Assembly: GCF_000027125.1 (NCBI RefSeq)
Contig: NC_017626.1
Source of the DNA: Escherichia coli 042
Lineage (GTDB): Bacteria; Pseudomonadota; Gammaproteobacteria; Enterobacterales; Enterobacteriaceae
DNA length: 64,000 nucleotides
Direction: 5' to 3' (one strand)
Numbering within the stretch: position 1 is the stretch's first letter; the number at the start of each line of letters is the position of its first letter. The notes under the pieces were generated by a model. That model saw nothing but the letters and a program-made list of their open reading frames with translations. It searched no databases and was not told the DNA's origin. The position numbers and the translations under genes were made by a program. This document shows, in pieces, positions 1 to 64,000 of the stretch.

Positions 1-2118
1 TATCTCGGCAAAGCAGTGTGGAGCGAATTGCAGGACGGTGAATGGATTGCTTATCCGGATACACTCGTTGGTACTGACTCGCACACCACCATGATCAACG
101 GCCTTGGCGTGCTGGGGTGGGGCGTTGGTGGGATCGAAGCCGAAGCCGCAATGTTAGGCCAGCCGGTTTCCATGCTTATCCCGGACGTAGTGGGCTTTAA
201 ACTCACCGGAAAATTACGTGAAGGTATTACCGCCACAGACCTGGTTCTCACCGTTACCCAAATGCTGCGCAAACATGGCGTGGTGGGGAAATTCGTCGAA
301 TTTTATGGTGATGGGCTGGATTCACTACCGCTGGCGGATCGCGCCACCATTGCCAATATGTCGCCAGAATATGGTGCCACCTGTGGCTTCTTCCCAATCG
401 ATGCTGTCACCCTCGATTACATGCGTTTAAGCGGGCGCAGTGAAGATCAGGTTGAGTTGGTCGAAATATATGCCAAAGCGCAGGGCATGTGGCGTAACCC
501 GGGCGATGAACCGATTTTTACCAGTACGTTAGAACTGGATATGAATGACGTTGAAGCGAGCCTGGCAGGGCCAAAACGCCCACAGGATCGCGTTGCACTG
601 CCCGATGTACCAAAAGCATTTGCCGCCAGTAACGAACTGGAAGTGAATGCCACGCATAAAGATCGCCAGCCGGTCGATTATGTTATGAACGGACATCAGT
701 ATCAGTTACCTGATGGCGCGGTGGTCATTGCTGCGATAACGTCGTGCACCAACACCTCTAACCCAAGTGTGCTGATGGCCGCAGGTTTGCTGGCGAAAAA
801 AGCTGTAACTCTGGGCCTCAAGCGGCAACCGTGGGTCAAAGCGTCGCTGGCACCAGGCTCGAAAGTCGTTTCTGATTATCTGGCAAAAGCGAAACTGACA
901 CCGTATCTCGATGAACTGGGATTTAACCTTGTGGGATACGGTTGTACCACCTGTATTGGTAACTCTGGTCCATTGCCCGATCCTATCGAAACGGCAATCA
1001 AAAAAGGCGATTTAACCGTCGGTGCGGTGCTGTCCGGCAACCGTAACTTTGAAGGCCGTATCCATCCGCTGGTTAAAACTAACTGGCTGGCCTCGCCGCC
1101 GCTGGTGGTTGCCTATGCGCTGGCGGGAAATATGAATATTAACCTCGCTTCTGAGCCTATTGGTCACGATCGTAAAGGCGACCCGGTATATCTGAAAGAT
1201 ATCTGGCCCTCGGCACAAGAAATTGCCCGTGCGGTAGAACAAGTCTCCACAGAAATGTTCCGCAAAGAGTACGCAGAAGTTTTTGAAGGCACAGCAGAGT
1301 GGAAGGAAATTAACGTCGCACGATCCGATACCTACGGTTGGCAGGAAGATTCAACCTATATTCGCTTATCGCCTTTCTTTGATGAAATGCAGGCAACACC
1401 AGCACCTGTGGAAGATATTCACGGTGCGCGGATCCTCGCAATGCTGGGGGATTCAGTCACCACTGACCATATCTCTCCGGCGGGCAGTATTAAGCCCGAC
1501 AGCCCGGCGGGTCGATATCTACAAGGTCGGGGTGTTGAGCGCAAAGACTTTAACTCCTACGGTTCGCGGCGTGGTAACCATGAAGTGATGATGCGCGGCA
1601 CCTTCGCCAATATTCGCATCCGTAATGAAATGGTGCCTGGCGTTGAAGGGGGGATGACGCGGCATTTACCTGACAGCGAGGTCATCTCTATTTATGATGC
1701 CGCGATGCGCTATAAGCAGGAGCAAACGCCGCTGGCGGTGATTGCCGGGAAAGAGTATGGATCAGGCTCCAGCCGTGACTGGGCGGCAAAAGGTCCGCGT
1801 CTGCTTGGTATTCGTGTTGTGATTGCCGAATCGTTTGAACGAATTCACCGCTCGAATTTAATTGGCATGGGCATCCTGCCGCTGGAATTTCCGCAAGGCG
1901 TGACGCGTAAAACGTTAGAGCTAACCGGGGAAGAGAAGATTGATATTGTCGATCTGCAAAATCTACAACCCGGCGCGACGGTTCCGGTGACGTTTACGCG
2001 CGCGGATGGTAGCCAGGAAGTCGTACCCTGCCGTTGTCGTATCGACACCGCGACGGAGTTGACCTACTACCAGAACGACGGCATTTTGCATTATGTCATT
2101 CGTAATATGTTGAAGTAA
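1..2118 (+). CDS. acnA: Aconitate hydratase A, 3' portion (gene starts upstream of window)
   Basis: ORF in frame from position 1; translation carries aconitase C-terminal motifs (e.g. [20 protein letters not shown]); about 700 of ~890 aa present. Confidence 0.93.
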
Positions 2119-2123
2119 CGAGT

Positions 2124-2160
2124 ATTTGCTTGCCGGTTATTTTGCTTCCGGCAAGCAAAT
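2124..2160. terminator. Bidirectional hairpin terminator between convergent acnA and ribA
   Basis: Perfect 13-bp inverted repeat atttgcttgccgg / ccggcaagcaaat with an 11-nt loop, flanked by T/A runs, directly after the acnA stop. Confidence 0.6.
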
Positions 2161-2181
2161 GAATTACACAATGCAAGAGGG

Positions 2182-2772
2182 TTATTTGTTCAGCAAATGA
2201 CCCATTTTCTCGGCTTTGGTATCGAGATAATGTTCGTTATTGGGGTTACGACCTACAATCAACGGTACGCGTTCAACAATATTAATCCCTGCTTCGGTCA
2301 GAATTTCGACTTTTTTCGGGTTGTTGGTTAACAAGCGGACTTCATTGACGCCAAGGAGTTTGAACATATCAGCGCAAAGAGTGAAGTCGCGCTCATCAGC
2401 GGCGAAGCCTAACTGGTGGTTAGCCTCTACAGTATCGTAACCTTGATCCTGCAGTGCATAAGCGCGGATTTTATTCAGCAGACCAATGTTACGACCTTCC
2501 TGACGGTGATACAGCAAAATACCACGGCCTTCTTCGGCAATTTGCGTCAGTGCCGCTTCGAGCTGGAAGCCACAATCGCAGCGCAAGCTGAACAGGGCGT
2601 CACCGGTCAGACATTCGGAATGGACGCGCGCAAGTACCGGGGTATGCCCGGAAATATCGCCATAGACTAGCGCGACATGATCGTGTCCGGTTGCCAGTTC
2701 TTCAAATCCCACCATCAGGAAATCGCCCCATGGGGTTGGCAGTTTGGCTTCTGCCACACGTTTAAGCTGCAT
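2182..2772 (-). CDS. ribA: GTP cyclohydrolase II
   Basis: 196-aa product from internal Met of the 217-aa ORF ([18 protein letters not shown]...); conserved CDCG zinc motif. Confidence 0.92.
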
Positions 2773-2941
2773 GAAATTCTCCAGATAATGCTGGTTCTGT
2801 ATTGGCTTATTTTGCCATAACGAGAAGGGGTTCACCTAATCACGACGCGTCGATCGTTCACGGAATGGCACAAATCTGTCAATTTTTCCTGGAACTGGCA
2901 TTTTCAGTTATGATTGTGGGACTTATCAAAAAGGAGAGGCC

Positions 2942-3706
2942 ATGCGTTCGATTGCCAGACGTACCGCAGTGGGAGCTGCACTATTGCTTGTTATGCCAGT
3001 AGCCGTATGGATTTCTGGCTGGCGTTGGCAACCTGGAGAACAAAGTTGGCTACTAAAAGCGGCTTTTTGGGTTACTGAAACTGTCACCCAGCCCTGGGGC
3101 GTCATTACACATTTGATTTTATTCGGTTGGTTTCTCTGGTGTCTGCGTTTTCGCATTAAGGCTGCCATTATGTTATTTGCCATTCTGGCGGCGGCAATCC
3201 TTGTGGGACAAGGCGTTAAATCCTGGATCAAAGACAAAGTCCAGGAACCACGACCTTTTGTTATCTGGCTGGAAAAAACACATCATATTCCGGTTGATGA
3301 GTTCTACACTTTAAAGCGAGCAGAACGCGGAAATTTAGTGAAAGAACAGTTGGCTGAAGAGAATAATATCCCACAATATTTGCGTTCACACTGGCAGAAA
3401 GAGACGGGGTTTGCCTTTCCTTCCGGTCACACGATGTTTGCTGCCAGTTGGGCGCTGCTGGCCGTTGGTTTGCTGTGGCCGCGTCGGCGAACGTTAACTA
3501 TTGCTATCTTGCTGGTCTGGGCAACCGGAGTCATGGGAAGCCGCCTGCTGCTCGGGATGCATTGGCCACGCGATCTGGTGGTAGCTACGTTAATTTCGTG
3601 GGCGCTGGTGGCGGTGGCAACGTGGCTTGCGCAACGAGTTTGTGGGCCATTAACACCACCTGCGGAAGAAAATCGCGAAATTGCACAACGAGAACAAGAA
3701 AGTTAA
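2942..3706 (+). CDS. pgpB: Phosphatidylglycerophosphatase B (PAP2 family)
   Basis: 254-aa membrane protein with PAP2 motifs (PSGH, SRLLLGMHWPRD); follows ribA as expected. Confidence 0.92.
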   Translation: MRSIARRTAVGAALLLVMPVAVWISGWRWQPGEQSWLLKAAFWVTETVTQPWGVITHLILFGWFLWCLRFRIKAAIMLFAILAAAILVGQGVKSWIKDKVQEPRPFVIWLEKTHHIPVDEFYTLKRAERGNLVKEQLAEENNIPQYLRSHWQKETGFAFPSGHTMFAASWALLAVGLLWPRRRTLTIAILLVWATGVMGSRLLLGMHWPRDLVVATLISWALVAVATWLAQRVCGPLTPPAEENREIAQREQES

Positions 3707-3854
3707 CGCTGGTTGATTTTCCGAATTTAGCCCTTAAATCATCAACAATGCGCGTGGATGCCATTTCGCAGACGGCGCGAAAATGGTACTTTAAAGGGCT
3801 ATTGCGGTAAGTTGACCATAATTTATTCGCTCTAACCACATAACGGGAAGTAAT

Positions 3855-4163
3855 GTGAAATATTTACTCATTTTCTTACTGGTGTTAGCGATCTTCGTGA
3901 TTTCGGTCACGTTGGGTGCGCAGAACGATCAACAGGTGACGTTTAATTATCTGTTAGCGCAAGGGGAGTACCGTATTTCCACATTGCTGGCGGTATTGTT
4001 TGCTGCGGGGTTTGCTATCGGTTGGCTGATTTGCGGCCTGTTCTGGCTGCGAGTTCGTGTTTCCCTGGCGCGCGCTGAACGTAAAATAAAGCGACTGGAA
4101 AACCAGCTTTCACCCGCGACTGACGTGGCTGTAGCGCCGCATTCGTCAGCGGCGAAGGAATAA
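3855..4163 (+). CDS. lapA: LPS assembly protein LapA (YciS)
   Basis: 102-aa small membrane protein, GTG start, directly upstream of lapB. Confidence 0.88.
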   Translation: MKYLLIFLLVLAIFVISVTLGAQNDQQVTFNYLLAQGEYRISTLLAVLFAAGFAIGWLICGLFWLRVRVSLARAERKIKRLENQLSPATDVAVAPHSSAAKE

Positions 4164-4169
4164 CTTTCT

Positions 4170-5339
4170 ATGCTGGAGTTGTTGTTTCTGCTTTTGCCTG
4201 TAGCCGCTGCTTATGGCTGGTATATGGGCCGCAGAAGTGCGCAACAAAACAAGCAAGATGAAGCCAACCGCTTGTCGCGTGATTACGTAGCGGGGGTTAA
4301 CTTCCTGCTTAGTAATCAACAGGATAAAGCGGTAGACCTGTTTCTCGATATGCTTAAAGAGGATACGGGTACCGTTGAAGCCCACCTTACGCTCGGAAAC
4401 CTGTTCCGTTCGCGTGGCGAAGTTGATCGCGCTATTCGCATCCATCAGACCCTAATGGAAAGCGCCTCGCTGACCTATGAACAGCGTCTGTTGGCGATTC
4501 AACAACTGGGGCGTGATTACATGGCCGCCGGGTTATACGACCGCGCGGAAGACATGTTCAATCAACTGACCGATGAAACTGACTTCCGCATTGGCGCGCT
4601 GCAACAGTTGCTACAAATCTACCAGGCTACCAGCGAGTGGCAGAAAGCAATTGATGTTGCCGAACGCCTGGTGAAGCTGGGTAAAGATAAGCAGCGCGTC
4701 GAAATTGCTCATTTCTACTGCGAGTTAGCCCTACAGCATATGGCCAGCGACGATCTCGATCGTGCCATGGCCTTGTTAAAAAAAGGTGCGGCGGCAGATA
4801 AAAACAGCGCCCGCGTATCCATCATGATGGGACGCGTATTTATGGCGAAAGGAGAATACGCCAAAGCCGTCGAAAGTTTGCAACGCGTGATATCCCAGGA
4901 CAGAGAACTGGTCAGCGAAACGCTGGAAATGCTGCAAACCTGCTACCAGCAGTTGGGTAAAACTGCCGAATGGGCAGAATTCCTGCAGCGCGCGGTGGAA
5001 GAGAACACCGGTGCCGATGCTGAACTAATGCTTGCGGACATCATCGAAGCGCGCGACGGTAGTGAGGCCGCACAGGTCTATATTACGCGTCAGCTTCAGC
5101 GTCATCCGACCATGCGTGTGTTCCATAAGCTAATGGATTACCACTTAAATGAAGCGGAAGAAGGGCGTGCCAAAGAGAGTCTGATGGTGCTGCGGGACAT
5201 GGTTGGCGAGAAGGTGCGTAGTAAGCCTCGTTATCGCTGCCAGAAATGTGGTTTTACCGCATATACCCTCTACTGGCATTGTCCGTCTTGTCGGGCCTGG
5301 TCAACCATTAAACCGATTCGCGGTCTTGATGGCCTGTAA
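4170..5339 (+). CDS. lapB: LPS assembly protein LapB (YciM), TPR and rubredoxin-like C-terminus
   Basis: 389 aa; TPR-like repeats and C-terminal CQKCG...CPSC metal-binding motif. Confidence 0.93.
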   Translation: MLELLFLLLPVAAAYGWYMGRRSAQQNKQDEANRLSRDYVAGVNFLLSNQQDKAVDLFLDMLKEDTGTVEAHLTLGNLFRSRGEVDRAIRIHQTLMESASLTYEQRLLAIQQLGRDYMAAGLYDRAEDMFNQLTDETDFRIGALQQLLQIYQATSEWQKAIDVAERLVKLGKDKQRVEIAHFYCELALQHMASDDLDRAMALLKKGAAADKNSARVSIMMGRVFMAKGEYAKAVESLQRVISQDRELVSETLEMLQTCYQQLGKTAEWAEFLQRAVEENTGADAELMLADIIEARDGSEAAQVYITRQLQRHPTMRVFHKLMDYHLNEAEEGRAKESLMVLRDMVGEKVRSKPRYRCQKCGFTAYTLYWHCPSCRAWSTIKPIRGLDGL

Positions 5340-5530
5340 TTTTTAAAAAAATCCGACTTTAGTTACAACATACTAATTATTGATGTTCCATTGTGCTCCG
5401 GTAACTCGGGCGCAGAAAAGCCTGCCAGGGGAGAAATCGCAACTGTTAATTTTTTATTTCCACGGGTAGAATGCTCGCCGTTTACCTGTTTCGCGCCACT
5501 TCCGGTGCCCATCATCAAGAAGGTCTGGTC

Positions 5531-6268
5531 ATGACGTTAACTGCTTCATCTTCTTCCCGCGCTGTTACGAATTCTCCTGTGGTTGTTGCCCTTGATTATC
5601 ATAATCGTGATGCCGCGCTGGCCTTTGTCGACAAGATCGACCCACGCGATTGTCGTCTGAAAGTCGGCAAAGAGATGTTTACGCTGTTTGGACCTCAATT
5701 TGTACGCGAACTTCAACAGCGTGGTTTTGATATCTTCCTCGACCTGAAATTTCACGATATTCCCAACACTGCAGCGCACGCTGTCGCTGCTGCAGCTGAC
5801 TTAGGCGTGTGGATGGTGAATGTTCACGCCTCCGGTGGGGCGCGTATGATGACCGCAGCGCGTGAGGCACTGGTTCCGTTTGGCAAAGATGCACCGCTTT
5901 TGATTGCTGTGACAGTATTGACCAGCATGGAAGCCAGCGACCTGGCCGATCTTGGCGTGACACTGTCACCTGCAGATTATGCAGAACGTCTGGCAGCACT
6001 GACGCAAAAATGTGGCCTTGATGGTGTGGTGTGTTCTGCTCAGGAAGCTGTGCGCTTTAAACAGGTATTTGGTCAGGAGTTCAAACTGGTTACACCGGGC
6101 ATTCGTCCGCAGGGGAGTGAAGCTGGTGACCAGCGCCGCATTATGACGCCAGAACAGGCGTTGGCGGCTGGTGTTGATTATATGGTGATTGGTCGCCCGG
6201 TAACGCAATCGGTAGATCCAGCGCAGACGCTGAAAGCGATCAACGCCTCTTTACAGCGGAGTGCATGA
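5531..6268 (+). CDS. pyrF: Orotidine-5'-phosphate decarboxylase
   Basis: 245 aa from internal Met ([22 protein letters not shown]...); ORF track start at 5471 is an upstream in-frame extension. Confidence 0.92.
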
Positions 6269-6594
6269 TGAGTGATTCCAACAGCCGTCTGGTCTACTCA
6301 ACGGAAACCGGACGTATTGATGAGCCAAAAGCGGCCCCTGTACGCCCTAAAGGCGACGGTGTGGTGCGTATTCAGCGTCAGACCAGTGGACGTAAAGGTA
6401 AGGGCGTTTGCTTGATTACCGGTGTCGATCTCGATGATGCCGAACTGACAAAACTGGCAGCGGAACTGAAGAAAAAATGCGGCTGCGGCGGAGCAGTTAA
6501 AGATGGAGTTATTGAAATCCAGGGCGATAAGCGTGATTTATTAAAATCACTGCTTGAAGCGAAAGGGATGAAGGTAAAACTCGCAGGCGGTTAA
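6265..6594 (+). CDS. yciH: SUI1/eIF1-family translation factor YciH
   Basis: 109-aa ORF overlapping the pyrF stop by 4 bp (translational coupling). Confidence 0.9.
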
Positions 6595-6597
6595 CAT

Positions 6598-6627
6598 AAA
6601 AAGCCACGGATATATCCGTGGCTTTCG
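6598..6627 (+). terminator. Rho-independent terminator after yciH
   Basis: Hairpin agccacgga-tata-tccgtggct followed by a T-run. Confidence 0.55.
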
Positions 6628-6719
6628 AATATTTTACTGTGTGTATTATTCAGTTATTTCGTACTGAACAGAATCAAGCGTATTATAATTGCGAGTCGAT
6701 AATCGACATTTATTTACGA

Positions 6720-6938
6720 TTATTTACCGACCTGGTGACCAATAACACCACCGACAGCTGCGCCACCTAATGTACCCAGCGTACTGCCATCGGTCAGTAC
6801 TGCACCGCCTAATGCACCTGCACCCGCGCCAATTGCGGTGTTACGGTCTCGTTTAGACCAGTTAGAACAGGCACTCAGAGACATTGCCAGGGTAATTGCC
6901 AGAACAGCTGCGGTCATTTTTTTGCTCGTTACAAACAT
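6720..6938 (-). CDS. osmB: Osmotically inducible lipoprotein B
   Basis: 72 aa; signal peptide with lipobox (LSAC) and Gly-rich repeats. Confidence 0.9.
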   Translation of the reverse strand: MFVTSKKMTAAVLAITLAMSLSACSNWSKRDRNTAIGAGAGALGGAVLTDGSTLGTLGGAAVGGVIGHQVGK

Positions 6939-7206
6939 AATACTCTCTCCTGAATTTATGATTCACGGAAGTAAGCTCTCTATAACTATAATAGCTAAGA
7001 ATAAGCCGGGTGAAATTATTCCGTGAAATCCGCTCGCGCGCAGGGTTATATCACGCAGGTGATAATGACTTCCTGTTATATCGCTGATAATAATTTTATA
7101 TCTTGAGAGTGTTAATAACAGGTAAATAGTCTTAATTATCAACCAGGAATCATCTTAGAGCGGATGATTTGCCAAAGTGCAAATCATCCATAGAGAAGGG
7201 AAATGG

Positions 7207-7956
7207 TTAAATGTCAACGACGTGAACGGTGAGTTTACTGTGCTCAAGATGCATCAGATCGCTGGCGCGTATTTTCGAATCGGTAATCACGCGATTGAAT
7301 CGCTCAACGGGGCCGATGGAGTATGAATGTACAGCACCAAATTTCGAGCTGTCAGTCAGGACTATCGCTTCGCACTCTTTTTCCAGCACGGCATTGACCA
7401 CATCGGTACGCATCATATCGCGACCGGTAAACCCAGTTTCAGGTTGCCAGCCATCAATACCAATAAATGCTTTGCTGAAATGCACCTGTTGGATGCACTG
7501 GCGTGTCAAAGGGCCAACCATACTTTCGCTTTTTTTCTGGTACACGCCACCGAGCAAAATAACTTCACAAGGCGCGTCTTTCAGCAAATGCGCGATGTAG
7601 CTGCTGACCGTGATGATAGTGACATTTTTCTTCTGCTCGCCCAGAGTCCGGGCGAGCAGGGCATTGCTGCTGCCATTTTCGATAAAGATGGTTTCGCCCG
7701 GTTGAACCAGTGACGCGGCAAACTCGGCGAGTTCACGCTTCAGCGTATAGTTGCTCATCATACGAGTTTCGACGTCATCACTATCAAGCGATACTGCAAA
7801 GCCATGTGCACGGCGGAGGTAACTCAGTTTTTCGAGGGTGTTGAGATCCTGGCGAATGGTAACTTCAGAAACTCCAGTGGCTTTTGCCAGATCGGTTACG
7901 CTAACCTGACCCTGGTCAATGACCATCTGTAGAATAGTTTGTTGTCGGGAATTCAT
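7207..7956 (-). CDS. yciT: DeoR-family transcriptional regulator
   Basis: 249 aa; N-terminal HTH ([20 protein letters not shown]) plus DeoR C-terminal domain. Confidence 0.88.
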
Positions 7957-8045
7957 CGCTGTAATTCTTATAACGTTATAATACTAAATAAAAAAATACT
8001 GACGCGCCGGGCATCCTCAAATAGGAAAACCTGAAGGCACGATTG

Positions 8046-8219
8046 TTAAATCTCCCACGGTGCCTTCGGGATGTCTGGCGTAGATTCAGCAACCTGGCGC
8101 AAGAGTTCTGCTTTAAGTATCTCGAGATTATGGATCGCAGAGTGGTAATCGCCTGCCACAAGGATATCTAACACAATATCAATACGTTCGGCAACGCGCT
8201 GGGCATCAAATTCAGACAT
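8046..8219 (-). CDS. yciZ: Small UPF0509-family protein YciZ
   Basis: Roughly 57-aa ORF at the expected position between yciT and pdeR; start codon uncertain. Confidence 0.6.
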
Positions 8220-8366
8220 CAAGGACATCCTTATAGCAAAAGGGGGAAAATGAATAATGCAAAAATTGCCGCTAAAAGAGAAGTGTTTAACAGCAACGGC
8301 TAATTATCATCCGGGAATACGATATATAATTACGGAATATATCGCTAAGTATATATATTCATCTAC

Positions 8367-10352
8367 TTATGCGCGCTTCAGATAGCGTTTATACCAACGT
8401 TCGAAGGCGACGGCGGGCATCGGTTTGGCAAACAAAAATCCTTGCCGCTCATTGATCCCGTTCTTGGTTAAAAAAGCATCTTCCTTTTTACTCTCCACTC
8501 CTTCAGCGATCACCTGAAGATTCAATGCCTGGGCCACAGCGACGATCGCCCGGACCAGCGACTGCGATACAGGTTGTTTGTGAATATCTCGAACAAAAAC
8601 CTGGTCAAGTTTAATCGCATCGATCGGAAAGCGCGCCAGTTGCGAAAGTGAAGAGTAGCCGGTACCAAAATCGTCCAGATGCACTTGCGCACCTAGTTGG
8701 CTAAATTGTTGAATAACAGAAAGTGCCAGTTCATCATTCTCAATCAGGCAGCTCTCCGTCAGTTCAACATCAATAGGGCAGTATTCAAAATTGAGTTCCT
8801 GGAGAACCTGTTTCAGGGCGGTGAAAATGGTTTGATCGGCGAGCTGACGTGCAGAAATGTTTACCGCCACTCGCAGGTTAATACCTTTATCCCGCCACTT
8901 TGCCACCTGGCGTACGACATCGAGAATCACCCAACGGCCTAAAGGCACAATTAGCCCTGACTCTTCGGCGTAGGAAATGAAGTCCAACGGTGGAATCAAC
9001 CCACGTTCAGGTGACTGCCAACGTACTAGTGCTTCCAGACTGCGCACTTCGCCACGCCAGGTGATTTTCGGTTGATAGTGAATAACCAACTGATCGTTTT
9101 CCAGTGCTTTACGCAAGTTGGTATCCAGCCAGAGATATTCAAATACCCGCTGATTCATTTCTGGAGTAAAAACGCAAAATTGTCCTCGTCCGCCTTCCTT
9201 CGCTGTGTACATTGCTGTGTCGGCGTGACGAATAATAGCCGCGCTGTCCGAACCATGTTCGGGAGAGAGTGAAATACCCACTGAACAGCTGGTATAAACT
9301 TCAATTAAACCAATGCGGAAGGGGAGTCGTAAGCGGGTCAAAATTCGTGATGCCATTGCTTCCAGCGCGCTTTGTGAGGTATTGGATGCCAGTACCAGAA
9401 ACTCATCGCCACCTGGACGCGCCAACACCTGATCATGTTCGAGACAGCTTAAAATGGCCAATGACACGTCGCGTAATAGCTGGTCACCAAACAAATGCCC
9501 ATAGGCGTCGTTGACCTTTTTAAAATTATCCAAATCAAGATACACAACCCCAACTTTATTGTTATCTGCCTGATTAATAGCGTGATCGATTAACTCCTGC
9601 ATTGCGTTACGATTCGGCAGTCCGGTGATACTGTCGGTATTTGCCAGAATGCGCAGTCGCTCCTGAGCGCGGCGCTCTTCGGTAATGTCGGTGCCGGAAC
9701 AGATTAAAAAAATCTCGTTTTTGCCACTGCCGCTGTGGACAAATTTATTGCGAAACAGAAACAGCCGCTGGCCTTTACGTGTTGGTATCCACAGTTCGAC
9801 TTCATATGCATTGCCGCTTCGAAAAAATACACGGTTATTGCGCCTGGATGCCGCAGCTTCACGACGGCTCATAAACAGTTTAAACACGCTTTGCCCAATG
9901 ACGTCGTGTTCTTTCAACCCTGTGTAATCTTCACATAACCGATTGAAGCGCTGGATATTCCCCCGACTGTCGAGAATCACTATTGCGGAATGTGCTTCAG
10001 AAACTACCTGCTCAGCAAAGGAAAGCCCGTGTGATAAATCACGAGCAACCGCCGGTGTGTCATGCCATGCCGACGCGTTGCCAGCCCATTCCCGTTTATT
10101 GATTTTTCGTCCTACCAGATGCACAGAAAGATCGCTTTCATCGACGGTCAGACTCATCATCAGACTGGAAGTGATGACTGTCATTTCCCTGATGCGAGCA
10201 GCCTGTTCGGCAGATAACTGCAACGTACGTTCAGGTTCTGTGGTTTCGGTGGTAGAAAAGCGCAAAACATCGCTGCTTTCCGTTAACCGCCAGTATGGAT
10301 TGTGCGATCCGAGAAAGTTGTACAACGTTGTGGACTCCCTAACGGTTTTCAT
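8367..10352 (-). CDS. pdeR: c-di-GMP phosphodiesterase PdeR (YciR/Gmr), PAS-GGDEF-EAL
   Basis: 661 aa; degenerate GGDEF region followed by EAL domain motifs. Confidence 0.92.
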   Translation of the reverse strand: MKTVRESTTLYNFLGSHNPYWRLTESSDVLRFSTTETTEPERTLQLSAEQAARIREMTVITSSLMMSLTVDESDLSVHLVGRKINKREWAGNASAWHDTPAVARDLSHGLSFAEQVVSEAHSAIVILDSRGNIQRFNRLCEDYTGLKEHDVIGQSVFKLFMSRREAAASRRNNRVFFRSGNAYEVELWIPTRKGQRLFLFRNKFVHSGSGKNEIFLICSGTDITEERRAQERLRILANTDSITGLPNRNAMQELIDHAINQADNNKVGVVYLDLDNFKKVNDAYGHLFGDQLLRDVSLAILSCLEHDQVLARPGGDEFLVLASNTSQSALEAMASRILTRLRLPFRIGLIEVYTSCSVGISLSPEHGSDSAAIIRHADTAMYTAKEGGRGQFCVFTPEMNQRVFEYLWLDTNLRKALENDQLVIHYQPKITWRGEVRSLEALVRWQSPERGLIPPLDFISYAEESGLIVPLGRWVILDVVRQVAKWRDKGINLRVAVNISARQLADQTIFTALKQVLQELNFEYCPIDVELTESCLIENDELALSVIQQFSQLGAQVHLDDFGTGYSSLSQLARFPIDAIKLDQVFVRDIHKQPVSQSLVRAIVAVAQALNLQVIAEGVESKKEDAFLTKNGINERQGFLFAKPMPAVAFERWYKRYLKRA

Positions 10353-10586
10353 GATGCATATCCTCCGGTTAACAGCGGAGTCCGCGGTTAAATAAAAGGA
10401 ACAACATGACTTACATGAAATTAACGGCGGCTAAACGCATTGTTTTTTTTATATATTTATTTGTAATCCAGTTTTGGAAAAACGCCAGTTTTCAAACGAA
10501 AGTCAGTTAAAAATCTGCCGGGATATGACGAAGGTGGAGCGGGGAAATAAACGGCCCATTCATGAGGAATGGGCCGTGAAAGGAGA

Positions 10587-12521
10587 TTACGCGACCGGGC
10601 GCGCAATAATGCTGCGGGTTTCCATGCGGACTTCGGCAATGGTGACGTCAATAACGTCAGTCACTTTGTAAGCCGTTTCACCTTTAATTTGTACAGTGCC
10701 GTTTTCCTGGCTGCAAACCAGTTCATCGCGCACAGCGTGTAAGAAAGGTGCCGGAATAAAGGCGATAGCGCCGTTATCAACCAAACGCACACGCATGCCG
10801 CCACGGCTGATATCGACAATTTCCGCCGCGAAACGGGTGTCGGTCCCGGCTTTGTCTTTCAGGAAGCGTGCGTATAACCAGTCGCCAACATCACGTTCTG
10901 CCATTCGGTTGAGACGGCGACGCTCGGCCATTTGGACAGTGATTTCATCCTGCGGACGCGTCGCAGTTTCGCCTTTGATAACCGCTTTCAGCAGACGGTG
11001 GTTGATCATGTCGCCATATTTACGGATCGGCGAAGTCCAGGTGGCGTATGCCTCCAGACCGAGGCCAAAGTGAGGACCGGGTTCAGTGCTAATTTCAGCA
11101 AATGACTGGAAGCGACGAATGCGGCTGTCGAGGAAACCAGTTGGTTGCGCATCCAGTTCACGACGCAGTTTGCAGAAACCGTCCAGCGTGAGCACTTCTT
11201 CGGCATCGACATGCAGACCGTGGGTTTTCAGCAACGCTGCCAGCGCGTCGGCATTCGCCGGATCAAAGCCCATATGCACGTTATAGATGCCAAAACCGAG
11301 CTTATCGCGCAGTACGCGGGCCGCACAAATGTTAGCGGCAATCATCGCTTCTTCGACGATACGGTTGGCAATGCGACGAGGCTCGGCGACGATATCCAGC
11401 ACTTCACCTTTTTCACCGAGAATAAAGCGGTAATCCGGGCGATCTTTAAATACTAGTGCGTGGTTATGACGCCACTCGCCACGGCGTTGGCAAATTTGCG
11501 CTAACAAACGGACTTGTTCGGCAATTGCTTCACTTTCAGGCTGCCAGTCACCGGTATTTTCCAGCCAGTCAGAAACCTGGTCATACACCAGCTTCGCTTT
11601 GGATTCGATGGTGGCGGCAAAGAATTCGATATTATCTTCAATGGTACCATCAGCGGAGAGCGTCATGCGGCATGCCAGTACCGGGCGGACTTCATTGGCG
11701 CGCAGTGAGCAGAGATCGTCAGAAAGCTCGCGAGGAAGCATAGGGATGTTGAAGCCAGGCAGATAGTTGGTGAATGCGCGAATTTTCGCGGCTTTGTCCA
11801 GCTTGCTGCCTTCAGCAATCCACGCGGTTGGATCGGCAATCGCCACAATCAGCTGAAGTTTGTCATCCGGCAACGCCTTAGCGAAAAGGGCGTCATCCAT
11901 ATCTTCTGTGCTGGCACTGTCGATGGTGACAAAATCCAGCGCGGTCAGATCTTCACGAACCAGACCTTCATCGAGCATTTCGGTAGCGACGCCGTCTGGT
12001 GCTTCTTTTTCCAGATTATGGCGCGCAAGGGTAACCCACCACGGTACAAAGTGATCGTCACCAAAAGTGATGTATTGTGTCAGTTCAGCATAGAAAGAAC
12101 GATCGCCTTTCAGCGGATGACGGCGCATTTCGGCAACCGCCCAGTCGCCTTCTTTAAACTCGTGGTTCAGGCCACGGGCTGCGCGGCAAGGAATGGCGTC
12201 TTTTAAGAGTGGATGATCAGGAACGATGGCCAGACGGTCATTTTTGCCCTGAACTTTACCCACGAAACGAGTCAGAAACGGTTCAACCAGTTCTTCTGGC
12301 TCTGCGGATTCACGTTCTTTTTCACTGTGGATAACCGCGATAATTCGGTCGCCATGCATGACTTTTTTCATCTGCGGCGGCGGAATGAAATAACTTTTTT
12401 GCGCGTCGACTTCCAGGAAGCCAAAGCCTTTTTCTGTGGCTTTTACCACCCCTTCAGCGCGTGGCGTCTGGGAATGCAGTTGCTGTTTAAGCTGCGCTAG
12501 CAGCGGGTTGTCCTGAAACAT
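10587..12521 (-). CDS. rnb: Exoribonuclease II
   Basis: 644 aa; RNB catalytic domain and C-terminal S1 domain. Confidence 0.95.
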
Positions 12522-12588
12522 AATTGTCTATTTTGGTGGCCATTAGAGCGGCTGACAGTTTTACGCGAATCTGTCTGACGCGGCAAGG

Positions 12589-13716
12589 TTAATATGTCTC
12601 ACCCAACGCGATTTTTAAGCGATTTATCCAGCCACACAGCCCGCTCCATACCAGCAGATTAATAATCTGCGTTGATGATTTTTCGTGTTCGAGTAATGGG
12701 CTGAACTGGGCGGCGCTAAAGCGATCGGGTGCTCGGGTCAGCCATTGTATCGCCTGAACGGTAGCGCGCTCAACAGAATGACGGTCAGCCCATTGGTTAA
12801 TTTCATTTTCGCCCTTGCGCAGAAGGGCGCTGATTTTTTTATATTCATTTGATGAATCCATACAGATGGCAAAACAAGCAGGACTGCCATTTATCCGCGC
12901 GCATAACAACGCCGCAAGCTGATTATCCGGCTGTGTATTGACCCGTGTGCTGTTTAGCAACTTTTCGAGAAGGGAAAGTGAAATAGGGTGGAGAGAGAGT
13001 GTTTCGGCCAGTTGGCAAAGTTCTGCAGTTGAACTTTTTGTGTGCTCTTCAGGTAGTTTTTCCACCTCATAGCTGCTTCGCCAGCGTATTGACTCATCAG
13101 CAAACAGTGACGCGTCGGCATAGTTTTGTATCTCCAGACCGGGTAACCAGCGTACCGGATGCCCGAGATAAGCCTGAAATGTCGCAATGGTCCGCGCCTG
13201 AAAGCCAATAAAACCAATGATTTGATTAATGATCACACAGTCCCAGACAGTAAGACCGACGTCATTCAGATGCTGGCGCGATCGGTTGTCGATAATAGAA
13301 GGCGAGCTAGCCAGTTGGCGGGCATATTGCGTGATTTGTGCTAACCGATGATTACTTTCCCTGGAGGAATCAGGCCCGGGGAGCGGCGTAAGTCGCGCCG
13401 AATAGTAGTTACATAACCGCTGGACGCCGCAAACCTGAGCAACCGTCAGGGCCGTCGACAAGCGTTCATAAGCGGTGAAGGTCTGTGAACGGGTCACGGT
13501 AAGCTGGTCAGGGAACAACTCCACTGCAAGAACGCGCGCAGGGACCAGCCATGAAAGGAAGGGTGACAGCGTTTCTTCATCAAGGATCACGTCGAGCAGA
13601 AAGGGATCGCTGACCTTTGCGGCTTCCGGGACCAGAGGCAGAACGTCATATTCCGCAGTACTGGATTGCGTTTCATGATACCAGTGGCTTTTGCCGGTGA
13701 TGTGGCGTTGTTCCAT
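12589..13716 (-). CDS. yciW: Uncharacterised protein YciW
   Basis: About 375 aa from internal Met ([15 protein letters not shown]...); start assignment uncertain, ORF extends to 13794. Confidence 0.8.
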
Positions 13717-13859
13717 GGGCGCTCCTTGGTCGTAAAGGAAATCGTTATCCTGACGCAAGGCGGGAAGGGGAGAAAGACGGATCGGCGATAACAAATATCA
13801 GAAAGGTATAACAGAGATAACGGGCGGCAGAACGCCGCCCGTCTTGACCAACAGAACGA

Positions 13860-14648
13860 TTATTTCAGTTCGAGTTCGTTCATTGCAGCGATGCTGAAAC
13901 CGCCGTCAACGTGGACCACTTCACCGGAGATACCGGCAGAGAGATCGGAGCACAGGAATGCCGCAGAGTTACCCACATCTTCAATGGTAACGGTACGGCG
14001 AATCGGGGTAACGGCTTCGCAATGAGCCAGCATTTTGCGGAAGTCTTTGATACCGGAAGCCGCCAGAGTACGGATCGGACCCGCAGAGATGGCGTTAACA
14101 CGCACACCTTCCGGACCCATCGCGTTCGCCATATAGCGCACGTTTGCTTCCAGAGACGCTTTTGCCAGACCCATAACGTTGTAGTTCGGGATAGCGCGCT
14201 CAGCGCCAAGGTAGGAAAGGGTCAGCAGGGCAGAACCCGGATTCAGCATGGAGCGGCAAGCTTTTGCCATTGCAACGAAGCTGTAGGAGCTGATGTCGTG
14301 GGCAATTTTGAAGCCTTCACGGGTAACGGCGTTAACATAGTCACCATCCAGCTGATCGCCAGGTGCAAAACCAATAGAGTGTACGAAACCGTCAAATTTC
14401 GGCCAAACTTTCCCCAGTTCAGCGAACATGGTGTCGATGCTGGCATCTTCTGCAACATCGCACTGCAGAACGATGTCAGAACCCAATTGAGCGGCAAATT
14501 CTTCTACGCGGCCTTTCAGTTTGTCGTTCTGGTAGGTGAATGCCAGTTCAGCTCCTTCGCGGTGCATCGCCTGAGCGATACCGTAGGCGATGGACAGTTT
14601 GCTGGCAACACCGGTTACCAGAATGCGCTTACCGGAAAGAAAACCCAT
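13860..14648 (-). CDS. fabI: Enoyl-ACP reductase (NADH)
   Basis: 262 aa; [28 protein letters not shown]... is the classic FabI N-terminus. Confidence 0.96.
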
Positions 14649-14812
14649 AGCTTTAATCCTTATTGTTGATGCTTGTTGTGCCTGAAAATCAGGCGATTCG
14701 TCGTTTTAGTAAACAGTACGAACAGATAAACGGTTATTATAATCAACCTGGCTGTGAGTGGCTATAGTTGCCAGGTCCGACCGGAGCAGGGTGCGGGCAG
14801 GGTGGGCGCTTT

Positions 14813-15070
14813 TCCCCTCACCCTAACCCTCTCCCCAGAGGGGCGAGGGGACCGTATTGTGCAAATATTGTCACCCCAGCAACAAACAGGCTTATACAGC
14901 CCCCTAACCCTTTCAGGGCGATGGCTGGGGTGAGAGTGAATGGTGGTTCAGACCTTGCCGAATATTCTTCATCATCCGCCTCCATGTTTTCACCACAACA
15001 GCTATTCGGCTCGGTCGGCCCCCTCGCCCTTTCAGGGAGAGGGTTGGGGTGAGGGTGACAGGCGGTTCAG
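14813..15070. repeat. Cluster of three GC-rich imperfect palindromic intergenic repeat units
   Basis: Three related units (cccctcaccctaaccctctccccagaggggcgagggg; ccccctaaccctttcagggcgatggctggggtgagagtg; ccccctcgccctttcagggagagggttggggtgagggtg) between fabI and ycjD. Confidence 0.7.
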
Positions 15071-15397
15071 TTCCTGCAGAATAATCTCCAGCACCGCCTC
15101 CTCATTACAATCAATCTCGTTATTCCAGAAACGCAGCACGGTCCAGCCCTGCGACTCAAGCCAGCTAGTGCGCCTGGAATCATAGGCAACTGCCAAATCA
15201 TGCTGCCCACCATCCAGCTCAACTACTACACGCGCCGAGCAGCAAGCAAAATCGAGAATGTAGCTCCCCACCGGATGTTGACGGCGAAATTTGAAATCAC
15301 CAAAACGTCGGCTGCGAAGATATCGCCAGAGCTTTCGTTCCTGCGAAGTGAGATTGCGTCTTAAATCACGCGCATTTGATTTTATTTTATCCATCAC
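15032..15397 (-). CDS. ycjD: DUF559-family protein YcjD
   Basis: About 120-aa ORF; its 3' end runs into the repeat cluster. Confidence 0.75.
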   Translation of the reverse strand: MMDKIKSNARDLRRNLTSQERKLWRYLRSRRFGDFKFRRQHPVGSYILDFACCSARVVVELDGGQHDLAVAYDSRRTSWLESQGWTVLRFWNNEIDCNEEAVLEIILQELNRLSPSPQPSP

Positions 15398-15464
15398 CTC
15401 ATTCTGACAAGATTTAATCTCTTGTCAGAATGAGGTGAATAATCTGGAAGGAGGATTCAGAAAA

Positions 15465-16271
15465 TTAACGATCTTTACGCCACGCATCCGCCGTCAATGC
15501 CTCGCCAAAATGACCGGCAATAAGCCGTTTGGTGAGTTCATGCAGCGGCGATGCCAGCACATCGGCGGTGCTGCCTCGCTCGACAACCTCGCCCTGATGC
15601 ATCACCAGCACCTGGTCGCTAATGTGCTTCATCATTCCGATATGCTGGGTAACATAAATATACGAAATGCCCTGTTTTTCCTGTAACTCAAGCATCAGAT
15701 TAATCAACTGCGAACGCATCGACATATCCAGTGAGGCGAGGGCTTCATCGGCAATAATGACTTTTGGGCGCAATATCAGCGCGCGTGCCAGACCCAGACG
15801 CTGTTTTTGCCCGGGTGCCAACATATGCGGATAGTAACTGACGTGATCCGGTAGCAGCCCAACCATACGCATCGTTTCAATAATCTGTTTGCGACGCTGT
15901 TCCGGTTCCAGGTCGGTGTTCAGACGCAGTGGAAAATCCAGAATTTGCGAGATACGTTGACGGGGATTCAACGAGGTCGAAGGATCCTGAAAAATCATGC
16001 GAATACGCTGACTGCGGAAGGAATAATCGCCAAAATGCAGCGGATGATCGTCAATCAATAACTCGCCGCTGGTAGGTTCTATCATTCCCGCCAGCATTTT
16101 TGCCAGCGTGGATTTACCCGAACCATTCTCGCCAATAATCGCCAGTGTCTGGCCTTCACGTAGCGTAAAGCTCAAGGGTTTTACCGCTTCTACGGTCTGA
16201 CGACGAAACCAGCCGGTTCGATAGCGGAACGTTTTACTTAAATTACGCACTTCAAGCAGCGTTTCGATCAT
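15465..16271 (-). CDS. sapF: Peptide/putrescine ABC transporter ATPase SapF
   Basis: 268 aa; Walker A (GENGSGKST) and ABC signature. Confidence 0.92.
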   Translation of the reverse strand: MIETLLEVRNLSKTFRYRTGWFRRQTVEAVKPLSFTLREGQTLAIIGENGSGKSTLAKMLAGMIEPTSGELLIDDHPLHFGDYSFRSQRIRMIFQDPSTSLNPRQRISQILDFPLRLNTDLEPEQRRKQIIETMRMVGLLPDHVSYYPHMLAPGQKQRLGLARALILRPKVIIADEALASLDMSMRSQLINLMLELQEKQGISYIYVTQHIGMMKHISDQVLVMHQGEVVERGSTADVLASPLHELTKRLIAGHFGEALTADAWRKDR

Positions 16272-16272
16272 C

Positions 16273-17265
16273 TCACTCTTTCTCCATGTTCAGCGGGAAA
16301 TGACAGGCATAGAGATGATTTTTCGCCCCCGTCAAACGTGGCGTCACAATGCATTCTCGTTGTGCATACGGGCAACGCGGCCCCAGACGACACCCAATCG
16401 GTAACTGTTCCAGCAGTGGGATAGCGCCGGGCAGCGTATTGAGGCGACTTTTATGCGGCATCGCGCTGCCGAAGTCTGGTATCGCGCGGATCAGCGCCTG
16501 GGTATAAGGATGATGTGGCATCGTCACCAACTCCTTACTTGGCGCGGTTTCCACCGTTTGACCGCAGTAAAGCACGTTAATTTTATCCGCCCATTGGCTA
16601 AGCATTTGTAAGTCATGGCTGATAAGCAAAATAGTGGTATTGCTGTTTTGGTTGAGACGCGTCAGCAGGCGAAAGATTTGCGCCTGGGTTGTTGGCTCCA
16701 TTGAGTTTGTCGGTTCGTCAGCAATCAGCAGACGCGGTTGATTCGCCAGTGCAATGGCTATCATCACTTTCTGACATTCACCTTCGGTCAACTCATAGGG
16801 AAAACTGCGCATTGCATCTTTGTGATCTTTAATCCCCACGCGGTGCAGCAGTTCAATGGCACGGCGTTTGCGCCAGCCAAAACGCTGCCACCAACGGCCT
16901 TTATAGGTCCAGGCTGGGATGTTTTGCATCAACTGGCGACCCACACGTTCTGAAGGGTCAAGACACGACTGCGGTTCCTGGAAAATCATCGACACGTTGT
17001 GACCAACCAGCTTGCGCCGTTCGCGTGCGGAGAGACGCAGCAAATCGATATCATCAAAACGCATACGATCAGCTGTAACACGCCAGTTATCTTTATTCAC
17101 CCCACAAATTGCTTTCGCAATCAAACTTTTGCCGGAACCGGATTCGCCAACAAGACCGCGGATTTCACCTTCGGTTAAGGTCATACTTACGCGGTCGACG
17201 GCTTTAACCCACTCATCACCGGTTTTAAATTCAATGGTCAGGTTACGAATATCGAGTAATGGCAT
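16273..17265 (-). CDS. sapD: ABC transporter ATPase SapD
   Basis: 330 aa; Walker A (GESGSGKS); immediately upstream of sapF. Confidence 0.92.
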
Positions 17266-18155
17266 TATTCCACCCCCGCAATAATTGCACGACGGACACC
17301 GTCGCCAAGGAGGTTAACCAACAGCACGCTAATCATAATTGCCGCACCTGGCAGCATGACAGTCCACGGGGCGACATAAATCAGTTCCAGCGCATCACCG
17401 AGCATCGCTCCCCATTCAGGCGAGGGGAGTTGTGCGCCGAGATCGAGAAAGCCCAGCGCGGCGATATCGAGAATTGCCATCGACAGTGCGCGGGTGATCT
17501 CGGTGACCAGCCCGGCGGTGATGTTTGGCATCACAGCAAACCAGAGAATATTCAGCGTTGATGCGCCATCCAGACGGGCGGCGATAACGTACTCTTTTTC
17601 CAGTTCGTCATGCACCATGCTGTAAATCGAACGTACCATACGCGGCAGTAGCGCCAGCCAGACGGCAAACATGGCGTGAGACAAACTCGGTCCGGCAAAC
17701 GCTACAACGATAATTGCCAGCAGCAGGGAAGGGATCGCCAGTAAGGTATCCAGAATATGGTTAAGCACCGCTGAGCGTAGGCCGTGCGTCGCCCCGGCGA
17801 AGGTGCCCAGTACCAGGCCACAGATCGTCGCGGCAAGCGTCACCACAAATGCGCCGCCTACGGTTGGCGCAGCTCCGCTCAGTAAACGGCTTAAAACATC
17901 GCGTCCGAGGTCGTCAGTCCCAAGGAAGAAAGAAACTTCGCCATAGCGCGACCATGACGGCGGCAATAATTGATAACCGAGAAATTGCTGATCGATGCCG
18001 TAAGGCGCAAACCAGCCGCCAAAAATACACAGTACAGCCAGCCCCGCGCAGCCGTACAGGCCGACCATCGCAGAGGCGTCACTATAAAATTTGCGCCAGG
18101 CGGTACGCAGCGTGCCCGGCGGGCGCTTTTCGCTGTATACGCTATCGTAAGGCAT
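17265..18155 (-). CDS. sapC: ABC transporter permease SapC
   Basis: 296-aa polytopic permease; start overlaps the sapD-proximal end by 1 bp. Confidence 0.92.
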
Positions 18156-19107
18156 ACCATTCCTTATTTTTCAGAGGGTTAGCCATGGCACCCAAAATAT
18201 CAGAAATCACGTTAACAATAATGACCAGTGAACCACACACCATCACTCCGGCGGAAATGGCTGCGTAATCCTGCTGGCGGATGGCGTTAATTAACCAGCG
18301 GCCTAAACCCGGCCAGCTAAAAACCATTTCGGTGATCATCGCCAGCGTCAGCATGGTAGAAAACTGTAAGCCCAGGCGAGGAATAACCGGAGGTAACGCG
18401 TTATGCAGAACGTGGCGACGCAAAATAGTAAAGCGCGACAAACCGCGGGTCGCCGCTGCTTTAACATAGTTCTGGTCATACACTTCGATAGTGCTGATAC
18501 GCATCAGTCGGATCACTTCAGTTGTTGGCGCAACCGACAGGGTGATCACGGGCAATATCATATGGCGGATTGCGCTCATGATCATTTCATCCCGCCATGA
18601 TGAGTCCGAAAGCCAGGCATCAATCAACGCAAAACCGGTAATCGGTTTCACTTCGTAGAGCAGATCGAAACGCCCTGAAACGGGCAACCAACCTAGCGTG
18701 AGTGAACAAAACAGCGTCAACAGAAGCGCCAGCCAGAACACCGGGATTGAAAAGCCCAGTAAGGCGATGGCGTTGATCAAGTTATCCTGCCACTTATGGC
18801 GCGTAATCCCGGCAATCATCCCCACGGGGATGCCAACAATCAGCGCAAAACCGAAGGCGAGGATGCACAGTTCCATCGTTGCCGGGAAGACCTCTTTTAA
18901 CTGTTCGGCAATCGGTTGACCGTTAATGCTGGAAACACCAAAATCCCAGTGGATCAGGCCATTAAACCAGAACACCCAGGCATTCCACAGTGACGCGCCT
19001 TGTAACGGCGCATGTGGGGTGAAATAGCTCAAGCTGAAGCCAACGAAGGTCAGCAGGAACAAGGTGACAATCAATAACAAAATGCGGCGTAAGGTGAAGA
19101 TAATCAT
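18142..19107 (-). CDS. sapB: ABC transporter permease SapB
   Basis: 321-aa permease overlapping sapC by 14 bp. Confidence 0.92.
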
Positions 19108-20747
19108 GGTTTTTTCACCTCATCCTGTTTCTCGCGATACACCCCAGCAAAGGAGGCGTTACCGAACGGGCTAAGTACCAGACCTTTGATATCGTACCGA
19201 TAGGCCTGCAAGCGCAATGACGAGGCCAGCGGCAATATTGGTAATTCCTGCGCCAGAATACTTTGCGCTTCGTCATAGGCTTCAATACGCGCCGCCAGCT
19301 GCTGCGAGGAGAGCGCCTTACGCAACACGCTGTCGAATTTCGGATCGCACCAGTGGGCGAGGTTGGTCTGCGAATGAATTGCTGCGCAGCTCAGTAACGG
19401 ACGGAAGAAACTGTCCGGGTCGTTACTGTCCGTCGCCCAACCGGATAACGTCAGATCATGGCTCATATCCATCAACCGCGCCTCCTGAAAACGACCTTCT
19501 ACCGGCACAATCACCACTTTTACGCCAACCTGCGCCATATCCGCCTGAATCAGTTCGGCGGTTTTCAGTGGACTGGGGTTCCACGCCTGCGAACGTGTTG
19601 GCACCCACAGTTTGAGCGTTAAGTTTTCCAGCCCCAACGCCTTTAACTGTTCGCGCGATTTCGCCGGATTGTATTCAGTAATTTTAGCCTCGTTGTCATA
19701 GGCCCACGAGGCGCGCGGTAAAATAGAGGCTGCCGTTTCAGCCGTACCATAATAGATGGATTGCATCAGACGCTGGTTATTGATCGCCAGTGCCAGCGCA
19801 TGGCGGACAGCGGGATTATTTAGCGGCGGTTTAGCGGTGTTAAATGCCAGATAGGCGACATTCATCCCTGGACGCAGCGTTAAACGCAAGCGTGGGTCGT
19901 CACGCAAAATGGATAGCTGACTGGCAGCAGGCCAGGCCAGAACGTCGCACTCCCCGGTCAGGAGTTTCGACAGACGTCCGGTACCGCCGGAGCCTAAATC
20001 CACCACCACCTGCGGCATTAACGGTTTGCCGCGCCAGAAGTCATCATGACGTTGTAGGCGAATAAATTGCCCGGCGCGGTATTCCGACAACTGATACGGT
20101 CCAGTGCCGACCGGCTGACGGTCGAGTTGTTCCTGACGATCTTCTTTCTCTAACTTCCGGGCATATTCTGCCGACATGACCGATGCATAATGGGTCGCCA
20201 GGTGCCACAAAAAAGAAGCATCCGGCTGGGCGAGTCGGAACTCAACGGTATGATTATCCAGTTTGCGGACGCTTTTCACGTTATCGGCAAATTGCAGGCT
20301 GTCGAAGTAGGGGAAGTTGCTGCCGTTGACGTTATGCCACGGGTTGTTGCGGTCAAAAATTCGCTGGAAGGTAAACACCACATCGTCGGCATTCATTTTA
20401 CGAGTGGGAGTAAACCAGTCGGTTTTTTGAAACGGAACATCGCGACGCAGGTGGAAGCGATAGGTCGCGCCGTTATCGAGAACTTCCCAGCTTTCGGCAA
20501 GTTCCGGCATCAGGCGATAGGTATAGGGATCGACATCCAGCAGTCGATCATAAAACTGGGCGGCAAGGGTATCGACAATTAACCCACTGCTCGCTTTGGA
20601 TGGGTTAAAGGTGTTGACTTGCCCGCTGACGCAATAGACAAAACCGCTGTCGCGGATATCAGCATGCGGGGGGGATTCAGGCGCGGCGATTGCCTGACCA
20701 CTCACAAGTCCAGCAATCACCAAAAGAGACGATAATACCTGGCGCAT
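19104..20747 (-). CDS. sapA: Periplasmic substrate-binding protein SapA (family 5 SBP)
   Basis: 547 aa with signal peptide; overlaps sapB by 4 bp. Confidence 0.92.
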
Positions 20748-20994
20748 AATATTAATGGATTTTATGTAAAGAGGCTATCTTACTAATATTTAATGACATT
20801 TGCCATTACCGTTTGTGTTCAGGGGTCGTAATGAGGGCCGTGTGGTTGGTCGTTGAACAGGTGACGTCGCCATCTGTTCAACATTCGTACCCGTGATTTC
20901 TCTATAACTATAACTCACAGAACAACTTAGCGAGGAGCAGAGCGGTACGATCGTGAGAACCCCATTAAAGCACGCTGCAGTGCGTGTCATTTTT

Positions 20995-21030
20995 AGCCGG
21001 ATGCGGCGTGAACGCTTTATCCGGGCAACG
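20995..21030. repeat. REP (palindromic unit) element
   Basis: gccggatgcggcgtgaacgctttatccgggc matches the canonical E. coli REP consensus. Confidence 0.6.
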
Positions 21031-21059
21031 ATACTGACCGAGCGTCTGCAATGAAATAA

Positions 21060-21305
21060 TTACTCATTACCCCATTGATTCAAAAACTCTGCGATCTCAT
21101 CAATGCGTACGGGATTAATCCCCGCTTCAGCAGCCATTTCATGTTGGGCTTCTTCGCTGATCTCTTCATTGTTCATCAAACGGGTGAGCAGTAACTGGAA
21201 GTAGTGGGCCAGCGGTGTGCGTTCAGCGTCTGCGACAGGCTCTGCGCATTCGGTCGCGTACTCATCGGCAATATCAAAATATTTTAGCGGGATATCGTGG
21301 TTCAT
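21060..21305 (-). CDS. ymjA: Small protein YmjA
   Basis: 81-aa acidic ORF at the expected position between sapA and puuP. Confidence 0.8.
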
Positions 21306-21438
21306 TATTTGCCCCTGGGGTTAATGCGCTAAGCATAAGGGCGGATGATAGCACTCGTGATCCGGGTCATACATCTTTTTATAGTTAATGGCGCGGTGCA
21401 TTACCCTCAGGCAGGATAATGCGCCGCGCATCCGACTA

Positions 21439-22824
21439 TTACGTTTCGCTCACCGGCGTTCTGTCACCATCATACAACGGCACTTTGCGATAGCGGCGGA
21501 TCAGATACCACAAATATGCGCCGCCTAACGAAGCCCATACCAGACCGAGTGTCAGTGACGTTGACTCGAGGTTAACCCACAGCACACCCACCGTCAGCGC
21601 GCCAACCAGCGGCATCAGCAAATAGTGGAAGTGATCCTTCCAGCTTTTATTCATTCCTTTACGCCGCCAGAAATGATTAAACACCGACAGATTTACGAAG
21701 GTAAATGCCACCAGAGCACCGAAGTTAATCAATGCTGTCGCGGTGACTAAATCAAAGAACAGCGCTGACAACGCGACAATCCCGACCATAATGACGTTCA
21801 GTGCCGGAGTCCGCCATTTCGGGTGCACATAGCCAAACACGCGCTCCGGAAACACATTGTCACGCCCCATCACATACAGCAGACGCGACACGCTGGCGTG
21901 CGACGCCAGGCCAGACGCTAACGTGTTCACAAACGTGGTACAGAGGAAAATCGACTGGAAGAGCTTGCCGCCGACGTATAGCGCAATTTCAGGCAGTGCG
22001 GCGTCCGGGTCTTTAAAGCGGCTGATATCGGGAAAGAACAGCTGCATAAAGAACGACGCAGCGATAAAGATAACGCCGCCGTATACCGCCGTCAGGAAGA
22101 TGGCTTTCGGGATCACGCGTGCGGCGTCCGGCGTCTCTTCCGAAAGCGTGGTCACCGCATCGAAACCGAGGAAGGAGAAACAGACAATCGTCGCCCCGGT
22201 AATAATCGGGATCAGGTGCGCGTTCTCGCTGATAAACGGCTGAAGTGACCAGACGGTGCCAACGCCTTCTCCTTTATGCAGTCCCTGAACCACCAGGAAG
22301 ATAAACACCACCATGATGGAGATTTGCACCAGTACAAACAGGGTATTGAAGTTAGCAACCAGGTTGACGCTCTTCAGATTCGCGGCGGTTAAAATGGCGA
22401 CGAAGGTTACCACCCACACCCACGGCGGCACTTCCGGGAAGAGGGCGGAGAGATAGATTTTCGCCAATAAAACGTTGATCATTGGCAAAAAGAGATAATC
22501 CAGCAGTGATGACCATCCGACCATAAATCCGACGTGCGGGTTAATCGACTTTTGCGCGTAGGTATAGGCCGAACCGGCTTCCGGAAACTGGCGAACCAGT
22601 TTGCCGTAGCTGATAGCGGTAAACAGCACGCCCGCCAGCGCCAGCAAATAGGACGCCGGAACGTGACCGTCGCTAATGCCGGAGACAATACCAAAAGTAT
22701 CAAATACGGTCATCGGCGTGAGATAGGCCAGACCCATCATCACCACCTGCCACAATTTCAGTGATTTTCGCAGACGGGTTTTGCCAGATTGCGCAGCAAT
22801 AGTCAGTGGTGAATTAATAGCCAT
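21439..22824 (-). CDS. puuP: Putrescine importer PuuP (APC family)
   Basis: 461 aa from internal Met ([15 protein letters not shown]...); 12-TM amino-acid/polyamine permease. Confidence 0.9.
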
Positions 22825-23126
22825 AATTGCTGCCTCCCCTGCGTAATAAGGTTTGCGGTCGTGTCGACCTGAAATCAAACCTGTTTAGCAAGGGAAGCAA
22901 AGGGGGCAGAGTCCAGTCAGTCGCAGGAGGGGCGCATACGCAGCCTCCCTCGCCATGCGGGGATTTAATCATCGGCATCATCTCATTTCCTCGTCACAGT
23001 CTTAATCGTTAACGGAAGCCCGTTGCCGCCTGCGCTCCATAACGCGACATCCGGAAAATGTCTGGATTACCAGCAAATGTCAGGCCTGGCTCCGCTCAGG
23101 CCGATGAAACAACCCCGCAAGGGGTA

Positions 23127-24545
23127 TTACGCGTTTTTCAACATCCACTCAATTTCTGTTTCTGTGATGAGGCGCTCAAACTGCAACAGCTCATCATTTT
23201 TACAGGCGTGATAGACATGGCAGAAGCGTTCGCCTAAATAGCGGCGCAGGTGATCATTCTCGATAAACTCACCCAGGGCATCGCTCTGACGAATCGGGAA
23301 GGGTAAGCCTTCCTGTTCCAGCCCGTTACCTTCGACTTCTTCCTGTAATGGCAGTTCGTTATCAAGGCCATGCAAAATACCGGCAAAAATCGCCGCCATC
23401 ACCAGATACGGGTTGGCATCGGCACCCGCCACGCGATATTCCACGCGGTGATTATGGCGATCGCCGCACGGAATACGCAGGGCGACGGTGCGGTTGTTAT
23501 GGCCCCACGACGCCTGCGTCGGTACATACATACCTGGCTGGAAGCGGCGATACGAGTTCACGTTTGGTGCCAGCAACGCCATTGATGACGGCATCAGGTC
23601 AATCATCCCGGCAAGCATCTTTTTCAGCAGCGGCGAATCTTCGCCTTCCGCGTCAGAAAGCACGTTCTCGCCACGGTTATTTTGCATACTGATATGGATA
23701 TGCATCCCGCTGCCCGCGTGCTCTTCATACGGCTTCGCCATAAAAGTGGCGTGCATCTTATGCTTTTCTGCCATCAGACGCACCAGGCGTTTTAGTGCCA
23801 GCGCATCATCGCAAGCTTCCAGCACGTTATCAGTATGGTAAAGATTGATTTCAAACTGACCTGGCGAGGCCTCGGCGACCGCGCCATCTGCCGGAATCAG
23901 CTGTAACTGCGCCAGCTCATCAATATCATTAAGCACGTCGGCGAAGTGGTTGAGGTTATCAACGGAGTAAACCTGGCTTTGTGTATTGCGGTCATCGGTG
24001 CCGGGCGCGCAGGGCGGTTGCAGATATCCTTCAGCGTCGCGCTGGCGATCCAGTAAATAGAACTCCAGCTCTACCGCTACGACCGGGAACAATCCGCGCT
24101 GGCGCAGCTGCTGCCACAGGCGGTTAAGAACGTTCCGCGGCTCAACGTCAAAGGGAGCGCCATCTTCATCGACCATGGTCAGGAGCATCTGACCGATAAA
24201 CTCTGGATCGGCGGCAGAAGGGGTTAAGGAACCGAGAACAGGAACACAGGTACGATCCGGCTCGCCCATTTCCTGACCCAGGCCCGCTTCTTCTACTACA
24301 TTACCCAGAATATCCATTGCAAACACCGAGGCCGGGAAATAACACCCTTTCTCGAGCTTCTTCAGGCTTGAAACAGGAATACGTTTTCCACGGAAGCAAC
24401 CATTCAAATCGGTAAGTAAAACATCAACATATTGCGTATTCGGGTAGCGCTCCAGGTAGCGTTTCACTTCCTGCGTAAAGGCGCTACCCCGCCTCTCTTC
24501 TGACTGCTGAACAAAGTTCTCTACTTCAACGATATTGGTTTCCAT
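23127..24545 (-). CDS. puuA: Gamma-glutamylputrescine synthetase (glutamine synthetase family)
   Basis: 472 aa from internal Met (METNIVEVENFVQQ...); GS catalytic-domain motifs. Confidence 0.92.
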   Translation of the reverse strand: METNIVEVENFVQQSEERRGSAFTQEVKRYLERYPNTQYVDVLLTDLNGCFRGKRIPVSSLKKLEKGCYFPASVFAMDILGNVVEEAGLGQEMGEPDRTCVPVLGSLTPSAADPEFIGQMLLTMVDEDGAPFDVEPRNVLNRLWQQLRQRGLFPVVAVELEFYLLDRQRDAEGYLQPPCAPGTDDRNTQSQVYSVDNLNHFADVLNDIDELAQLQLIPADGAVAEASPGQFEINLYHTDNVLEACDDALALKRLVRLMAEKHKMHATFMAKPYEEHAGSGMHIHISMQNNRGENVLSDAEGEDSPLLKKMLAGMIDLMPSSMALLAPNVNSYRRFQPGMYVPTQASWGHNNRTVALRIPCGDRHNHRVEYRVAGADANPYLVMAAIFAGILHGLDNELPLQEEVEGNGLEQEGLPFPIRQSDALGEFIENDHLRRYLGERFCHVYHACKNDELLQFERLITETEIEWMLKNA

Positions 24546-24756
24546 GATTCTTCGCCTTTGGTTTGTTTTCCGCTCGTTATCAAAGCGTAAAATATAATGA
24601 CCACCATTCGAATCTGTATGCAAACTAAATGTTTGTCAAATGTTAAATTGAGTTTGCAAAAATGAAAACCCACTGCTAGATTGAAAAAATATTGAACATA
24701 AAGGTCATTTAAAGCGCAGTAATGGCGATAATTTAGTCCACTTTGTGAGATTGAGC
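24546..24756. promoter_or_regulatory. Divergent puuA / puuD control region with candidate PuuR operator
   Basis: AT-rich divergent intergenic region; inverted repeat atgcaaact...agtttgcaa and tandem aaatgtt motifs. Confidence 0.5.
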
Positions 24757-25521
24757 ATGGAAAATATAATGAACAATCCGGTTATCGGTGTCGTAATGTG
24801 CAGGAACAGGCTTAAGGGTCATGCGACCCAGACTCTGCAAGAAAAGTACCTGAATGCCATCATCCACGCAGGCGGCTTGCCAATTGCGCTGCCACATGCG
24901 CTGGCGGAACCGTCATTACTTGAACAACTTTTGCCGAAACTCGATGGCATTTATCTTCCTGGTAGTCCCAGCAATGTGCAGCCGCACCTATATGGTGAAA
25001 ACGGCGATGAGCCTGACGCCGATCCCGGGCGTGATCTTCTGAGCATGGCGTTAATTAATGCCGCACTCGAAAGGCGCATCCCCATTTTCGCCATCTGCCG
25101 GGGTTTACAGGAACTGGTGGTGGCAACCGGTGGTTCGTTGCATCGCAAGCTGTGCGAACAGCCTGAATTGCTGGAACATCGGGAAGATCCCGAACTGCCG
25201 GTGGAGCAGCAATATGCGCCGTCGCATGAAGTTCAGGTTGACGAGGGGGGATTACTGTCTGCGTTGTTACCTGAATGTAGCAACTTTTGGGTAAACTCTC
25301 TGCATGGACAAGGGGCGAAGGTCGTTAGCCCACGGTTGCGTGTTGAAGCTCGCTCGCCGGATGGCTTAGTTGAGGCGGTTAGCGTCATCAATCATCCTTT
25401 TGCGCTGGGCGTACAGTGGCACCCGGAATGGAACAGTAGCGAGTACGCGCTTTCGCGTATATTGTTCGAGGGCTTTATCACCGCTTGTCAGCACCATATC
25501 GCTGAAAAACAGCGACTCTGA
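24757..25521 (+). CDS. puuD: Gamma-glutamyl-GABA hydrolase (class I glutamine amidotransferase)
   Basis: 254 aa from MENIMNNPVIGVVMC...; catalytic Cys in AICRGLQ. Confidence 0.9.
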   Translation: MENIMNNPVIGVVMCRNRLKGHATQTLQEKYLNAIIHAGGLPIALPHALAEPSLLEQLLPKLDGIYLPGSPSNVQPHLYGENGDEPDADPGRDLLSMALINAALERRIPIFAICRGLQELVVATGGSLHRKLCEQPELLEHREDPELPVEQQYAPSHEVQVDEGGLLSALLPECSNFWVNSLHGQGAKVVSPRLRVEARSPDGLVEAVSVINHPFALGVQWHPEWNSSEYALSRILFEGFITACQHHIAEKQRL

Positions 25522-25547
25522 CCACTACAGTTTAAGGAAATGCAAAT

Positions 25548-26105
25548 ATGAGTGATGAGGGACTGGCGCCAGGAAAACGCTTGTCGGAAATCCGCCAGCA
25601 GCAGGGGCTTTCACAACGTCGTGCCGCCGAACTCTCCGGGCTGACTCACAGTGCTATCAGTACGATAGAACAAGATAAAGTCAGCCCTGCCATCAGTACG
25701 CTGCAAAAGCTGCTGAAGGTGTATGGTCTGTCACTCTCGGAATTCTTTTCCGAGCCGGAAAAACCTGATGAGCCGCAGGTCGTCATTAATCAGGACGACT
25801 TAATTGAGATGGGCAGTCAGGGTGTGTCAATGAAGCTGGTTCATAACGGTAACCCGAATCGCACGCTGGCGATGATCTTTGAAACGTACCAGCCGGGCAC
25901 AACCACTGGGGAAAGAATTAAGCATCAGGGTGAGGAAATAGGCACTGTACTGGAAGGTGAAATTGTTCTGACGATTAATGGTCAGGATTACCACCTCGTC
26001 GCGGGGCAAAGTTATGCCATTAATACCGGCATCCCGCACAGTTTCAGTAATACGTCGGCAGGTATTTGCCGAATTATCAGCGCCCATACGCCCACCACGT
26101 TTTAA
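25548..26105 (+). CDS. puuR: HTH-type repressor PuuR (XRE HTH plus cupin)
   Basis: 185 aa; N-terminal HTH (LSQRRAAELSGLTHSAISTIEQDK) and C-terminal cupin. Confidence 0.9.
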   Translation: MSDEGLAPGKRLSEIRQQQGLSQRRAAELSGLTHSAISTIEQDKVSPAISTLQKLLKVYGLSLSEFFSEPEKPDEPQVVINQDDLIEMGSQGVSMKLVHNGNPNRTLAMIFETYQPGTTTGERIKHQGEEIGTVLEGEIVLTINGQDYHLVAGQSYAINTGIPHSFSNTSAGICRIISAHTPTTF

Positions 26106-26254
26106 TCTTTTTGTTCTGTAAGCCGGGTAAGCGCAATGCGCCCGGCAATCTATAAAGAATGTCGCCAGAAATAAACGGGCATACGGCCCGGGGATCTCTG
26201 CGCCCTGACGTTCACAAACTGCATATATCTGATAGACGTGAAACAGGAGTCATA

Positions 26255-27742
26255 ATGAATTTTCATCATCTGGCTTACTGGCAGGATAAAGCGTTAAGTC
26301 TCGCCATTGAAACCCGCTTATTTATTAACGGTGAATATACTGCTGCGGCGGAAAATGAAACTTTTGAAACCGTTGATCCGGTCACCCAGGCACCGCTGGC
26401 GAAAATTGCCCGCGGCAAGAGCGTCGATATCGACCGTGCAGTGAGCGCAGCACGCGGCGTATTTGAACGCGGCGACTGGTCACTCTCTTCTCCGGCTAAA
26501 CGTAAAGCGGTACTGAATAAACTCGCCGATTTAATGGAAGCCAACGCCGAAGAGTTGGCACTGCTGGAAACGCTCGACACCGGCAAACCGATTCGTCACA
26601 GTCTGCGTGATGATATTCCCGGCGCGGCGCGCGCCATTCGCTGGTACGCCGAAGCGATCGACAAAGTGTATGGCGAAGTGGCGACCACCAGTAGCCATGA
26701 GCTGGCGATGATCGTGCGTGAACCGGTCGGCGTGATTGCCGCCATCGTGCCGTGGAACTTCCCGCTGCTGCTGACTTGCTGGAAACTCGGCCCGGCGCTG
26801 GCGGCGGGAAACAGCGTGATTCTAAAACCGTCTGAAAAATCACCGCTTAGTGCGATTCGTCTCGCGGGGCTGGCGAAAGAAGCAGGTCTGCCGGATGGCG
26901 TGTTGAACGTGGTGACGGGTTTTGGTCATGAAGCGGGGCAGGCGCTGTCGCGTCATAACGATATCGATGCCATCGCCTTTACCGGTTCGACCCGTACCGG
27001 GAAACAGCTGCTGAAAGATGCAGGCGACAGCAACATGAAACGCGTCTGGCTGGAAGCGGGCGGCAAAAGCGCCAACATCGTTTTCGCCGACTGTCCGGAT
27101 TTACAACAGGCAGCAAGCGCCACCGCAGCAGGCATCTTCTACAACCAGGGGCAGGTGTGTATCGCCGGAACGCGCCTGTTGCTGGAAGAGAGCATCGCCG
27201 ATGAATTCTTAGACCTGTTAAAACAGCAGGCGCAAAACTGGCAGCCGGGCCATCCACTTGATCCCGCAACCACCATGGGCACCTTAATCGACTGCGCCCA
27301 CGCCGACTCGGTCCATAGCTTTATTCGGGAAGGCGAAAGCAAAGGGCAACTGCTGCTGGATGGCCGTAACGCCGAGCTGGCTGCCGCCATCGGCCCGACC
27401 ATCTTTGTGGAGGTAGATCCGAATGCGTCCTTAAGCCGCGAAGAGATTTTCGGTCCGGTGCTGGTGGTCACGCGTTTCACATCAGAAGAACAGGCGCTAC
27501 AGCTTGCCAACGACAGCCAGTACGGACTTGGCGCGGCGGTATGGACGCGCGACCTCTCCCGCGCGCACCGCATGAGTCGCCGCCTGAAAGCCGGCTCCGT
27601 CTTCGTCAATAACTACAACGACGGCGATATGACCGTGCCGTTTGGCGGCTATAAGCAGAGCGGCAACGGGCGCGACAAATCCCTGCATGCCCTTGAAAAA
27701 TTCACCGAACTGAAAACCATCTGGATAAGCCTGGAGGCCTGA
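26255..27742 (+). CDS. puuC: Gamma-glutamyl-gamma-aminobutyraldehyde dehydrogenase (aldehyde dehydrogenase family)
   Basis: 495 aa from MNFHHLAYWQDK...; ALDH motifs (ELGGKSA-like, catalytic Cys in GQVCIAGTR). Confidence 0.9.
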   Translation: MNFHHLAYWQDKALSLAIETRLFINGEYTAAAENETFETVDPVTQAPLAKIARGKSVDIDRAVSAARGVFERGDWSLSSPAKRKAVLNKLADLMEANAEELALLETLDTGKPIRHSLRDDIPGAARAIRWYAEAIDKVYGEVATTSSHELAMIVREPVGVIAAIVPWNFPLLLTCWKLGPALAAGNSVILKPSEKSPLSAIRLAGLAKEAGLPDGVLNVVTGFGHEAGQALSRHNDIDAIAFTGSTRTGKQLLKDAGDSNMKRVWLEAGGKSANIVFADCPDLQQAASATAAGIFYNQGQVCIAGTRLLLEESIADEFLDLLKQQAQNWQPGHPLDPATTMGTLIDCAHADSVHSFIREGESKGQLLLDGRNAELAAAIGPTIFVEVDPNASLSREEIFGPVLVVTRFTSEEQALQLANDSQYGLGAAVWTRDLSRAHRMSRRLKAGSVFVNNYNDGDMTVPFGGYKQSGNGRDKSLHALEKFTELKTIWISLEA

Positions 27743-27743
27743 A

Positions 27744-29024
27744 ATGACCGAACATACCAGCAGTTACTACGCCGCCAGTGCGAATAAATACGCGCCATTC
27801 GACACGCTGAATGAGTCGATTTCCTGCGACGTTTGCGTGGTCGGTGGCGGCTATACCGGGCTGTCTTCCGCGCTGCATCTGGCGGAAGCGGGCTTTGACG
27901 TGGTGGTTCTTGAAGCCTCACGCATCGGCTTCGGCGCAAGCGGACGCAACGGCGGGCAGCTTGTGAACTCCTACAGCCGCGACATCGACGTCATTGAAAA
28001 AAGCTACGGCATGGACACCGCCCGTATGCTCGGCAGCATGATGTTCGAAGGTGGCGAGATCATCCGCGAACGTATCAAACGTTATCAGATTGACTGCGAC
28101 TACCGCCCCGGCGGCCTGTTTGTGGCGATGAATGATAAACAGCTCGCGACTCTGGAAGAGCAGAAAGAGAACTGGGAACGCTACGGCAATAAACAGCTGG
28201 AATTGCTGGACGCCAACGCCATTCGCCGCGAGGTCGCCAGCGATCGCTACACTGGTGCGCTGCTGGATCACAGCGGTGGGCATATTCACCCGCTAAACCT
28301 CGCCATTGGTGAAGCCGATGCCATCCGCCTGAACGGCGGGCGCGTGTATGAGCTTTCCGCCGTGACGCAGATCCAGCACACCACGCCAGCCGTGGTGCGG
28401 ACTGCCAATGGTCAGGTGACGGCGAAGTATGTGATTGTCGCCGGGAATGCGTATCTGGGCGATAAAGTAGAGCCGGAACTAGCGAAACGCAGCATGCCGT
28501 GCGGCACGCAGGTGATCACCACCGAACGGCTGTCGGAAGATTTAGCCCGTTCGCTGATCCCGAAAAACTACTGCGTTGAAGACTGTAACTATCTGCTTGA
28601 TTACTACCGTCTTACCGCCGATAACCGCCTGCTGTACGGCGGCGGCGTGGTCTACGGCGCGCGCGACCCGGATGACGTTGAGCGCCTTGTGGTGCCGAAA
28701 CTGCTGAAAACCTTCCCGCAGCTGAAGGGCGTGAAAATTGATTACCGCTGGACGGGCAACTTCCTGCTGACCTTGTCGCGCATGCCGCAGTTCGGTCGCC
28801 TTGATACCAACATCTATTACATGCAGGGTTACAGCGGCCACGGCGTCACCTGTACCCATCTTGCCGGGCGTTTGATTGCCGAACTGCTGCGCGGCGACGC
28901 CGAACGTTTCGATGCCTTCGCCAATCTGCCGCATTACCCGTTCCCCGGCGGGCGCACGCTGCGCGTGCCATTTACCGCGATGGGCGCGGCTTATTACAGC
29001 CTGCGCGATCGTCTGGGCGTTTAA
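27744..29024 (+). CDS. puuB: Gamma-glutamylputrescine oxidase (FAD-dependent)
   Basis: 426 aa; N-terminal FAD-binding fold VCVVGGGYTGLSSALHLAEAG. Confidence 0.9.
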   Translation: MTEHTSSYYAASANKYAPFDTLNESISCDVCVVGGGYTGLSSALHLAEAGFDVVVLEASRIGFGASGRNGGQLVNSYSRDIDVIEKSYGMDTARMLGSMMFEGGEIIRERIKRYQIDCDYRPGGLFVAMNDKQLATLEEQKENWERYGNKQLELLDANAIRREVASDRYTGALLDHSGGHIHPLNLAIGEADAIRLNGGRVYELSAVTQIQHTTPAVVRTANGQVTAKYVIVAGNAYLGDKVEPELAKRSMPCGTQVITTERLSEDLARSLIPKNYCVEDCNYLLDYYRLTADNRLLYGGGVVYGARDPDDVERLVVPKLLKTFPQLKGVKIDYRWTGNFLLTLSRMPQFGRLDTNIYYMQGYSGHGVTCTHLAGRLIAELLRGDAERFDAFANLPHYPFPGGRTLRVPFTAMGAAYYSLRDRLGV

Positions 29025-29061
29025 TTTCCGATTAACAGTGAAGAGTCAAAAGGTGTGAAAC

Positions 29062-30327
29062 ATGAGCAACAATGAATTCCATCAGCGTCGTCTTTCTGCT
29101 ACCCCACGCGGGGTTGGCGTGATGTGTAACTTCTTCGCCCAGTCGGCAGAAAACGCTACGCTGAAGGACGTAGAGGGCAACGAATACATCGATTTCGCCG
29201 CAGGCATTGCGGTGCTGAATACCGGGCATCGCCACCCTGATCTGGTCGCGGCGGTGGAGCAGCAATTGCAACAGTTTACCCACACGGCGTATCAGATTGT
29301 GCCGTACGAAAGCTACGTCACCCTGGCGGAGAAAATTAACGCCCTTGCCCCGGTGAGCGGGCAGGCTAAAACTGCGTTCTTCACCACCGGTGCGGAAGCG
29401 GTTGAGAACGCGGTGAAAATCGCCCGCGCCCATACCGGACGCCCTGGCGTGATTGCGTTTAGCGGCGGCTTCCACGGTCGTACATATATGACCATGGCGC
29501 TGACCGGAAAGGTCGCGCCATACAAAATCGGCTTCGGCCCGTTCCCCGGTTCGGTATATCACGTACCTTATCCGTCAGATTTACATGGCGTTTCAACGCA
29601 GGACTCTCTCGACGCCATCGAACGCTTGTTTAAATCGGACATTGAAGCGAAGCAGGTGGCGGCGATTATTTTCGAACCGGTGCAGGGCGAAGGCGGTTTC
29701 AACGTTGCACCAAAAGAGCTGGTTGCCGCCATTCGCCGCCTGTGCGACGAGCACGGCATTGTGATGATTGCCGATGAAGTGCAAAGCGGCTTTGCGCGTA
29801 CCGGTAAACTGTTTGCCATGGATCACTACGCCGATAAGCCGGACTTAATGACGATGGCGAAAAGCCTCGCAGGCGGCATGCCGCTTTCGGGCGTGGTCGG
29901 TAACGCGAATATTATGGACGCGCCCGCGCCGGGCGGGTTGGGTGGTACTTACGCCGGGAACCCGCTGGCGGTGGCTGCCGCGCACGCTGTGCTCAACATT
30001 ATCGACAAAGAATCACTCTGTGAACGCGCGAATCAACTGGGCCAGCGCCTGACAAACACGTTGATTGATGCCAAAGAAAGCGTTCCGGCCATCGCGGCGG
30101 TACGCGGTCTGGGGTCTATGATTGCGGCAGAGTTTAACGATCCGCAAACGGGCGAGCCGTCAGCGGCGATTGCACAGAAAATCCAGCAACGCGCGCTGGC
30201 GCAGGGGCTGCTTCTGCTGACCTGTGGCGCATACGGCAACGTGATTCGTTTCCTGTATCCGCTGACCATCCCGGATGCGCAATTCGATGCGGCAATGAAA
30301 ATTTTGCAGGATGCGCTGAACGATTAA
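29062..30327 (+). CDS. puuE: 4-aminobutyrate aminotransferase (class III PLP aminotransferase)
   Basis: 421 aa; class III aminotransferase motifs including the PLP-lysine region (FAMDHY...MTMAKSLAGG). Confidence 0.92.
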   Translation: MSNNEFHQRRLSATPRGVGVMCNFFAQSAENATLKDVEGNEYIDFAAGIAVLNTGHRHPDLVAAVEQQLQQFTHTAYQIVPYESYVTLAEKINALAPVSGQAKTAFFTTGAEAVENAVKIARAHTGRPGVIAFSGGFHGRTYMTMALTGKVAPYKIGFGPFPGSVYHVPYPSDLHGVSTQDSLDAIERLFKSDIEAKQVAAIIFEPVQGEGGFNVAPKELVAAIRRLCDEHGIVMIADEVQSGFARTGKLFAMDHYADKPDLMTMAKSLAGGMPLSGVVGNANIMDAPAPGGLGGTYAGNPLAVAAAHAVLNIIDKESLCERANQLGQRLTNTLIDAKESVPAIAAVRGLGSMIAAEFNDPQTGEPSAAIAQKIQQRALAQGLLLLTCGAYGNVIRFLYPLTIPDAQFDAAMKILQDALND

Positions 30328-30343
30328 TAGCCCAACGCAATAA

Positions 30344-30428
30344 TGTCTGATGCGCTGCGCTTATCAGGCCTGCAAACGACGTATTGATTATGTATGCCGG
30401 ACAAAGCATTCACGCCGCATCCGGCAAG
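30344..30428. repeat. Pair of REP elements in opposite orientation (BIME-like)
   Basis: tgatgcgctgcgcttatcaggcctgc and gccggacaaagcattcacgccgcatccggca, both canonical REP-type sequences. Confidence 0.65.
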
Positions 30429-30446
30429 TTGTATTGCCCAACTTCG

Positions 30447-31424
30447 CTAAATCTGGTGCTTTTTCAACAACGCGCGGAACTGATGATAGGTTAACCCCAG
30501 TAATTCAGCCGCGCGCTTCTGGTTATATTTCCCTTGTTGCAAACTGAGTTGCAGCAACTCTTTTTCCTGCTGCATCTGAAACTCACGTAAATCCAGCGGC
30601 AGTGTTGGAAGCGAGGTGGTTTCTGAAACGGCGATAGCGTCTTCAGGCGGACGCCGTTTAAAGGGATCAATAATAATGTCATCAAGCGGATAATCGCTGG
30701 TGCCGTGGCGATATACTGAACGTTCCACCACGTTTTTCAATTCACGAATATTTCCCGGCCAGCGATAATTCAGCAATGTTTCTCTGGCGCGCTCCGTAAA
30801 CCCCGGGAACAGAGGCAGCTTGATTTCCCGACACATCTGAATGGCAAAGTGTTCTGCCATCAGCATAATGTCGCTTTCGCGCTCGCGCAGGGGCGGCAGT
30901 TGCACTACATCGAAAGCCAGCCGGTCGAGCAGGTCAGCGCGAAAATTACCTTCATTGACCATCGCCGGGAGATCGGCATTCGTCGCGCATACCAACCGCA
31001 CATTCACCTGCAATGGCTGGCTGCCGCCAACGCGCTCCAGTTCACCGTACTCAATCACACGCAATAATTTCTCCTGCACCATCATCGGTGCCGTAGCGAG
31101 TTCATCAAGAAATAGCGTACCGCCGTCGGCACGTTCAAATCTCCCTGGATGACGTTTTTGCGCACCGGTAAACGCGCCCGCTTCGTGACCAAACAGTTCG
31201 GAATCCAGCAGATTTTCATTTAACGCCGCGCAGTTAAGGGAAATAAACGGCCCCTGCCAACGGGAGGAGAGATAATGCAGACGGCTGGCAATCAGCTCTT
31301 TACCTGTGCCGCGCTCGCCGATGATGAGCACCGGTTTGTCCAGCGGTGCGAGATGCGAAACCTGTTCCAGCACTTCGAGAAAGCTGTTCGCCTCACCGAG
31401 TAAATTATCTTTGTATTCTGCCAT
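30447..31424 (-). CDS. pspF: Sigma54-dependent activator PspF (AAA+ enhancer-binding protein)
   Basis: 325 aa; Walker A (GERGTGKE), GAFTGA motif, C-terminal HTH. Confidence 0.93.
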   Translation of the reverse strand: MAEYKDNLLGEANSFLEVLEQVSHLAPLDKPVLIIGERGTGKELIASRLHYLSSRWQGPFISLNCAALNENLLDSELFGHEAGAFTGAQKRHPGRFERADGGTLFLDELATAPMMVQEKLLRVIEYGELERVGGSQPLQVNVRLVCATNADLPAMVNEGNFRADLLDRLAFDVVQLPPLRERESDIMLMAEHFAIQMCREIKLPLFPGFTERARETLLNYRWPGNIRELKNVVERSVYRHGTSDYPLDDIIIDPFKRRPPEDAIAVSETTSLPTLPLDLREFQMQQEKELLQLSLQQGKYNQKRAAELLGLTYHQFRALLKKHQI

Positions 31425-31518
31425 GATGAAATTCGCTACTTGTTAGTGTAATTCGCTAACTCATCCTGGCATGTTGCTGTTGATTCTTCAATCAGATCTT
31501 TATAAATCAAAAAGATAA

Positions 31519-32259
<741 letters not shown>

Positions 32260-32312
32260 TAACATCCAGGCGGCGTCCGAACGCGCCGCCGCTCATCGTC
32301 TAAGGAGTACTT

Positions 32313-32537
32313 ATGAGCGCGCTATTTCTGGCTATTCCGTTAACCATTTTTGTGCTGTTTGTTTTACCGATCTGGTTATGGCTGCATTACAGCAATCGTT
32401 CTGGTCGCAGTGAATTGTCGCAAAGTGAGCAGCAGCGATTAGCGCAACTGGCTGATGAAGCAAAACGGATGCGCGAACGTATTCAGGCGCTGGAATCTAT
32501 TCTTGATGCAGAACATCCGAACTGGAGGGATCGCTAA
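32313..32537 (+). CDS. pspB: Phage shock protein B
   Basis: 74-aa single-TM protein. Confidence 0.9.
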   Translation: MSALFLAIPLTIFVLFVLPIWLWLHYSNRSGRSELSQSEQQRLAQLADEAKRMRERIQALESILDAEHPNWRDR

Positions 32538-32896
32538 TGGCGGGCATTAATCTCAATAAAAAATTATGGCGTATTCCACAGCAGGGCATGGTCCGTGGCG
32601 TCTGCGCCGGGATTGCCAACTATTTTGATGTACCAGTAAAACTGGTGCGTATCCTGGTGGTGCTGTCGATTTTCTTCGGTCTGGCGCTGTTTACCCTGGT
32701 TGCTTACATCATTTTGTCATTTGCGCTTGATCCAATGCCGGACAACATGGCCTTTGGTGAGCAGCTACCTTCCAGCAGTGAATTGCTGGATGAAGTCGAC
32801 CGTGAACTGGCGGCAAGTGAAACGCGTTTACGCGAGATGGAACGTTATGTCACTTCCGATACTTTCACGTTACGTAGCCGTTTCCGTCAACTGTGA
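32537..32896 (+). CDS. pspC: Phage shock protein C
   Basis: 119 aa; start overlaps the pspB stop. Confidence 0.9.
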
Positions 32897-32904
32897 GGGA
32901 AGTT

Positions 32905-33126
32905 ATGAATACTCGCTGGCAACAGGCCGGGCAAAAGGTGAAGCCTGGTTTCAAATTAGCAGGCAAGCTGGTACTTCTTACCGCACTGCGCTATGGCCCG
33001 GCGGGTGTAGCTGGCTGGGCGATAAAATCAGTTGCTCGCCGACCACTGAAAATGTTGCTGGCCGTGGCGCTGGAACCGCTGTTAAGCCGGGCAGCCAATA
33101 AACTGGCGCAGCGTTATAAAAGGTGA
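32905..33126 (+). CDS. pspD: Phage shock protein D
   Basis: 73 aa from [12 protein letters not shown]... Confidence 0.85.
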
Positions 33127-33200
33127 GGGGAGTTTCGCAAAAATTGTTAAAGCTAAGGCATATTATGGATGGCAATTTTCATCCATAGAAGGACGCTTAC

Positions 33201-33515
33201 ATGTTTAAAAAAGGCTTACTTGCTCTGACACTGGTGTTTTCACTGCCCGTTTTCGCCGCTGAACACTGGATCGATGTTCGTGTTCCAGAGCAGTATCAGC
33301 AAGAGCACGTTCAGGGAGCCATCAATATTCCCCTGAAGGAAGTGAAAGAGCGCATTGCCACCGCCGTTCCGGATAAAAACGACACCGTGAAAGTGTATTG
33401 CAATGCCGGACGCCAGTCAGGGCAGGCAAAAGAGATCCTTAGCGAGATGGGATATACCCACGTTGAGAACGCCGGCGGCCTGAAAGACATCGCAATGCCG
33501 AAGGTCAAAGGTTAA
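33201..33515 (+). CDS. pspE: Thiosulfate sulfurtransferase PspE (rhodanese)
   Basis: 104 aa; signal peptide and rhodanese active-site Cys in VYCNAGRQS. Confidence 0.9.
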   Translation: MFKKGLLALTLVFSLPVFAAEHWIDVRVPEQYQQEHVQGAINIPLKEVKERIATAVPDKNDTVKVYCNAGRQSGQAKEILSEMGYTHVENAGGLKDIAMPKVKG

Positions 33516-33633
33516 CAAATTACTTATTGAGCGGTGTAAACAACGCCGCTTATTCATTTGATAAATCAAAATTAACCCACATTATTATCTCCAGTATCTA
33601 ATCCTTTCTACAGCTTTCTGGCACAGGACAGCA

Positions 33634-35031
33634 ATGAAGCGACTTAAAAATGAACTCAATGCGCTGGTGAATCGGGGTGTCGACAGACATCTGCGCCTCG
33701 CTGTAACCGGACTTAGCCGCAGCGGCAAAACAGCGTTTATCACCGCGATGGTTAATCAGTTGCTCAATATTCATGCCGGAGCACGTTTGCCGCTTTTAAG
33801 TGCGGTGCGTGAAGAGCGCCTGCTGGGCGTAAAACGCATTCCCCAGCGTGACTTTGGCATTCCGCGCTTCACCTATGATGAAGGGCTGGCGCAGTTATAT
33901 GGCGATCCTCCCGCCTGGCCAACGCCAACGCGCGGCGTCAGTGAAATCCGCCTGGCGCTACGTTTTAAATCGAACGATTCGCTGCTACGCCACTTCAAGG
34001 ACACCTCCACGCTGTATCTGGAGATTGTGGATTATCCCGGCGAATGGCTGCTCGATCTGCCGATGCTGGCGCAGGACTATTTAAGCTGGTCGCGCCAGAT
34101 GACGGGCTTACTTAATGGTCAGCGCGGCGAATGGTCGGCGAAATGGCGAATGATGTGCGAAGGGCTGGATCCGCTAGCGCCTGCCGACGAAAACCGGCTG
34201 GCAGACATTGCCGCCGCGTGGACCGATTATCTCCACCACTGTAAACAGCAGGGGCTGCACTTTATTCAGCCTGGGCGCTTTGTCTTGCCGGGAGATATGG
34301 CAGGTGCGCCCGCGCTGCAATTCTTCCCGTGGCCGGATGTCGATGCCTGGGGTGAGTCCAAACTGGCGCAGGCCGATAAGCATACCAATGCCGGAATGCT
34401 GCGCGAGCGGTTTAATTATTACTGCGAGAAAGTGGTGAAGGGGTTCTATAAGAATCATTTTCTGCGCTTTGACCGCCAGATTGTGCTGGTGGATTGCCTG
34501 CAGCCTCTCAACAGTGGGCCACAGGCATTTAATGATATGCGTCTGGCGCTGACGCAGCTGATGCAAAGTTTCCACTACGGGCAGCGAACCCTGTTCCGGC
34601 GTTTGTTTTCGCCGGTTATCGATAAGCTATTGTTTGCTGCCACTAAAGCAGACCATGTGACCATCGATCAGCACGCCAATATGGTTTCATTACTGCAACA
34701 ACTAATTCAGGATGCCTGGCAAAATGCGGCGTTCGAAGGGATCAGCATGGACTGCCTGGGGCTGGCGTCAGTTCAGGCGACCACCAGCGGCATTATTGAT
34801 GTTAACGGTGAGAAAATCCCGGCGCTGCGCGGTAATCGACTCAGTGATGGCGCACCGCTCACTGTTTATCCTGGCGAAGTTCCCGCACGTTTGCCTGGTC
34901 AGGCGTTCTGGGATAAGCAAGGCTTCCAGTTTGAGGCGTTTCGTCCGCAGGTGATGGATGTCGACAAACCGCTGCCGCATATTCGTCTTGATGCTGCGCT
35001 GGAATTTTTAATAGGAGATAAATTGCGATGA
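33634..35031 (+). CDS. ycjX: YcjX, predicted P-loop NTPase (DUF463)
   Basis: 465 aa; Walker A-like [10 protein letters not shown]. Confidence 0.9.
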
Positions 35032-36089
35032 CCGAACCGTTAAAACCACGTATTGATTTCGACGGTCCACTGGAGGTTGATCAGAATTCAAAATTCAGGG
35101 CGCAACAGACCTTTGACGAAAATCAGGCGCAAAATTTTGCCCCGGCCACGCTCGACGAAGCGCAGGAAGAAGAGGGGCAAGTTGAAGCGGTGATGGACGC
35201 AGCGTTACGTCCGAAACGCAGCCTGTGGCGCAAAATGGTGATGGGCGGGTTGGCTCTGTTTGGCGCAAGCGTTGTCGGGCAGGGCGTGCAGTGGACAATG
35301 AACGCCTGGCAAACTCAGGATTGGGTAGCGCTGGGTGGATGTGCCGCTGGGGCATTGATTATCGGCGCTGGCGTAGGTTCTGTGGTAACAGAGTGGCGGC
35401 GCTTATGGCGCTTGCGACAGCGCGCCCATGAACGCGACGAAGCGCGCGATTTGTTGCACAGTCACGGCACGGGTAAAGGCCGCGCATTTTGCGAAAAACT
35501 GGCGCAGCAGGCGGGCATCGACCAGTCGCATCCGGCACTGCAACGCTGGTATGCCTCAATCCATGAAACGCAGAACGATCGTGAAGTGGTCAGCCTGTAT
35601 GCTCATCTGGTCCAGCCGGTTTTAGATGCCCAGGCGCGGCGCGAAATCAGCCGTTCGGCAGCGGAATCAACGTTAATGATCGCCGTTAGCCCGCTGGCGC
35701 TGGTGGATATGGCATTTATCGCCTGGCGCAATCTGCGTTTGATCAATCGCATCGCCACGCTGTATGGCATTGAACTGGGATATTACAGCCGTTTGCGCCT
35801 GTTTAAGCTGGTATTGCTGAATATCGCTTTCGCCGGAGCCAGCGAATTGGTGCGCGAAGTGGGGATGGACTGGATGTCGCAAGATCTCGCTGCGCGTTTG
35901 TCTACCCGGGCAGCTCAGGGGATTGGTGCAGGACTTCTGACGGCACGACTGGGGATTAAAGCTATGGAGCTTTGCCGCCCTCTGCCGTGGATTGACGATG
36001 ACAAACCTCGCCTCGGGGATTTCCGTCGTCGGCTTATCGGTCAGGTGAAAGAGACGCTGCAAAAAGGCAAAACGCCCAGCGAAAAATAA
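35028..36089 (+). CDS. ycjF: YcjF, inner-membrane protein (DUF697/UPF0283)
   Basis: 353 aa; overlaps the ycjX stop by 4 bp. Confidence 0.9.
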
Positions 36090-36148
36090 TGCAATATCGG
36101 GTGCTGACCGGATATCTTTACGCCGAAGTGCCCGTTTTTCCGTCTTTG

Positions 36149-36166
36149 TGTCAATGATTGTTGACA
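36149..36166. promoter_or_regulatory. TyrR box upstream of tyrR (autoregulation)
   Basis: TGTCAA-N6-TTGACA palindrome, matching the TGTAAA-N6-TTTACA TyrR box consensus, about 70 bp upstream of the tyrR start. Confidence 0.55.
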
Positions 36167-36236
36167 GAAACCTTCCTGCTATCCAAATAGTGTCATATCA
36201 TCATATTAATTGTTCTTTTTTCAGGTGAAGGTTCCC

Positions 36237-37778
36237 ATGCGTCTGGAAGTCTTTTGTGAAGACCGACTCGGTCTGACCCGCGAATTACTCGATCTACTCG
36301 TGCTAAGAGGCATTGATTTACGCGGTATTGAGATTGACCCCATTGGGCGAATCTACCTCAATTTTGCTGAACTGGAGTTTGAGAGTTTCAGCAGTCTGAT
36401 GGCCGAAATACGCCGTATTGCAGGTGTTACCGATGTGCGTACTGTCCCGTGGATGCCTTCTGAACGTGAGCATCTGGCGTTGAGCGCGTTACTGGAAGCG
36501 TTGCCTGAACCTGTGCTCTCTGTCGATATGAAAAGCAAAGTGGATATGGCGAACCCGGCGAGCTGTCAGCTTTTTGGGCAAAAATTGGATCGCCTGCGCA
36601 ACCATACCGCCGCACAATTGATTAACGGCTTTAATTTTTTACGCTGGCTGGAAAGCGAACCGCAGGATTCCCATAACGAGCATGTCGTTATTAATGGACA
36701 GAATTTCCTGATGGAGATTACGCCTGTTTATCTTCAGGATGAAAATGATCAACACGTCCTGACCGGTGCGGTGGTGATGCTGCGATCAACGATTCGTATG
36801 GGCCGTCAGTTGCAAAATGTCGCCGCCCAGGACGTCAGCGCCTTTAGTCAAATTGTCGCCGTCAGCCCGAAAATGAAGCATGTTGTCGAACAGGCGCAGA
36901 AACTGGCGATGCTAAGCGCGCCGCTGCTGATAACCGGTGATACCGGCACCGGAAAAGATCTCTTTGCGTATGCCTGTCATCAGGCAAGCCCACGCGCGGG
37001 CAAACCCTATCTGGCGCTGAACTGTGCTTCTATCCCGGAAGATGCGGTCGAGAGTGAATTGTTTGGTCATGCCCCGGAAGGGAAGAAAGGGTTCTTTGAG
37101 CAGGCGAACGGTGGTTCGGTACTGCTGGATGAAATAGGTGAGATGTCACCACGGATGCAGGCGAAATTACTGCGTTTCCTTAATGATGGCACTTTCCGTC
37201 GGGTTGGCGAAGACCATGAGGTGCATGTCGATGTGCGGGTGATTTGCGCTACGCAGAAGAATCTTGTCGAACTGGTGCAAAAAGGCGTGTTCCGTGAAGA
37301 TCTCTATTATCGTCTGAACGTGTTGACGCTCAATCTGCCGCCGCTACGTGACTGTCCGCAGGACATCATGCCGTTAACCGAGCTGTTCGTCGCCCGCTTT
37401 GCCGACGAGCAGGGCGTGCCGCGTCCGAAACTGGCCGCTGACCTGAATACTGTACTTACGCGTTATGCGTGGCCGGGAAATGTGCGGCAGTTAAAGAACG
37501 CTATTTATCGCGCACTGACACAACTGGACGGTTATGAGCTGCGTCCACAGGATATTTTGTTACCGGATTATGACGCCGCAACGGTAGCCGTGGGCGAAGA
37601 TGCGATGGAAGGTTCGCTGGACGAAATCACCAGCCGTTTTGAACGCTCGGTATTAACCCAGCTTTATCGCAATTATCCCAGCACGCGCAAACTGGCAAAA
37701 CGCCTGGGCGTTTCGCATACCGCGATTGCCAATAAGTTGCGGGAATATGGTCTGAGTCAGAAGAAGAACGAAGAGTAA
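36237..37778 (+). CDS. tyrR: Transcriptional regulator TyrR (ACT-PAS-AAA+-HTH)
   Basis: 513 aa from MRLEVFCEDRLGLTRELLDLL...; sigma54-interaction-like AAA+ core. Confidence 0.95.
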   Translation: MRLEVFCEDRLGLTRELLDLLVLRGIDLRGIEIDPIGRIYLNFAELEFESFSSLMAEIRRIAGVTDVRTVPWMPSEREHLALSALLEALPEPVLSVDMKSKVDMANPASCQLFGQKLDRLRNHTAAQLINGFNFLRWLESEPQDSHNEHVVINGQNFLMEITPVYLQDENDQHVLTGAVVMLRSTIRMGRQLQNVAAQDVSAFSQIVAVSPKMKHVVEQAQKLAMLSAPLLITGDTGTGKDLFAYACHQASPRAGKPYLALNCASIPEDAVESELFGHAPEGKKGFFEQANGGSVLLDEIGEMSPRMQAKLLRFLNDGTFRRVGEDHEVHVDVRVICATQKNLVELVQKGVFREDLYYRLNVLTLNLPPLRDCPQDIMPLTELFVARFADEQGVPRPKLAADLNTVLTRYAWPGNVRQLKNAIYRALTQLDGYELRPQDILLPDYDAATVAVGEDAMEGSLDEITSRFERSVLTQLYRNYPSTRKLAKRLGVSHTAIANKLREYGLSQKKNEE

Positions 37779-37784
37779 GCGCGA

Positions 37785-37818
37785 ATATGCCTGATGGTGC
37801 AACACCATCAGGCATATT
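37785..37818. terminator. Bidirectional terminator between convergent tyrR and tpx
   Basis: Long perfect hairpin aatatgcctgatggtg-caa-caccatcaggcatatt. Confidence 0.65.
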
Positions 37819-37821
37819 AAC

Positions 37822-38328
37822 TTATGCTTTCAGTACAGCCAGAGCTGCTTCGTAATCCGGCTCGGTGGTGATTTCATCCACCAGCTGGCTGAAAATCACA
37901 TTGTCATTTTCATCAATAACCACAACGGCACGCGCTGCCAGACCTTTCAGTGGGCCATCAGCAATTGCCACACCGTAGGCTTGCAGGAATTCAGCGTTAC
38001 GGAAAGTGGAGAGGGTGATAACGTTGTTCAGACCTTCTGCGCCGCAGAAACGAGACTGGGCGAACGGCAGATCGGCAGAGATACACAGCACAACGGTGTT
38101 GTCGATCTCGGTTGCCAGTTGGTTAAACTTACGTACTGATGCGGCGCAAACACCGGTATCAATACTCGGGAAAATGTTCAGCACTTTGCGTTTACCCGCA
38201 AACTGACCGAGGGTGACGTCAGACAGATCTTTTGCCACGAGAGTAAAAGTCTGCGCTTTGCTACCCGCCTGCGGGATGGAATTGGCGACTGTAACCGAGT
38301 TGCCCTGGAAATGAACGGTTTGTGACAT
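37822..38328 (-). CDS. tpx: Thiol peroxidase
   Basis: 168 aa; peroxiredoxin catalytic Cys region (IDTGVCAAS). Confidence 0.95.
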
Positions 38329-38436
38329 GATTATCTTTCCTGTTTACATATAGTTAACGTCACACCTAGTTTATGCTAACTGTCAATAACACAGCAAACG
38401 CTATTTGCGCTTAATCCGCAGACCACCGCGACAACA

Positions 38437-39386
<950 letters not shown>

Positions 39387-39412
<26 letters not shown>

Positions 39413-40115
39413 GATGCCAGCGCAGCAAGTTTGCCATCGCAAAGATATATTTTTCGCTGGCTTCGTCGGAGGAGATGGGCGGAAACTCTGCGGTGATGCA
39501 ATGCAGGTTGAGATCCGCACACCAACTACCGAAAGAGCCAGGCGTTTCATAACCGACGCTGGTTACCAGAGGCAATTCAAACGCCTGGGCCAGCCATTCA
39601 CCTAATTCGCTGTGTCTGGGATCTTCAATACAGGCCAGCGGATCGTGGAATGAGACCACCCAGGCAGGTTGAATGCGGTGTATAAGCTGGCACAGCGCCT
39701 GGGTTTCAGGTTCGGAGCCAGGTTTGTCACCTGTCAGCAATACGACATCACGTTCTTCAGCGGCGCTGTTCCAGCGATAAACGGTTTCACCTTCCTTCCA
39801 GTTCGCCGCCGGAAAGTTTCTGTTTAAATCCACACCATTAGCATTGGCCCGTAACCCCAACTGGCAGCCGTCAGGATTCACACACAGCACCACATGATGA
39901 CGGCGCAAAGAAGGTGTCAACGTCCGCAGAGCACAGGAGAGCGTGACGACCGAAGAGTTTTCATCACCGTGAGTGCCAGCCAGAATCAAACCACTTTCGC
40001 GGCTGGCTGCAGGGGCAGGAAACCAGATTAACGGCGCGCCCAATAATGAACGTCCGTAATGTTCTGTTCCGGGCGGAAATGCGCCGCGTTCGGCGCGTGG
40101 GCGAGTTACGGTCAT
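39387..40115 (-). CDS. mpaA: Murein peptide amidase A (zinc carboxypeptidase family)
   Basis: 242 aa from MTVTRPRAERGAFPPG...; convergent with ycjG and overlapping its 3' end. Confidence 0.88.
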
Positions 40116-40405
40116 GATCGTCTCTGGTTCAGGAAGTATTACAGGCAGTGTTGTGCAAATTTTGCGGATTATCAAATCCTTTTCTTCAACGCTATGTCAT
40201 CGATCTTGTATCACTTTTTTGCCGGAAGTTGTTTGCATTTTCATTGATGTGCAGATATTAGAATTGTCGTAATGTTATATACATGGCGTATTTTATTCTT
40301 ACTGGTTCTACACATGTTAATCGCATCTGATTGATCAGTTCACCTTAATAAGTTTAATAAATCGTACTGCACATAGTACAGTACGATGGTAGCTATATAA
40401 TTGAT

Positions 40406-41044
40406 TTACATGAAGAATGGCTTATCGCCATCAGTCCCGGGTTGATTGATGCCTATATTCTCACCAATGTGTTTCTCAGGTTTATCGATGATATCTGTAA
40501 TTAATGCTGCGACACTCTTACGTGATACGATCGTACCTTTGAATGGTTCATTGCGTGAGGTAAGCTCATAATCAATAATATCTTCATCAGTCAGCCAGGC
40601 AGGGCGAAGAATTGTATATTCCAGTCCAGAAGCCTCAATTGCATCCGCAGCCCTGCGGAATGGTTTTAGGGGCTCACCAATAACTGCATTATTCCATTCG
40701 CCAAATTTTCCTGGAACTTCATCATAAATACCGAGGGAAAGAACAAAGATCAGACGTTTAACATCACAGGCTTTCATCGCAGCGATCACTGAATTTGCCT
40801 GAATATCTAAATCTTCCCCCGTAAGGTTGGCATACACAACATCCTGTCCCTGCATGGCCTGCTTCAGTGCTGCATGATTCAGTACATCCCCCATAATAAT
40901 CTTGCTATTAGTTGGATAGGGTTTGTGGATTTTTGCTGGCTGACGGGCAAATAAAGTTTGTTTAATGGTTTGTTTATCTGCCAGTTGATTAATCACATGG
41001 CGGGCTATCTGACCGCCAGCACCAAGAATCAGTACATTTTTCAT
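40406..41044 (-). CDS. ymjC: NAD(P)-binding (NmrA/SDR-like) protein, apparently intact
   Basis: 212-aa ORF with N-terminal Rossmann motif (ILGAGGQIARHV); assigned by position between mpaA and ycjY. Confidence 0.7.
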   Translation of the reverse strand: MKNVLILGAGGQIARHVINQLADKQTIKQTLFARQPAKIHKPYPTNSKIIMGDVLNHAALKQAMQGQDVVYANLTGEDLDIQANSVIAAMKACDVKRLIFVLSLGIYDEVPGKFGEWNNAVIGEPLKPFRRAADAIEASGLEYTILRPAWLTDEDIIDYELTSRNEPFKGTIVSRKSVAALITDIIDKPEKHIGENIGINQPGTDGDKPFFM

Positions 41045-41114
41045 GAAACTTTTCCCAGATTATTGGCAGCAATATGCCAGGCCATATCACTATTACGGAT
41101 TTGAATATGTTTCA

Positions 41115-42047
41115 TTACAGAGTTTCCTCAAAGAACGGCGCTAATACTGAAATTGCTTCAGCCACATAGACTTTGCCGTCATAAAGAACCATATGGTTTG
41201 CGCCTTCAACAATGTGATAGCGTTTATCCTGGCTTGATGCTCGATCGTACAGGTCGTCACTCATCCATTTGCTCCCTGCCTGGCTGCCCGCCACAATCTG
41301 TATCGGCTGAGTCAGGTACACTTCCGCCATATGGTAAGCATCATAGGTAATAATCTGGTTAAGGCTGCGCAAAGTAGCGTAACCCGGTGCTGTTGGATAC
41401 TGCGCGCGAGGGGTGTGGTAATACTCCCAGGCCTGACGCAGTTCTTCGTTCGGCGCATCGGACTCCTTCATTGGTGCCAGTGGCATGGTGGCGTATTCTC
41501 CGCTGCTAATATCGCTGGTTCGGGCGTTTGAACCCGCGTCAACGTATGGTAGGGCATCAATAGATTTCACATTGTTTTCCCAACCATTACGGAACATCGA
41601 ACCAATATTGACCGCACTAACAGTACCGATGGCCTTGATGCGGCGATCCTGAATTGCAGCATTGGCTGTATATCCTGCACCGGCACAAATTCCCATCGCA
41701 CCAATTCGGCTATTGTCGACATAAGAAAGCGTTGTCAGATAATCAATCACGGCACTGACGTCTTCAGTACGAATGTATGGGTTTTCTAACTGACGCGGCT
41801 CGCCGCCGCTTTCACCTTGATAAGATGCGTCATAAGCAATAGTGACAAATCCCTTTTCCGCCAGTTTTTCGGCATAGGTTCCAGCCGTTTGCTCTTTAAC
41901 GCCCCCACCTGGGTGAGATACCACAATTGCCGGATACTGACGGGTTTCATCAAATTTTGGAGGGAAATAGATCACTGCAGACAAAGAGATGGTTGGATTA
42001 TTGCTGTTAGTGAAGCTGACTTTATTATTCATCATTCCGTTCCTCAT
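41115..42047 (-). CDS. ycjY: Alpha/beta hydrolase
   Basis: 310-aa ORF (true start may be a few codons downstream); nucleophile-elbow-like GICAGAG. Confidence 0.85.
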   Translation of the reverse strand: MRNGMMNNKVSFTNSNNPTISLSAVIYFPPKFDETRQYPAIVVSHPGGGVKEQTAGTYAEKLAEKGFVTIAYDASYQGESGGEPRQLENPYIRTEDVSAVIDYLTTLSYVDNSRIGAMGICAGAGYTANAAIQDRRIKAIGTVSAVNIGSMFRNGWENNVKSIDALPYVDAGSNARTSDISSGEYATMPLAPMKESDAPNEELRQAWEYYHTPRAQYPTAPGYATLRSLNQIITYDAYHMAEVYLTQPIQIVAGSQAGSKWMSDDLYDRASSQDKRYHIVEGANHMVLYDGKVYVAEAISVLAPFFEETL

Positions 42048-42172
42048 GGAGTTGTCGGTTCGTTTTAACGGTTGGTGATATCACTATAGATATTGATCAT
42101 TAAGTTGATTAGACCCAAAATCATGATTAGACCTATCATTTAAATGATTAATAGATTGTATGGAGATACTGA

Positions 42173-43072
42173 ATGAAGCGTGAAGAAATCGCTGATCTGA
42201 TGGCGTTTGTCGTCGTTGCAGAGGAGCGTAGCTTCACTCGCGCAGCAGCCCGCCTGAGCATGGCGCAGTCAGCTTTAAGCCAGATAGTGCGCCGTATAGA
42301 AGAACGATTGGGATTGCGGCTTCTGACACGAACCACGCGCAGCGTTGTACCCACTGAAGCGGGCGAGCATCTTTTGTCTGTTCTTGGCCCTATGTTGCAT
42401 GACATAGATTCTGCCCTGACATCCCTGAGCGATCTGCAGAACCGCCCATCCGGGACAATACGTATTACTACTGTAGAACATGCAGCAAAAACGATATTGT
42501 TACCAGCTATGCGCACATTCCTGAAATCGCATCCTGAAATTGATATCCAGCTTACCATTGATTATGGTTTGACCGATGTCGTTTCTGAACGTTTTGATGC
42601 AGGCGTCCGTCTGGGTGGGGAGATGGATAAAGATATGATCGCCATTCGAATCGGGCCAGATATACCAATGGCTATTGTTGGCTCACCGGATTATTTTTCT
42701 CGTCGAAGTGCTCCAACGTCAGTGTCACAATTAATAGATCATCAGGCAATTAATTTGTATCTTCCCACATCGGGTACAGCAAATCGCTGGAGATTAATAC
42801 GCGGTGGACGTGAAGTTCGTGTTCGCATGGAAGGTCAGCTTTTACTGAATACGATAGACCTGATCATTGATGCTGCAATTGATGGGCATGGATTGGCGTA
42901 TCTACCTTATGATCAGGTTGAGCGGGCTATTAAAGAAAAAAAACTGATACGTGTTTTGGATAAATTCACACCAGATTTACCCGGTTATCACCTGTACTAT
43001 CCACACCGTCGACATGCTGGCTCGGCATTCTCATTATTTATAGATAGGCTGAAGTATAAAGGTGCTGTTTAG
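42173..43072 (+). CDS. pgrR: LysR-type regulator PgrR (YcjZ)
   Basis: 299 aa; LysR HTH (FTRAAARLSMAQSALSQIVRRIE), divergent from ycjY. Confidence 0.9.
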   Translation: MKREEIADLMAFVVVAEERSFTRAAARLSMAQSALSQIVRRIEERLGLRLLTRTTRSVVPTEAGEHLLSVLGPMLHDIDSALTSLSDLQNRPSGTIRITTVEHAAKTILLPAMRTFLKSHPEIDIQLTIDYGLTDVVSERFDAGVRLGGEMDKDMIAIRIGPDIPMAIVGSPDYFSRRSAPTSVSQLIDHQAINLYLPTSGTANRWRLIRGGREVRVRMEGQLLLNTIDLIIDAAIDGHGLAYLPYDQVERAIKEKKLIRVLDKFTPDLPGYHLYYPHRRHAGSAFSLFIDRLKYKGAV

Positions 43073-43408
43073 CACTACTTGCTGATACATTAATTTAATT
43101 CTTCTCTTAACGTATTCTCAGTTCCTTTCAACGTTTTGGTCATTTTTTATTCTTCGTACAATGGCGACAGATGCTGATTATGATACCGAAAACGGGTTTG
43201 AACGTGCGAAGCCCGAACGTAGTGTTCGGAGTTCTATGTGCTTTACCGCATTTTGGAGACTATTATTTACACTAAATCTGATTTGATATATTGATACTTA
43301 AAACATTTGATGCTTCCTTTGTCACTTTTTTGATGGAAGTTGTTTGCATTTCTTTAAGGCGAAACAAATAATTACGCATCAATTTTAATGTCGGTTAGAG
43401 GGAAACTT

Positions 43409-45022
43409 ATGAAGCACTCTGTTTCAGTCACGTGTTGTGCGCTGTTGGTCAGCAGCATTTCTCTTTCGTATGCTGCAGAAGTTCCGAGCGGCACAGTACT
43501 GGCAGAGAAGCAGGAGCTGGTGCGCCACATTAAAGATGAGCCTGCGTCGCTGGATCCCGCTAAAGCCGTGGGCCTGCCAGAGATTCAGGTCATTCGCGAT
43601 CTGTTTGAAGGACTGGTGAATCAGAACGAGAAAGGGGAGATTGTCCCCGGCGTTGCGACTCAGTGGAAAAGTAATGACAACCGTATCTGGACATTTACCT
43701 TGCGCGATAACGCAAAATGGGCGGATGGCACACCGGTAACGGCGCAAGATTTTGTCTACAGCTGGCAACGTCTGGTGGCCCCAAAAACATTGTCGCCATT
43801 TGCATGGTTTGCCGCGCTGGCGGGAATCAACAACGCACAGGCGATTATTGATGGTAAAGCCACGCCTGACCAGCTTGGCGTCACCGCAGTTGATGCCCAT
43901 ACTTTGAAAATCCAGCTTGATAAACCGTTGCCGTGGTTTGTGAATTTAACCGCTAACTTTGCCTTCTTCCCGGTGCAAAAAGCCAACGTAGAAAGTAGTA
44001 AAGAGTGGACGAAACCCGGAAAACTGATCGGTAATGGCGCTTATGTTCTTAAAGAGCGCGTAGTCAATGAAAAACTGGTCGTGGTACCGAATACCCATTA
44101 TTGGGATAACGCCAAAACGGTGCTGCAAAAAGTGACCTTCCTGCCAATTAATCAGGAATCCGCAGCCACTAAGCGTTATCTCGCGGGGGATATTGATATC
44201 ACCGAATCCTTCCCGAAAAATATGTATCAGAAGCTGTTGAAGGATATTCCGGGGCAGGTTTATACGCCGCCGCAGCTCGGGACCTATTATTATGCGTTTA
44301 ACACGCAAAAAGGGCCGACGGCCGATCAGCGTGTTCGCCTGGCATTAAGTATGACGATAGATCGCCGCCTGATGACCGAAAAAGTGTTGGGGACGGGGGA
44401 AAAGCCAGCGTGGCATTTTACACCAGATGTTACTGCCGGTTTTACGCCGGAGCCTTCGCCGTTTGAACAAATGAGTCAGGAAGAACTGAATGCGCAGGCA
44501 AAAACTTTGTTGAGCGCAGCTGGTTATGGTCCGCAAAAACCGCTGAAGCTGACGCTTTTGTATAACACTTCAGAAAACCATCAAAAAATTGCGATTGCTG
44601 TAGCATCGATGTGGAAAAAGAACCTTGGCGTAGATGTTAAATTGCAGAATCAGGAATGGAAAACCTATATCGATAGCCGTAACACCGGCAATTTTGATGT
44701 TATCCGCGCCTCATGGGTAGGGGATTATAATGAACCCTCCACTTTCCTTACGTTGTTAACGTCAACGCATTCAGGGAATATTTCACGCTTTAACAATCCG
44801 GCATACGACAAAGTACTGGCCCAGGCATCAACGGAAAATACCGTTAAAGCGCGTAATGCCGATTACAATGCGGCAGAAAAAATCCTCATGGAGCAAGCAC
44901 CGATTGCACCAATTTATCAATATACCAATGGACGATTAATCAAGCCGTGGCTGAGAGGTTATCCCATTAATAACCCGGAAGATGTGGCGTACAGTCGGAC
45001 TATGTATATTGTGAAGCATTGA
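43409..45022 (+). CDS. mppA: Periplasmic murein tripeptide-binding protein
   Basis: 537 aa from MKHSVSVTCCALLVSSISLSYA; OppA-like family 5 SBP. Confidence 0.92.
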   Translation: MKHSVSVTCCALLVSSISLSYAAEVPSGTVLAEKQELVRHIKDEPASLDPAKAVGLPEIQVIRDLFEGLVNQNEKGEIVPGVATQWKSNDNRIWTFTLRDNAKWADGTPVTAQDFVYSWQRLVAPKTLSPFAWFAALAGINNAQAIIDGKATPDQLGVTAVDAHTLKIQLDKPLPWFVNLTANFAFFPVQKANVESSKEWTKPGKLIGNGAYVLKERVVNEKLVVVPNTHYWDNAKTVLQKVTFLPINQESAATKRYLAGDIDITESFPKNMYQKLLKDIPGQVYTPPQLGTYYYAFNTQKGPTADQRVRLALSMTIDRRLMTEKVLGTGEKPAWHFTPDVTAGFTPEPSPFEQMSQEELNAQAKTLLSAAGYGPQKPLKLTLLYNTSENHQKIAIAVASMWKKNLGVDVKLQNQEWKTYIDSRNTGNFDVIRASWVGDYNEPSTFLTLLTSTHSGNISRFNNPAYDKVLAQASTENTVKARNADYNAAEKILMEQAPIAPIYQYTNGRLIKPWLRGYPINNPEDVAYSRTMYIVKH

Positions 45023-45035
45023 TGTGATGGGAATT

Positions 45036-45059
45036 GGCGTTACCCTTGTGGATAACGCC
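45036..45059. terminator. Hairpin terminator between convergent mppA and ynaI
   Basis: ggcgtta-cccttgtgga-taacgcc inverted repeat. Confidence 0.5.
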
Positions 45060-45072
45060 AGTGATGTCTGAT

Positions 45073-46104
45073 TTAGCGACCCTGGTCCGGCGGTGTAATG
45101 TTATCCATATACAGCGTCTGGCTGGGGAAGGCAAAGTCCGCGCTGTGTGACTGTACAATATCGATAATCTTCAAATAAACGTCTTGCTGTGCAGCAAGCC
45201 ATTCAGCCCATACCGTGGTTTTGGTAAAGCAATAAACCATAATATTCAATGAGGAGTCAGCAAACTGGTTGAAATAAACCAGTAAGGTTTGTCGCTGGTC
45301 AATGGCCGGGTGATTTTTCAGCATCTCACGTACGGCTTCGACAATAACGCCCACTTTTGCCGCATCCTCATAACGTAAACCAATGGTCGTGGTAATGCGC
45401 CGGTTGGTCATTCGTCCTGGGTTTTCTACGCTGATTGACGAAAACAGCGAGTTCGGTACGTACAACGGACGATTATCAAAAGTCGTAATCTTGGTAATTC
45501 GCCAGCCAATTTCCGCTACTGTACCTTCGATATTTCTGTCCGGTGAACGGATCCAGTCGCCAATACTAAAAGGACGGTCGAAATAGAGCATAATCCCGGA
45601 AAAGAAGTTACTCAGAATATCTTTACCGGCCATACCGACAGCCAGACCACCAATACCACCAAAGGTCAACAAGCCAGAAAGGCTCATGCCGAAATGTTCG
45701 CCATAAAGCAGAACAAGCACAACAATAATGGTGATTTTGATGATACGCGACATAATCCGCGCACTGGTGATATCGCGACCTTTTTTAATCTGCTGTTTTT
45801 CAAACTGATTTATCAGCAGAAATAGTTTAATCGTCAGAATAACCGCAATCAGGGACGTACAGATAAAATCGATAACGCCTGGGGTGATAAATTTGAGTTT
45901 ATAGTTTTCTATAACATAATTAATGATGCTACCAACAGCACTGATAATTATGGTGTAGATTAAAAATTGCACCGCATGGAATAAAAATCCTTTTCTTTTA
46001 CGATTTCCGCGGCGAAACCAAAAGCTCATCAGAATCAATGCTGCGCAGCTACCGAAAATAATGACCAGATTAAGCGCATTATTTGTAAACAGTTCAGCGA
46101 TCAT
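45073..46104 (-). CDS. ynaI: MscS-family mechanosensitive channel
   Basis: 343 aa; MscS-like TM3 and beta domains. Confidence 0.9.
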
Positions 46105-46347
46105 TGTTTTATCAGGCTCCTCCAGATAATTGTCGTCATGCCGGAAACCCCTGGCGGGGCTATTTTACCGCGACAATTCATTCAGATCATCAATAGTCAG
46201 GGAAGGAAGTAGCAACATTAGCTAACTAATCAATGCGTTGATTGTAAATCCAGCTAAGAGGTGAGGTTTTCAGAGCAGACAACGGTAAAATGTCATGGTA
46301 TTGTTATGTTTAGGTAACAAGAAATTTGTCTGCACAAGGATTACATC

Positions 46348-46605
46348 ATGATTATGGCGAAACTGAAGTCAGCGAAAGGGAAGAAATTTCTCTTTGGTTT
46401 GTTGGCGGTTTTCATTATTGCGGCGTCGGTTGTGACTCGCGCGACCATCGGCGGCGTGATAGAACAGTACAATATTCCGCTGTCTGAGTGGACGACATCA
46501 ATGTATGTGATTCAGTCATCGATGATTTTTGTTTATAGCCTGGTCTTTACTGTGTTACTGGCAATCCCGTTGGGAATTTATTTCCTTGGCGGCGAAGAGC
46601 AGTAA
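46348..46605 (+). CDS. ynaJ: Small membrane protein YnaJ
   Basis: 85 aa, two predicted TM helices. Confidence 0.8.
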   Translation: MIMAKLKSAKGKKFLFGLLAVFIIAASVVTRATIGGVIEQYNIPLSEWTTSMYVIQSSMIFVYSLVFTVLLAIPLGIYFLGGEEQ

Positions 46606-46616
46606 GTAAATAAATA

Positions 46617-46641
46617 TCCTCCGGCATAGCCGGAGGTTTTT
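46617..46641 (+). terminator. Rho-independent terminator of ynaJ
   Basis: cctccggc-ata-gccggagg hairpin followed by tttttc. Confidence 0.65.
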
Positions 46642-47320
46642 CAAATGCGCCTATAAGGCTCTCTTACCAGCCGCGCCCTAACAGGCGCACACGATCTGAC
46701 ATTTGCATCCAACTTCGTTACTTACGGCCCGTAAACGGGCTGCCCGGATAGGGAATCGATAACTGCTCTCCCATTTTATCCTCTTCAAGCTGGTGCTTTA
46801 TGTAATCCTGTATCTTCGCCGTGTTCTTACCCACCGTATCGACGTAATACCCTCTGCACCAGAACTCCCTGTTCCTGTATTTGAATTTCAAATCACCAAA
46901 CTGCTCGTAAAGCATCAGACTGCTTTTCCCTTTCAGATATCCCATAAAGCCTGATACGCTCATTTTGGGCGGGATCTCCACAAGCATATGGATATGATCT
47001 GCACAGCATTCAGCTTCCAGAATCCGTACACTTTTCCACTCACACAGCTTTCTCAAAATACAGCCTATTGCTCTACGCTTCTCTCTGTAGAACACCTGTC
47101 TTCGGTATTTTGGCGCAAATACTATGTGATATTTACAGTTCCATCGGGTGTGCGCTAAGCTCTTTTCGTTCCCCATTGGGACCCCCTTTTGATTTCTTGT
47201 TTGACACTTGCAGTTGCCAGACCGCAAGGTGTTTTAACAAATCAAAAGGGGTTTTAATAACTGGCTCAAAGCTGAAAGCTTTCCGGAACCCCCAGCCTAG
47301 CTGGGGGTTTTCTGTGCACA
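46640..47320 (-). mobile_element. IS200-family (IS200/IS605) insertion sequence; boundaries approximate
   Basis: Contains an IS200-type tnpA; left-end hairpins on the IS strand (cccccagctaggctggggg at 47290-47308 and an RBS-sequestering inverted repeat ccccttttgattt / aaatcaaaagggg); lies between the ynaJ and uspE terminators. Confidence 0.8.
46718..47176 (-). CDS. tnpA: IS200-type Y1 (HUH) transposase TnpA
   Basis: 152 aa from MGNEKSLAHTRWNCKYHIVFAPKYRR...; HUH motif (ADHIHML) and catalytic Tyr region (RGYYVDTVG). Confidence 0.9.
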   Translation of the reverse strand: MGNEKSLAHTRWNCKYHIVFAPKYRRQVFYREKRRAIGCILRKLCEWKSVRILEAECCADHIHMLVEIPPKMSVSGFMGYLKGKSSLMLYEQFGDLKFKYRNREFWCRGYYVDTVGKNTAKIQDYIKHQLEEDKMGEQLSIPYPGSPFTGRK

Positions 47321-47346
47321 AAAAATAGGCCCGTTAACTCGGGCCT
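47321..47346 (-). terminator. Rho-independent terminator of uspE
   Basis: ggcccg-agttaa-cgggcc hairpin followed by a T-run on the minus strand, just downstream of the uspE stop. Confidence 0.6.
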
Positions 47347-47366
47347 TGTCAGTTATTGAAGAGTCG

Positions 47367-48317
47367 TTAATCGTCTTCTTCGTCATCCAGTTCAACGGGT
47401 GTCTGATATTGGTCAGGTTTAATGACCAGCAGGTCGCAGCGAAGATGATCAATCACCTGTTCCGCCGTGTTGCCGAGGAATGCTGCTGAAATACCGGTGC
47501 GTCCGACCGTGCCCAGAACCACAATCCCCGCCTGTAAATGCTCCGCCAAATCAGGAATCACCTCTTCTGGCAGACCTTTTTCTACGTGCGTCATGTTTTC
47601 ATTAATGCCGAATTTCTGCCGCAGGGCTTTCATTGCCAGCAAATGTTGCCCACGAATGGCATCGTTATAAACGCTCGGATCAAATTCCGGCAGTTCAATC
47701 GCGATATTAATTGGCGTTACCGGATAAGCGCCAACCAGATGAACTTCGGTATGGTTGACTTGTTCCGCCAGTTCGATCGTCTCTTTGACCAGTTTTTCAT
47801 TGAGCGCATTATGGTACGGCTCTTCACTGGCGAGATTCACCGCCACCAGCGCCTTACCCCCTTCCGGCCACGGCTGGTCTTTCACCATCCACACCGGGCT
47901 TGGGCATTTGCGTAACAGATGCCAGTCCGTTGGCGTAAAAATCACCGCTTCCAGACGGTCATGTTGGTGCGCCATTTTTAGCACCAAATCGTGCCCGCCG
48001 CTGATCACTTCCTGAATGATGGCTTCGAAAGGACGGTTATGCCAGACCACTTTAATTTCAATGGGAACGCCAGCATTGAGATAATATTTTGCCTGCTCGT
48101 GGATCCAGGCTGTACGCTGGCTGATGACGCCCTGACGCATAGCGGTACGTTCGTCCGGAGAGAGCAGGGTGGTCATTTCGTATGAGAAGTCATAGATCGG
48201 CAAAAAGGCTTTAATTTTGCCACCAATCCGTTGATGTAAATAAACAGCTCGCCGCAATGCTGGTTGGTCGTCCTGGTTAGGATCGATAACAACGAGCATG
48301 TTCTGATACATAGCCAT
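47367..48317 (-). CDS. uspE: Universal stress protein E (tandem Usp domains)
   Basis: 316 aa from [18 protein letters not shown]... Confidence 0.92.
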
Positions 48318-48468
48318 ACAGGGTCTCCTTACAACAACTGTCAACGCAGTTTGTAATTAAAAGATTAACCCATATCTGGTGAATGAAACAGTGATGAACC
48401 TTCTGTCAGATCAATAAATCAGAAAAATTTAATGATATGACAGAAGGATAGTGAGTTATGCGGAAAAA

Positions 48469-49221
48469 TCAGGCAACGTTACGCGTATGACCAGCAAGCT
48501 GGGCCAGCGCATCGTTATTTTCGATGGTGATGTATTTACCTTTGACTGCCAGCATACCGCTTTTCTGGAAGCGACCCAGCAGACGGCTGATGGTTTCTAC
48601 CGTCAGGCCCAGATAGTTACCGATATCGCCACGAGTCATCGTCAGGCGGAATTCACGAGGGGAGAAGCCGCGTTGGGCAAAACGACGGGACAGGTTGTAG
48701 ATGAATGCAGCCAGACGTTCCTCGGCATTTTTCTTCGACAACAGCAGGATCATGTCCTGATCGCCTTTGATTTCACCGCTCATCAGACGCATCATCTGCT
48801 GACGCAGATTCGGCATTTTACCAGACAAATCGTCCAGCGTTTCGAACGGGATTTCACATACCATCGAGGTTTCCAGCGCCTGCGCGAAGCTCGGGTGATG
48901 ACCGCTGCCGATAGCGTCAAATCCCACCAGGTCGCCTGCTAAATGGAAACCAGTGATTTGCTCGTCGCCTTGCTCAGTGATGGTATAACTTTTAATCGTA
49001 CCGGAGCGGATGGCATAAAGCGATTTAAGTTCATCTCCAGCCTTAAACAGCGTCTGGCCTTTCTGAATAGGCTTCTTCCGCTCAATGATATTATCAAGCT
49101 GATCAAGCTCATGTTCGTTGAGTGTGAACGGGATGCAAAGCTGGCTGATGCTGCAATCCTGGCAATGGATAGCACAACCGCCAGACTGAATGCGCCGTAT
49201 AATTCGCTTTTCCGGGATCAT
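48469..49221 (-). CDS. fnr: Anaerobic global regulator FNR (CRP/FNR family)
   Basis: 250 aa from [29 protein letters not shown]; N-terminal Fe-S cysteine cluster and C-terminal HTH. Confidence 0.96.
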
Positions 49222-49240
49222 AGGTCTGCTCAAGCCGTAA

Positions 49241-49254
49241 TTGATATTTGTCAA
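49241..49254. promoter_or_regulatory. FNR box at the fnr promoter (autoregulation)
   Basis: TTGATatttGTCAA, matching TTGAT-N4-ATCAA, about 20 bp upstream of the fnr start codon. Confidence 0.55.
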
Positions 49255-49415
49255 TTTTAACATCTTTTTAGGGAGCAAGTAAGTCTAAGCAAACCTTAAC
49301 AGCAGAGAATTCCGATATTAGATGTAAATATATGTCTATCTATTTGAAAACCCTTAAGTTGTTAAGGGTAACTTTACATAAAAGTGTGAACAAGCTGGCA
49401 CAAATTGTTTAATGT

Positions 49416-49931
49416 TTACAGCAAAAGATAACCTTCGTGGCGTAATAACCACTCTTTTCGCTGAACTCCGCCTGCATATCCGGTCATGGTACCGTTTCTG
49501 CCAATGACCCGATGACAAGGCACAACAATGCTGATGGGATTCGATCCGTTTGCCGCACCAACGGCACGCGCCGCACCAGGGCGGCCCAATTGTTCAGCCA
49601 GTTGGCCGTAATGCATTACCTGCCCGCAGGGGATTGTGCGTAATGTTTTCCAGACTTCGCGCTGAAATGGCGTCCCCCCCGTGGCAGTGGGAAGCGTATC
49701 AATAATGCTAAGATTACCGGCAAAATATTCACGAAGCTTGTCGCTTAAACCACCTGGGTTGGTGGCAGAAATGCGTTCATAGCCTTCTTTGCGGTAATGG
49801 ATGTCCAGCAGCTGCACCATGCGTTCGCTGTACTCTTCCCATTCAACCGCCCGCAGGCGAAATTGCTCATCGCAAATCACCCACAGTGGACCCAGTGGCG
49901 TGACAATTTTTTCTTCAAGTAATCTCAGCAT
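49416..49931 (-). CDS. ogt: O6-methylguanine-DNA methyltransferase
   Basis: 171 aa; active-site PCHRV motif. Confidence 0.93.
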
Positions 49932-49941
49932 CCGTTCTCTC

Positions 49942-51468
49942 TTAAGACAAACGTGGGTAAATCCCCGGACCTATCGGCAGACCGACAAGATACCACGCCA
50001 GCAACATCAGCAGCCATACCACCAAAAAGATAAGTGGATAGGGCAAAACTAACGAATAGTAAGTACCCAGTTTCGCGTCTGGTTTGTAACGTTGCAGGAA
50101 TCCAAGAAACAGTGGAACAAAAGGAGATACCGGCGCTAAAGGCAATACGGATGAGTCGGCAATACGAAAGAGGATTTGCGCAAATGCCGGGTGAAAGCCA
50201 AGTAGCATAAACATCGGTACGAAAATGGGGGCCAGAATCGACCAGATTGCGGAACCGCTGGCGATAAACATGCATAAGAAAGAGGAAAGCAACGCCAGAC
50301 CGACAAACGCCGGGATGCCGCTAAGCCCTGAACTTTCCAGTATATCGGTCAGCCCCACGGCGATGAATTTCCCCATGTTGCTCCAGTTAAACATGGCGAC
50401 AAACTGGGCGAGGGGAAAAACCATCACGATAAATCCCGCCATCTCTTTCATCGGTTCAATCATTAAATGCGGTAAATCCGCCTGACGTCGAATTGTGCGG
50501 GTAGCGATGCCATAAGCCAGCGAGACCACAAAGAAAAAAAGAATGATCAGTGGCACGATACCTTTAATAAAGGGGGATGGCATCACGGTGTGATTAATCG
50601 GATCGCGCAATATCCCGTTTTCCGGGATCACCATCAGCGCAATCGCAGCAATAAAAAGTAGCGATACGACACCTGCTATGCGTAAACCAAAACGCTGACT
50701 TTCGGTTAATGTCTGCAGTTTCTCATCGCTGTTTCCCTGCCATTGACCTAAACGTGGCTCAATGATTTTGTCGGTTATCAGGCCGCCAACAATCGTCAGT
50801 ACGACTACGGAGCTGGCCATAAAATACCAGTTATCAATTACACTGACGTGCATTTGCGGATTGAACGCAGCCGCAGCCTCCGTGCTGATCCCCGACAGCA
50901 ACACGTCGGTTGTGACAATCAGTAAATTAGCCGTAAAGCCGCAACCTACGCCTGCAATGGCGGCCAGTAAACCTGCAACTGGATGCCTGCCCACCGCCAG
51001 AAAAATCAGCGCACCCATCGGTGGCATGATCACTAACGCCGCATCGGAAGAAATGTGGCTAAAAAAAGCAATAAACAGCACCATATAACTGGCGTAGCGG
51101 GCATTCACATGCGATGCCATTTTAACCATCAACGCTGGCAGTAAGCCGACGCGCTCCGCCAGACCGGCACCTAAAACCAGCGCCAGGATCGCTCCAAGTG
51201 GAGCAAAACCGCTAAAGTTTTTAATAACATTGGGTAAAAACCAGTGTAATACTTCCACACTGAGCAGGTTTTTCACGACCACCGGCGTACCATCGGTCGG
51301 GTTTTTCGCACTGACGCCAAAGGCCGACAAAATTGCTGTCGTCACCATGAGTACGATAATCAAATAGATAAAGAGCAAAAAAGGATGGGGCACCTTGTTA
51401 CCAATTCTTTCGACCCAGCCATAGAGCTTCCCGGATTGGGAGGACGACGGTATGGATGACATACTCAT
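49942..51468 (-). CDS. abgT: p-Aminobenzoyl-glutamate transporter (AbgT family)
   Basis: 508-aa polytopic membrane protein. Confidence 0.9.
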
Positions 51469-51504
51469 GGGCATTCCTCGTTTGTTGTGTTTGCGTTGTT
51501 GTTG

Positions 51505-52950
51505 TTATTTTAAAGGTGACGGTGTCACGTTTTTCGGGATAGGGCAGTGATACGGTTGCGTGTCCGTAACTTGCTGATGCTCTTGTTGGCATTCTTGCAA
51601 TAGCCCTGAATCAATGAAGAGATTAAGTGTGGTTGCTGCTATAGTTTTCGCCGCCAGCAGCATTCCTTTATGAGCAATAGATGTTCGCCCCTGGCTAACC
51701 AGTTGCCATGTATGTAGCGGGGTACCGACGGCAAAACAGGGACTGAAACACTGGGCAACAGGCAGTTTCCAACTGACGTCGCCGACATCAGTTGATGCCG
51801 CAAGCACGTTATCGGTGGCGGCATATGGAGCGACTTCATTCGCCAGTACCGTTTCACGATGACGTAGTGCAAAAGCCTTGCCGTTTTCGCCACCGGTTGC
51901 AGCGATATTATTCAGACTGTTTTGACGATCGTTGAGGGTGAGCGTAGCCTGAATTTGTTTCGCAAAAGCCAGTTCTTCGCAGTTCCATTCCGGGGTACCA
52001 AAATGGGATAGGGCTCGGTACATGGCATTTTCTAAGGTGCGATTCGGGAGATAACTGGAACAGGCTTTGTCGAAGCGGCATTCAACCGTGGTTTCGGTCA
52101 TCAATGCCGCACCTTCGGCGATTTTGGCGACCCGATCATAAATTTGCTGCACATCGGTCATTTCGGGGGCGCGGATAAGATAAAGCACTTCTGCCTGCGC
52201 CTGGACCACGTTGGGCGAGATCCCGCCGCTATCTGTGATGGCATAGTGTACGCGCGCTTTTTCAATAATATGTTCGTTGAGGAAGTTGGTGCCAGTGGTC
52301 ATCAACGTTACGGCATCAAGGGCGCTGCGTCCCAAATGAGGGGAATTCGCGGCATGTGCTGCGATCCCTTTAAAGCACCATGATGCCTGAATGTTTGCCA
52401 GCGTGCGGGTATTGAACATACCGGCAAAGGCTTCCGGGTGCCAGGTGAGTGCCGCATCCACATCATCAAATACCCCCTCGCGGACCATGAACGTTTTACC
52501 CGAGCCGCCTTCTTCGCCAGGACAACCATAAAAGCGCACCGTGCCGCATTGCCCATATTGTTCCAGCCATTTCTTGACGGCTATTGCTGCGGCAAAGGCG
52601 GCGGTTCCCAGCAAATTGTGTCCGCAACCGTGACCATTTTCACCGGGCGTCGCGGATGTAGGTTGCGCGCAACCTGCTTGCTGACTTAAACCTGCCAGGG
52701 CGTCATATTCCCCCAGCAGGGCGATAACCGGTTTGCCTTGACCAAACGAAGCAATAAAGGCATTTGGGATATTGCCTACGTTGCGGGTAACGGTGAAGCC
52801 TGCAGACTCCAGCGCCGAAGCCAGATGCTCCGCTGACCAGAACTCTTCAAAACGTGTTTCTGGATGATCCCAGATTTGATCGGCAATATCGGTATAACGT
52901 TGGCGATCGGCTTCAATCGCATCGTCGATAAAACGATAGATTTCCTGCAT
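51505..52950 (-). CDS. abgB: p-Aminobenzoyl-glutamate hydrolase subunit B (M20 peptidase)
   Basis: 481 aa; M20 metal-ligand motifs. Confidence 0.9.
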   Translation of the reverse strand: MQEIYRFIDDAIEADRQRYTDIADQIWDHPETRFEEFWSAEHLASALESAGFTVTRNVGNIPNAFIASFGQGKPVIALLGEYDALAGLSQQAGCAQPTSATPGENGHGCGHNLLGTAAFAAAIAVKKWLEQYGQCGTVRFYGCPGEEGGSGKTFMVREGVFDDVDAALTWHPEAFAGMFNTRTLANIQASWCFKGIAAHAANSPHLGRSALDAVTLMTTGTNFLNEHIIEKARVHYAITDSGGISPNVVQAQAEVLYLIRAPEMTDVQQIYDRVAKIAEGAALMTETTVECRFDKACSSYLPNRTLENAMYRALSHFGTPEWNCEELAFAKQIQATLTLNDRQNSLNNIAATGGENGKAFALRHRETVLANEVAPYAATDNVLAASTDVGDVSWKLPVAQCFSPCFAVGTPLHTWQLVSQGRTSIAHKGMLLAAKTIAATTLNLFIDSGLLQECQQEHQQVTDTQPYHCPIPKNVTPSPLK

Positions 52951-54260
52951 CAGATACCTCGCGTCCAGGGAAAATTGAGCGCGGTGCGCGCCAGCGTTTC
53001 GACGGCAATAGCGAGAACCTGCTCGTCAAAATCGAATTTTTCGTTGTGATGACCTGCCGCCAGCTGTGTGCCAAACACCATATAGGAGGCTTGCCCTTGA
53101 TGTTGCTGCACGCGGGCCATCATTAATGTGGCATCTTCGGAACCCGCAGGCGCTTCAACACGTTCAATGGCTTGATTGACCCCCGGGACCTGAGCTGCCT
53201 GACTTTGCAACCATGCGACCCATTGCGGCGAAGGAGAACTGGCGGTAGCTGCACCCATCAGACGAGTTTCAACGCCGACACCATACATGGTTGCTGCGCC
53301 CTGAATCGCTTGTTGTGCACGTTCAAAAACATATTGATTAATGACGTCGCTGGCCCCGCGTGTTTCCACTTTCAGCAACGCTGAGGCGGGAACAACATTA
53401 CGACCGCTTCCTGCCTGCATAACGCCCACGTTTACTCTGGAAGCGCCTTCGCTGTGCGGGGCGATTGCATGCAGTGCAAGAGTTGCTTGTGCTGCCGCCA
53501 ACAAGGCATTGTGACCGTCTTCTGGTTTTGCGCCTGCGTGAGCGGCGGTCCCGGTGAAGTGCGCGTCAAATTTGGTGGTTGCCATAAAATTATCACTGCC
53601 GCACACCACGGTGCCCGCAGGTACGCCAGTGCCAATGTGCACGGCAGTAAAATAATCAACATCATCCACTACACCTGCATCGACCATCGCCCGCGCGCCA
53701 CGCGTACCTTCTTCTGCAGGTTGAAAAATCAGTTTGATGACGCCATGTAGTCCGGACTCGAACTGTTTAAGGGTATGCGCCAGCCCAAGTCCAATGGCGG
53801 TATGTCCATCATGACCACAGGCATGCATCATTCCGGCGTTACATGACGCAAAACCGTCGCGGTAGGGGCGATGGCTGACATCCCGTTCTTCACTGAGATC
53901 CAGCGCGTCCATATCGACACGGAAAGCCATCACCGGACCGGGGCGACCGGTATCCAGGGTAGCGACGATGCCAGTGAAACCGCCTTCAAAAGCCGCAATC
54001 CATTGTTCTAGCGCACCCTGTTGACGAGCGCGCTCGAATTCGCGTTGTAGAGTGAATTCATCAGGTAATCCCATCCGGCTACTTTCATTAACTACTTCGC
54101 GGCCCAGCGCCAGTGAATAACCGAGCTGGTGCAATTCTTCCGCAACAAGGGTGGCAGTGCGGAATTCCACCCAGCCAGACTCTGCATAGTGGTGAAAATC
54201 ACGTCGCCAGTGCGATAATTTTGGGGCAAGCGAATTAATAAATTGATTCAAAGACTCCAT
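52950..54260 (-). CDS. abgA: p-Aminobenzoyl-glutamate hydrolase subunit A (M20 peptidase)
   Basis: 436 aa from MESLNQFINSL...; upstream of and coupled to abgB. Confidence 0.9.
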   Translation of the reverse strand: MESLNQFINSLAPKLSHWRRDFHHYAESGWVEFRTATLVAEELHQLGYSLALGREVVNESSRMGLPDEFTLQREFERARQQGALEQWIAAFEGGFTGIVATLDTGRPGPVMAFRVDMDALDLSEERDVSHRPYRDGFASCNAGMMHACGHDGHTAIGLGLAHTLKQFESGLHGVIKLIFQPAEEGTRGARAMVDAGVVDDVDYFTAVHIGTGVPAGTVVCGSDNFMATTKFDAHFTGTAAHAGAKPEDGHNALLAAAQATLALHAIAPHSEGASRVNVGVMQAGSGRNVVPASALLKVETRGASDVINQYVFERAQQAIQGAATMYGVGVETRLMGAATASSPSPQWVAWLQSQAAQVPGVNQAIERVEAPAGSEDATLMMARVQQHQGQASYMVFGTQLAAGHHNEKFDFDEQVLAIAVETLARTALNFPWTRGI

Positions 54261-54435
54261 AACCTTTCCCGTCATCAGTAAAAAGTGTGACCCGGTTCAC
54301 GTAGCGATAGTTTTTACTTATCACTAACTGATTTTTCACAGTTTTAACCGTTCATAAATTACCCTGACACAATCATCTGCATTAAAGTAGATGCCAGTTT
54401 CTTTGGTCTGATAAATAACGGTTATCGGTGGCGTC

Positions 54436-55344
54436 ATGGCTTTTCAGGTAAAAATTCATCAAATTCGGGCTTTTGTTGAAGTGGCTCGTCAGGGCAGCAT
54501 TCGCGGAGCGAGCCGAATGTTGAATATGTCGCAACCGGCACTGAGTAAATCTATTCAGGAGCTGGAAGAAGGGTTGGCGGCACAACTCTTTTTTCGCCGT
54601 AGTAAAGGCGTGACGTTAACTGATGCCGGTGAAAGTTTTTATCAGCACGCCAGTCTTATTCTTGAAGAGCTGCGCGCAGCGCAAGAGGATATTCGCCAAC
54701 GACAAGGGCAACTGGCAGGGCAAATTAATATCGGCATGGGGGCCAGTATTTCCCGCAGTCTGATGCCAGCTGTCATATCTCGTTTTCATCAGCAGCATCC
54801 GCAGGTAAAAGTACGCATTATGGAAGGGCAACTGGTATCGATGATTAATGAATTGCGCCAGGGGGAACTGGATTTCACCATCAATACCTATTATCAGGGA
54901 CCCTACGACCACGAATTTACTTTTGAGAAATTACTGGAAAAGCAATTCGCGATCTTTTGCCGCCCGGGACATCCCGCCATTGGTGCCCGTTCGATCAAAC
55001 AGTTACTGGACTACAGCTGGACAATGCCGACGCCACACGGCAGCTACTACAAACACTTGAGTGAATTGCTTGACGATCAGGCGCAAACGCCACAGGTCGG
55101 CGTAGTCTGCGAGACGTTCTCAGCCTGTATCAGTCTGGTGGCAAAAAGCGATTTTCTCAGCATACTACCTGAAGAAATGGGCTGCGATCCCTTGCACGGA
55201 CAGGGGCTGGTGATGTTGCCGGTTAGCGAAATTTTACCGAAAGCGACCTATTATTTGATTCAGCGGCGTGATAGTCGCCAGACACCACTGACCGCGTCAT
55301 TAATCACGCAATTTCGGCGAGAATGCGGCTATCTGCAAAGTTAA
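54436..55344 (+). CDS. abgR: LysR-type regulator AbgR
   Basis: 302 aa; LysR HTH; divergent from abgA. Confidence 0.9.
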   Translation: MAFQVKIHQIRAFVEVARQGSIRGASRMLNMSQPALSKSIQELEEGLAAQLFFRRSKGVTLTDAGESFYQHASLILEELRAAQEDIRQRQGQLAGQINIGMGASISRSLMPAVISRFHQQHPQVKVRIMEGQLVSMINELRQGELDFTINTYYQGPYDHEFTFEKLLEKQFAIFCRPGHPAIGARSIKQLLDYSWTMPTPHGSYYKHLSELLDDQAQTPQVGVVCETFSACISLVAKSDFLSILPEEMGCDPLHGQGLVMLPVSEILPKATYYLIQRRDSRQTPLTASLITQFRRECGYLQS

Positions 55345-55673
55345 AACTGCATAAAAAAATAGAGTCTGTCGACATCCGCCAGACTCTACAGTACACACAG
55401 CAGTGCATCCGCGTCTTAAATCCGGCATGGTCTCCTCTGCGCCGGTGACTGTGTTATAACGGTTTTAACCTTTAGTTGCCAATTTTCTTCAGTGACAGAT
55501 TTCACGAAAATATAAGTTACATTATTAATATCGTGAATGAATAATCATGCATAAGCATTTTGCTTAAAATATCGGCAATATTTGGAACTTATTACTGGAA
55601 ATTTGGGTAATACGTTGTTGGACCGACCCGGTCTGGTTATCATATCGCGCTCTTAATTGCGGGAGGATGTAAC

Positions 55674-56237
55674 ATGAACCTTGACGACAAATCGCTGTTT
55701 CTTGACGCCATGGAAGATGTCCAGCCGCTGAAACGTGCTACAGATGTCCACTGGCATCCAACGCGTAACCAACGTGCGCCGCAGCGTATCGACACGCTGC
55801 AACTTGATAATTTCCTCACCACTGGATTTCTCGACATCATCCCGCTAAGTCAGCCGCTGGAGTTTCGGCGGGAAGGGTTGCAACATGGGGTGCTGGATAA
55901 GCTGCGCAGTGGTAAATATCCGCAACAGGCGAGCCTGAATCTTTTGCGCCAGCCGGTGGAAGAGTGCCGCAAAATGATGTTCAGTTTCATTCAACAAGCC
56001 ATGGCGGATGGTTTGCGTAATGTGCTGATTATTCATGGTAAAGGGCGGGAAGATAAATCGCATGCCAATATTGTCCGCAGCTATGTGGCGCGCTGGCTGA
56101 CCGAATTTGATGATGTTCAGGCATATTGCACCGCGCTACCGCATCATGGCGGCAGCGGGGCGTGTTACGTCGCACTACGTAAAACGGCGCAGGCGAAGCA
56201 AGAAAACTGGGAGCGCCACGCTAAGCGCAGTCGTTGA
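55674..56237 (+). CDS. smrA: Smr-domain DNA endonuclease SmrA (YdaL)
   Basis: 187 aa with C-terminal Smr domain (LIIHGKG). Confidence 0.88.
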   Translation: MNLDDKSLFLDAMEDVQPLKRATDVHWHPTRNQRAPQRIDTLQLDNFLTTGFLDIIPLSQPLEFRREGLQHGVLDKLRSGKYPQQASLNLLRQPVEECRKMMFSFIQQAMADGLRNVLIIHGKGREDKSHANIVRSYVARWLTEFDDVQAYCTALPHHGGSGACYVALRKTAQAKQENWERHAKRSR

Positions 56238-56257
56238 TCTCGAGACGCATCCGCGGC

Positions 56258-57490
56258 TTATGCCGCCAGCACGCGGTTGCGTCCATCATTTTTCGCCCGA
56301 TACAAAGCATCATCAACGCGTTTAAACAGTTCATCGATGCTTTCATTTCCTTCGTGATGCGCCACACCAATGCTGACGGTAAAGCGTGGTAAGCCCGAAA
56401 TACTCACTTTTGCCACGCTTACGCGGATAGTTTCAGCCAGCGAAAGCGCGGTATCCAGTGGGGTTCTTGGTAGCAATAAGACAAACTCTTCGCCTCCCCA
56501 ACGAAACACCAAATCGCCTTTGCGAGCGCAACTTTCGAGGGGGCGGGCGAGGGCGCATAACACCTCATCACCTTTAGAATGCCCATAGAGATCGTTAATG
56601 TGTTTAAAACGATCGGTGTCGATGAGCAATAAGCTGTAATCCTGAGCGATGGCGAGGTGCTGCATTTGGCCTGGCTCGGTAATGTGGTAAAACTGTCGCC
56701 GATTCAGTAATCCGGTCATCGCGTCATGGTGGGCAGCATGTTCCAGCTGCTCCTCCAGCCGTTTTTGCTCAGTAATATCATGCACAATACATAACATGAG
56801 CTTGTCGCCATAAATTTCAATCGGCCCGGCATAGGTCTGCACATGACGAGTCGAACCATCCGCCAGTTTATGAACAAAATTCAAAGGCTTATGGCCACCG
56901 GGTAAATGCGAAATTTCATGCATGATAGGCATGACGCGTCGCCCGAGCATATTTATTTCCCAGGTATGTTTCTGGCACATCGTTTCATGGTTATAACCAT
57001 AGAAATTGAGCGCGGCGAGGTTAGCATCGACGATTTGTCCATCTCGTGACGGGTCAATCAACAACATTGGTGCAGAGTTAGTCAGAAAAAAGCGCGCATA
57101 AAAACCTTGTTTTTTGCGCTGATAATTTGCCGAGCGACTGGCTTTTAAACCCAGCGTTGCCGGTGCTTCGATACCTTCGAAAATAATCACCGGTTCTGCT
57201 TCTGTCAGCTTTCGCAAAACAAGCCGACAGCTCAATGCTGTTTCCTCTTCATTGCGCTGAACGGTGAGGATTTCGATAATATCGTGTTGGTTTTGCAGAT
57301 CGGAGAGGTATTTTGGCAGTTCTTTTTGTGAGGAGACGGAATAGGGACCGGTTCGTAGCTGACTAAACGTGAGGTCTTGCATCAACAGTCGCGCCGCGCT
57401 ATTGGCATAAATTAACTGTTCCTCAAAGGGCGAAACGATCCAGACAGGACTGGTGAGTAAGTCCAGGGTATTGAAGTTGTGCGTAATCAT
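56258..57490 (-). CDS. dgcM: Diguanylate cyclase DgcM (YdaM), PAS-PAS-GGDEF
   Basis: 410 aa from MITHNFNTLDLL...; GGEEF active-site motif (RWGGEEFVLL). Confidence 0.9.
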   Translation of the reverse strand: MITHNFNTLDLLTSPVWIVSPFEEQLIYANSAARLLMQDLTFSQLRTGPYSVSSQKELPKYLSDLQNQHDIIEILTVQRNEEETALSCRLVLRKLTEAEPVIIFEGIEAPATLGLKASRSANYQRKKQGFYARFFLTNSAPMLLIDPSRDGQIVDANLAALNFYGYNHETMCQKHTWEINMLGRRVMPIMHEISHLPGGHKPLNFVHKLADGSTRHVQTYAGPIEIYGDKLMLCIVHDITEQKRLEEQLEHAAHHDAMTGLLNRRQFYHITEPGQMQHLAIAQDYSLLLIDTDRFKHINDLYGHSKGDEVLCALARPLESCARKGDLVFRWGGEEFVLLLPRTPLDTALSLAETIRVSVAKVSISGLPRFTVSIGVAHHEGNESIDELFKRVDDALYRAKNDGRNRVLAA

Positions 57491-57723
57491 TGAGATCCCG
57501 TTATTTTTATCAATTTTTGTTGCTATCCGATCGCAAAAAAGCCACGTCATATGATCAGATAATTCTGATAATGATAGACGCTATTTAACACTTCACACGG
57601 TTTGTATACGGAAAAGCATTTTGCTTTTTGTATTCAATTTAGACAGAATTTTATTAATCATTTCAGGGTAATGGGGTGATGAGATGTTGCGTAACAGGGC
57701 CAGAAGGCTAGACTACAAAATAA

Positions 57724-58728
<1,005 letters not shown>

Positions 58729-58773
58729 CAAAAGCAATTTTCCCGGCTGTCTGTATACAAAAACGCCGCAAAG

Positions 58774-58787
58774 TTTGAGCGAAGTCA
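58774..58787. promoter_or_regulatory. FNR box driving fnrS
   Basis: TTGAGcgaaGTCAA about 40 bp upstream of the FnrS 5' end. Confidence 0.65.
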
Positions 58788-58823
58788 ATAAACTCTCTAC
58801 CCATTCAGGGCAATATCTCTCTT

Positions 58824-58950
58824 GCAGGTGAATGCAACGTCAAGCGATGGGCGTTGCGCTCCATATTGTCTTACTTCCTTTTTTGAATTACTGCATAGCA
58901 CAATTGATTCGTACGACGCCGACTTTGATGAGTCGGCTTTTTTTTGCCTG
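58824..58950 (+). ncRNA. fnrS: FNR-activated Hfq-dependent small RNA FnrS
   Basis: Sequence matches my recollection of FnrS (gcaggtgaatgcaacgtcaagcgatgggcgttgcgctccatattgtcttacttcc...) and ends in the terminator gacgccgactttgatgagtcggcttttttt; lies between zntB and dbpA. Confidence 0.85.
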
Positions 58951-59002
58951 TTATTTATCAGCGTCTACCCTTTAAGAGTCCACCCAATGACCGGAGGGAA
59001 AT

Positions 59003-59176
59003 ATGACGACACTTATTTATTTGCAAATTCCTGTCCCTGAACCGATTCCTGGCGATCCTGTTCCAGTGCCCGATCCGATCCCTCGCCCGCAACCCATGCC
59101 TGACCCACCACCCGACGAAGAACCGATTAAATTGTCGCATCGTGAGCGTAGATCTGCGAGGATACGCGCCTGCTAA
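59003..59176 (+). CDS. Short proline-rich ORF (57 aa), possible small protein
   Basis: ATG 7 bp after a GGAGGG Shine-Dalgarno; product MTTLIYLQIPVPEPIPGDPVPVPDPIPRPQPMPDPPPDEEPIKLSHRERRSARIRAC; too short to appear in the ORF track. Confidence 0.35.
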   Translation: MTTLIYLQIPVPEPIPGDPVPVPDPIPRPQPMPDPPPDEEPIKLSHRERRSARIRAC

Positions 59177-59205
59177 CTTTGCGTCGATGACCACGAGAAT
59201 AGATT

Positions 59206-60579
59206 GTGACCGCTTTTTCTACCCTGAATGTTTTGCCTCCTGCCCAACTCACGAACCTTAATGAGTTGGGTTATTTAACCATGACGCCGGTGCAGGCCGC
59301 CGCGCTTCCGGCGATCCTTGCCGGAAAAGATGTTCGCGTGCAGGCGAAAACCGGCAGCGGCAAAACGGCGGCTTTTGGCCTCGGCTTGTTACAGCAAATT
59401 GATGCGTCGCTATTTCAAACCCAGGCTTTAGTGCTGTGTCCTACGCGTGAACTGGCGGATCAGGTGGCAGGTGAATTGCGTCGGCTGGCGCGTTTTCTAC
59501 CAAATACCAAAATTTTGACGTTGTGCGGTGGTCAACCGTTCGGTATGCAGCGTGATTCGTTGCAACATGCGCCGCATATTATCGTGGCAACGCCGGGCCG
59601 TTTGTTGGATCATCTGCAAAAAGGCACGGTATCACTGGATGCGTTGAATACGCTGGTGATGGATGAGGCCGACCGCATGCTGGATATGGGATTTAGCGAT
59701 GCCATTGATGATGTCATCCGTTTTGCGCCAGCATCTCGACAGACGCTTCTGTTTTCGGCAACCTGGCCGGAAGCCATCGCCGCAATCAGCGGACGAGTGC
59801 AACGCGATCCTTTAGCGATTGAAATTGACTCAACAGATGCTCTGCCACCTATTGAACAACAATTTTATGAGACATCCAGCAAAGGCAAAATTCCGTTGTT
59901 GCAACGGTTATTAAGTTTGCATCAGCCATCCTCTTGCGTGGTGTTTTGCAATACCAAAAAAGATTGCCAGGCTGTCTGCGACGCGCTGAATGAAGTAGGG
60001 CAAAGTGCATTGTCGTTACACGGCAATCTGGAGCAACGTGATCGCGATCAGACCCTGGTACGTTTTGCTAACGGTAGCGCCCGTGTACTGGTTGCGACTG
60101 ATGTTGCTGCGCGAGGTCTGGATATTAAATCGCTTGAGCTGGTGGTGAACTTTGAGCTGGCGTGGGATCCTGAAGTTCATGTACATCGCATCGGTCGTAC
60201 AGCGCGTGCAGGAAATAGCGGTCTGGCGATCAGTTTCTGTGCTCCGGAAGAAGCACAGCGGGCCAATATCATTTCTGACATGTTGCAGATAAAACTTAAC
60301 TGGCAAACGCCGCCAGTTAATAGTTCCATTGTGCCGCTGGAAGCCGAAATGGCAACGTTATGTATCGATGGCGGGAAAAAAGCCAAAATGCGCCCGGGTG
60401 ATGTATTAGGTGCGCTGACAGGAGATATCGGGCTTGATGGCGCAGATATTGGCAAAATCGCCGTGCATCCGGCGCATGTCTATGTCGCGGTGCGTCAGGC
60501 TGTTGCTCATAAAGCATGGAAACAGTTACAGGGCGGGAAGATTAAAGGAAAAACGTGCCGGGTGCGGTTATTAAAATAA
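59206..60579 (+). CDS. dbpA: ATP-dependent RNA helicase DbpA (DEAD-box)
   Basis: 457 aa; Q-motif, Walker A (AKTGSGKTAAF), DEAD, SAT, HRIGRTAR. Confidence 0.95.
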   Translation: MTAFSTLNVLPPAQLTNLNELGYLTMTPVQAAALPAILAGKDVRVQAKTGSGKTAAFGLGLLQQIDASLFQTQALVLCPTRELADQVAGELRRLARFLPNTKILTLCGGQPFGMQRDSLQHAPHIIVATPGRLLDHLQKGTVSLDALNTLVMDEADRMLDMGFSDAIDDVIRFAPASRQTLLFSATWPEAIAAISGRVQRDPLAIEIDSTDALPPIEQQFYETSSKGKIPLLQRLLSLHQPSSCVVFCNTKKDCQAVCDALNEVGQSALSLHGNLEQRDRDQTLVRFANGSARVLVATDVAARGLDIKSLELVVNFELAWDPEVHVHRIGRTARAGNSGLAISFCAPEEAQRANIISDMLQIKLNWQTPPVNSSIVPLEAEMATLCIDGGKKAKMRPGDVLGALTGDIGLDGADIGKIAVHPAHVYVAVRQAVAHKAWKQLQGGKIKGKTCRVRLLK

Positions 60580-60707
60580 TGAAATGTTGAATCGCAGGGT
60601 GCAAGAGTAAACATCTTCTTCGGGATTGCCGGATGCGACGCTGGCCGCGTCTTCTCCGGCCTCCATAAGAGTAGCCCGATAAGCTTGCGCATCGGGCGCT
60701 ATCCGGG

Positions 60708-61643
60708 TTATTTCACTTCAACCACATTCAGTCGTAACTCATCCAACTGATTTTCATCTTCTTCAGGCTGCCAACCCGCCGGTTGTAGAGGGATCTCTTC
60801 GCGATCAAACGCCAGATCACCCCCGTTAACCACTTCAGAACCGTGGGTAATGCCTTTGAAATCGAACAGGTTGGTATCGCACAGATGCGACGGCACCACA
60901 TTCTGCATCGCGCTGAACATCGTCTCGATACGCCCCGGATAACGTTTATCCCAGTCACGCAACATGTCAGCAATCACCTGACGTTGCAGGTTAGGCTGTG
61001 AACCGCACAGGTTGCACGGAATAATCGGGAACGCTTTTGCATCGGCAAAGCGCTGAATATCTTTCTCGCGGCAGTAGGCCAGCGGGCGAATCACGATATG
61101 TTTGCCATCATCGCTCATCAGTTTCGGAGGCATACCTTTCATCTTGCCGCCGTAGAACATATTTAAGAACAACGTTTGCAGGATATCGTCACGATGGTGA
61201 CCCAGCGCGATCTTCGTCGCTCCCAGTTCCGTTGCGGTACGATAAAGGATACCGCGACGAAGACGAGAACACAGTGAGCAAGTGGTTTTGCCCTCCGGAA
61301 TCTTCTCTTTCACGATACCGTAAGTGTTCTCTTCCACAATCTTGTACTCAACGCCCAGCTTTTCAAGATACTCGGGCAGAACGTGTTCCGGGAAGCCCGG
61401 TTGTTTTTGATCGAGGTTGACAGCCACCAGCGAAAAATTGATTGGCGCGCTTTGCTGCAAATTGCGCAGAATTTCCAGCATGGTATAGCTGTCTTTACCC
61501 CCGGAGAGGCAAACCATGATGCGATCGCCTTCTTCAATCATATTGAAGTCAGCAATGGCTTCGCCCACGTTACGACGCAGACGTTTTTGTAATTTGTTCA
61601 GGTTGTATATCTCTTTCTTCGTATTCTTTTGATTTTCTTGCAT
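60708..61643 (-). CDS. ttcA: tRNA 2-thiocytidine synthase TtcA
   Basis: 311 aa; PP-loop (SGGKDS) and CxxC motifs. Confidence 0.92.
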
Positions 61644-61694
61644 TATTTCAGTTCTCTGGTACTAAATGGGGCAAATTGGGGGCAAACTTTGCAA

Positions 61695-62930
61695 CTACGA
61701 TAACCGCGCATTCAACATAGCTACCTGTTCGTCGTTCATGTCATCAATCCACATACCGTAAATTTCATACACCATCTGCGCAGTTTCATGCCCCATCTGG
61801 CTGGCTATAAATGCCGGGTTCGCTCCTGCCGTCAACAGCCAGCAGGCAAAAGTATGTCGCGTATGGTACGGATTACGGCGGCGAATACCAGCACGTTTTA
61901 CTGCTGCATTCCATCTCGCACCCAAACTGCTTACCGAGTAATAAGGTTTCTGTTTTCCGTTACACATCCTGGGCATGAAAACAAAATGCAGTTTGTGCTT
62001 TTCGGTTCTGCCGTACTCCCGATGATAAAAAGTGATTTCGCTTTTGCGATGATGCCCGGTCAGTTTGTATTGCTCCTTCAGTGCTTCAAGAGCTGGCTGT
62101 AGTAGTGTTACCGTCCGGATCCCCGCATTTGTTTTTGGGGGACCGAACATATCAAGTATCGTCAGGTTTCTTCTGACATTCACAATTCCCTTCTCGAAAT
62201 CCACATCCTCCCACGCCAGAGCTGCCAGTTCCCCGTGACGAAGCCCGGAGTAAACGGCAAATTTCCACAAGTTCTGGCTCTGTCCTTTTTCACTTTCCAT
62301 TAATGCATTGAATTCTGTTTTAGATAACGGATCAGGCTTTATTCTGTTTCGCTGTAATTTTTTTACTCCTTCAAATGGTTTGGTTGATATAAATCCCGAC
62401 TGATACGCAAAACGTAACAACGAACAGAGCAGGGCGATATAGTTATCAACTGTGCGCACGGTTCTTCCTTTTTTGTTGGATCTTGGATTATCTAGGTAAA
62501 GTGTTTCTCCATGCAGCAGTTCATTCCGGTAGTTTAAGATATCGCTATAACGAATATGTGATATTGGGGTACTCTCACAAATTATTATCCTGAGTGTTTT
62601 TAATTGTGATTTCGTTTTCTTCATTGTGTTTGTTGTTAACTCTGTCTCTTTAATTTTTGTCCAGATATCACAAAGCTCCCCGAACGTTTTTATGACCCTC
62701 GTTGTCACCATTTTTGCCCCAGTGCTGGACTGGGGAAAACGTCTTAAATACTCAAATTCACCGGAGTTGATTTCATGAACTATCAACGCTCTTAAATTCC
62801 CGGCCTTTTTAATGTTACTGTTAGTAACCTCCCAGCCTTTCAATGTTTCCCGACATCGTTTTCCTCGAAACATGAACCAGATGCGAATGTATTTACCTCG
62901 AATCTCGACACCTGTTGGTAATTTAGACAT
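61695..62930 (-). CDS. intR: Prophage tyrosine integrase
   Basis: 411 aa; tyrosine recombinase C-terminal catalytic region (HTRHTFACWLL...GHET); AT-rich codon usage. Confidence 0.9.
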   Translation of the reverse strand: MSKLPTGVEIRGKYIRIWFMFRGKRCRETLKGWEVTNSNIKKAGNLRALIVHEINSGEFEYLRRFPQSSTGAKMVTTRVIKTFGELCDIWTKIKETELTTNTMKKTKSQLKTLRIIICESTPISHIRYSDILNYRNELLHGETLYLDNPRSNKKGRTVRTVDNYIALLCSLLRFAYQSGFISTKPFEGVKKLQRNRIKPDPLSKTEFNALMESEKGQSQNLWKFAVYSGLRHGELAALAWEDVDFEKGIVNVRRNLTILDMFGPPKTNAGIRTVTLLQPALEALKEQYKLTGHHRKSEITFYHREYGRTEKHKLHFVFMPRMCNGKQKPYYSVSSLGARWNAAVKRAGIRRRNPYHTRHTFACWLLTAGANPAFIASQMGHETAQMVYEIYGMWIDDMNDEQVAMLNARLS

Positions 62931-62931
62931 A

Positions 62932-63147
62932 TCATGAGTCTTTGATAAACTGATTTATCTTTGGATAGTTGTACCAGATAATCCCTCGCTTACTGTCTGG
63001 TTTCCCTAAAGGAGATACTCGTTTGAAGTGGAAGCCTTCCTCCCAACAGTTCTGACGGTATGCTTCAATTTGTCTGGCCCCCAGACCAGTGCGAAGCATC
63101 AGGCCGTATTCAACCATCCACTCTTCATTAAAGATTACTTGTGCCAT
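62932..63147 (-). CDS. xisR: Prophage excisionase
   Basis: About 71 aa from [15 protein letters not shown]... directly upstream of the integrase; start uncertain (ORF extends to 63171). Confidence 0.75.
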
Positions 63148-63246
63148 CGCATCACCTCTGGCAGGCGCCAATGTTAGACTGAAATTGACGCCCGATGTTG
63201 ATTATTAATAATCAGCTATGAAGTTTTAATTTGAATACAATGCAAT

Positions 63247-63435
63247 TCACGACGACTGAAGTTTCTCGCAATTAAAATTTATCAGTTTTACTTTCTGCTC
63301 TCTGGAAACGCCTGCTTCTTTTTTACCTGAGAGCATTTTTTCGCATTCTGATTTGGTTAATTTTGTTTTTGAGTACCTTGTCCAGTTAGTAGGAGTGCCA
63401 CCTTCCTTTTCAATAGTGGCGGTAATTTTATACAT
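63247..63435 (-). CDS. ydaC: Rac prophage protein YdaC/RcbA-like
   Basis: 62 aa from MYKITATIEKEGGTPTNWTRYSK...; assigned by position. Confidence 0.6.
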   Translation of the reverse strand: MYKITATIEKEGGTPTNWTRYSKTKLTKSECEKMLSGKKEAGVSREQKVKLINFNCEKLQSS

Positions 63436-63622
63436 GAACACCTCCATTATTATTTCCAGTGGTTCGTTTATTCCATCGTTCGAGTGCTTCTTTTTCACTT
63501 CCACCATAGCCGGTTCGGGATTCGCATCCGTTACACTTCGCGCGGTAATATCCTGAAATGGCTTTCACCGTTACTGATGGACAACCACAAAAAGGGCATG
63601 GTTTGACTTTTTCATACCGCAT
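63428..63622 (-). CDS. ralR: Restriction-alleviation / type I toxin protein RalR (Lar family)
   Basis: 64 aa from MRYEKVKPCPFCGCPSVTV...; zinc-ribbon CPFCG...CNGC typical of the Lar family; overlaps ydaC by 8 bp. Confidence 0.7.
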   Translation of the reverse strand: MRYEKVKPCPFCGCPSVTVKAISGYYRAKCNGCESRTGYGGSEKEALERWNKRTTGNNNGGVHV

Positions 63623-63685
63623 TGTCTTTTCTCTCATAAAATAAAATTTTGTGATGGCGGTGAGGCTACACCGCCAAAGTCAATA

Positions 63686-63999
63686 TCAGGAGCCGATATA
63701 TTCTGGTTTCATATCTGTCAGTGTCGTTTTATACGCCTCATATAATTCACCCAGATGTGGCCGGGCAGCATTCAGCGTATTTTCCAGAGCAGTAAATTTT
63801 TGTTCTGCTTCTGGATCACCTGATGAAGGAAGGTCATTTATCATCTTCTCGATACTGGCAATAGCATTGAGACGGTGATGACGCCGAACCACTTTTCCTT
63901 TAAGCTCGGCAAAGAATTCGCCGATCTGGTTTTTCTGATCCTCTATCTCTTGGCGTAATGCAGTGGTTTCCTCAGTCGTGGCCGCGCTTTCGACACGCT
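63686..63999 (-). CDS. 3' end of a prophage gene, probably recT-like recombinase (truncated by window end)
   Basis: Minus-strand frame open to the window edge, ending ...TLTDMKPEYIGS; identity inferred only from position after ralR. Confidence 0.4.
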   Translation of the reverse strand, partial: RVESAATTEETTALRQEIEDQKNQIGEFFAELKGKVVRRHHRLNAIASIEKMINDLPSSGDPEAEQKFTALENTLNAARPHLGELYEAYKTTLTDMKPEYIGS

Positions 64000-64000
64000 G

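Follow-up and report, generated by a model that had tools for sequence, protein, structure and literature searches.

The insertion sequences IS200, IS200C and IS1541 are already known, together with the structures at their left ends and the mechanism of the family to which they belong. In this family, the transposase TnpA binds subterminal hairpins of the top strand, and the cleavage sequence pairs with a guide situated just 5′ of the foot of each hairpin; insertion always places the left end on the 3′ side of a tetra- or pentanucleotide specific to the element (PMC6006769; PMC5027513). IS200 has been described as essentially dormant, and its left end harbors a hairpin at nt 12-34 and a leader stem-loop at nt 69-138 (PMC4513863). 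A copy of IS1541 was reported in Yersinia at the position of the pheA attenuator, between pheL and pheA (PMC3082878). More recently, a preprint of 2025-26 disclosed an enrichment of terminator-like sequences immediately upstream of IS elements, strongest in IS200/IS605, which was read as limiting transposase expression and favoring persistence (10.1101/2025.07.22.666184).

Herein, an element of this kind was analyzed in a stretch of 64,000 nucleotides from Escherichia coli 042 (GCF_000027125.1 NC_017626.1), termed the window, whose positions are counted from its first letter. The part of the window at approximately 45-50 kb corresponds to the mppA-ynaI-ynaJ-uspE-fnr-ogt region of E. coli, where the preliminary description of this DNA had placed an IS200-family element in the 3′-3′ gap between ynaJ and uspE, a location that was confirmed. 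The features of the locus are the following:

46348-46605, plus strand: ynaJ coding sequence, 85 aa, DUF2534, with the stop codon TAA at 46603-46605; from the ORF list and the RefSeq annotation of identical loci and of K-12
46608, no strand: one extra A/T compared with empty sites, the insertion measuring 712 bp and the element 711 bp
46609-47319, minus strand: IS200C, whose top strand reads GTGCACAGAA...GGAGGATATTTATT; ends from the K-12 comparison, four independent copies and the filled/empty pair at yghA-exbD
46609-46617, minus strand: right-end tip ATATTTATT, IS nt 703-711, up to which all copies are alike
46618-46636, minus strand: right-end subterminal hairpin CCTCCGGCTATGCCGGAGG, terminator-like on both strands; from the DNA fold, and found in all IS200C/IS1541 copies
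46718-47176, minus strand: tnpA, Y1 HUH transposase of 152 aa, an intact ORF with H61-I-H63 and with Tyr125 in IQDYIKHQ
47183-47251, minus strand: long leader stem-loop, element nt 69-137, which buries the Shine-Dalgarno sequence; from the RNA fold and inverted repeat I2
47186-47309, minus strand: STnc490 (Rfam RF01405; IS200 leader / Hfq-binding RNA region), full-length match
47287-47309, minus strand: left-end subterminal hairpin AACCCCCAGCTAGGCTGGGGGTT, IS nt 11-33, a known bidirectional IS200 terminator; from folds and an inverted-repeat search
47310-47319, minus strand: left-end tip GTGCACAGAA, conserved among copies
47320-47326, minus strand: uspE terminator tail ATTTTTT (six T's at 47320-47325), the target sequence abutted by the left end of IS200C
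47327-47346, minus strand: native hairpin AGGCCCGAGTTAACGGGCCT, the intrinsic uspE terminator and sole hairpin of the IS-free gap; from terminator scans of the window and of K-12 and from folds
47367-48317, minus strand: uspE coding sequence, 316 aa by the K-12 annotation (K-12 CDS of 951 nt); from the ORF and RefSeq

Judged by its sequence, the element is a copy of IS200C, a known and already annotated insertion sequence that belongs to the IS200 group of the IS200/IS605 family. It is 711 bp in length, in agreement with the approximately 707-711 bp expected of the reference, and tnpA is its only gene. Its sequence is identical at 704 of 711 nt (seven substitutions; 99.0%) to three mutually identical copies annotated as IS200C in RefSeq, against which identity was judged, the name being the ISfinder name as used by the RefSeq annotation. 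Furthermore, it is identical throughout to the copy in strain BEC1-S17-ESBL-09, where tnpA is annotated as WP_000526113.1; TnpA of the window has C39 in place of the S39 of the commoner WP_000526135.1, with 151 of 152 residues shared. The complete IS200-type tnpA of 152 aa and HUH/Y1 type, noticed at the outset from the sequence, is borne out by the match to Pfam Y1_Tnp (E 1.9e-37), by the NCBIfam model NF033573 (transpos_IS200, "IS200/IS605 family transposase"; 145.9 bits, cut-off 55) and by alignment with solved IS200/IS605 transposases in the PDB (Sulfolobus, IS608 and ISDra2). The conserved HUH motif H61-I-H63 aligns with DHIH of 2ec2 and 2f4f, and the catalytic Tyr of IQDYIKHQ (Y125) aligns with IKKYIEEQ in the solved transposases. 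The ORF list contained no tnpB-sized frame inside the 711-bp element, and a search of the window for the left-end hairpin with up to three mismatches revealed no other site.

The left-end hairpins were also correctly recognized in the preliminary description, as demonstrated by folds and by the full-length STnc490 match, which scored 146.4 bits against a gathering score of 56 (E 3.9e-31). The leader RNA fold (z = -4.0) reproduces the published left-end anatomy of IS200, and the terminator hairpin, the stem-loop sequestering the Shine-Dalgarno sequence and the STnc490/art200 region of an IS200-type leader are all present. By analogy with the family, the A-rich 3′ part of the left tip together with the next AA is a candidate guide, located just 5′ of the hairpin foot, and the right-end tip is presumed from IS608 to constitute the right cleavage region; the cleavage positions assigned to IS200 are likewise modeled on IS608. 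No terminal inverted repeats joining the two tips of IS200C were found. The left- and right-end hairpins are direct repeats with 78% identity, GAAAA precedes both of them on the top strand, and the left flank, like the right tip, is rich in T. Two other Rfam matches were dismissed as chance, namely Ysr202 at the right end (29.5 bits against a gathering score of 315), which reflects terminator-hairpin similarity only, and a fluoride riboswitch inside fnr (16 bits).

The boundaries of the element became apparent from the empty site. The gap between ynaJ and uspE measures 761 bp in the window and 49 bp in K-12 MG1655, so that the ground for refutation named in the preliminary description, a length equal to that of IS-free strains, was not observed. 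The K-12 site reads TAAGT-AAAAAA-TAGGCCCGATAACTCGGGCCT... and contains a single hairpin, with a terminator score on the uspE strand only. Of the span of 46640-47320 originally assigned to the element, the right boundary (47319/47320) stands, and the true left boundary lies at 46609, with 3 nt between the element and the ynaJ stop codon. The extra base at 46608 may stem from homopolymer slippage or from a 1-nt wobble of the cut; an ancestral allele with seven A's was rejected as its source, because the closest IS-free alleles (the best 12 empty sites) all have six A's and give 206-nt matches to a 207-nt query with seven. The same-site copy of strain CFSAN018748 adds exactly 711 bp, between the fifth and sixth T of the tract, and the filled/empty pair at yghA-exbD displays exactly 711 bp inserted after a T7 run, unambiguously and without duplication. 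Correspondingly, no target-site duplication was seen in the filled/empty pairs (K-12, yghA-exbD and CFSAN018748), with a 1-nt homopolymer ambiguity in the window.

Two flanking sequences were considered as possible parts or passengers of the element and rejected. The hairpin flanking the left end differs in sequence at every site and remains in empty sites, and the 8-nt right-end flank TAAGTAAA, common to the window and the prohibitin/tkt copy and suspected to be carried-over donor DNA, is the native ynaJ stop context in K-12. The element separates ynaJ from a hairpin that was formerly common to ynaJ and uspE and supplies a second hairpin of its own. The uspE hairpin and its entire T-tract are untouched, and ynaJ now meets the right-end hairpin with its T5, a canonical arrangement, 12 nt after the stop codon. 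Since uspE retains its terminator and ynaJ gains this hairpin, the insertion is probably near-neutral. The same conclusion had been drawn beforehand and is plausible, although the reason then given, namely two native terminators, proved incorrect.

At the same locus, an "IS200/IS605-like element IS200C family transposase" is annotated by RefSeq in 14 of 5426 complete E. coli genomes, and the insertion is thus old enough to be common to 14 sequenced strains. In all four same-site carriers examined, the position and orientation are the same as in the window. Three of the four contain the window-type variant, and the fourth, CFSAN018748, is a mosaic with four of the seven canonical IS200C bases and one fewer A at the junction than the window, in a strain with 31 matching places. 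This mosaic could have arisen by gene conversion among the many copies or by a second hit. The most economical history of the 14 carriers is one old insertion, followed by conversion and recombination.

Further insight into the choice of target was gained from other copies. At all four E. coli sites inspected (uspE, tkt, exbD and blaCMY-2), the element's left end comes immediately behind a GC hairpin and T-run, which is the terminator of the co-oriented upstream gene. In E. coli PEC011 (L004:351-2258), a recently inserted IS200C copy lies directly behind the blaCMY-2 terminator in an ISEcp1-associated, mobile resistance region, and a second, different IS200/IS605-family tnpA is located about 1.2 kb from it. 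A larger sample was assembled by scanning for the exact 23-mer of the left-end hairpin in one genome per species, which gave at least 120 stretches, from Y. pestis (IS1541), Vibrio, Brenneria, Dickeya, Edwardsiella and Pluralibacter as well as Oxalobacter, Mailhella/Desulfovibrio, Bacillota and Peptococcaceae MAGs. The scan matches listed, combined with the window and the E. coli loci, yielded 120 distinct non-tandem junctions; a single Y. pestis genome contributes 55 of these, and every junction was chosen by the exact 23-mer.

Among the matches listed, a structure of at most -10 kcal/mol ending within 12 nt of the junction was present at 97.5% of the 120 junctions, compared with 19% of all T5-run ends and 17% of T5-run ends outside long ORFs, the latter "non-coding" control resting on a crude ORF mask. 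A strict scan for perfect-stem terminators gave 81% of the 120 junctions (again among the matches listed), 12% of T5-run ends and 15% of random positions. The last five flank bases at these 120 junctions, as far as matches were listed, were TTTTT in 53 cases, TTATT in 17, TTGTT in 11, TTTTG in 11 and TTCTT in 5. Measured from the last G:C pair of the hairpin, the junction in the same matches listed lay at a median of 7 nt (interquartile range 6-8), with 94 of 120 junctions within 6-9 nt, and at the right end of IS200C itself 9 nt separate the hairpin from the tip. Moreover, 28 of the 46 complete copies among the matches listed still have T's on their downstream side, which indicates that the cut is measured from the hairpin and is not set at the end of the T-run. 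The association with a hairpin and T-run extends, among the matches listed, from Enterobacterales to Desulfovibrionaceae and Bacillota.

In Y. pestis, IS1541 also forms head-to-tail dimers, in which one copy has its left end directly against the right-end tip of the other (…GGAGGATATTTATT|GTGCCC or …TATTTATTT|GTGCCC), which implies that the right end itself was used as a target and that the junction wobbles by one T. The dimers were located at L070:~270-370, L071:2660-3400, L073:12600-13340, L117:~4600 and L087:1-45 of the scanned stretches. The 23-nt left-end hairpin is common, among the matches listed, to Enterobacterales, Vibrio, Oxalobacter, Mailhella/Desulfovibrio, Bacillota, Peptococcaceae, Elusimicrobiaceae and Saccharibacteria MAGs, and the 10-nt left-end tip varies by lineage while the hairpin stays exact; such sharing would imply either a very wide horizontal spread or some contamination of MAGs. 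In Dickeya undicola (L056:690-730), a left-end hairpin is symmetrically flanked (GTCTATAGAA-hairpin-TTCTATA…) with no obvious tnpA after it, and may be a solo or palindromic left-end remnant.

Taken together, it is highly probable that IS200C was inserted by a single-strand "peel and paste" process aimed at terminator-like DNA, here the T-tract of uspE. By analogy with the family, TnpA of the window would act as a Y1 HUH single-strand DNA transposase, by which the top strand would leave the donor as a single-stranded circle and be integrated into a single-stranded target (PMC5027513). The left end would be joined to the 3′ side of a short, T-rich stretch (TTTTT or TTNTT), in this case provided by the uspE terminator, and this target is presumably read by the A-rich guide GAAAA positioned 5′ of the left-end hairpin. 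The comparative data suggest that the preferred target would be the entire terminator, with a GC hairpin and a cut 6-9 nt past the stem. The host terminator may be chosen as a mimic of the element's own right end, hairpin plus ATATTTATT, and would then serve as a surrogate right end; alternatively, the host hairpin might simply keep the T-tract accessible in single-stranded DNA. The window has a weakly positive GC skew and the region lies on the right replichore by the K-12 map, and the top strand of the element should accordingly be situated on the leading-strand template, which counts against the proposal. Placed behind a host terminator and a terminator hairpin of its own, tnpA would stay silent, which fits the notorious silence of IS200.

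Several other explanations of the locus were weighed against this proposal. The preliminary description held that the element had dropped between two pre-existing terminators of ynaJ and uspE and left both intact, and two terminator-like hairpins do flank the tnpA region in the window; on the plus strand, the left one reads CCTCCGGCATAGCCGGAGG followed by TTTTT (46618-46640) and resembles a ynaJ terminator. Nevertheless, this account is extremely improbable, as the IS-free gap of only 49 bp contains one hairpin, and the left hairpin is found at a fixed distance from tnpA in every IS200C/IS1541 copy, whatever the neighboring gene. Being absent from the empty site and present in all of these copies, the hairpin at 46618-46636 is the right-end hairpin of the element and not a terminator of ynaJ; of the two terminators thought to be intact, that of uspE is so, and the other belongs to the element. 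It is likewise very unlikely that the ynaJ-uspE/ynaI region is a hot spot struck repeatedly by different elements, an idea that had arisen from the presence of an IS5 near this locus in K-12. The K-12 element itself is real, since IS5F (insH4) lies between ynaI and ynaJ in K-12, 127 bp upstream of ynaJ, and the sequence-variant IS200C of CFSAN018748 could represent a second hit at the same site. However, IS5 belongs to a different family and occupies a different gap, which is free of IS5F in the window strain (46105-46347), and no more than 355 of 5426 complete genomes have its junction, mostly K-12-derived laboratory strains among the matches listed, all of which argues against a hot spot. 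In addition, 5381 of 5399 genomes show no interruption of the ynaJ-uspE gap, the four carriers examined and the window share one position and one orientation, and a mosaic of two variants is what gene conversion would be expected to produce in a strain with 31 matching places. It is presumably the uspE terminator, and not the locus, that attracts IS200C.

The remaining alternatives concern the terminator association as a whole and the present status of the copy. A T-rich pentanucleotide might suffice as the target, the hairpins being a mark of the survivorship of harmless, transcriptionally insulated insertions, in line with the persistence-based reading of the preprint (10.1101/2025.07.22.666184). 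All data come from standing copies rather than fresh events, and because surviving insertions have been filtered by selection, part of the association could indeed be survivorship. As the full explanation it is nonetheless unlikely: the 17% of T5-run ends outside long ORFs that have a hairpin stand against 97.5% of junctions, the junction is nearly fixed at 6-9 nt from the stem with T's often left downstream, and the element's own right end was used as a target in tandem dimers. Besides, the pheL-pheA insertion site is unlikely to be neutral, and the blaCMY-2 copy resides in a recent mobile context. A still less probable possibility is that the window copy is a fixed, immobile relic serving the host as a terminator and small-RNA module. 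The dormancy of IS200 (PMC4513863), the regulatory RNAs that its 5′UTR yields in Salmonella (PMC5435999) and the seven differences from the common isoform, including C39 for S39, would be compatible with such a role; against it, the copy retains an intact ORF with its HUH motif and Tyr as well as two intact ends, and it is kept by only 14 of 5426 genomes, which gives no sign of selection for it.

Returning to insertion aimed at terminator-like DNA, we tentatively consider a broader reading, possible though on balance doubtful, according to which IS200-group transposases might recognize the DNA form of a host intrinsic terminator, that is, a GC hairpin and a T-rich pentanucleotide 6-9 nt past the stem. 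In the same tentative sense, IS200, IS200C and IS1541 might be regarded as "terminator-homing" transposons, a DNA counterpart of group IIC introns. The literature searched, a coverage outside which key older work falls, reports only the enrichment at family level and nowhere states that IS200-group targets are set by a hairpin and a ruler; novelty can therefore not be claimed for such a rule, which may be under-described.

The locus itself is of little import, as it presents a known IS in a harmless position. Since the hairpin after ynaJ belongs to the element, it should not be taken for a host terminator when 3′ ends or sRNAs are compared between strains. If terminator homing of IS200-type elements is true, their landing sites would be predictable, with attenuators and the 3′ ends of resistance genes (blaCMY-2, for example) among them, their silence and tolerance would be accounted for, and a nearly silent element could reach a high copy number without harm. 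Meanwhile, a structure-reading step would be added to the guide-based target choice known for IS608.

Compared with its closest relatives, the window copy shares the 711 bp, the ends and the hairpin layout of IS200C and differs from it by seven substitutions (among them C39) and one extra junction T. IS200 of Salmonella and IS1541 of Yersinia possess the same left-end 23-mer, leader stem-loop, STnc490 region and right-end hairpin, agree in size (710 bp in Y. pestis) and have the same hairpin and T-run next to the left end. In Yersinia, the left-end tip differs by one base (GTGCCCAGAA) and the copy number is far higher. More distantly, IS608 and ISDra2 have in common with IS200C a Y1 HUH TnpA, subterminal hairpins, and the absence of inverted repeats and of target duplication; in them, too, a guide 5′ of the hairpin foot reads the short specific sequence to whose 3′ side the left end is joined. 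Unlike IS200C, they carry tnpB and target TTAC or TTGAT, with no hairpin requirement in the target reported for them, whereas IS200C carries tnpA only, uses a T-rich target and apparently needs an adjacent hairpin. The window copy should also lie on the other strand than that favored by IS608 and ISDra2, for which a bias towards the lagging-strand template is reported. Bacterial group IIC introns home to sites just after intrinsic terminators. They are retroelements, in which the intron RNA and reverse transcriptase recognize a DNA stem-loop, and share neither homology nor chemistry with the Y1 transposase, yet, like IS200C, they land directly 3′ of a hairpin and T-run, a harmless and transcriptionally quiet niche.

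Follow-up and report, generated by a model that had tools for sequence, protein, structure and literature searches.

The genes abgR and smrA of Escherichia coli 042 lie on the plus strand of a 64,000-nt stretch of contig NC_017626.1, which is called the window in the following. Exactly 329 bp (55345-55673) separate the two genes. AbgR has 302 amino acids and 99 % identity to AbgR of K-12, and its stop codon ends at 55344; SmrA, with 187 amino acids and 98 % identity to the K-12 protein, starts at 55674. The original prediction, made by reading the bare sequence, had described the interval as an unusually long, AT-rich gap in a same-strand gene pair, and both the exact coordinates and the base composition agree with this description: the G+C content is 40.1 % in the gap vs 50.4 % in the window, and only 4 % of all 329-bp windows are equally AT-rich. 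The composition is uneven within the gap, with 51 % G+C in 55351-55446, 35 % in 55447-55673 and 26 % in 55507-55614. The AT-richness is thus caused by the right part, especially by the stretch from 55507 to 55614, while the left 100 bp have a G+C content of 51 %. For two neighbours on the same strand this is a large distance, yet the gap is occupied by a third gene in opposite orientation. The features of the region are collected in Table 1.

Table 1. Features of the abgR-smrA region in the window; RNA nt count from the predicted 5' end of McaS, negative positions lie upstream of it
Feature	Position	Strand	Basis
abgR (LysR-type regulator), left gap boundary	54436..55344	+	ORF; K-12 annotation
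mcaS (isrA / IS061), sRNA gene, 96 nt	55351..55446	-	Rfam RF00115; K-12 ncRNA b4426
U7 run ending the RNA	55353..55359	-	sequence
Stem-loop 3, predicted intrinsic terminator hairpin (RNA nt 58-88), GGA in loop	55359..55389	-	folding; conservation
csgD mRNA seed (RNA nt 40-55, UGCACUGCUGUGUGUA)	55392..55407	-	complementarity to K-12 csgD 5' UTR
Stem-loop 2 (RNA nt 33-52), GGA at nt 37-39	55395..55414	-	covariance model; alignment
Stem-loop 1 (RNA nt 2-25), AGGA motif in loop, variable part of the RNA	55422..55445	-	covariance-model structure, alignments
Predicted mcaS -10 hexamer TATAAC (-12 to -7)	55453..55458	-	sequence; kept in Escherichia and Citrobacter
Predicted mcaS -35 hexamer TTGGCA (-36 to -31), 18-bp spacer	55477..55482	-	sequence, conservation
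CRP-like site CGTGAAATCTGTCACT, centred at -52.5	55491..55506	-	8/10 matches to TGTGA-N6-TCACA
Conserved block, TGATTTAACTTA-like (in the window TGTAACTTATAT), about -66 to -77 of mcaS	55511..55522	-	conservation
AT-rich (26 % G+C) spacer between the divergent promoters	55507..55614	.	composition, alignment
Putative smrA promoter TTGTTG-17-TATCAT	55615..55643	+	conservation; below consensus-scan threshold
smrA Shine-Dalgarno sequence GGGAGGA	55661..55667	+	sequence; conserved
smrA (ydaL), Smr-domain endonuclease, right gap boundary	55674..56237	+	ORF; K-12 annotation

A search with the Rfam covariance models, proposed as a check together with the original prediction, was run for positions 54000-57000 against all families with permissive filters and returned one significant match. 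This was RF00115 (McaS/IsrA), covered in full length (model positions 1-96 of 96) with 117 bits vs a gathering score of 42 and an E-value of 1.8e-22. A scan of the whole window gave RF00115 again. Other sRNA families above their gathering scores in the window were STnc490 (47186-47309, minus strand), FnrS (58824-58941, plus strand) and RalA (63251-63429, plus strand), the latter being the antitoxin RNA of the RalR system of the Rac prophage. In the K-12 reference, the ncRNA mcaS (b4426) is annotated between abgR and smrA, on the minus strand at 1405658-1405751; with the offset set by the abgR stop codon, this is equivalent to window positions 55353-55446. PMC8313858 lists in its supplement a 96-nt mcaS on the reverse strand (1405656-1405751), which maps exactly to 55351-55446. 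Locus, length and strand relative to abgR and smrA are all alike in both strains, and 95 of the 96 bases are identical; nt 18 in the loop of stem 1 is C instead of A. The full-length family match and the equivalent place of mcaS in K-12 bear out the small RNA IsrA/IS061 that the original prediction had named for this locus. We conclude, with a probability of about 97 %, that the gap contains mcaS as a free-standing sRNA gene of 94-96 nt, which lies on the minus strand in convergent orientation to abgR and in divergent orientation to smrA. Its transcript ends are predicted from the covariance model, the K-12 annotation and sequence signals; the examined text of the Term-seq supplements of Adams 2021 had no entry for mcaS, smrA or abgR.

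The 329-bp region was found in 5386 of 5426 complete E. coli genomes, and it is 100 % identical in many other isolates. In comparison to K-12, the window has 12 substitutions across 929 bp around mcaS. That the family match represents merely a decayed or silent relic of mcaS, unexpressed in this strain, is extremely improbable: K-12 expresses the RNA, and the window agrees fully with K-12 in promoter, CRP-like site, all four GGA motifs, csgD seed and terminator; the sole change affects one loop base, in a sequence shared without any difference by many other isolates. In PGAP-annotated RefSeq genomes no feature lies under the mcaS match, which explains why the gap looked empty to a reader of the bare sequence. 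McaS has been characterised since 2012. With its Rfam family and its K-12 annotation, mcaS at this locus is an already known gene, real but ordinary.

The absence of a plausible ORF from the gap, also part of the original prediction, stands. Mechanically, three ORFs of 29-41 amino acids touch the gap, at 55416-55505 (minus strand, GTG start, 29 aa), 55545-55643 (minus strand, 32 aa) and 55323-55448 (plus strand, 41 aa, start within abgR), and an unannotated small protein could be encoded by one of them. We give this hardly any credence, since none is annotated in K-12, though genes as tiny as ynaN have been annotated close by, since the underlying sequence contains indels and is poorly conserved between genera, and since two of these ORFs share bases with mcaS or its promoter.

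According to the structure line of the covariance model, McaS consists of three stem-loops, of which the third forms an intrinsic terminator together with the adjoining U run. Stem-loop 3 folded with -15.8 kcal/mol (z = -4.45), and none of 200 shuffled sequences folded equally well. In 16 homologues 100 % of the cells of this helix were paired, with compensatory double changes at three pairs, and it was the only stem that RNAalifold recovered on the sequence-only alignment. For stems 1 and 2, 63 % and 83 % of the cells were paired in this alignment, with little clean covariation in either; the variation in stem 2 was one-sided only (G-C to G-U type). These values agree with the published high variability of the 5' third of McaS, including stem 1 (PMC4824073). 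The minimum-free-energy fold of the whole RNA, which differs in the 5' half from the Rfam consensus, was set aside for stems 1 and 2. A simple consensus terminator scan flagged no terminator, its rules excluding the bulged mcaS hairpin; the terminator and promoter calls for mcaS were based on covariance model, folding and conservation in place of the consensus scan. Four GGA motifs are present (RNA nt 12-14, 24-26, 37-39 and 70-72), of which the one at alignment columns 37-39 shows no variation among 16 homologues. Their number matches the four copies published for the binding of CsrA by McaS (PMC10729762).

Transcription of mcaS would end at the hairpin and the U7 run, 6-8 nt from the abgR stop codon. 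On the strand of the abgR transcript (window 55345-55400) the terminator hairpin begins 15 nt past this stop codon. A bidirectional terminator that also serves abgR was considered and rejected, the plus-strand hairpin (-15.9 kcal/mol) being followed by CAGUACACACAG and not by a U run. For abgR itself no intrinsic terminator is evident, and transcription from abgR may thus continue into mcaS in antisense direction.

At the other end of the gene, transcription would start at 55446 from a sigma-70 promoter, TTGGCA-18-TATAAC. The hexamers with their spacing and the CRP-like site upstream are identical to K-12. In a divergent E. coli allele, described below, the -35, -10 and CRP-like elements are unchanged while bases between and around them differ. 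The assignment of the -10 hexamer fits an up-mutation of RL strains, in which a C-to-T exchange in the isrA -10 box leads to overexpression of IsrA (PMC4824073, supplement): TATAAC has a single C, and its exchange would give TATAAT. The consensus promoter scan missed TTGGCA-18-TATAAC; its rules require T at position 6, and the two promoter-like sites that it reported are unrelated to mcaS. Besides the putative smrA promoter, the gap holds start and stop signals in the form of the minus-strand promoter and the hairpin/U-run terminator, in line with the original prediction.

The core GTGA-N6-TCAC of the CRP-like site occurs four times in 64 kb vs 0.9 expected occurrences. The site is kept in 11 homologues of Escherichia and Citrobacter, and its spacing to the -10 hexamer is invariant. 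Another exact GTGA-N6-TCAC (GTGACCCGGTTCAC) is located at 54287-54300 in the divergent intergenic region of abgA and abgR, where it may be a site for a CRP-type or another regulator. CRP-dependent promoters have the activator centred at -41.5 in class II and at -61.5 or further upstream in class I. With a predicted centre at -52.5, the mcaS site would not occupy a classical class I or class II activation position. Activation of mcaS by CRP is known (PMC3634460), and a CRP element at mcaS has been published (PMC3634460; PMC4824073, supplement). Compiled K-12 RNA-seq data gave log2 values of -4.3 and -4.5 for mcaS in delta-crp, a drop of about 20-fold (PMC8313858). The sequence CGTGAAATCTGTCACT is a candidate for the published element, matching at the level of the motif, with the functional dependence coming from K-12 data only. 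A weak second pair of half-sites, an inverted repeat near -93.5 of mcaS, was observed in Escherichia only.

Upstream of the CRP-like site, the 12-bp block TGATTTAACTTA (the form of most homologues) is kept in all four genera, including the Pseudescherichia group with its degenerate CRP half-sites, and TTTAAsTTA is found at -75/-74 of mcaS in 10 homologues. The site at -52.5 with its invariant spacing, the conserved block from -66 to -77 and the divergence of mcaS and smrA in four genera might together reflect an unusual CRP geometry, a second regulator, or a coordinated control of mcaS and smrA from a shared region, a speculative reading to which we assign a low probability.

The 55447-55673 stretch of about 230 bp is an AT-rich and poorly conserved control region between the divergent genes mcaS and smrA. 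The spacer alignment comprised 13 loci, 11 of which, from four genera, had no insertion before smrA. Within it, the 108 bp of 55507-55614 are poorly conserved and variable in length, and they host lineage-specific insertions. Close to smrA, GGGAGGA and a TTGnnn-17-TATnnT block are conserved in the 11 loci, and the spacing of the block is invariant. This pattern suggests a weak sigma-70 promoter for smrA about 30 bp before the ATG, which would give a 5' UTR of about 23 nt.

An extended 5' UTR of smrA was the second possibility besides an sRNA in the original prediction, and such a conserved putative promoter close to the ATG speaks against a long, structured leader. The gap would then consist mostly of a regulatory 5' leader, e.g., a riboswitch, attenuator or thermosensor, transcribed from a plus-strand promoter far upstream, and the promoter scan detected on the plus strand GTTACA-18-AATAAT at 55516-55545, from which a leader of about 120 nt would arise. 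However, the scan reported two promoter-like sites vs 1.4 expected by chance. Even at E <= 1 no Rfam family matched the plus strand, and the segment 55538-55680 folded no better than its shuffles (z = -1.2). Between genera the stretch differs in length and shows poor conservation, while the TTGnnn-17-TATnnT block is kept. Finally, around 1450 E. coli genomes have replaced everything upstream of 55664 by other genes and retain smrA. A long leader is therefore unlikely. The prediction of an sRNA or an extended 5' UTR thus held for the sRNA, which is encoded on the minus strand and takes up 96 of the 329 bp; the extended UTR appears unsupported, having neither a family match nor a significant fold on the plus strand, a variable sequence, and a promoter-like block about 30 bp before the ATG.

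The sRNA gene and its divergent arrangement with smrA recur in related genera. A pattern scan of species-representative genomes yielded 13 loci, each with an RF00115 match of 70-109 bits, in E. albertii, E. whittamii, further Escherichia, Citrobacter amalonaticus, Pseudescherichia vulneris, Trabulsiella and an unclassified Enterobacteriaceae genome. Synteny, analysed with tblastn for 15 loci of four genera, revealed mcaS divergent from smrA wherever the flank on the smrA side was covered, and the distance from the mcaS 5' end to the smrA ATG was 227-258 bp in loci without insertions. In the loci outside the window, the neighbour on the 3' side of mcaS was ogt wherever this flank was covered, so that abgRABT of most E. 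coli is an insertion between ogt and mcaS. The conserved unit is mcaS-smrA, and the abg genes were inserted beside an older ogt-mcaS-smrA arrangement. An analysis of this kind has already been published, with a presence table for ydaL, isrA and abgR (PMC4824073, supplement). The pattern scan of species-representative genomes, conducted with a strict pattern, recovered no Salmonella locus, consistent with the published absence of McaS from Salmonella (PMC3634460).

Two variants of the mcaS-smrA spacer were observed within E. coli. The first is a strongly divergent allele present in about 1456 of the 5386 complete genomes (~27 %), e.g., in JJ2434 and APEC O18; the region concerned comprises window positions 55131-55663, equivalent to 3641-7819 of the JJ2434 locus. 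Over 55131-55552 it has 80 % identity to the window, vs 98-99 % in the remainder of the genome. In this allele abgRAB is gone, leaving a 3' remnant of abgR and a fragment of abgT; mcaS and its promoter are kept (112.8 bits in Rfam), and a 3.6-kb block coding for an AraC regulator, HlyD and an MFS efflux protein lies between the mcaS promoter and smrA. An identity of 99 % resumes at 55664, 10 nt before the smrA ATG, and smrA is thus preceded by other sequence in these strains. E. whittamii has kept a 32-aa remnant of the AraC gene. The second variant occurs in strain PK13, where a 10.4-kb island is inserted in the spacer. It carries genes for an integrase, a RepA-type helicase, a major capsid protein, a head decoration protein and a small terminase, and resembles a phage satellite (PICI-like). 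The island is flanked by a 16-bp direct repeat identical to window positions 55521-55536 (ATTATTAATATCGTGA); on one side of the insertion the promoter of mcaS and the CRP-like site are preserved, on the other side the putative promoter of smrA.

With respect to mRNA targets, McaS nt 40-55 are a perfect Watson-Crick complement of 16 nt to the K-12 csgD 5' UTR at -96 to -81. In 300 dinucleotide-shuffled controls the longest complement averaged 6.6 nt and never exceeded 10 nt. The nucleotides 45-57 of McaS are invariant in 16 homologues. The seed corresponds to the distal binding site 1 on csgD, which is required in vivo (PMC6061853). For flhD the longest contiguous complement had 7 nt, equal to shuffles, in a test that is blind to the published split and imperfect pairing over two regions; the McaS regions involved in that pairing are identical to K-12. 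RNAduplex calculations with full McaS against the csgD and flhD leaders had given unrealistically long duplexes that were not above shuffles (z = -1.3 and -1.7), and were replaced by the test for contiguous complementarity.

Due to the identity of the functional elements with K-12, we infer that mcaS is probably expressed and acts in strain 042 as in K-12. Under nutrient limitation, cAMP-CRP would induce McaS, which would act in trans as an Hfq-dependent base-pairing RNA (PMC6061853, PMC4824073). Pairing with the csgD mRNA would lead to RNase E-dependent cleavage and repression of curli (PMC6061853), and, following the literature, an activation of flhDC translation would promote flagella and motility. 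The GGA motifs would bind and titrate CsrA, relieve the repression of pgaA and so raise the expression of pgaA and PGA. McaS is further known as a component of particles that contain Hfq, S1, ProQ, PNPase and the RNA polymerase core. Dependence on CRP, binding of Hfq and CsrA, and the regulatory outcomes are taken from the literature; worked out here were the RNA family, the strand and boundaries of the gene, the RNA structure, the motifs of promoter and terminator with their conservation, the complementarity to csgD and the synteny.

Among known regulatory RNAs, CsrB and CsrC likewise bind CsrA with GGA motifs in loops, and the literature describes McaS as the weaker CsrA sponge. CsrB has about 22 GGA motifs vs four in McaS, which in addition pairs with mRNAs via Hfq; CsrB and CsrC belong to a different Rfam family and have no sequence relationship to McaS. 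CyaR and Spot 42 are, as McaS, trans-acting Hfq sRNAs that respond to cAMP-CRP and possess their own promoter and intrinsic terminator, but their sequences and targets are unrelated. In contrast to both, the CRP-like site of mcaS, centred at -52.5, would be situated just upstream of the -35 element without overlap. The csgD 5' UTR is also paired by RprA, GcvB, OmrA/B, RydC and RybB, which differ from McaS in genes, loci, regulators and seed sequences. RprA, GcvB and McaS trigger cleavage in the same A/U-rich region of csgD (PMC6061853).

As a discovery, mcaS at this locus has little weight; it is a gene that automatic annotation omits. The value of the analysis lies in the exact strand and boundaries of mcaS in this strain, in a map of the parts of the 329 bp between abgR and smrA, in the comparative picture of the locus and in the two variants of the spacer at the population level.

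Follow-up and report, generated by a model that had tools for sequence, protein, structure and literature searches.

Two catalogued genes between zntB and dbpA

The window analysed here is a stretch of 64,000 nucleotides from Escherichia coli 042 (contig NC_017626.1), and the interval of interest within it holds two separate, catalogued E. coli genes, the gene of the oxygen-regulated small RNA FnrS and the small-protein gene ynaL (Table 1). The elements of both far exceed what chance would produce, and both genes are real; since FnrS and YnaL have already been described, neither is new. YnaL in particular has been an annotated and experimentally detected small protein since 2018, with a Pfam family of its own, and as such has little discovery value. 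What our comparative analysis adds is a promoter-like element of ynaL, two C-terminal forms of its product, and an apparent overlap of the YnaL tail with DNA associated with dbpA.

Table 1. Features of the fnrS-ynaL-dbpA interval, in window positions.
Feature	Position	Strand	Basis
FNR box TTGAGcgaaGTCAA	58775..58788	+	read in sequence; centre -42.5 from FnrS 5' end
fnrS sRNA gene, including intrinsic terminator	58824..58945	+	Rfam RF01796, terminator scan
Predicted ynaL promoter	58944..58971	+	comparative conservation
Shine-Dalgarno GGAGGG of ynaL	58993..58998	+	read in sequence
ynaL coding sequence, 57 aa (WP_001296046.1)	59003..59176	+	ORF list, RefSeq, PF23677, K-12 identity
Alternating X-Pro core P16-I42 (PGDPVPVPDPIPRPQPMPDPPPDEEPI)	59048..59128	+	alignments A1, A2; codon-position diversity
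Block 1 CCGATTAAATTGTCGC, codons P41-H46	59123..59138	+	codon-position diversity
Unconstrained spacer, codons R47-E48-R49	59141..59149	+	codon-position diversity, in-frame stops
Block 2 AGATCTGCGAGGATACGCGCC, codons R50-A56, putative dbpA core promoter	59150..59170	+	comparative conservation
dbpA, ATP-dependent RNA helicase	59206..60579	+	ORF list, annotation

Upstream of fnrS lies zntB. The Rfam model RF01796 matches positions 58824-58941 over its full length (model positions 1-119 of 119; 134.8 bits versus a gathering score of 60, E = 2.8e-25), which places the 5' end of FnrS at 58824. Using a terminator scan, we found a hairpin at 58918-58937 followed by a T8 run at 58938-58945, a strong terminator with an 8-bp GC-rich stem. 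FnrS and its terminator had been named in a first-pass annotation of this DNA and are borne out by the full-length match and the scan; the FNR box claimed there is also present, beginning one base further to the right. The distance of -42.5 is the position tabulated for the FNR site of fnrS in a ChIP-seq-based mapping (Table 1 of Myers et al. 2013, PMC3688515). TTGAGcgaaGTCAA is a site of the TTGAT-N4-ATCAA type near -41.5/-42.5, as in class II FNR promoters, and the FNR consensus tTGAgCgA.aTCAA recurs at the same offset in 121 loci, 89 of which carry TTGA-N6-TCAA. That fnrS depends on FNR is known from the literature, FnrS reportedly having been characterised since 2010 by Durand and Storz and by Boysen and colleagues.

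The second gene is annotated by RefSeq as 'proline-rich small protein YnaL', an annotation present in 5392 of the 5426 complete E. coli genomes, and a profile search matched its product to Pfam PF23677 (YnaL) over residues 1-57 of 57 (E = 2.2e-40). The family is a narrow one: a set of 1.84 billion proteins contains 43 representatives of it. YnaL of E. coli 042 has the same sequence as the SPA-tagged protein of K-12, which was seen by immunoblot of the chromosomal SPA tag in LB cultures (VanOrsdel 2018, PMC6001520). The same study found ynaL to be positive in tetracycline ribosome profiling and suggested a possible operon (PMC6001520). Our literature searches (full text; ynaL with dbpA, fnrS or 'small protein'; peptide sequence) found this one report on YnaL.

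The ynaL ATG lies 57 nt past the T-run of fnrS. As the first-pass annotation had claimed, a GGAGGG precedes an ATG that opens a proline-rich frame of 57 codons; 16 of the residues are proline, which occupies every second position from 10 to 37, and the DPPPD motif is contained in the protein. Of 71 loci, 69 have four or more consecutive bases of AGGAGG at 5-17 nt ahead of the ATG and two have a 3-base match; the start codon of each locus was picked partly by this very Shine-Dalgarno score, and ATG was chosen in all 71.

The predicted ynaL promoter consists of a -35-like TTGCCT (58944-58949), which overlaps the end of the fnrS U-tract, a 16-nt spacer and a -10-like C-TACCCT (hexamer 58966-58971), with transcription predicted to start at about 58977-58979. 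The pattern C-TAnnCT is found 33-45 nt upstream of the ynaL ATG in 69 of 71 loci versus 2.5 expected from shuffles, and in one locus (L074) the -10-like element remains beside ynaL despite a 1.1-kb insertion between ynaL and fnrS. We infer that ynaL is transcribed from a promoter of its own that abuts the fnrS terminator. A simple scan for sigma-70 promoters called none within 58700-59300, and neither this region nor dbpA has an entry in the text of the Cappable-seq and SMRT-Cappable-seq supplements. Comparative conservation is the sole basis of both promoter proposals, that for ynaL and that for dbpA described below. The predicted start sites correspond to about 1409282-1409284 (ynaL) and 1409475-1409477 (dbpA) in K-12, where the offset, window minus K-12, is -1350305 as taken from the ynaL start. 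A minus-strand frame of 78 aa (58958-59194) was considered and rejected: its first codon positions fall on variable third positions of the plus strand, and the frame thus lacks conservation at the protein level.

Selection on the YnaL core and the context of its gene

For comparison, 120 Enterobacterales loci were retrieved via fnrS, and a homologous ORF was present at the same place in 71 fnrS loci from other species. Form A (33 species) is the E. coli type, with dbpA directly downstream; Form B ends in ...PIIDPPPH and has dbpA elsewhere. The adjacency of fnrS and ynaL is kept across families, with a gap of 49-67 nt, and ynaL adjoins fnrS even where dbpA sits elsewhere. In Form B, of which 39 loci from many genera were collected, a terminator and then convergent ttcA come after the ORF. 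Ancestrally, ynaL is a stand-alone unit between fnrS and convergent ttcA, and it is fnrS/zntB, with ttcA on the downstream side, and not dbpA that research on YnaL can regard as its conserved genomic partner.

Diversity at the first, second and third codon positions of the X-Pro core was 0.08/0.05/0.46 in the 33 Form A species and 0.15/0.10/0.63 across the 71 loci of all forms, third positions being 4-9 times as diverse as first and second positions in these sets. The Form B C-terminus PIIDPPPH is protein-constrained too (0.11/0.05/0.55). Constraint at the protein level extends to the non-proline residues I26, Q30, D34 and D38, and selection is residue-specific beyond the Pro codons. The core, approximately residues 16-42, is under protein-level purifying selection in Enterobacteriaceae, Erwiniaceae and Sodalis-like bacteria. 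The first-pass annotation had left a choice between a genuine small protein and a regulatory leader, and the former is upheld by detection of the SPA-tagged product, by ribosome profiling and by purifying selection on the frame. A lack of ribosome footprints and of purifying selection had been named there as grounds for refutation; since published tetracycline profiling is positive and codon-position diversity is skewed, both are contradicted. For research on YnaL, the unit to be regarded as functional is the 27-residue acidic X-Pro core and not the N-terminus or the basic tail.

The YnaL core peptide reads SDPVPTDPVPVPDPIPRPQPMPDPPPDEE. AlphaFold2 modelled the core as an extended chain without secondary structure (pLDDT 90-94; pTM 0.22), and no relative of solved structure was found at E <= 1. 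The model suggests that YnaL has no globular fold and forms an extended, acidic rod resembling polyproline II. Judging from composition and the pattern of selection, the most likely role of the conserved core is that of a ligand which binds a partner in trans.

The DPPPD motif (residues 34-38, PPP codons at 59105-59113) is near-invariant in Form A; alignment A1 shows no variation at P35 and P37 and keeps P36 in at least 90%. DPPPD qualifies as a strong stalling motif (PPP, DPP or PPD), and Form B has a C-terminal DPPPH. Such motifs were reportedly ranked by strength in Peil 2013 and Woolstenhulme 2015. As the ribosome must pass DPPPD, translation of YnaL should need EF-P, and this dependence is plausible; the main efp profiling studies predate the ynaL annotation.

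The 3' end of ynaL and the DNA upstream of dbpA

The GTG start of dbpA lies 29 nt beyond the ynaL stop, and the terminator scan found no terminator between them. Because none separates the two genes in E. coli, read-through co-transcription of ynaL and dbpA with some coupling is possible in this species.

Wherever dbpA follows ynaL, Block 1 is almost invariant at all codon positions, with a third-position diversity of 0-0.17. Kluyvera has lost the Pro-rich core and kept Block 1, and a locus without dbpA (L035) has a diverged homologue of Block 1 that is translated and encodes PYKLSR. Block 1 may form the upstream portion of the dbpA promoter; as its copy is translated in a locus that lacks dbpA, the line between ancestral ynaL and dbpA-associated DNA can be drawn only approximately. 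Over L44-R50 diversity is nearly equal at the three codon positions (0.29/0.28/0.24). In-frame stops fall within the R47-R49 spacer in 7 of the 33 Form A species (at codon 47 in Enterobacter cloacae and Kosakonia), and the tail DNA behind the stop is still conserved; RSARIRAC is in frame in 26 of the 33.

Block 2, which has a third-position diversity of 0.02 in Form A, can be divided into a putative extended -10 TG (59155-59156), a hexamer GAGGAT (59158-59163) and a GC-rich discriminator (59164-59170), with a predicted dbpA transcription start at about 59170-59172. The Form A hexamer is a poor match to TATAAT. Block 2 is kept in Kluyvera, which has no ynaL, and it aligns with TCTGCTAnAnT plus (A)CGCGCC upstream of dbpA in seven species whose dbpA lies away from ynaL, a motif of the form TGn-TAnAnT with a GC-rich stretch after it. 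TGCGAGGATACGCGC itself recurs in Franconibacter. Block 2 is most likely the dbpA promoter, with an extended -10 and a GC-rich discriminator. The candidate dbpA promoter sequence, TGCGAGGAT, is the counterpart of TACCCT for ynaL. The idea that the frozen nucleotides of the tail and the dbpA leader form a conserved RNA element was rejected, and a DNA-level signal preferred: across 22 species, RNAalifold on the stretch between Block 1 and dbpA +15 gave -4.35 kcal/mol and zero pairs with compensatory changes, and hence no covariation.

On balance, we think that the last 8-11 codons of E. coli YnaL probably are dbpA promoter, read through after dbpA moved beside ynaL. If so, the YnaL tail would offer a clean example in nature of how a coding sequence can overprint the promoter of its neighbour. 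As these codons would run through dbpA DNA, RSARIRAC would thus be a by-product fixed at the DNA level. The basic tail to which the first-pass annotation had drawn attention is present in the ORF but is not a conserved protein feature, given that its third positions are frozen and that it lies behind a stop in 7 of the 33 species. Tagging or deleting the 3' end of ynaL in E. coli is likely to hit the predicted dbpA promoter, so that a phenotype seen with such a construct may stem from dbpA.

Proposed arrangement, alternatives and known systems

We are confident that the interval is best explained by fnrS together with a separate, real coding gene, ynaL, whose core is selected and whose tail is a by-product of dbpA DNA, with no dedicated leader for dbpA. 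In this arrangement fnrS encodes the FNR-activated sRNA of the Hfq type; its FNR site at -42.5 is of class II, and its terminator is intrinsic. Next to that terminator, ynaL, a real gene for a proline-rich protein of 57 residues with a conserved -10-like element and a strong Shine-Dalgarno sequence, would be transcribed from its own promoter. Translation through DPPPD would need EF-P, and the rod-like acidic core would then serve in trans as a ligand. In the lineage of Escherichia, Salmonella, Citrobacter, Enterobacter and Klebsiella, dbpA lies directly downstream, and the last 8-11 codons would cross its likely extended -10 promoter.

Were ynaL instead a cis-acting leader comparable to mgtP or mgtL, stalling at Pro/PPP codons, sensitive to EF-P or prolyl-tRNA, would control dbpA on a ynaL-dbpA transcript. 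The near-invariance of DPPPD in Form A, the missing terminator, the mere 29 nt from the ynaL stop to the dbpA GTG and the possible operon proposed by VanOrsdel 2018 (PMC6001520) would all fit such a role. However, the homologous ORF is older than its adjacency to dbpA, and where dbpA is elsewhere ynaL is followed by a terminator and convergent ttcA, which makes it doubtful that ynaL was ancestrally a leader of dbpA. The constraint on I26, Q30, D34 and D38 also tells against it, as does the position of the dbpA-associated promoter-like motif inside ynaL, downstream of PPP. The ynaL stop shifts by about 30 nt among species, and its spacing from the dbpA start is unconserved; Kluyvera deleted ynaL and kept the blocks upstream of dbpA. 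Conserved 5'-leader linkage is thus absent from Form B and Kluyvera, and RNAalifold on 22 species gave no alternative RNA structure or covariation between ynaL and dbpA. We consider a leader function highly improbable, and the regulatory leader offered by the first-pass annotation finds no support: Form B has no downstream gene to regulate, selection is residue-specific, the 3' end holds a promoter-like motif, and the stop-dbpA distance is unconserved. It is just as improbable that YnaL synthesis reads out EF-P or prolyl-tRNA capacity and that DPPPD stalling on ynaL-dbpA read-through transcripts tunes DbpA, a helicase of 50S subunit assembly; if true, this would be a feedback between translation capacity and ribosome biogenesis. 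The overprinting of the dbpA promoter by ynaL, which we hold to be probable, has better support than this feedback.

The suggestion that the whole 57-residue protein is the functional unit, with its basic tail under dual constraint from the protein and from the overlapping dbpA signal, appears unlikely to us. Fusion of the SPA tag to the 3' end of the ORF means that K-12 translates the tail (PMC6001520), and RSARIRAC is in frame in most Form A species. Against this, the seven species with early stops still conserve the tail DNA, the C-terminus of Form B is unrelated, and frozen third positions are not produced by protein selection alone. It is highly improbable, too, that fnrS and ynaL form one FNR-driven unit, through terminator read-through or FnrS base pairing, with YnaL as part of the anaerobic response. 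Their adjacency across families and the overlap of the putative ynaL -35 with the end of the fnrS U-tract are consistent with such a unit, but YnaL-SPA is present in ordinary LB cultures (PMC6001520), the fnrS terminator is strong, and the conserved, separate -10-like element stayed with ynaL after the 1.1-kb insertion. Pairing of FnrS with ynaL was rejected, as its duplex energy is unremarkable: RNAduplex against ynaL -40 to +30 gave -26.1 kcal/mol, which ranks at the 67th percentile when 52 gene starts of the window serve as controls.

Compared with known systems, the ORF does not differ from the YnaL family (same 57-aa sequence, same place between fnrS and dbpA, full-length HMM match), nor does the locus differ from the FnrS family (full-length covariance-model match, FNR site at -42.5, intrinsic terminator, position downstream of zntB). 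With the proline-rich spacer of TonB, YnaL shares alternating X-Pro repeats and a predicted extended, rigid rod resembling polyproline II, whereas it has no membrane anchor or C-terminal domain, is acidic throughout the repeat and stands alone at 45-60 residues. Homology to TonB was rejected, the matches being compositional only (Pfam PF16031, E = 0.75; NCBIfam NF008084, 20.8 bits versus a cut-off of 315). A further likeness is to proline-rich antimicrobial peptides, which are also short and of P-x-P type: the PRP-like centre reads IPRPQP in YnaL and IPQPRP in apidaecin. Apidaecin, oncocin and Bac7 are strongly cationic, secreted by animals and active in the ribosomal exit tunnel or on DnaK, whereas the YnaL core is acidic. 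The Arg of the PRP-like centre varies in YnaL (R/K/Q/T/H/S), and no homology of YnaL to proline-rich antimicrobial peptides was detectable, leaving the resemblance as a lead only. Consecutive Pro codons, at a translation speed that should depend on EF-P and prolyl-tRNA, connect YnaL with mgtP (the mgtCBR leader) and mgtL (the mgtA leader) of Salmonella and with the EF-P-dependent CadC. Unlike mgtP and mgtL, ynaL ancestrally has no downstream gene and shows no alternative leader RNA structures; its product accumulates as a stable protein under residue-specific selection.

The small ORF between fnrS and dbpA

The proline-rich ORF that the first-pass annotation had placed downstream of FnrS is ynaL in the RefSeq annotation ('proline-rich small protein YnaL', WP_001296046.1), and its product aligned end to end with Pfam PF23677 (YnaL; E = 2.2e-40). 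Its translation gave exactly the 57 residues quoted in that annotation, and the GGAGGG Shine-Dalgarno precedes its ATG as described. The identical sequence has been placed between fnrS and dbpA in K-12 (1409308-1409481), and YnaL with a chromosomal SPA tag was seen by immunoblot in LB cultures (VanOrsdel et al. 2018, PMC6001520). Since the tagged protein was detected, the question of whether the ORF is expressed had already been answered, and the finding of ynaL is itself already known; our full-text search found no further paper on YnaL.

The upstream features were likewise confirmed. Rfam RF01796 matched the proposed FnrS sRNA across the entire model (134.8 bits versus a gathering score of 60, E = 2.8e-25), and a terminator scan gave a hairpin followed by a T8 run. 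The FNR box, TTGAGcgaaGTCAA, is present but starts one base to the right of where it had been put. Taking the FnrS 5' end from the Rfam match, the box is centred at -42.5, a position also tabulated from FNR ChIP-seq (Myers 2013, PMC3688515), and fnrS is FNR-activated according to the literature. A tTGAgCgA.aTCAA-type box occurs at the same offset from fnrS in the 121 loci collected. The 58700-59300 interval is 100% identical to that of strain Ecol_316 and was found in 5392 of 5426 complete E. coli genomes.

Features of the zntB-ttcA region and its flanks (window positions)
Feature	Position	Strand	Source or sequence
dgcM	56258-57550	-	mechanical ORF, RefSeq
ynaN ORF	57684-57731	+	RefSeq 'protein YnaN'
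zntB	57745-58728	+	ORF list, annotation
FNR box	58775-58788		TTGAGcgaaGTCAA
fnrS	58824-~58945	+	gene order in ORF list/annotation
RF01796 match	58824-58941		Rfam
fnrS terminator hairpin	58918-58937		terminator scan
T8 run	58938-58945		terminator scan
C-TAnnCT element	58966-58971		
Shine-Dalgarno	58993-58998		GGAGGG
ynaL	59003-59176	+	ORF list, annotation
Block 1	59123-59138	+	CCGATTAAA[A/T]TGTCGC
Block 2	59150-59170	+	AGATCTG[C/A]GAGGATACGCGCC
R50, R53, I54 codons	59150-59164		AGA, AGG, ATA
dbpA (GTG start)	59206-60579	+	ORF list, annotation
dbpA-ttcA hairpin	60624-60660	+	sub-threshold Rfam naRNA4
ttcA	60708-61643	-	ORF list, annotation
Rac integrase	beyond ttcA	-	ORF list, annotation

Three side observations concern the flanking genes. 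The 15-codon ynaN ORF lies 13 nt upstream of the GTG of zntB and may be a leader ORF for this zinc transporter gene. The GC-rich, REP-like hairpin between the convergent dbpA and ttcA (22.7 bits versus 59.5 for naRNA4) is probably a bidirectional terminator. The dgcM ORF, at 430 codons from the first ATG versus 410 in RefSeq, differs merely by an upstream in-frame start.

Two C-terminal forms and a protein-constrained core

As loci from 120 Enterobacterales species were fetched via the conserved FnrS pattern and not via the ORF, sampling was unbiased with respect to the ORF; each locus was oriented, and zntB, ynaL-like ORFs, dbpA and ttcA were then located. A ynaL-like ORF was found in most Enterobacteriaceae and Erwiniaceae and in Sodalis-like genera, and a more diverged one in Pectobacterium and Mangrovibacter. 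In most loci it starts 49-67 nt past the T-run of fnrS; two carry insertions. None was found in the retrieved loci of Serratia, Yersinia, Rahnella, Rouxiella, Hafnia, Edwardsiella, Dickeya, Brenneria, Lonsdalea, Photorhabdus, Arsenophonus, Kluyvera or Erwinia endophytica. The family is narrow: a profile run against 1.84 billion cluster representatives yielded only 43 clusters, almost all of them 43-135 residues long.

Protein alignment distinguished two C-terminal forms. Form A (...PDPPPDEEPIK[L/M]SHxxRRSARIRAC), with dbpA directly downstream, occurs in Escherichia, Salmonella, Citrobacter, Enterobacter, Klebsiella, Leclercia, Kosakonia and others. Form B (...PDPPxDPDPxPIIDPPPH[R/M]), found in Erwinia, Pantoea, Mixta, Pluralibacter, Cedecea, Phytobacter, Siccibacter, Franconibacter, Trabulsiella, Buttiauxella and others, is followed directly by a hairpin terminator and convergent ttcA, and dbpA lies past ttcA or elsewhere. 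Since outgroup families also carry Form B, the stand-alone order zntB> fnrS> ynaL> <ttcA is ancestral and adjacency to dbpA derived.

Three single loci call for comment. Enterobacter sp. BIGb0383 has a third C-terminal variant, ...PDPPPEEVPYKLSRV*, then a terminator and convergent ttcA, with neither dbpA nor the Form A element Block 2 at the ynaL 3' end; this suggests either a secondary loss of dbpA or a 'PxKLS' segment that was there before dbpA arrived. In Leclercia adecarboxylata NCTC13032, a frameshift upstream of ...PQPMPDPPPDEVPIK makes the N-terminal half read as unrelated residues, so that the gene is either a pseudogene or wrongly assembled. A record titled Martelella alba BGMRC 2031, an alphaproteobacterial name, holds a zntB-fnrS locus of enterobacterial type, and the Form B ORF in it is Sodalis-like; the assembly is probably misassigned or contaminated.

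Mean pairwise diversity at codon positions 1/2/3 was 0.15/0.10/0.63 over a 15-codon core of all forms (71 loci, 69 unique), 0.08/0.05/0.46 over D18-K43 of Form A (33 loci) and 0.11/0.05/0.55 over the Form B C-terminus PIIDPPPH (38 loci). Third-position diversity far above that at positions 1 and 2 marks the frame as translated and under purifying selection at the protein level. A 78-codon antisense ORF was ruled out, as its first codon positions would coincide with the variable sites. Besides the prolines, D18, I26, Q30, D34 and D38 are conserved; the N-terminal ~15 residues showed no conservation in the alignments.

AlphaFold2, run with a 50-sequence alignment, gave YnaL neither helix nor strand (pTM 0.22) but pLDDT values of 90-94 for residues 21-40, so that the model shows a chain predicted with confidence to be extended, rather than a fold. 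A search for a relative of solved structure found none, and matches to TonB were compositional only. The contexts DPP, PPP and PPD stall ribosomes strongly in the EF-P literature. Because DPPPD combines all three and Form B likewise retains a PPP (DPPPH), the EF-P dependence proposed from the consecutive prolines is a sound prediction.

The 3' end of ynaL as dbpA-associated DNA

The end of Form A ynaL behaves differently, being constrained as DNA. Blocks 1 and 2 hardly vary at any of the three codon positions, with third-position diversity of 0-0.17 in Block 1 and 0.02 from S51 to the stop (33 loci). The three-codon spacer between them varies equally at all positions and contains an in-frame stop in 7 of 33 species (...KLSHR* in Enterobacter cloacae; ...KMSR* in Kosakonia cowanii and Pseudescherichia), and the 'RSARIRAC' DNA is kept even 3' of these stops. 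In Kluyvera genomosp. 1 and 3, a ~145-nt deletion, ~110-230 nt past the fnrS pattern, removed the proline-rich core and left both blocks and dbpA in place; these species are natural ynaL knockouts in which the DNA upstream of dbpA survives. In seven species with dbpA away from ynaL, TCTGCTA(C/A)A(C/T)T followed by (A)CGCGCC lies 40-55 nt upstream of the dbpA GTG and aligns with Block 2; Franconibacter carries TGCGAGGATACGCGC itself. In sequence, TG-n-TAnAnT with a GC-rich stretch has the pattern of an extended -10 promoter whose discriminator is GC-rich. For the stretch running from Block 1 up to the start of dbpA, RNAalifold gave neither a conserved fold nor covariation.

On the strength of this invariance, the spacer stops, the Kluyvera deletion, the shared upstream motif and the lack of an RNA fold, we infer that Block 2 serves as core promoter of dbpA and predict a transcription start near 59170-59172. 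In E. coli, ynaL would then run on into this DNA over its final 8-11 codons. As for Block 1, Form A keeps it nearly unchanged and Kluyvera retains it; since a diverged copy encodes ...PYKLSRV* in the dbpA-less Enterobacter sp. BIGb0383, the boundary between ancestral ynaL and dbpA-associated DNA can be placed only approximately. AGA, AGG and ATA are among the rarest E. coli codons, and at R50, R53 and I54 they are invariant in 33 species. Constraint on promoter DNA, rather than translation, probably explains them; where translated, they would still slow ribosomes just ahead of the stop.

Expression of ynaL and the leader alternative

Of 71 loci, 69 have a C-TAnnCT element (TACCCT, TATGCT, TACGCT or TAAGCT) 33-45 nt ahead of the ynaL ATG, against 2.5 expected from shuffles; its T-A...T positions are fixed and its middle variable, like a -10 hexamer. 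The E. coli element is preceded, at a distance of 16 nt, by TTGCCT, which overlaps the end of the fnrS U-tract. A match to AGGAGG over at least four consecutive bases was found 5-17 nt before the chosen ATG, again in 69 of the 71 loci. Intestinirhabdus alba has an ORF-bearing insertion of ~1.1 kb between fnrS and ynaL, and C-TACGCT and the Shine-Dalgarno remain directly upstream of ynaL. A simple sigma-70 scan made no call at the element. Together with detection of YnaL-SPA in ordinary LB, the element, the Intestinirhabdus locus and the Shine-Dalgarno favour a predicted separate ynaL promoter over FNR-driven read-through from fnrS.

The first-pass annotation had offered a genuine small protein or a regulatory leader, and was half right. 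The immunoblot and the protein-level selection bear out the former. In E. coli-type genomes YnaL could serve as a leader peptide on read-through transcripts, but this is very unlikely: ynaL is ancestrally independent of dbpA, and Form B has its own terminator and convergent ttcA. As a small-protein gene, ynaL would be transcribed from its own promoter and translated with the help of EF-P, and the acidic, polyproline-II-like core of YnaL may act in trans on a partner; the dbpA promoter would lie inside ynaL. Set against what was known of ynaL, our comparative results are modest additions, and their main use is as a warning that changes made to ynaL at its 3' end probably affect dbpA as well.

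Follow-up and report, generated by a model that had tools for sequence, protein, structure and literature searches.

Positions 61594-64000 of the window analysed here, 64,000 nucleotides of Escherichia coli 042 DNA (NC_017626.1), almost certainly correspond to the attL junction and the left (recombination and early) arm of a Rac-type lambdoid prophage inserted in the 5′ end of E. coli ttcA, as judged by comparison of sequences. In such a lysogen, a conserved gene of tRNA thiolation would owe to phage DNA its start codon, its first 12 codons, and every signal upstream. The locus is already known, and the K-12 annotation and two papers (PMC4632033, PMC4041452) describe the system; it is an ordinary case because it belongs to a known Rac type, with an integrase, an excisionase, and the known RalR/RalA pair. 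The case mainly confirms that a textbook prophage junction was correctly recognized. Two points go further. The attL variant of the window appears to narrow the strand exchange to 15 bp and points to TTTGCCCC as the integrase arm sites, and the reading of ydaC as a real protein gene would bear on the interpretation of the RalR/RalA locus and of the “rcbA” double-strand-break phenotype. The features of the region are as follows:

60708-61643, minus strand: whole ttcA open reading frame, 311 aa, start codon 61643-61641
60708-61593, minus strand: host-derived body of ttcA (codons 18-311, the stop codon, and the last base of codon 17)
61594-61608, no strand: 15-bp att core, reading ATACAACCTGAACAA in the sense strand of ttcA; an uninterrupted match of the attL type with the bacterial/attR sequence
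61609-61643, minus strand: 5′ end of ttcA attributed to the phage, from the start codon through codon 12
61644-61694, no strand: P′ arm, the 51-bp spacer from the ttcA start to the int stop, with two tandem TTTGCCCC motifs
61695-62930, minus strand: intR, lambda-Int-type tyrosine integrase, 411 aa, intact
62932-63147, minus strand: xisR (ydaQ), excisionase, 71 aa
63148-63246, no strand: xisR-ydaC intergenic region, with divergent promoter-like sites from a consensus scan only
63247-63435, minus strand: ydaC/rcbA (DUF1187), 62 aa, ATG at 63435
63251-63429, plus strand: RalA, antitoxin sRNA, 179 nt, antisense to ydaC and ending at the ralR stop codon
63428-63622, minus strand: ralR, type I toxin, a predicted zinc-ribbon DNase of the Lar family, 64 aa
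63686-64000, minus strand: 3′ end of a gene for a RecT-like single-strand annealing protein, the last 104 codons, running off the window

The protein genes all lie on the minus strand, in the order ttcA, intR, xisR, ydaC/rcbA, ralR, and then the 3′ end of the RecT-like gene. The region is colinear with dbpA-ttcA-intR-xisR-rcbA-ralR of K-12 at 97.5% identity, and the five left-arm genes and RalA are all intact, with zero frameshifts. The initial annotation had named an integrase, an excisionase, a ydaC-like protein, and a Lar/RalR-family protein; curated HMMs, Pfam, and the comparison with K-12 agree with these identities. The coordinates and gene relationships that it gave all hold as well: ttcA starts at 61643, the integrase gene stops at 61695, and ydaC and ralR overlap by exactly 8 bp (ATGTATAA, 63428-63435), with the ydaC start lying over the ralR stop. 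The identities, the att architecture (from a three-way comparison), RalA, its pairing with ralR, and the selection on ydaC are read from the sequence here; recombination activity, excision control, DNase activity, and Hfq dependence are taken from published K-12 work and would apply to the window by analogy.

As for ttcA, its product belongs to the NCBIfam TtcA equivalog (513 bits, cut-off 272), is identical to K-12 TtcA at 307 of 311 positions, and carries the PP-loop SGGKDS at residues 47-52 and the CSLC/CNLC motifs. Where does its 5′ end come from? At empty sites (ATCC 8739 and others) the first 12 residues are MSQNQEISKKEQ, and the window has its own sequence there: 12 of 35 nt and 6 of 12 aa differ between the two 5′ ends, and the DNA that precedes the ATG in the window bears no resemblance to that of the empty-site strains. 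The attL sequences of RM11911 and of phage Rac-SA53 have a ttcA 5′ end identical to that of the window. By this comparison, the phage can be credited with no fewer than the first 35 nt of ttcA and with all of the DNA that precedes them. The initial annotation had presumed that the prophage supplies the N-terminal coding region; this claim stands, because the ttcA 5′ end of prophage-free strains, when examined for identity, differs from that of the window and is preceded by unrelated DNA. One could still argue that the 5′ end is native and that the prophage only sits upstream of an untouched gene, given that the open reading frame is intact, full-length, and of the normal 311 aa. This is extremely improbable: apart from the differences from the empty-site strains, the ttcA 5′ end seen in the window recurs unchanged in other Rac-type lysogens of different chromosomal backgrounds, and the displaced native 5′ end is kept at attR in both K-12 and RM11911. 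A native 5′ end is refuted by the empty attB sites and by the attL/attR/attB alignment.

The phage origin of the TtcA start follows the same principle as in K-12, where Liu et al. 2015 (PMC4632033) demonstrated it experimentally with 4 aa changes, which sequence comparison reproduces here. The K-12 start is also phage-supplied, but it reads MQENQQITKKEQ, so that, relative to the empty-site form, the window has 6 changes and K-12 has 4. The phage-derived ttcA start occurs in at least three allelic forms, and therefore lysogens and cured strains may regulate ttcA differently. Inspection of the 51-bp spacer by eye gave no convincing sigma-70 promoter for ttcA, and a simple scan of 61400-64000, which misses RalA's own terminator (14-nt loop), returned no terminator after int.

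Another question concerns the exact position of the boundary. That the prophage abuts the 5′ end of ttcA, as initially proposed, is confirmed, and the true boundary is refined to 61594-61608, inside ttcA and not at the int stop. The core was derived from an alignment of the attL of the window, the attL and attR of RM11911 and of K-12, and the attB of ATCC 8739. The 26-bp core of K-12 style corresponds to 61594-61619 here and has 3 mismatches (23/26 identity); in the aligned sequences, the uninterrupted attL/attR identity is reduced from 26 to 15 bp in the attL variant of the window, and on this evidence the strand exchange must be located within the 15 bp at 61594-61608. In the K-12 annotation, the Rac boundary lies 50 nt inside ttcA, and the displaced 5′ fragment of ttcA is the pseudogene ttcC at the right end. 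A fragment of ttcC type (…ATGTCGCAAAATCAAGAAATTAGTAAGAAAGAACAATACAACCTGAACAAGTAAGGGC…) preceding uspF would mark attR. Many genomes, e.g., ATCC 8739, contain an uninterrupted stretch with 100% identity to the empty attB rebuilt from the two Rac ends of K-12.

The att arms carry a repeated motif. The two copies of TTTGCCCC in the P′ arm lie on the minus strand at 61668-61675 and 61679-61686, with an 11-nt spacing, and such a pair appeared in 2 of 300 shuffles. In the conserved P arm of ∼205 nt at attR, exact copies number three in K-12 and two in RM11911, accompanied by degenerate ones. The P-arm copies, located with the shorter TTTGCCCC, escape the pattern AATTTGCCCC, which is too strict even with one mismatch allowed. 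The clustering of TTTGCCCC on both att arms exceeds chance, and the repeats of the two arms are candidate arm-type binding sites of IntR.

The recombination enzymes are closely similar to those of K-12. IntR is identical to its K-12 counterpart at 405 of 411 positions, and in Pfam it comprises Arm-DNA-bind_2 (PF12167; residues 5-69, 91.6 bits), a SAM-like domain, and Phage_integrase (PF00589; residues 205-391, 81.5 bits). An N-terminal arm-binding domain joined to a C-terminal catalytic domain is the pattern of heterobivalent tyrosine integrases. The catalytic motifs GLRHGE, HTRHT, and GHETAQMVYEIY (GH...Y) are present, and the six substitutions relative to K-12 fall outside of them. XisR is identical to K-12 XisR at 70 of 71 positions and matches the Pfam putative excisionase DUF1233 (72 bits); the excisionase function of the K-12 protein was shown by Liu 2015 (PMC4632033). 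In the intergenic region that follows xisR, promoter-like sites occur on the plus strand (TTGACG-16-AATAAT, 63185-63212) and, upstream of xisR, on the minus strand (63229-63201). The consensus scan gave 6 sites in 61400-64000 and 4.7 are expected in shuffles, which is chance level. The plus-strand site, a strong one, is an uncertain candidate for the RalA promoter, since its end lies 39 nt short of the mapped RalA 5′ end.

Taken together with the K-12 work, these elements suggest the following mechanism. IntR, an integrase of lambda-Int type with an arm-binding domain, would recombine the phage attP with an attB lying in codons 12-17 of ttcA. The attP would hold an imitation of the ttcA start, i.e., an ATG and about 12 codons with 66% identity to those of the host, plus upstream sequence, so that ttcA would remain full-length after integration, with phage DNA for its first 12 codons and its expression signals. 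The native 5′ end and promoter of ttcA would be displaced to the far end (ttcC in K-12), and XisR together with IntR would reverse the integration. Prophages that rebuild the gene into which they insert are known, e.g., phage 21 and e14 in icd. The likeness to these is that a phage copy of the end of the target gene keeps the gene intact; the difference is that the phage of the window replaces the 5′ end, start codon included and presumably the promoter too, instead of the 3′ end, and therefore the N-terminus of TtcA and its expression signals would both be phage-derived. The likeness to the lambda Int/Xis attP system lies in the arm-binding integrase, the repeated (candidate) arm motifs on both arms, the short core, and the excisionase gene beside int.

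Further into the arm, the RalR/RalA type I system (Guo et al. 2014, PMC4041452; RF02694) is present with its toxin, sRNA, orientation, 16-nt pairing, terminator hairpin, and RalA length, and nothing material distinguishes it from that of K-12. RalR scores 163 bits with the equivalog NF007260 (cut-off 113) and 55.3 bits with the Lar model TIGR03655 (cut-off 39.6). It is identical to K-12 RalR at 62 of 64 positions, the only two changes being N-terminal (D4E and N5K). The four cysteines of the zinc ribbon characteristic of the Lar family of restriction-alleviation proteins (TIGR03655/PF14354), at positions 9, 12, 30, and 33, are present together with Cys 14, and residues 14, 37, 39, 49, 51, and 52, at which mutations lower toxicity (PMC4041452), are unchanged relative to K-12. 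The initial annotation had named RalA as the partner of RalR and advised a search next to the toxin gene: a complete RalA does adjoin ralR, with 215.4 bits in Rfam (RF02694, gathering threshold 170) over the full length, 1-179. It differs from K-12 RalA at 7 of 179 nt, none of which fall inside the 16-mer, and its 5′ end, terminator, and length match the primer extension and the prediction in PMC4041452.

The pairing was read by direct complementarity; RNAduplex on the whole of RalA and the whole of ralR gives an uninformative long duplex. The element TGCTTCTTTTTTACCT of RalA (63313-63328, RalA nt 63-78) faces the ralR target AAGTGAAAAAGAAGCA (63485-63500, codons G-S-E-K-E-A) through 11 contiguous Watson-Crick pairs, followed by one G:U, 2 further pairs, and, after a mismatch, a last pair. 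The published 16-nt interaction is intact in the window and is retained in 34 of 36 natural variants, in one of them via a compensatory double change. Covariation in RalA is weak: 95% of the cells are canonical, the stems are not depleted in variable positions, and only one compensatory pair occurs. By analogy with K-12, RalR would act as a DNase toxin whose translation RalA would block via this pairing; DNase activity and Hfq-dependent repression by RalA were shown for the K-12 allele only (PMC4041452).

RalA spans nearly all of ydaC, and this raises a question. Is ydaC a gene in its own right? [quoted passage not shown] Guo et al. 2014 failed to detect His-tagged YdaC, and mutation of the start and stop codons left the antitoxin activity unaffected (PMC4041452); nonetheless, such mutants show that the YdaC protein is not the antitoxin, which is different from an absence of translation. 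The variation within ydaC speaks for a protein. Variant alleles are synonymous in the ydaC frame in 28 of 43 cases, compared with 11.4 expected, a value that none of 5000 permutations reaches; the excess is confined to this frame, and the sole indel among the variants is in-frame. Against homologs at 62-67% identity, for which synonymous sites are saturated, dN/dS is 0.12-0.20. A GGAGG Shine-Dalgarno sequence lies 6 nt upstream of the ATG, the product scores 138 bits with NF007283 (cut-off 92) and 130 bits with PF06688 (DUF1187), and it is identical to K-12 YdaC at 61 of 62 positions. Elsewhere, DUF1187 homologs are located after a Dam methylase gene or other genes; RalR is absent within 4 kb of them, and at these ralR-less loci the RalA model reaches only 24-37 bits. 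These patterns indicate clear purifying selection at the protein level, in tension with the published claim of no translation, and they make a purely noncoding ydaC very unlikely. The reading that we consider probable is that ydaC encodes a phage protein that is truly translated and kept by selection, and that it predates RalR/RalA and does not depend on it. In that case, RalA would have originated recently, as an antisense RNA within ydaC in the E. coli Rac clade, by use of a chance direct repeat between ydaC and ralR (...AAAAAGAAGCA). The structure predicted for YdaC (pLDDT 80) is beta-beta-alpha-beta; compared with PDB folds it gave nothing significant, the best match being the phage p56 UDG inhibitor (E = 0.75). 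Within the papers searched, nothing further was found on rcbA/ydaC translation or on Rac-SA53.

Does the arm belong to a full-length prophage, or is it what remains of one? The initial annotation was right in its caution that this cannot be judged within the window, which ends 2.4 kb into the element. The element may be a decayed remnant, like the 23-kb cryptic Rac of K-12 or smaller, in which the arm persists by keeping ttcA intact and by carrying the addictive RalR/RalA pair; this is possible, although we lean against it. K-12 Rac has exactly this arm and yet has lost most of the phage (about 60%, PMC4041452), and some of the IMG/VR contigs with this arm are short. On the other side, the left-arm genes and RalA are undamaged, the annealing-protein gene has the allele found in RM11911, where a 49-kb prophage carries lysis, terminase, head, and tail genes, and Rac-SA53 (KU052037), which has the same arm, was deposited as a complete 52-kb phage genome. 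All of these points are indirect for the strain of the window. RM11911 is the nearest relative with an identical attL, and its prophage ends in a ttcC-type attR beside uspF.

The gene beyond ralR sets a limit to the name of the element. BLAST identity to K-12 stops at 63676, and the C-terminus encoded after this point is 100% identical to that of WP_021529594 of RM11911 (362 aa), a protein for which BLASTP finds no similarity to K-12 RecT. It is classed as phrog_561, whereas K-12 recT is phrog_148 (NF007351); by sequence, the gene is not the ortholog of K-12 recT. The initial identification of a Rac-type prophage is correct from attL through ralR and does not extend beyond 63676. The label “Rac-type” is valid only for this portion, because the similarity to K-12 ends there and the next gene is of a different RecT-like family. 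A K-12-type recT/recE next to ralR is absent from the window; Rac-SA53 and RM11911 are likewise not K-12-like at this point, so that in practice a K-12-type recT is not defining for the Rac type.

Compared with known elements, the cryptic Rac of K-12 (ttcA-intR-xisR-rcbA/ralA-ralR-recT..., with ttcC at the right end) occupies the same ttcA site and has the same order from attL to ralR; it differs in having a YdaC of 69 aa instead of 62 aa, in the 26-bp core, inside which the window has its 3 mismatches, and in the recT that follows ralR. Escherichia phage Rac-SA53 is 98.3% identical over the whole arm, 61594-64000. Its attL type and that of the RM11911 prophage are identical to that of the window, and both have the same kind of long RecT-like gene after ralR; Rac-SA53 also carries LT-IIa and a pertussis-like toxin and has an annotated attP.

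As for its distribution, this arm occurs in 1824 of 5426 complete E. coli genomes, about a third, and the empty site, counted where a place covers at least 80% of the rebuilt attB, in 2486 of the 5426. No complete genome in this collection has at least 99% identity across the junction; the exact combination of alleles appears unsampled, though each piece has close relatives. An origin in Shigella or a cryptic clade, considered because of the missing 99% match, is rejected, because several E. coli genomes match the housekeeping part of the window with 100% identity. The window is best read as a mosaic of alleles, because the divergence from RM11911 is 1.5-2.9% for intR, xisR, and ydaC-ralR, and ydaC-ralR is closer to strain 135.

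The Rac-type prophage junction at the 5′ end of ttcA is real, and the initial annotation was correct in both its location and its interpretation. The junction, comprising attL and the left arm (61594-64000), is already known biology, as shown by matches to the K-12 annotation, RF02694, NF007260, PMC4632033, PMC4041452, and GenBank KU052037. Only three points go beyond this literature: the shortening of the core to 15 bp in this form of attL, the candidate arm-type sites, and the evidence for ydaC as a real gene. The gene coordinates first proposed are borne out by the ORF list and the sequence.

60708-61643, minus strand: ttcA (ORF list and sequence)
61695-62930, minus strand: integrase gene intR (ORF list and sequence)
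62932-63147: xisR, a small ORF ending 1 base ahead of the integrase start
63247-63435: ydaC (sequence and ORF list)
63428-63622: ralR (sequence and ORF list)
63686 (stop) to beyond 64000, minus strand: RecT-like ORF entering from outside the window (ORF list)

The integrase stop had been placed about 50 bp from the ttcA start, and the spacer measures 51 bp; the 8-bp overlap described for ydaC and ralR is exactly 8 nt when the bases are read directly, with the ydaC ATG inside CAT-GTA-TAA of ralR. The integrase, excisionase, ydaC-like, and Lar/RalR genes assigned to the left arm all match Pfam or NCBIfam models. TtcA scores 513 bits against its NCBIfam equivalog (cut-off 272), RalR 163 bits against the equivalog NF007260 (cut-off 113) and 55 bits against the Lar family TIGR03655 (cut-off 39.6), and YdaC 138 bits against NF007283 (cut-off 92). 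In Pfam, IntR contains Arm-DNA-bind_2 (residues 5-69), SAM-like, and Phage_integrase catalytic domains, XisR is DUF1233, a putative excisionase, and YdaC is DUF1187. The K-12 order dbpA-ttcA-intR-xisR-rcbA-ralR (rcbA being ydaC) is colinear with the window at 97.5% identity, and the proteins are nearly the same: IntR 405/411, XisR 70/71, YdaC 61/62, and RalR 62/64. The six IntR substitutions leave the catalytic motifs untouched, and in RalR the cysteines and the residues whose mutation lowers toxicity are all unchanged.

What does the phage contribute to ttcA? In the K-12 annotation, Rac begins 50 nt inside ttcA, and a 51-nt pseudogene, ttcC, lies at the right end. Joining both K-12 Rac flanks over their common 26-bp core gives a hypothetical empty site that many genomes contain without interruption and with 100% identity, for example ATCC 8739, where uspF directly follows ttcA. 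At least 80% of this site is covered at one place in 2486 of 5426 genomes, and at least 80% of window 60700-64000 is carried by 1824 of them. In a six-way alignment, the ttcA of the window agrees with that of the empty site from ATACAACCTGAACAA on; within the first 35 nt, 12 positions differ, and the sequence upstream of the ATG is unrelated. The phage thus provides ttcA with its start codon, roughly its first 12 codons, and every signal upstream of them. An identical 5′ end in prophage-free strains, named initially as evidence against such a contribution, does not occur. The TtcA N-terminus reads MSQNQEISKKEQ at the empty site; the window form differs by six changes and that of K-12 by four, the latter as in Liu et al. 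2015 (PMC4632033), whose count is reproduced here. There are at least three phage-supplied N-terminal alleles: the window type, that of strain 135, and that of K-12.

The window attL is identical to those of RM11911 and phage Rac-SA53. It has GAGATA where K-12 and every attR/attB copy have GAACAA; therefore, attL and attR of RM11911 have just 15 uninterrupted bases in common (window 61594-61608), not 26, and strand exchange in this attL lineage would have to be confined to 61594-61608. The motif TTTGCCCC occurs twice between the ttcA start and the integrase stop, at 61668-61675 and, with an 11-nt spacing, at 61679-61686; a comparable pair arose in only 2 of 300 shuffles. The motif recurs in the ∼205-nt P arm conserved at attR, with exact matches three times in K-12 and twice in RM11911, and degenerate copies besides; the K-12 cluster was matched by none of 300 shuffles. 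Given this clustering and the arm-binding domain of IntR, these motifs are good candidates for arm-type sites. XisR is known to bind attR (PMC4632033).

Only the first 2.4 kb of the element lie in the window. The same arm belongs to a 23-kb remnant in K-12, to a 49-kb prophage with replication, lysis, terminase, head, baseplate, and tail-fibre genes in RM11911, and to the deposited 52-kb phage Rac-SA53, which has enterotoxin genes too. In its chromosomal backbone, the window is 100% identical to E. coli strain 135, ECA64, and CB6837 over 50000-58000; strain 135, its closest chromosomal relative, is almost identical over 45.5-60.5 kb. From ∼60500 on, divergence from strain 135 is 0.4-6% by segment: 6% in the dbpA-ttcA intergenic segment and 0.4-3% in ttcA and the prophage arm, including 1.4% in the host-side 5′ half of ttcA. 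This pattern suggests that the prophage was exchanged by recombination along with flanking ttcA sequence. The arm itself is a patchwork, with attL as in RM11911, intR 1.5-2% from both RM11911 and strain 135, ydaC-ralR nearest strain 135, and the last gene nearest RM11911, which is ordinary lambdoid mosaicism. As a separate observation, the dbpA-ttcA intergenic segment (60580-60707) is hypervariable, with 5-6% mismatch to strain 135, RM11911, and K-12 between genes at 0-2%, and holds a REP-like palindrome, where naRNA4 matches weakly and below threshold (60624-60660).

As for RalA, a search next to ralR, as initially proposed, found RF02694 at 63251-63429 on the plus strand (215.4 bits, gathering threshold 170, full model covered). 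It is antisense to ydaC, with its 3′ end at the ralR stop, and all of its published features (PMC4041452) are found here. The 16-nt element (RalA nt 63-78, window 63313-63328) faces ralR codons G-S-E-K-E-A (63485-63500) through 11 contiguous Watson-Crick pairs and then a G:U, and the terminator has a 5-bp GC-rich stem, a 14-nt loop, and a U tail. The pairing core is retained in 34 of 36 distinct natural sequences, in one of them because two changes compensate each other (A>T in ralR, T>A in RalA).

Is ydaC a protein gene? Guo et al. 2014 (PMC4041452) held that it is not, as YdaC was undetected and antitoxin activity persisted in start and stop mutants; these mutants show only that the YdaC protein is not the antitoxin. 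From 80 IMG/VR loci with RalR came 36 distinct ralR-ydaC sequences, with 43 variant alleles in the part of ydaC that ralR does not share (178 nt). Read in the ydaC frame, 28 of these alleles are synonymous, where 11.4 would be expected and not one permutation in 5000 reached 28; the other five frames give 4-21. The sole indel is an in-frame 12-nt deletion (63309-63320) in one IMG/VR variant. The ydaC ATG is preceded, at a distance of 6 nt, by a Shine-Dalgarno GGAGG. The protein search returned DUF1187 proteins only, the most divergent being 62-67% identical (one from Klebsiella oxytoca), all in prophage early-left regions; pS is 0.6-0.9 (saturated), pN ∼0.2, and dN/dS 0.12-0.20 where computable. 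At three divergent loci RalR is absent within 4 kb, ydaC following a Dam-type methylase or unrelated small genes, and at divergent loci the RalA model reaches only 24-37 bits. We conclude, on these sequence patterns, that purifying selection acts on ydaC at the protein level and that the gene appears older than the RalA/ralR pairing.

Another divergent ydaC context is a more distant ttcA-integrated Rac-type element (JGI 3300015157 contig; Logan SRR6795043), ordered ExoVIII-RecT-DUF7740-Lar(61 aa)-DUF1187-138 aa gene-Xis-Int-ttcA-dbpA. Its RalR is 72% identical, its ydaC and ralR do not overlap, and its ydaC antisense strand has no complementary run of at least 8 nt to its ralR.

The 12-nt deletion also takes the first 8 nt of the RalA pairing element and leaves ralR intact; in such a variant, RalA would no longer pair effectively with ralR. 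YdaC is 62 aa long here and in 30 of the 36 distinct sequences (TGA stop), whereas K-12, with AGA replacing TGA, has 69 aa; this is the minority form, and the reference annotation length is therefore atypical. Nothing in the PDB significantly matches the AlphaFold model of YdaC (beta-beta-alpha-beta, pLDDT 80).

The last gene (63686-64000) matches the C-terminus of a 362-aa 'RecT family recombinase' of RM11911 with 100% identity, and the mosaic breakpoint with K-12 is at 63676. BLASTP finds no similarity between the RM11911 protein and K-12 RecT, and PHROG places them in phrog_561 and phrog_148, respectively. NCBIfam has no model for this 362-aa type of annealing protein, and the last ∼100 residues, the part inside the window, matched no family. 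A gene of this type also lies at 22987-24075 of locus L002. GenBank PP818812.1, 'Actinobacillus phage vB_Apl-pPE4', shares 98% identity with the window across ydaC-ralR (391 nt) and 94.8% across a 774-nt match that takes in part of the RecT-like gene. Such similarity is unexpected in a phage of Pasteurellaceae; the record may be an E. coli prophage or have a mis-assigned host.

Elsewhere in the window, ∼87 bp (33534-33621) replaces ∼14 kb of K-12 (the ycjM-ycjW sugar operon and ompG). Some 660 bp (40245-40906) missing from K-12 and RM11911 is an intact SDR-family oxidoreductase gene in strain 135, K-12 having only ymjC/ymjD fragments. A ∼700-bp insertion relative to K-12 and RM11911 (46616-47320), between ynaJ and uspE (the neighbour of uspF), corresponds to an IS200C element annotated at the same place in strain 135, with an Rfam STnc490 match inside it (47186-47309, minus strand). 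Known sRNAs are at their expected positions: McaS at 55351-55446 (minus strand) and FnrS at 58824-58941 (plus strand).
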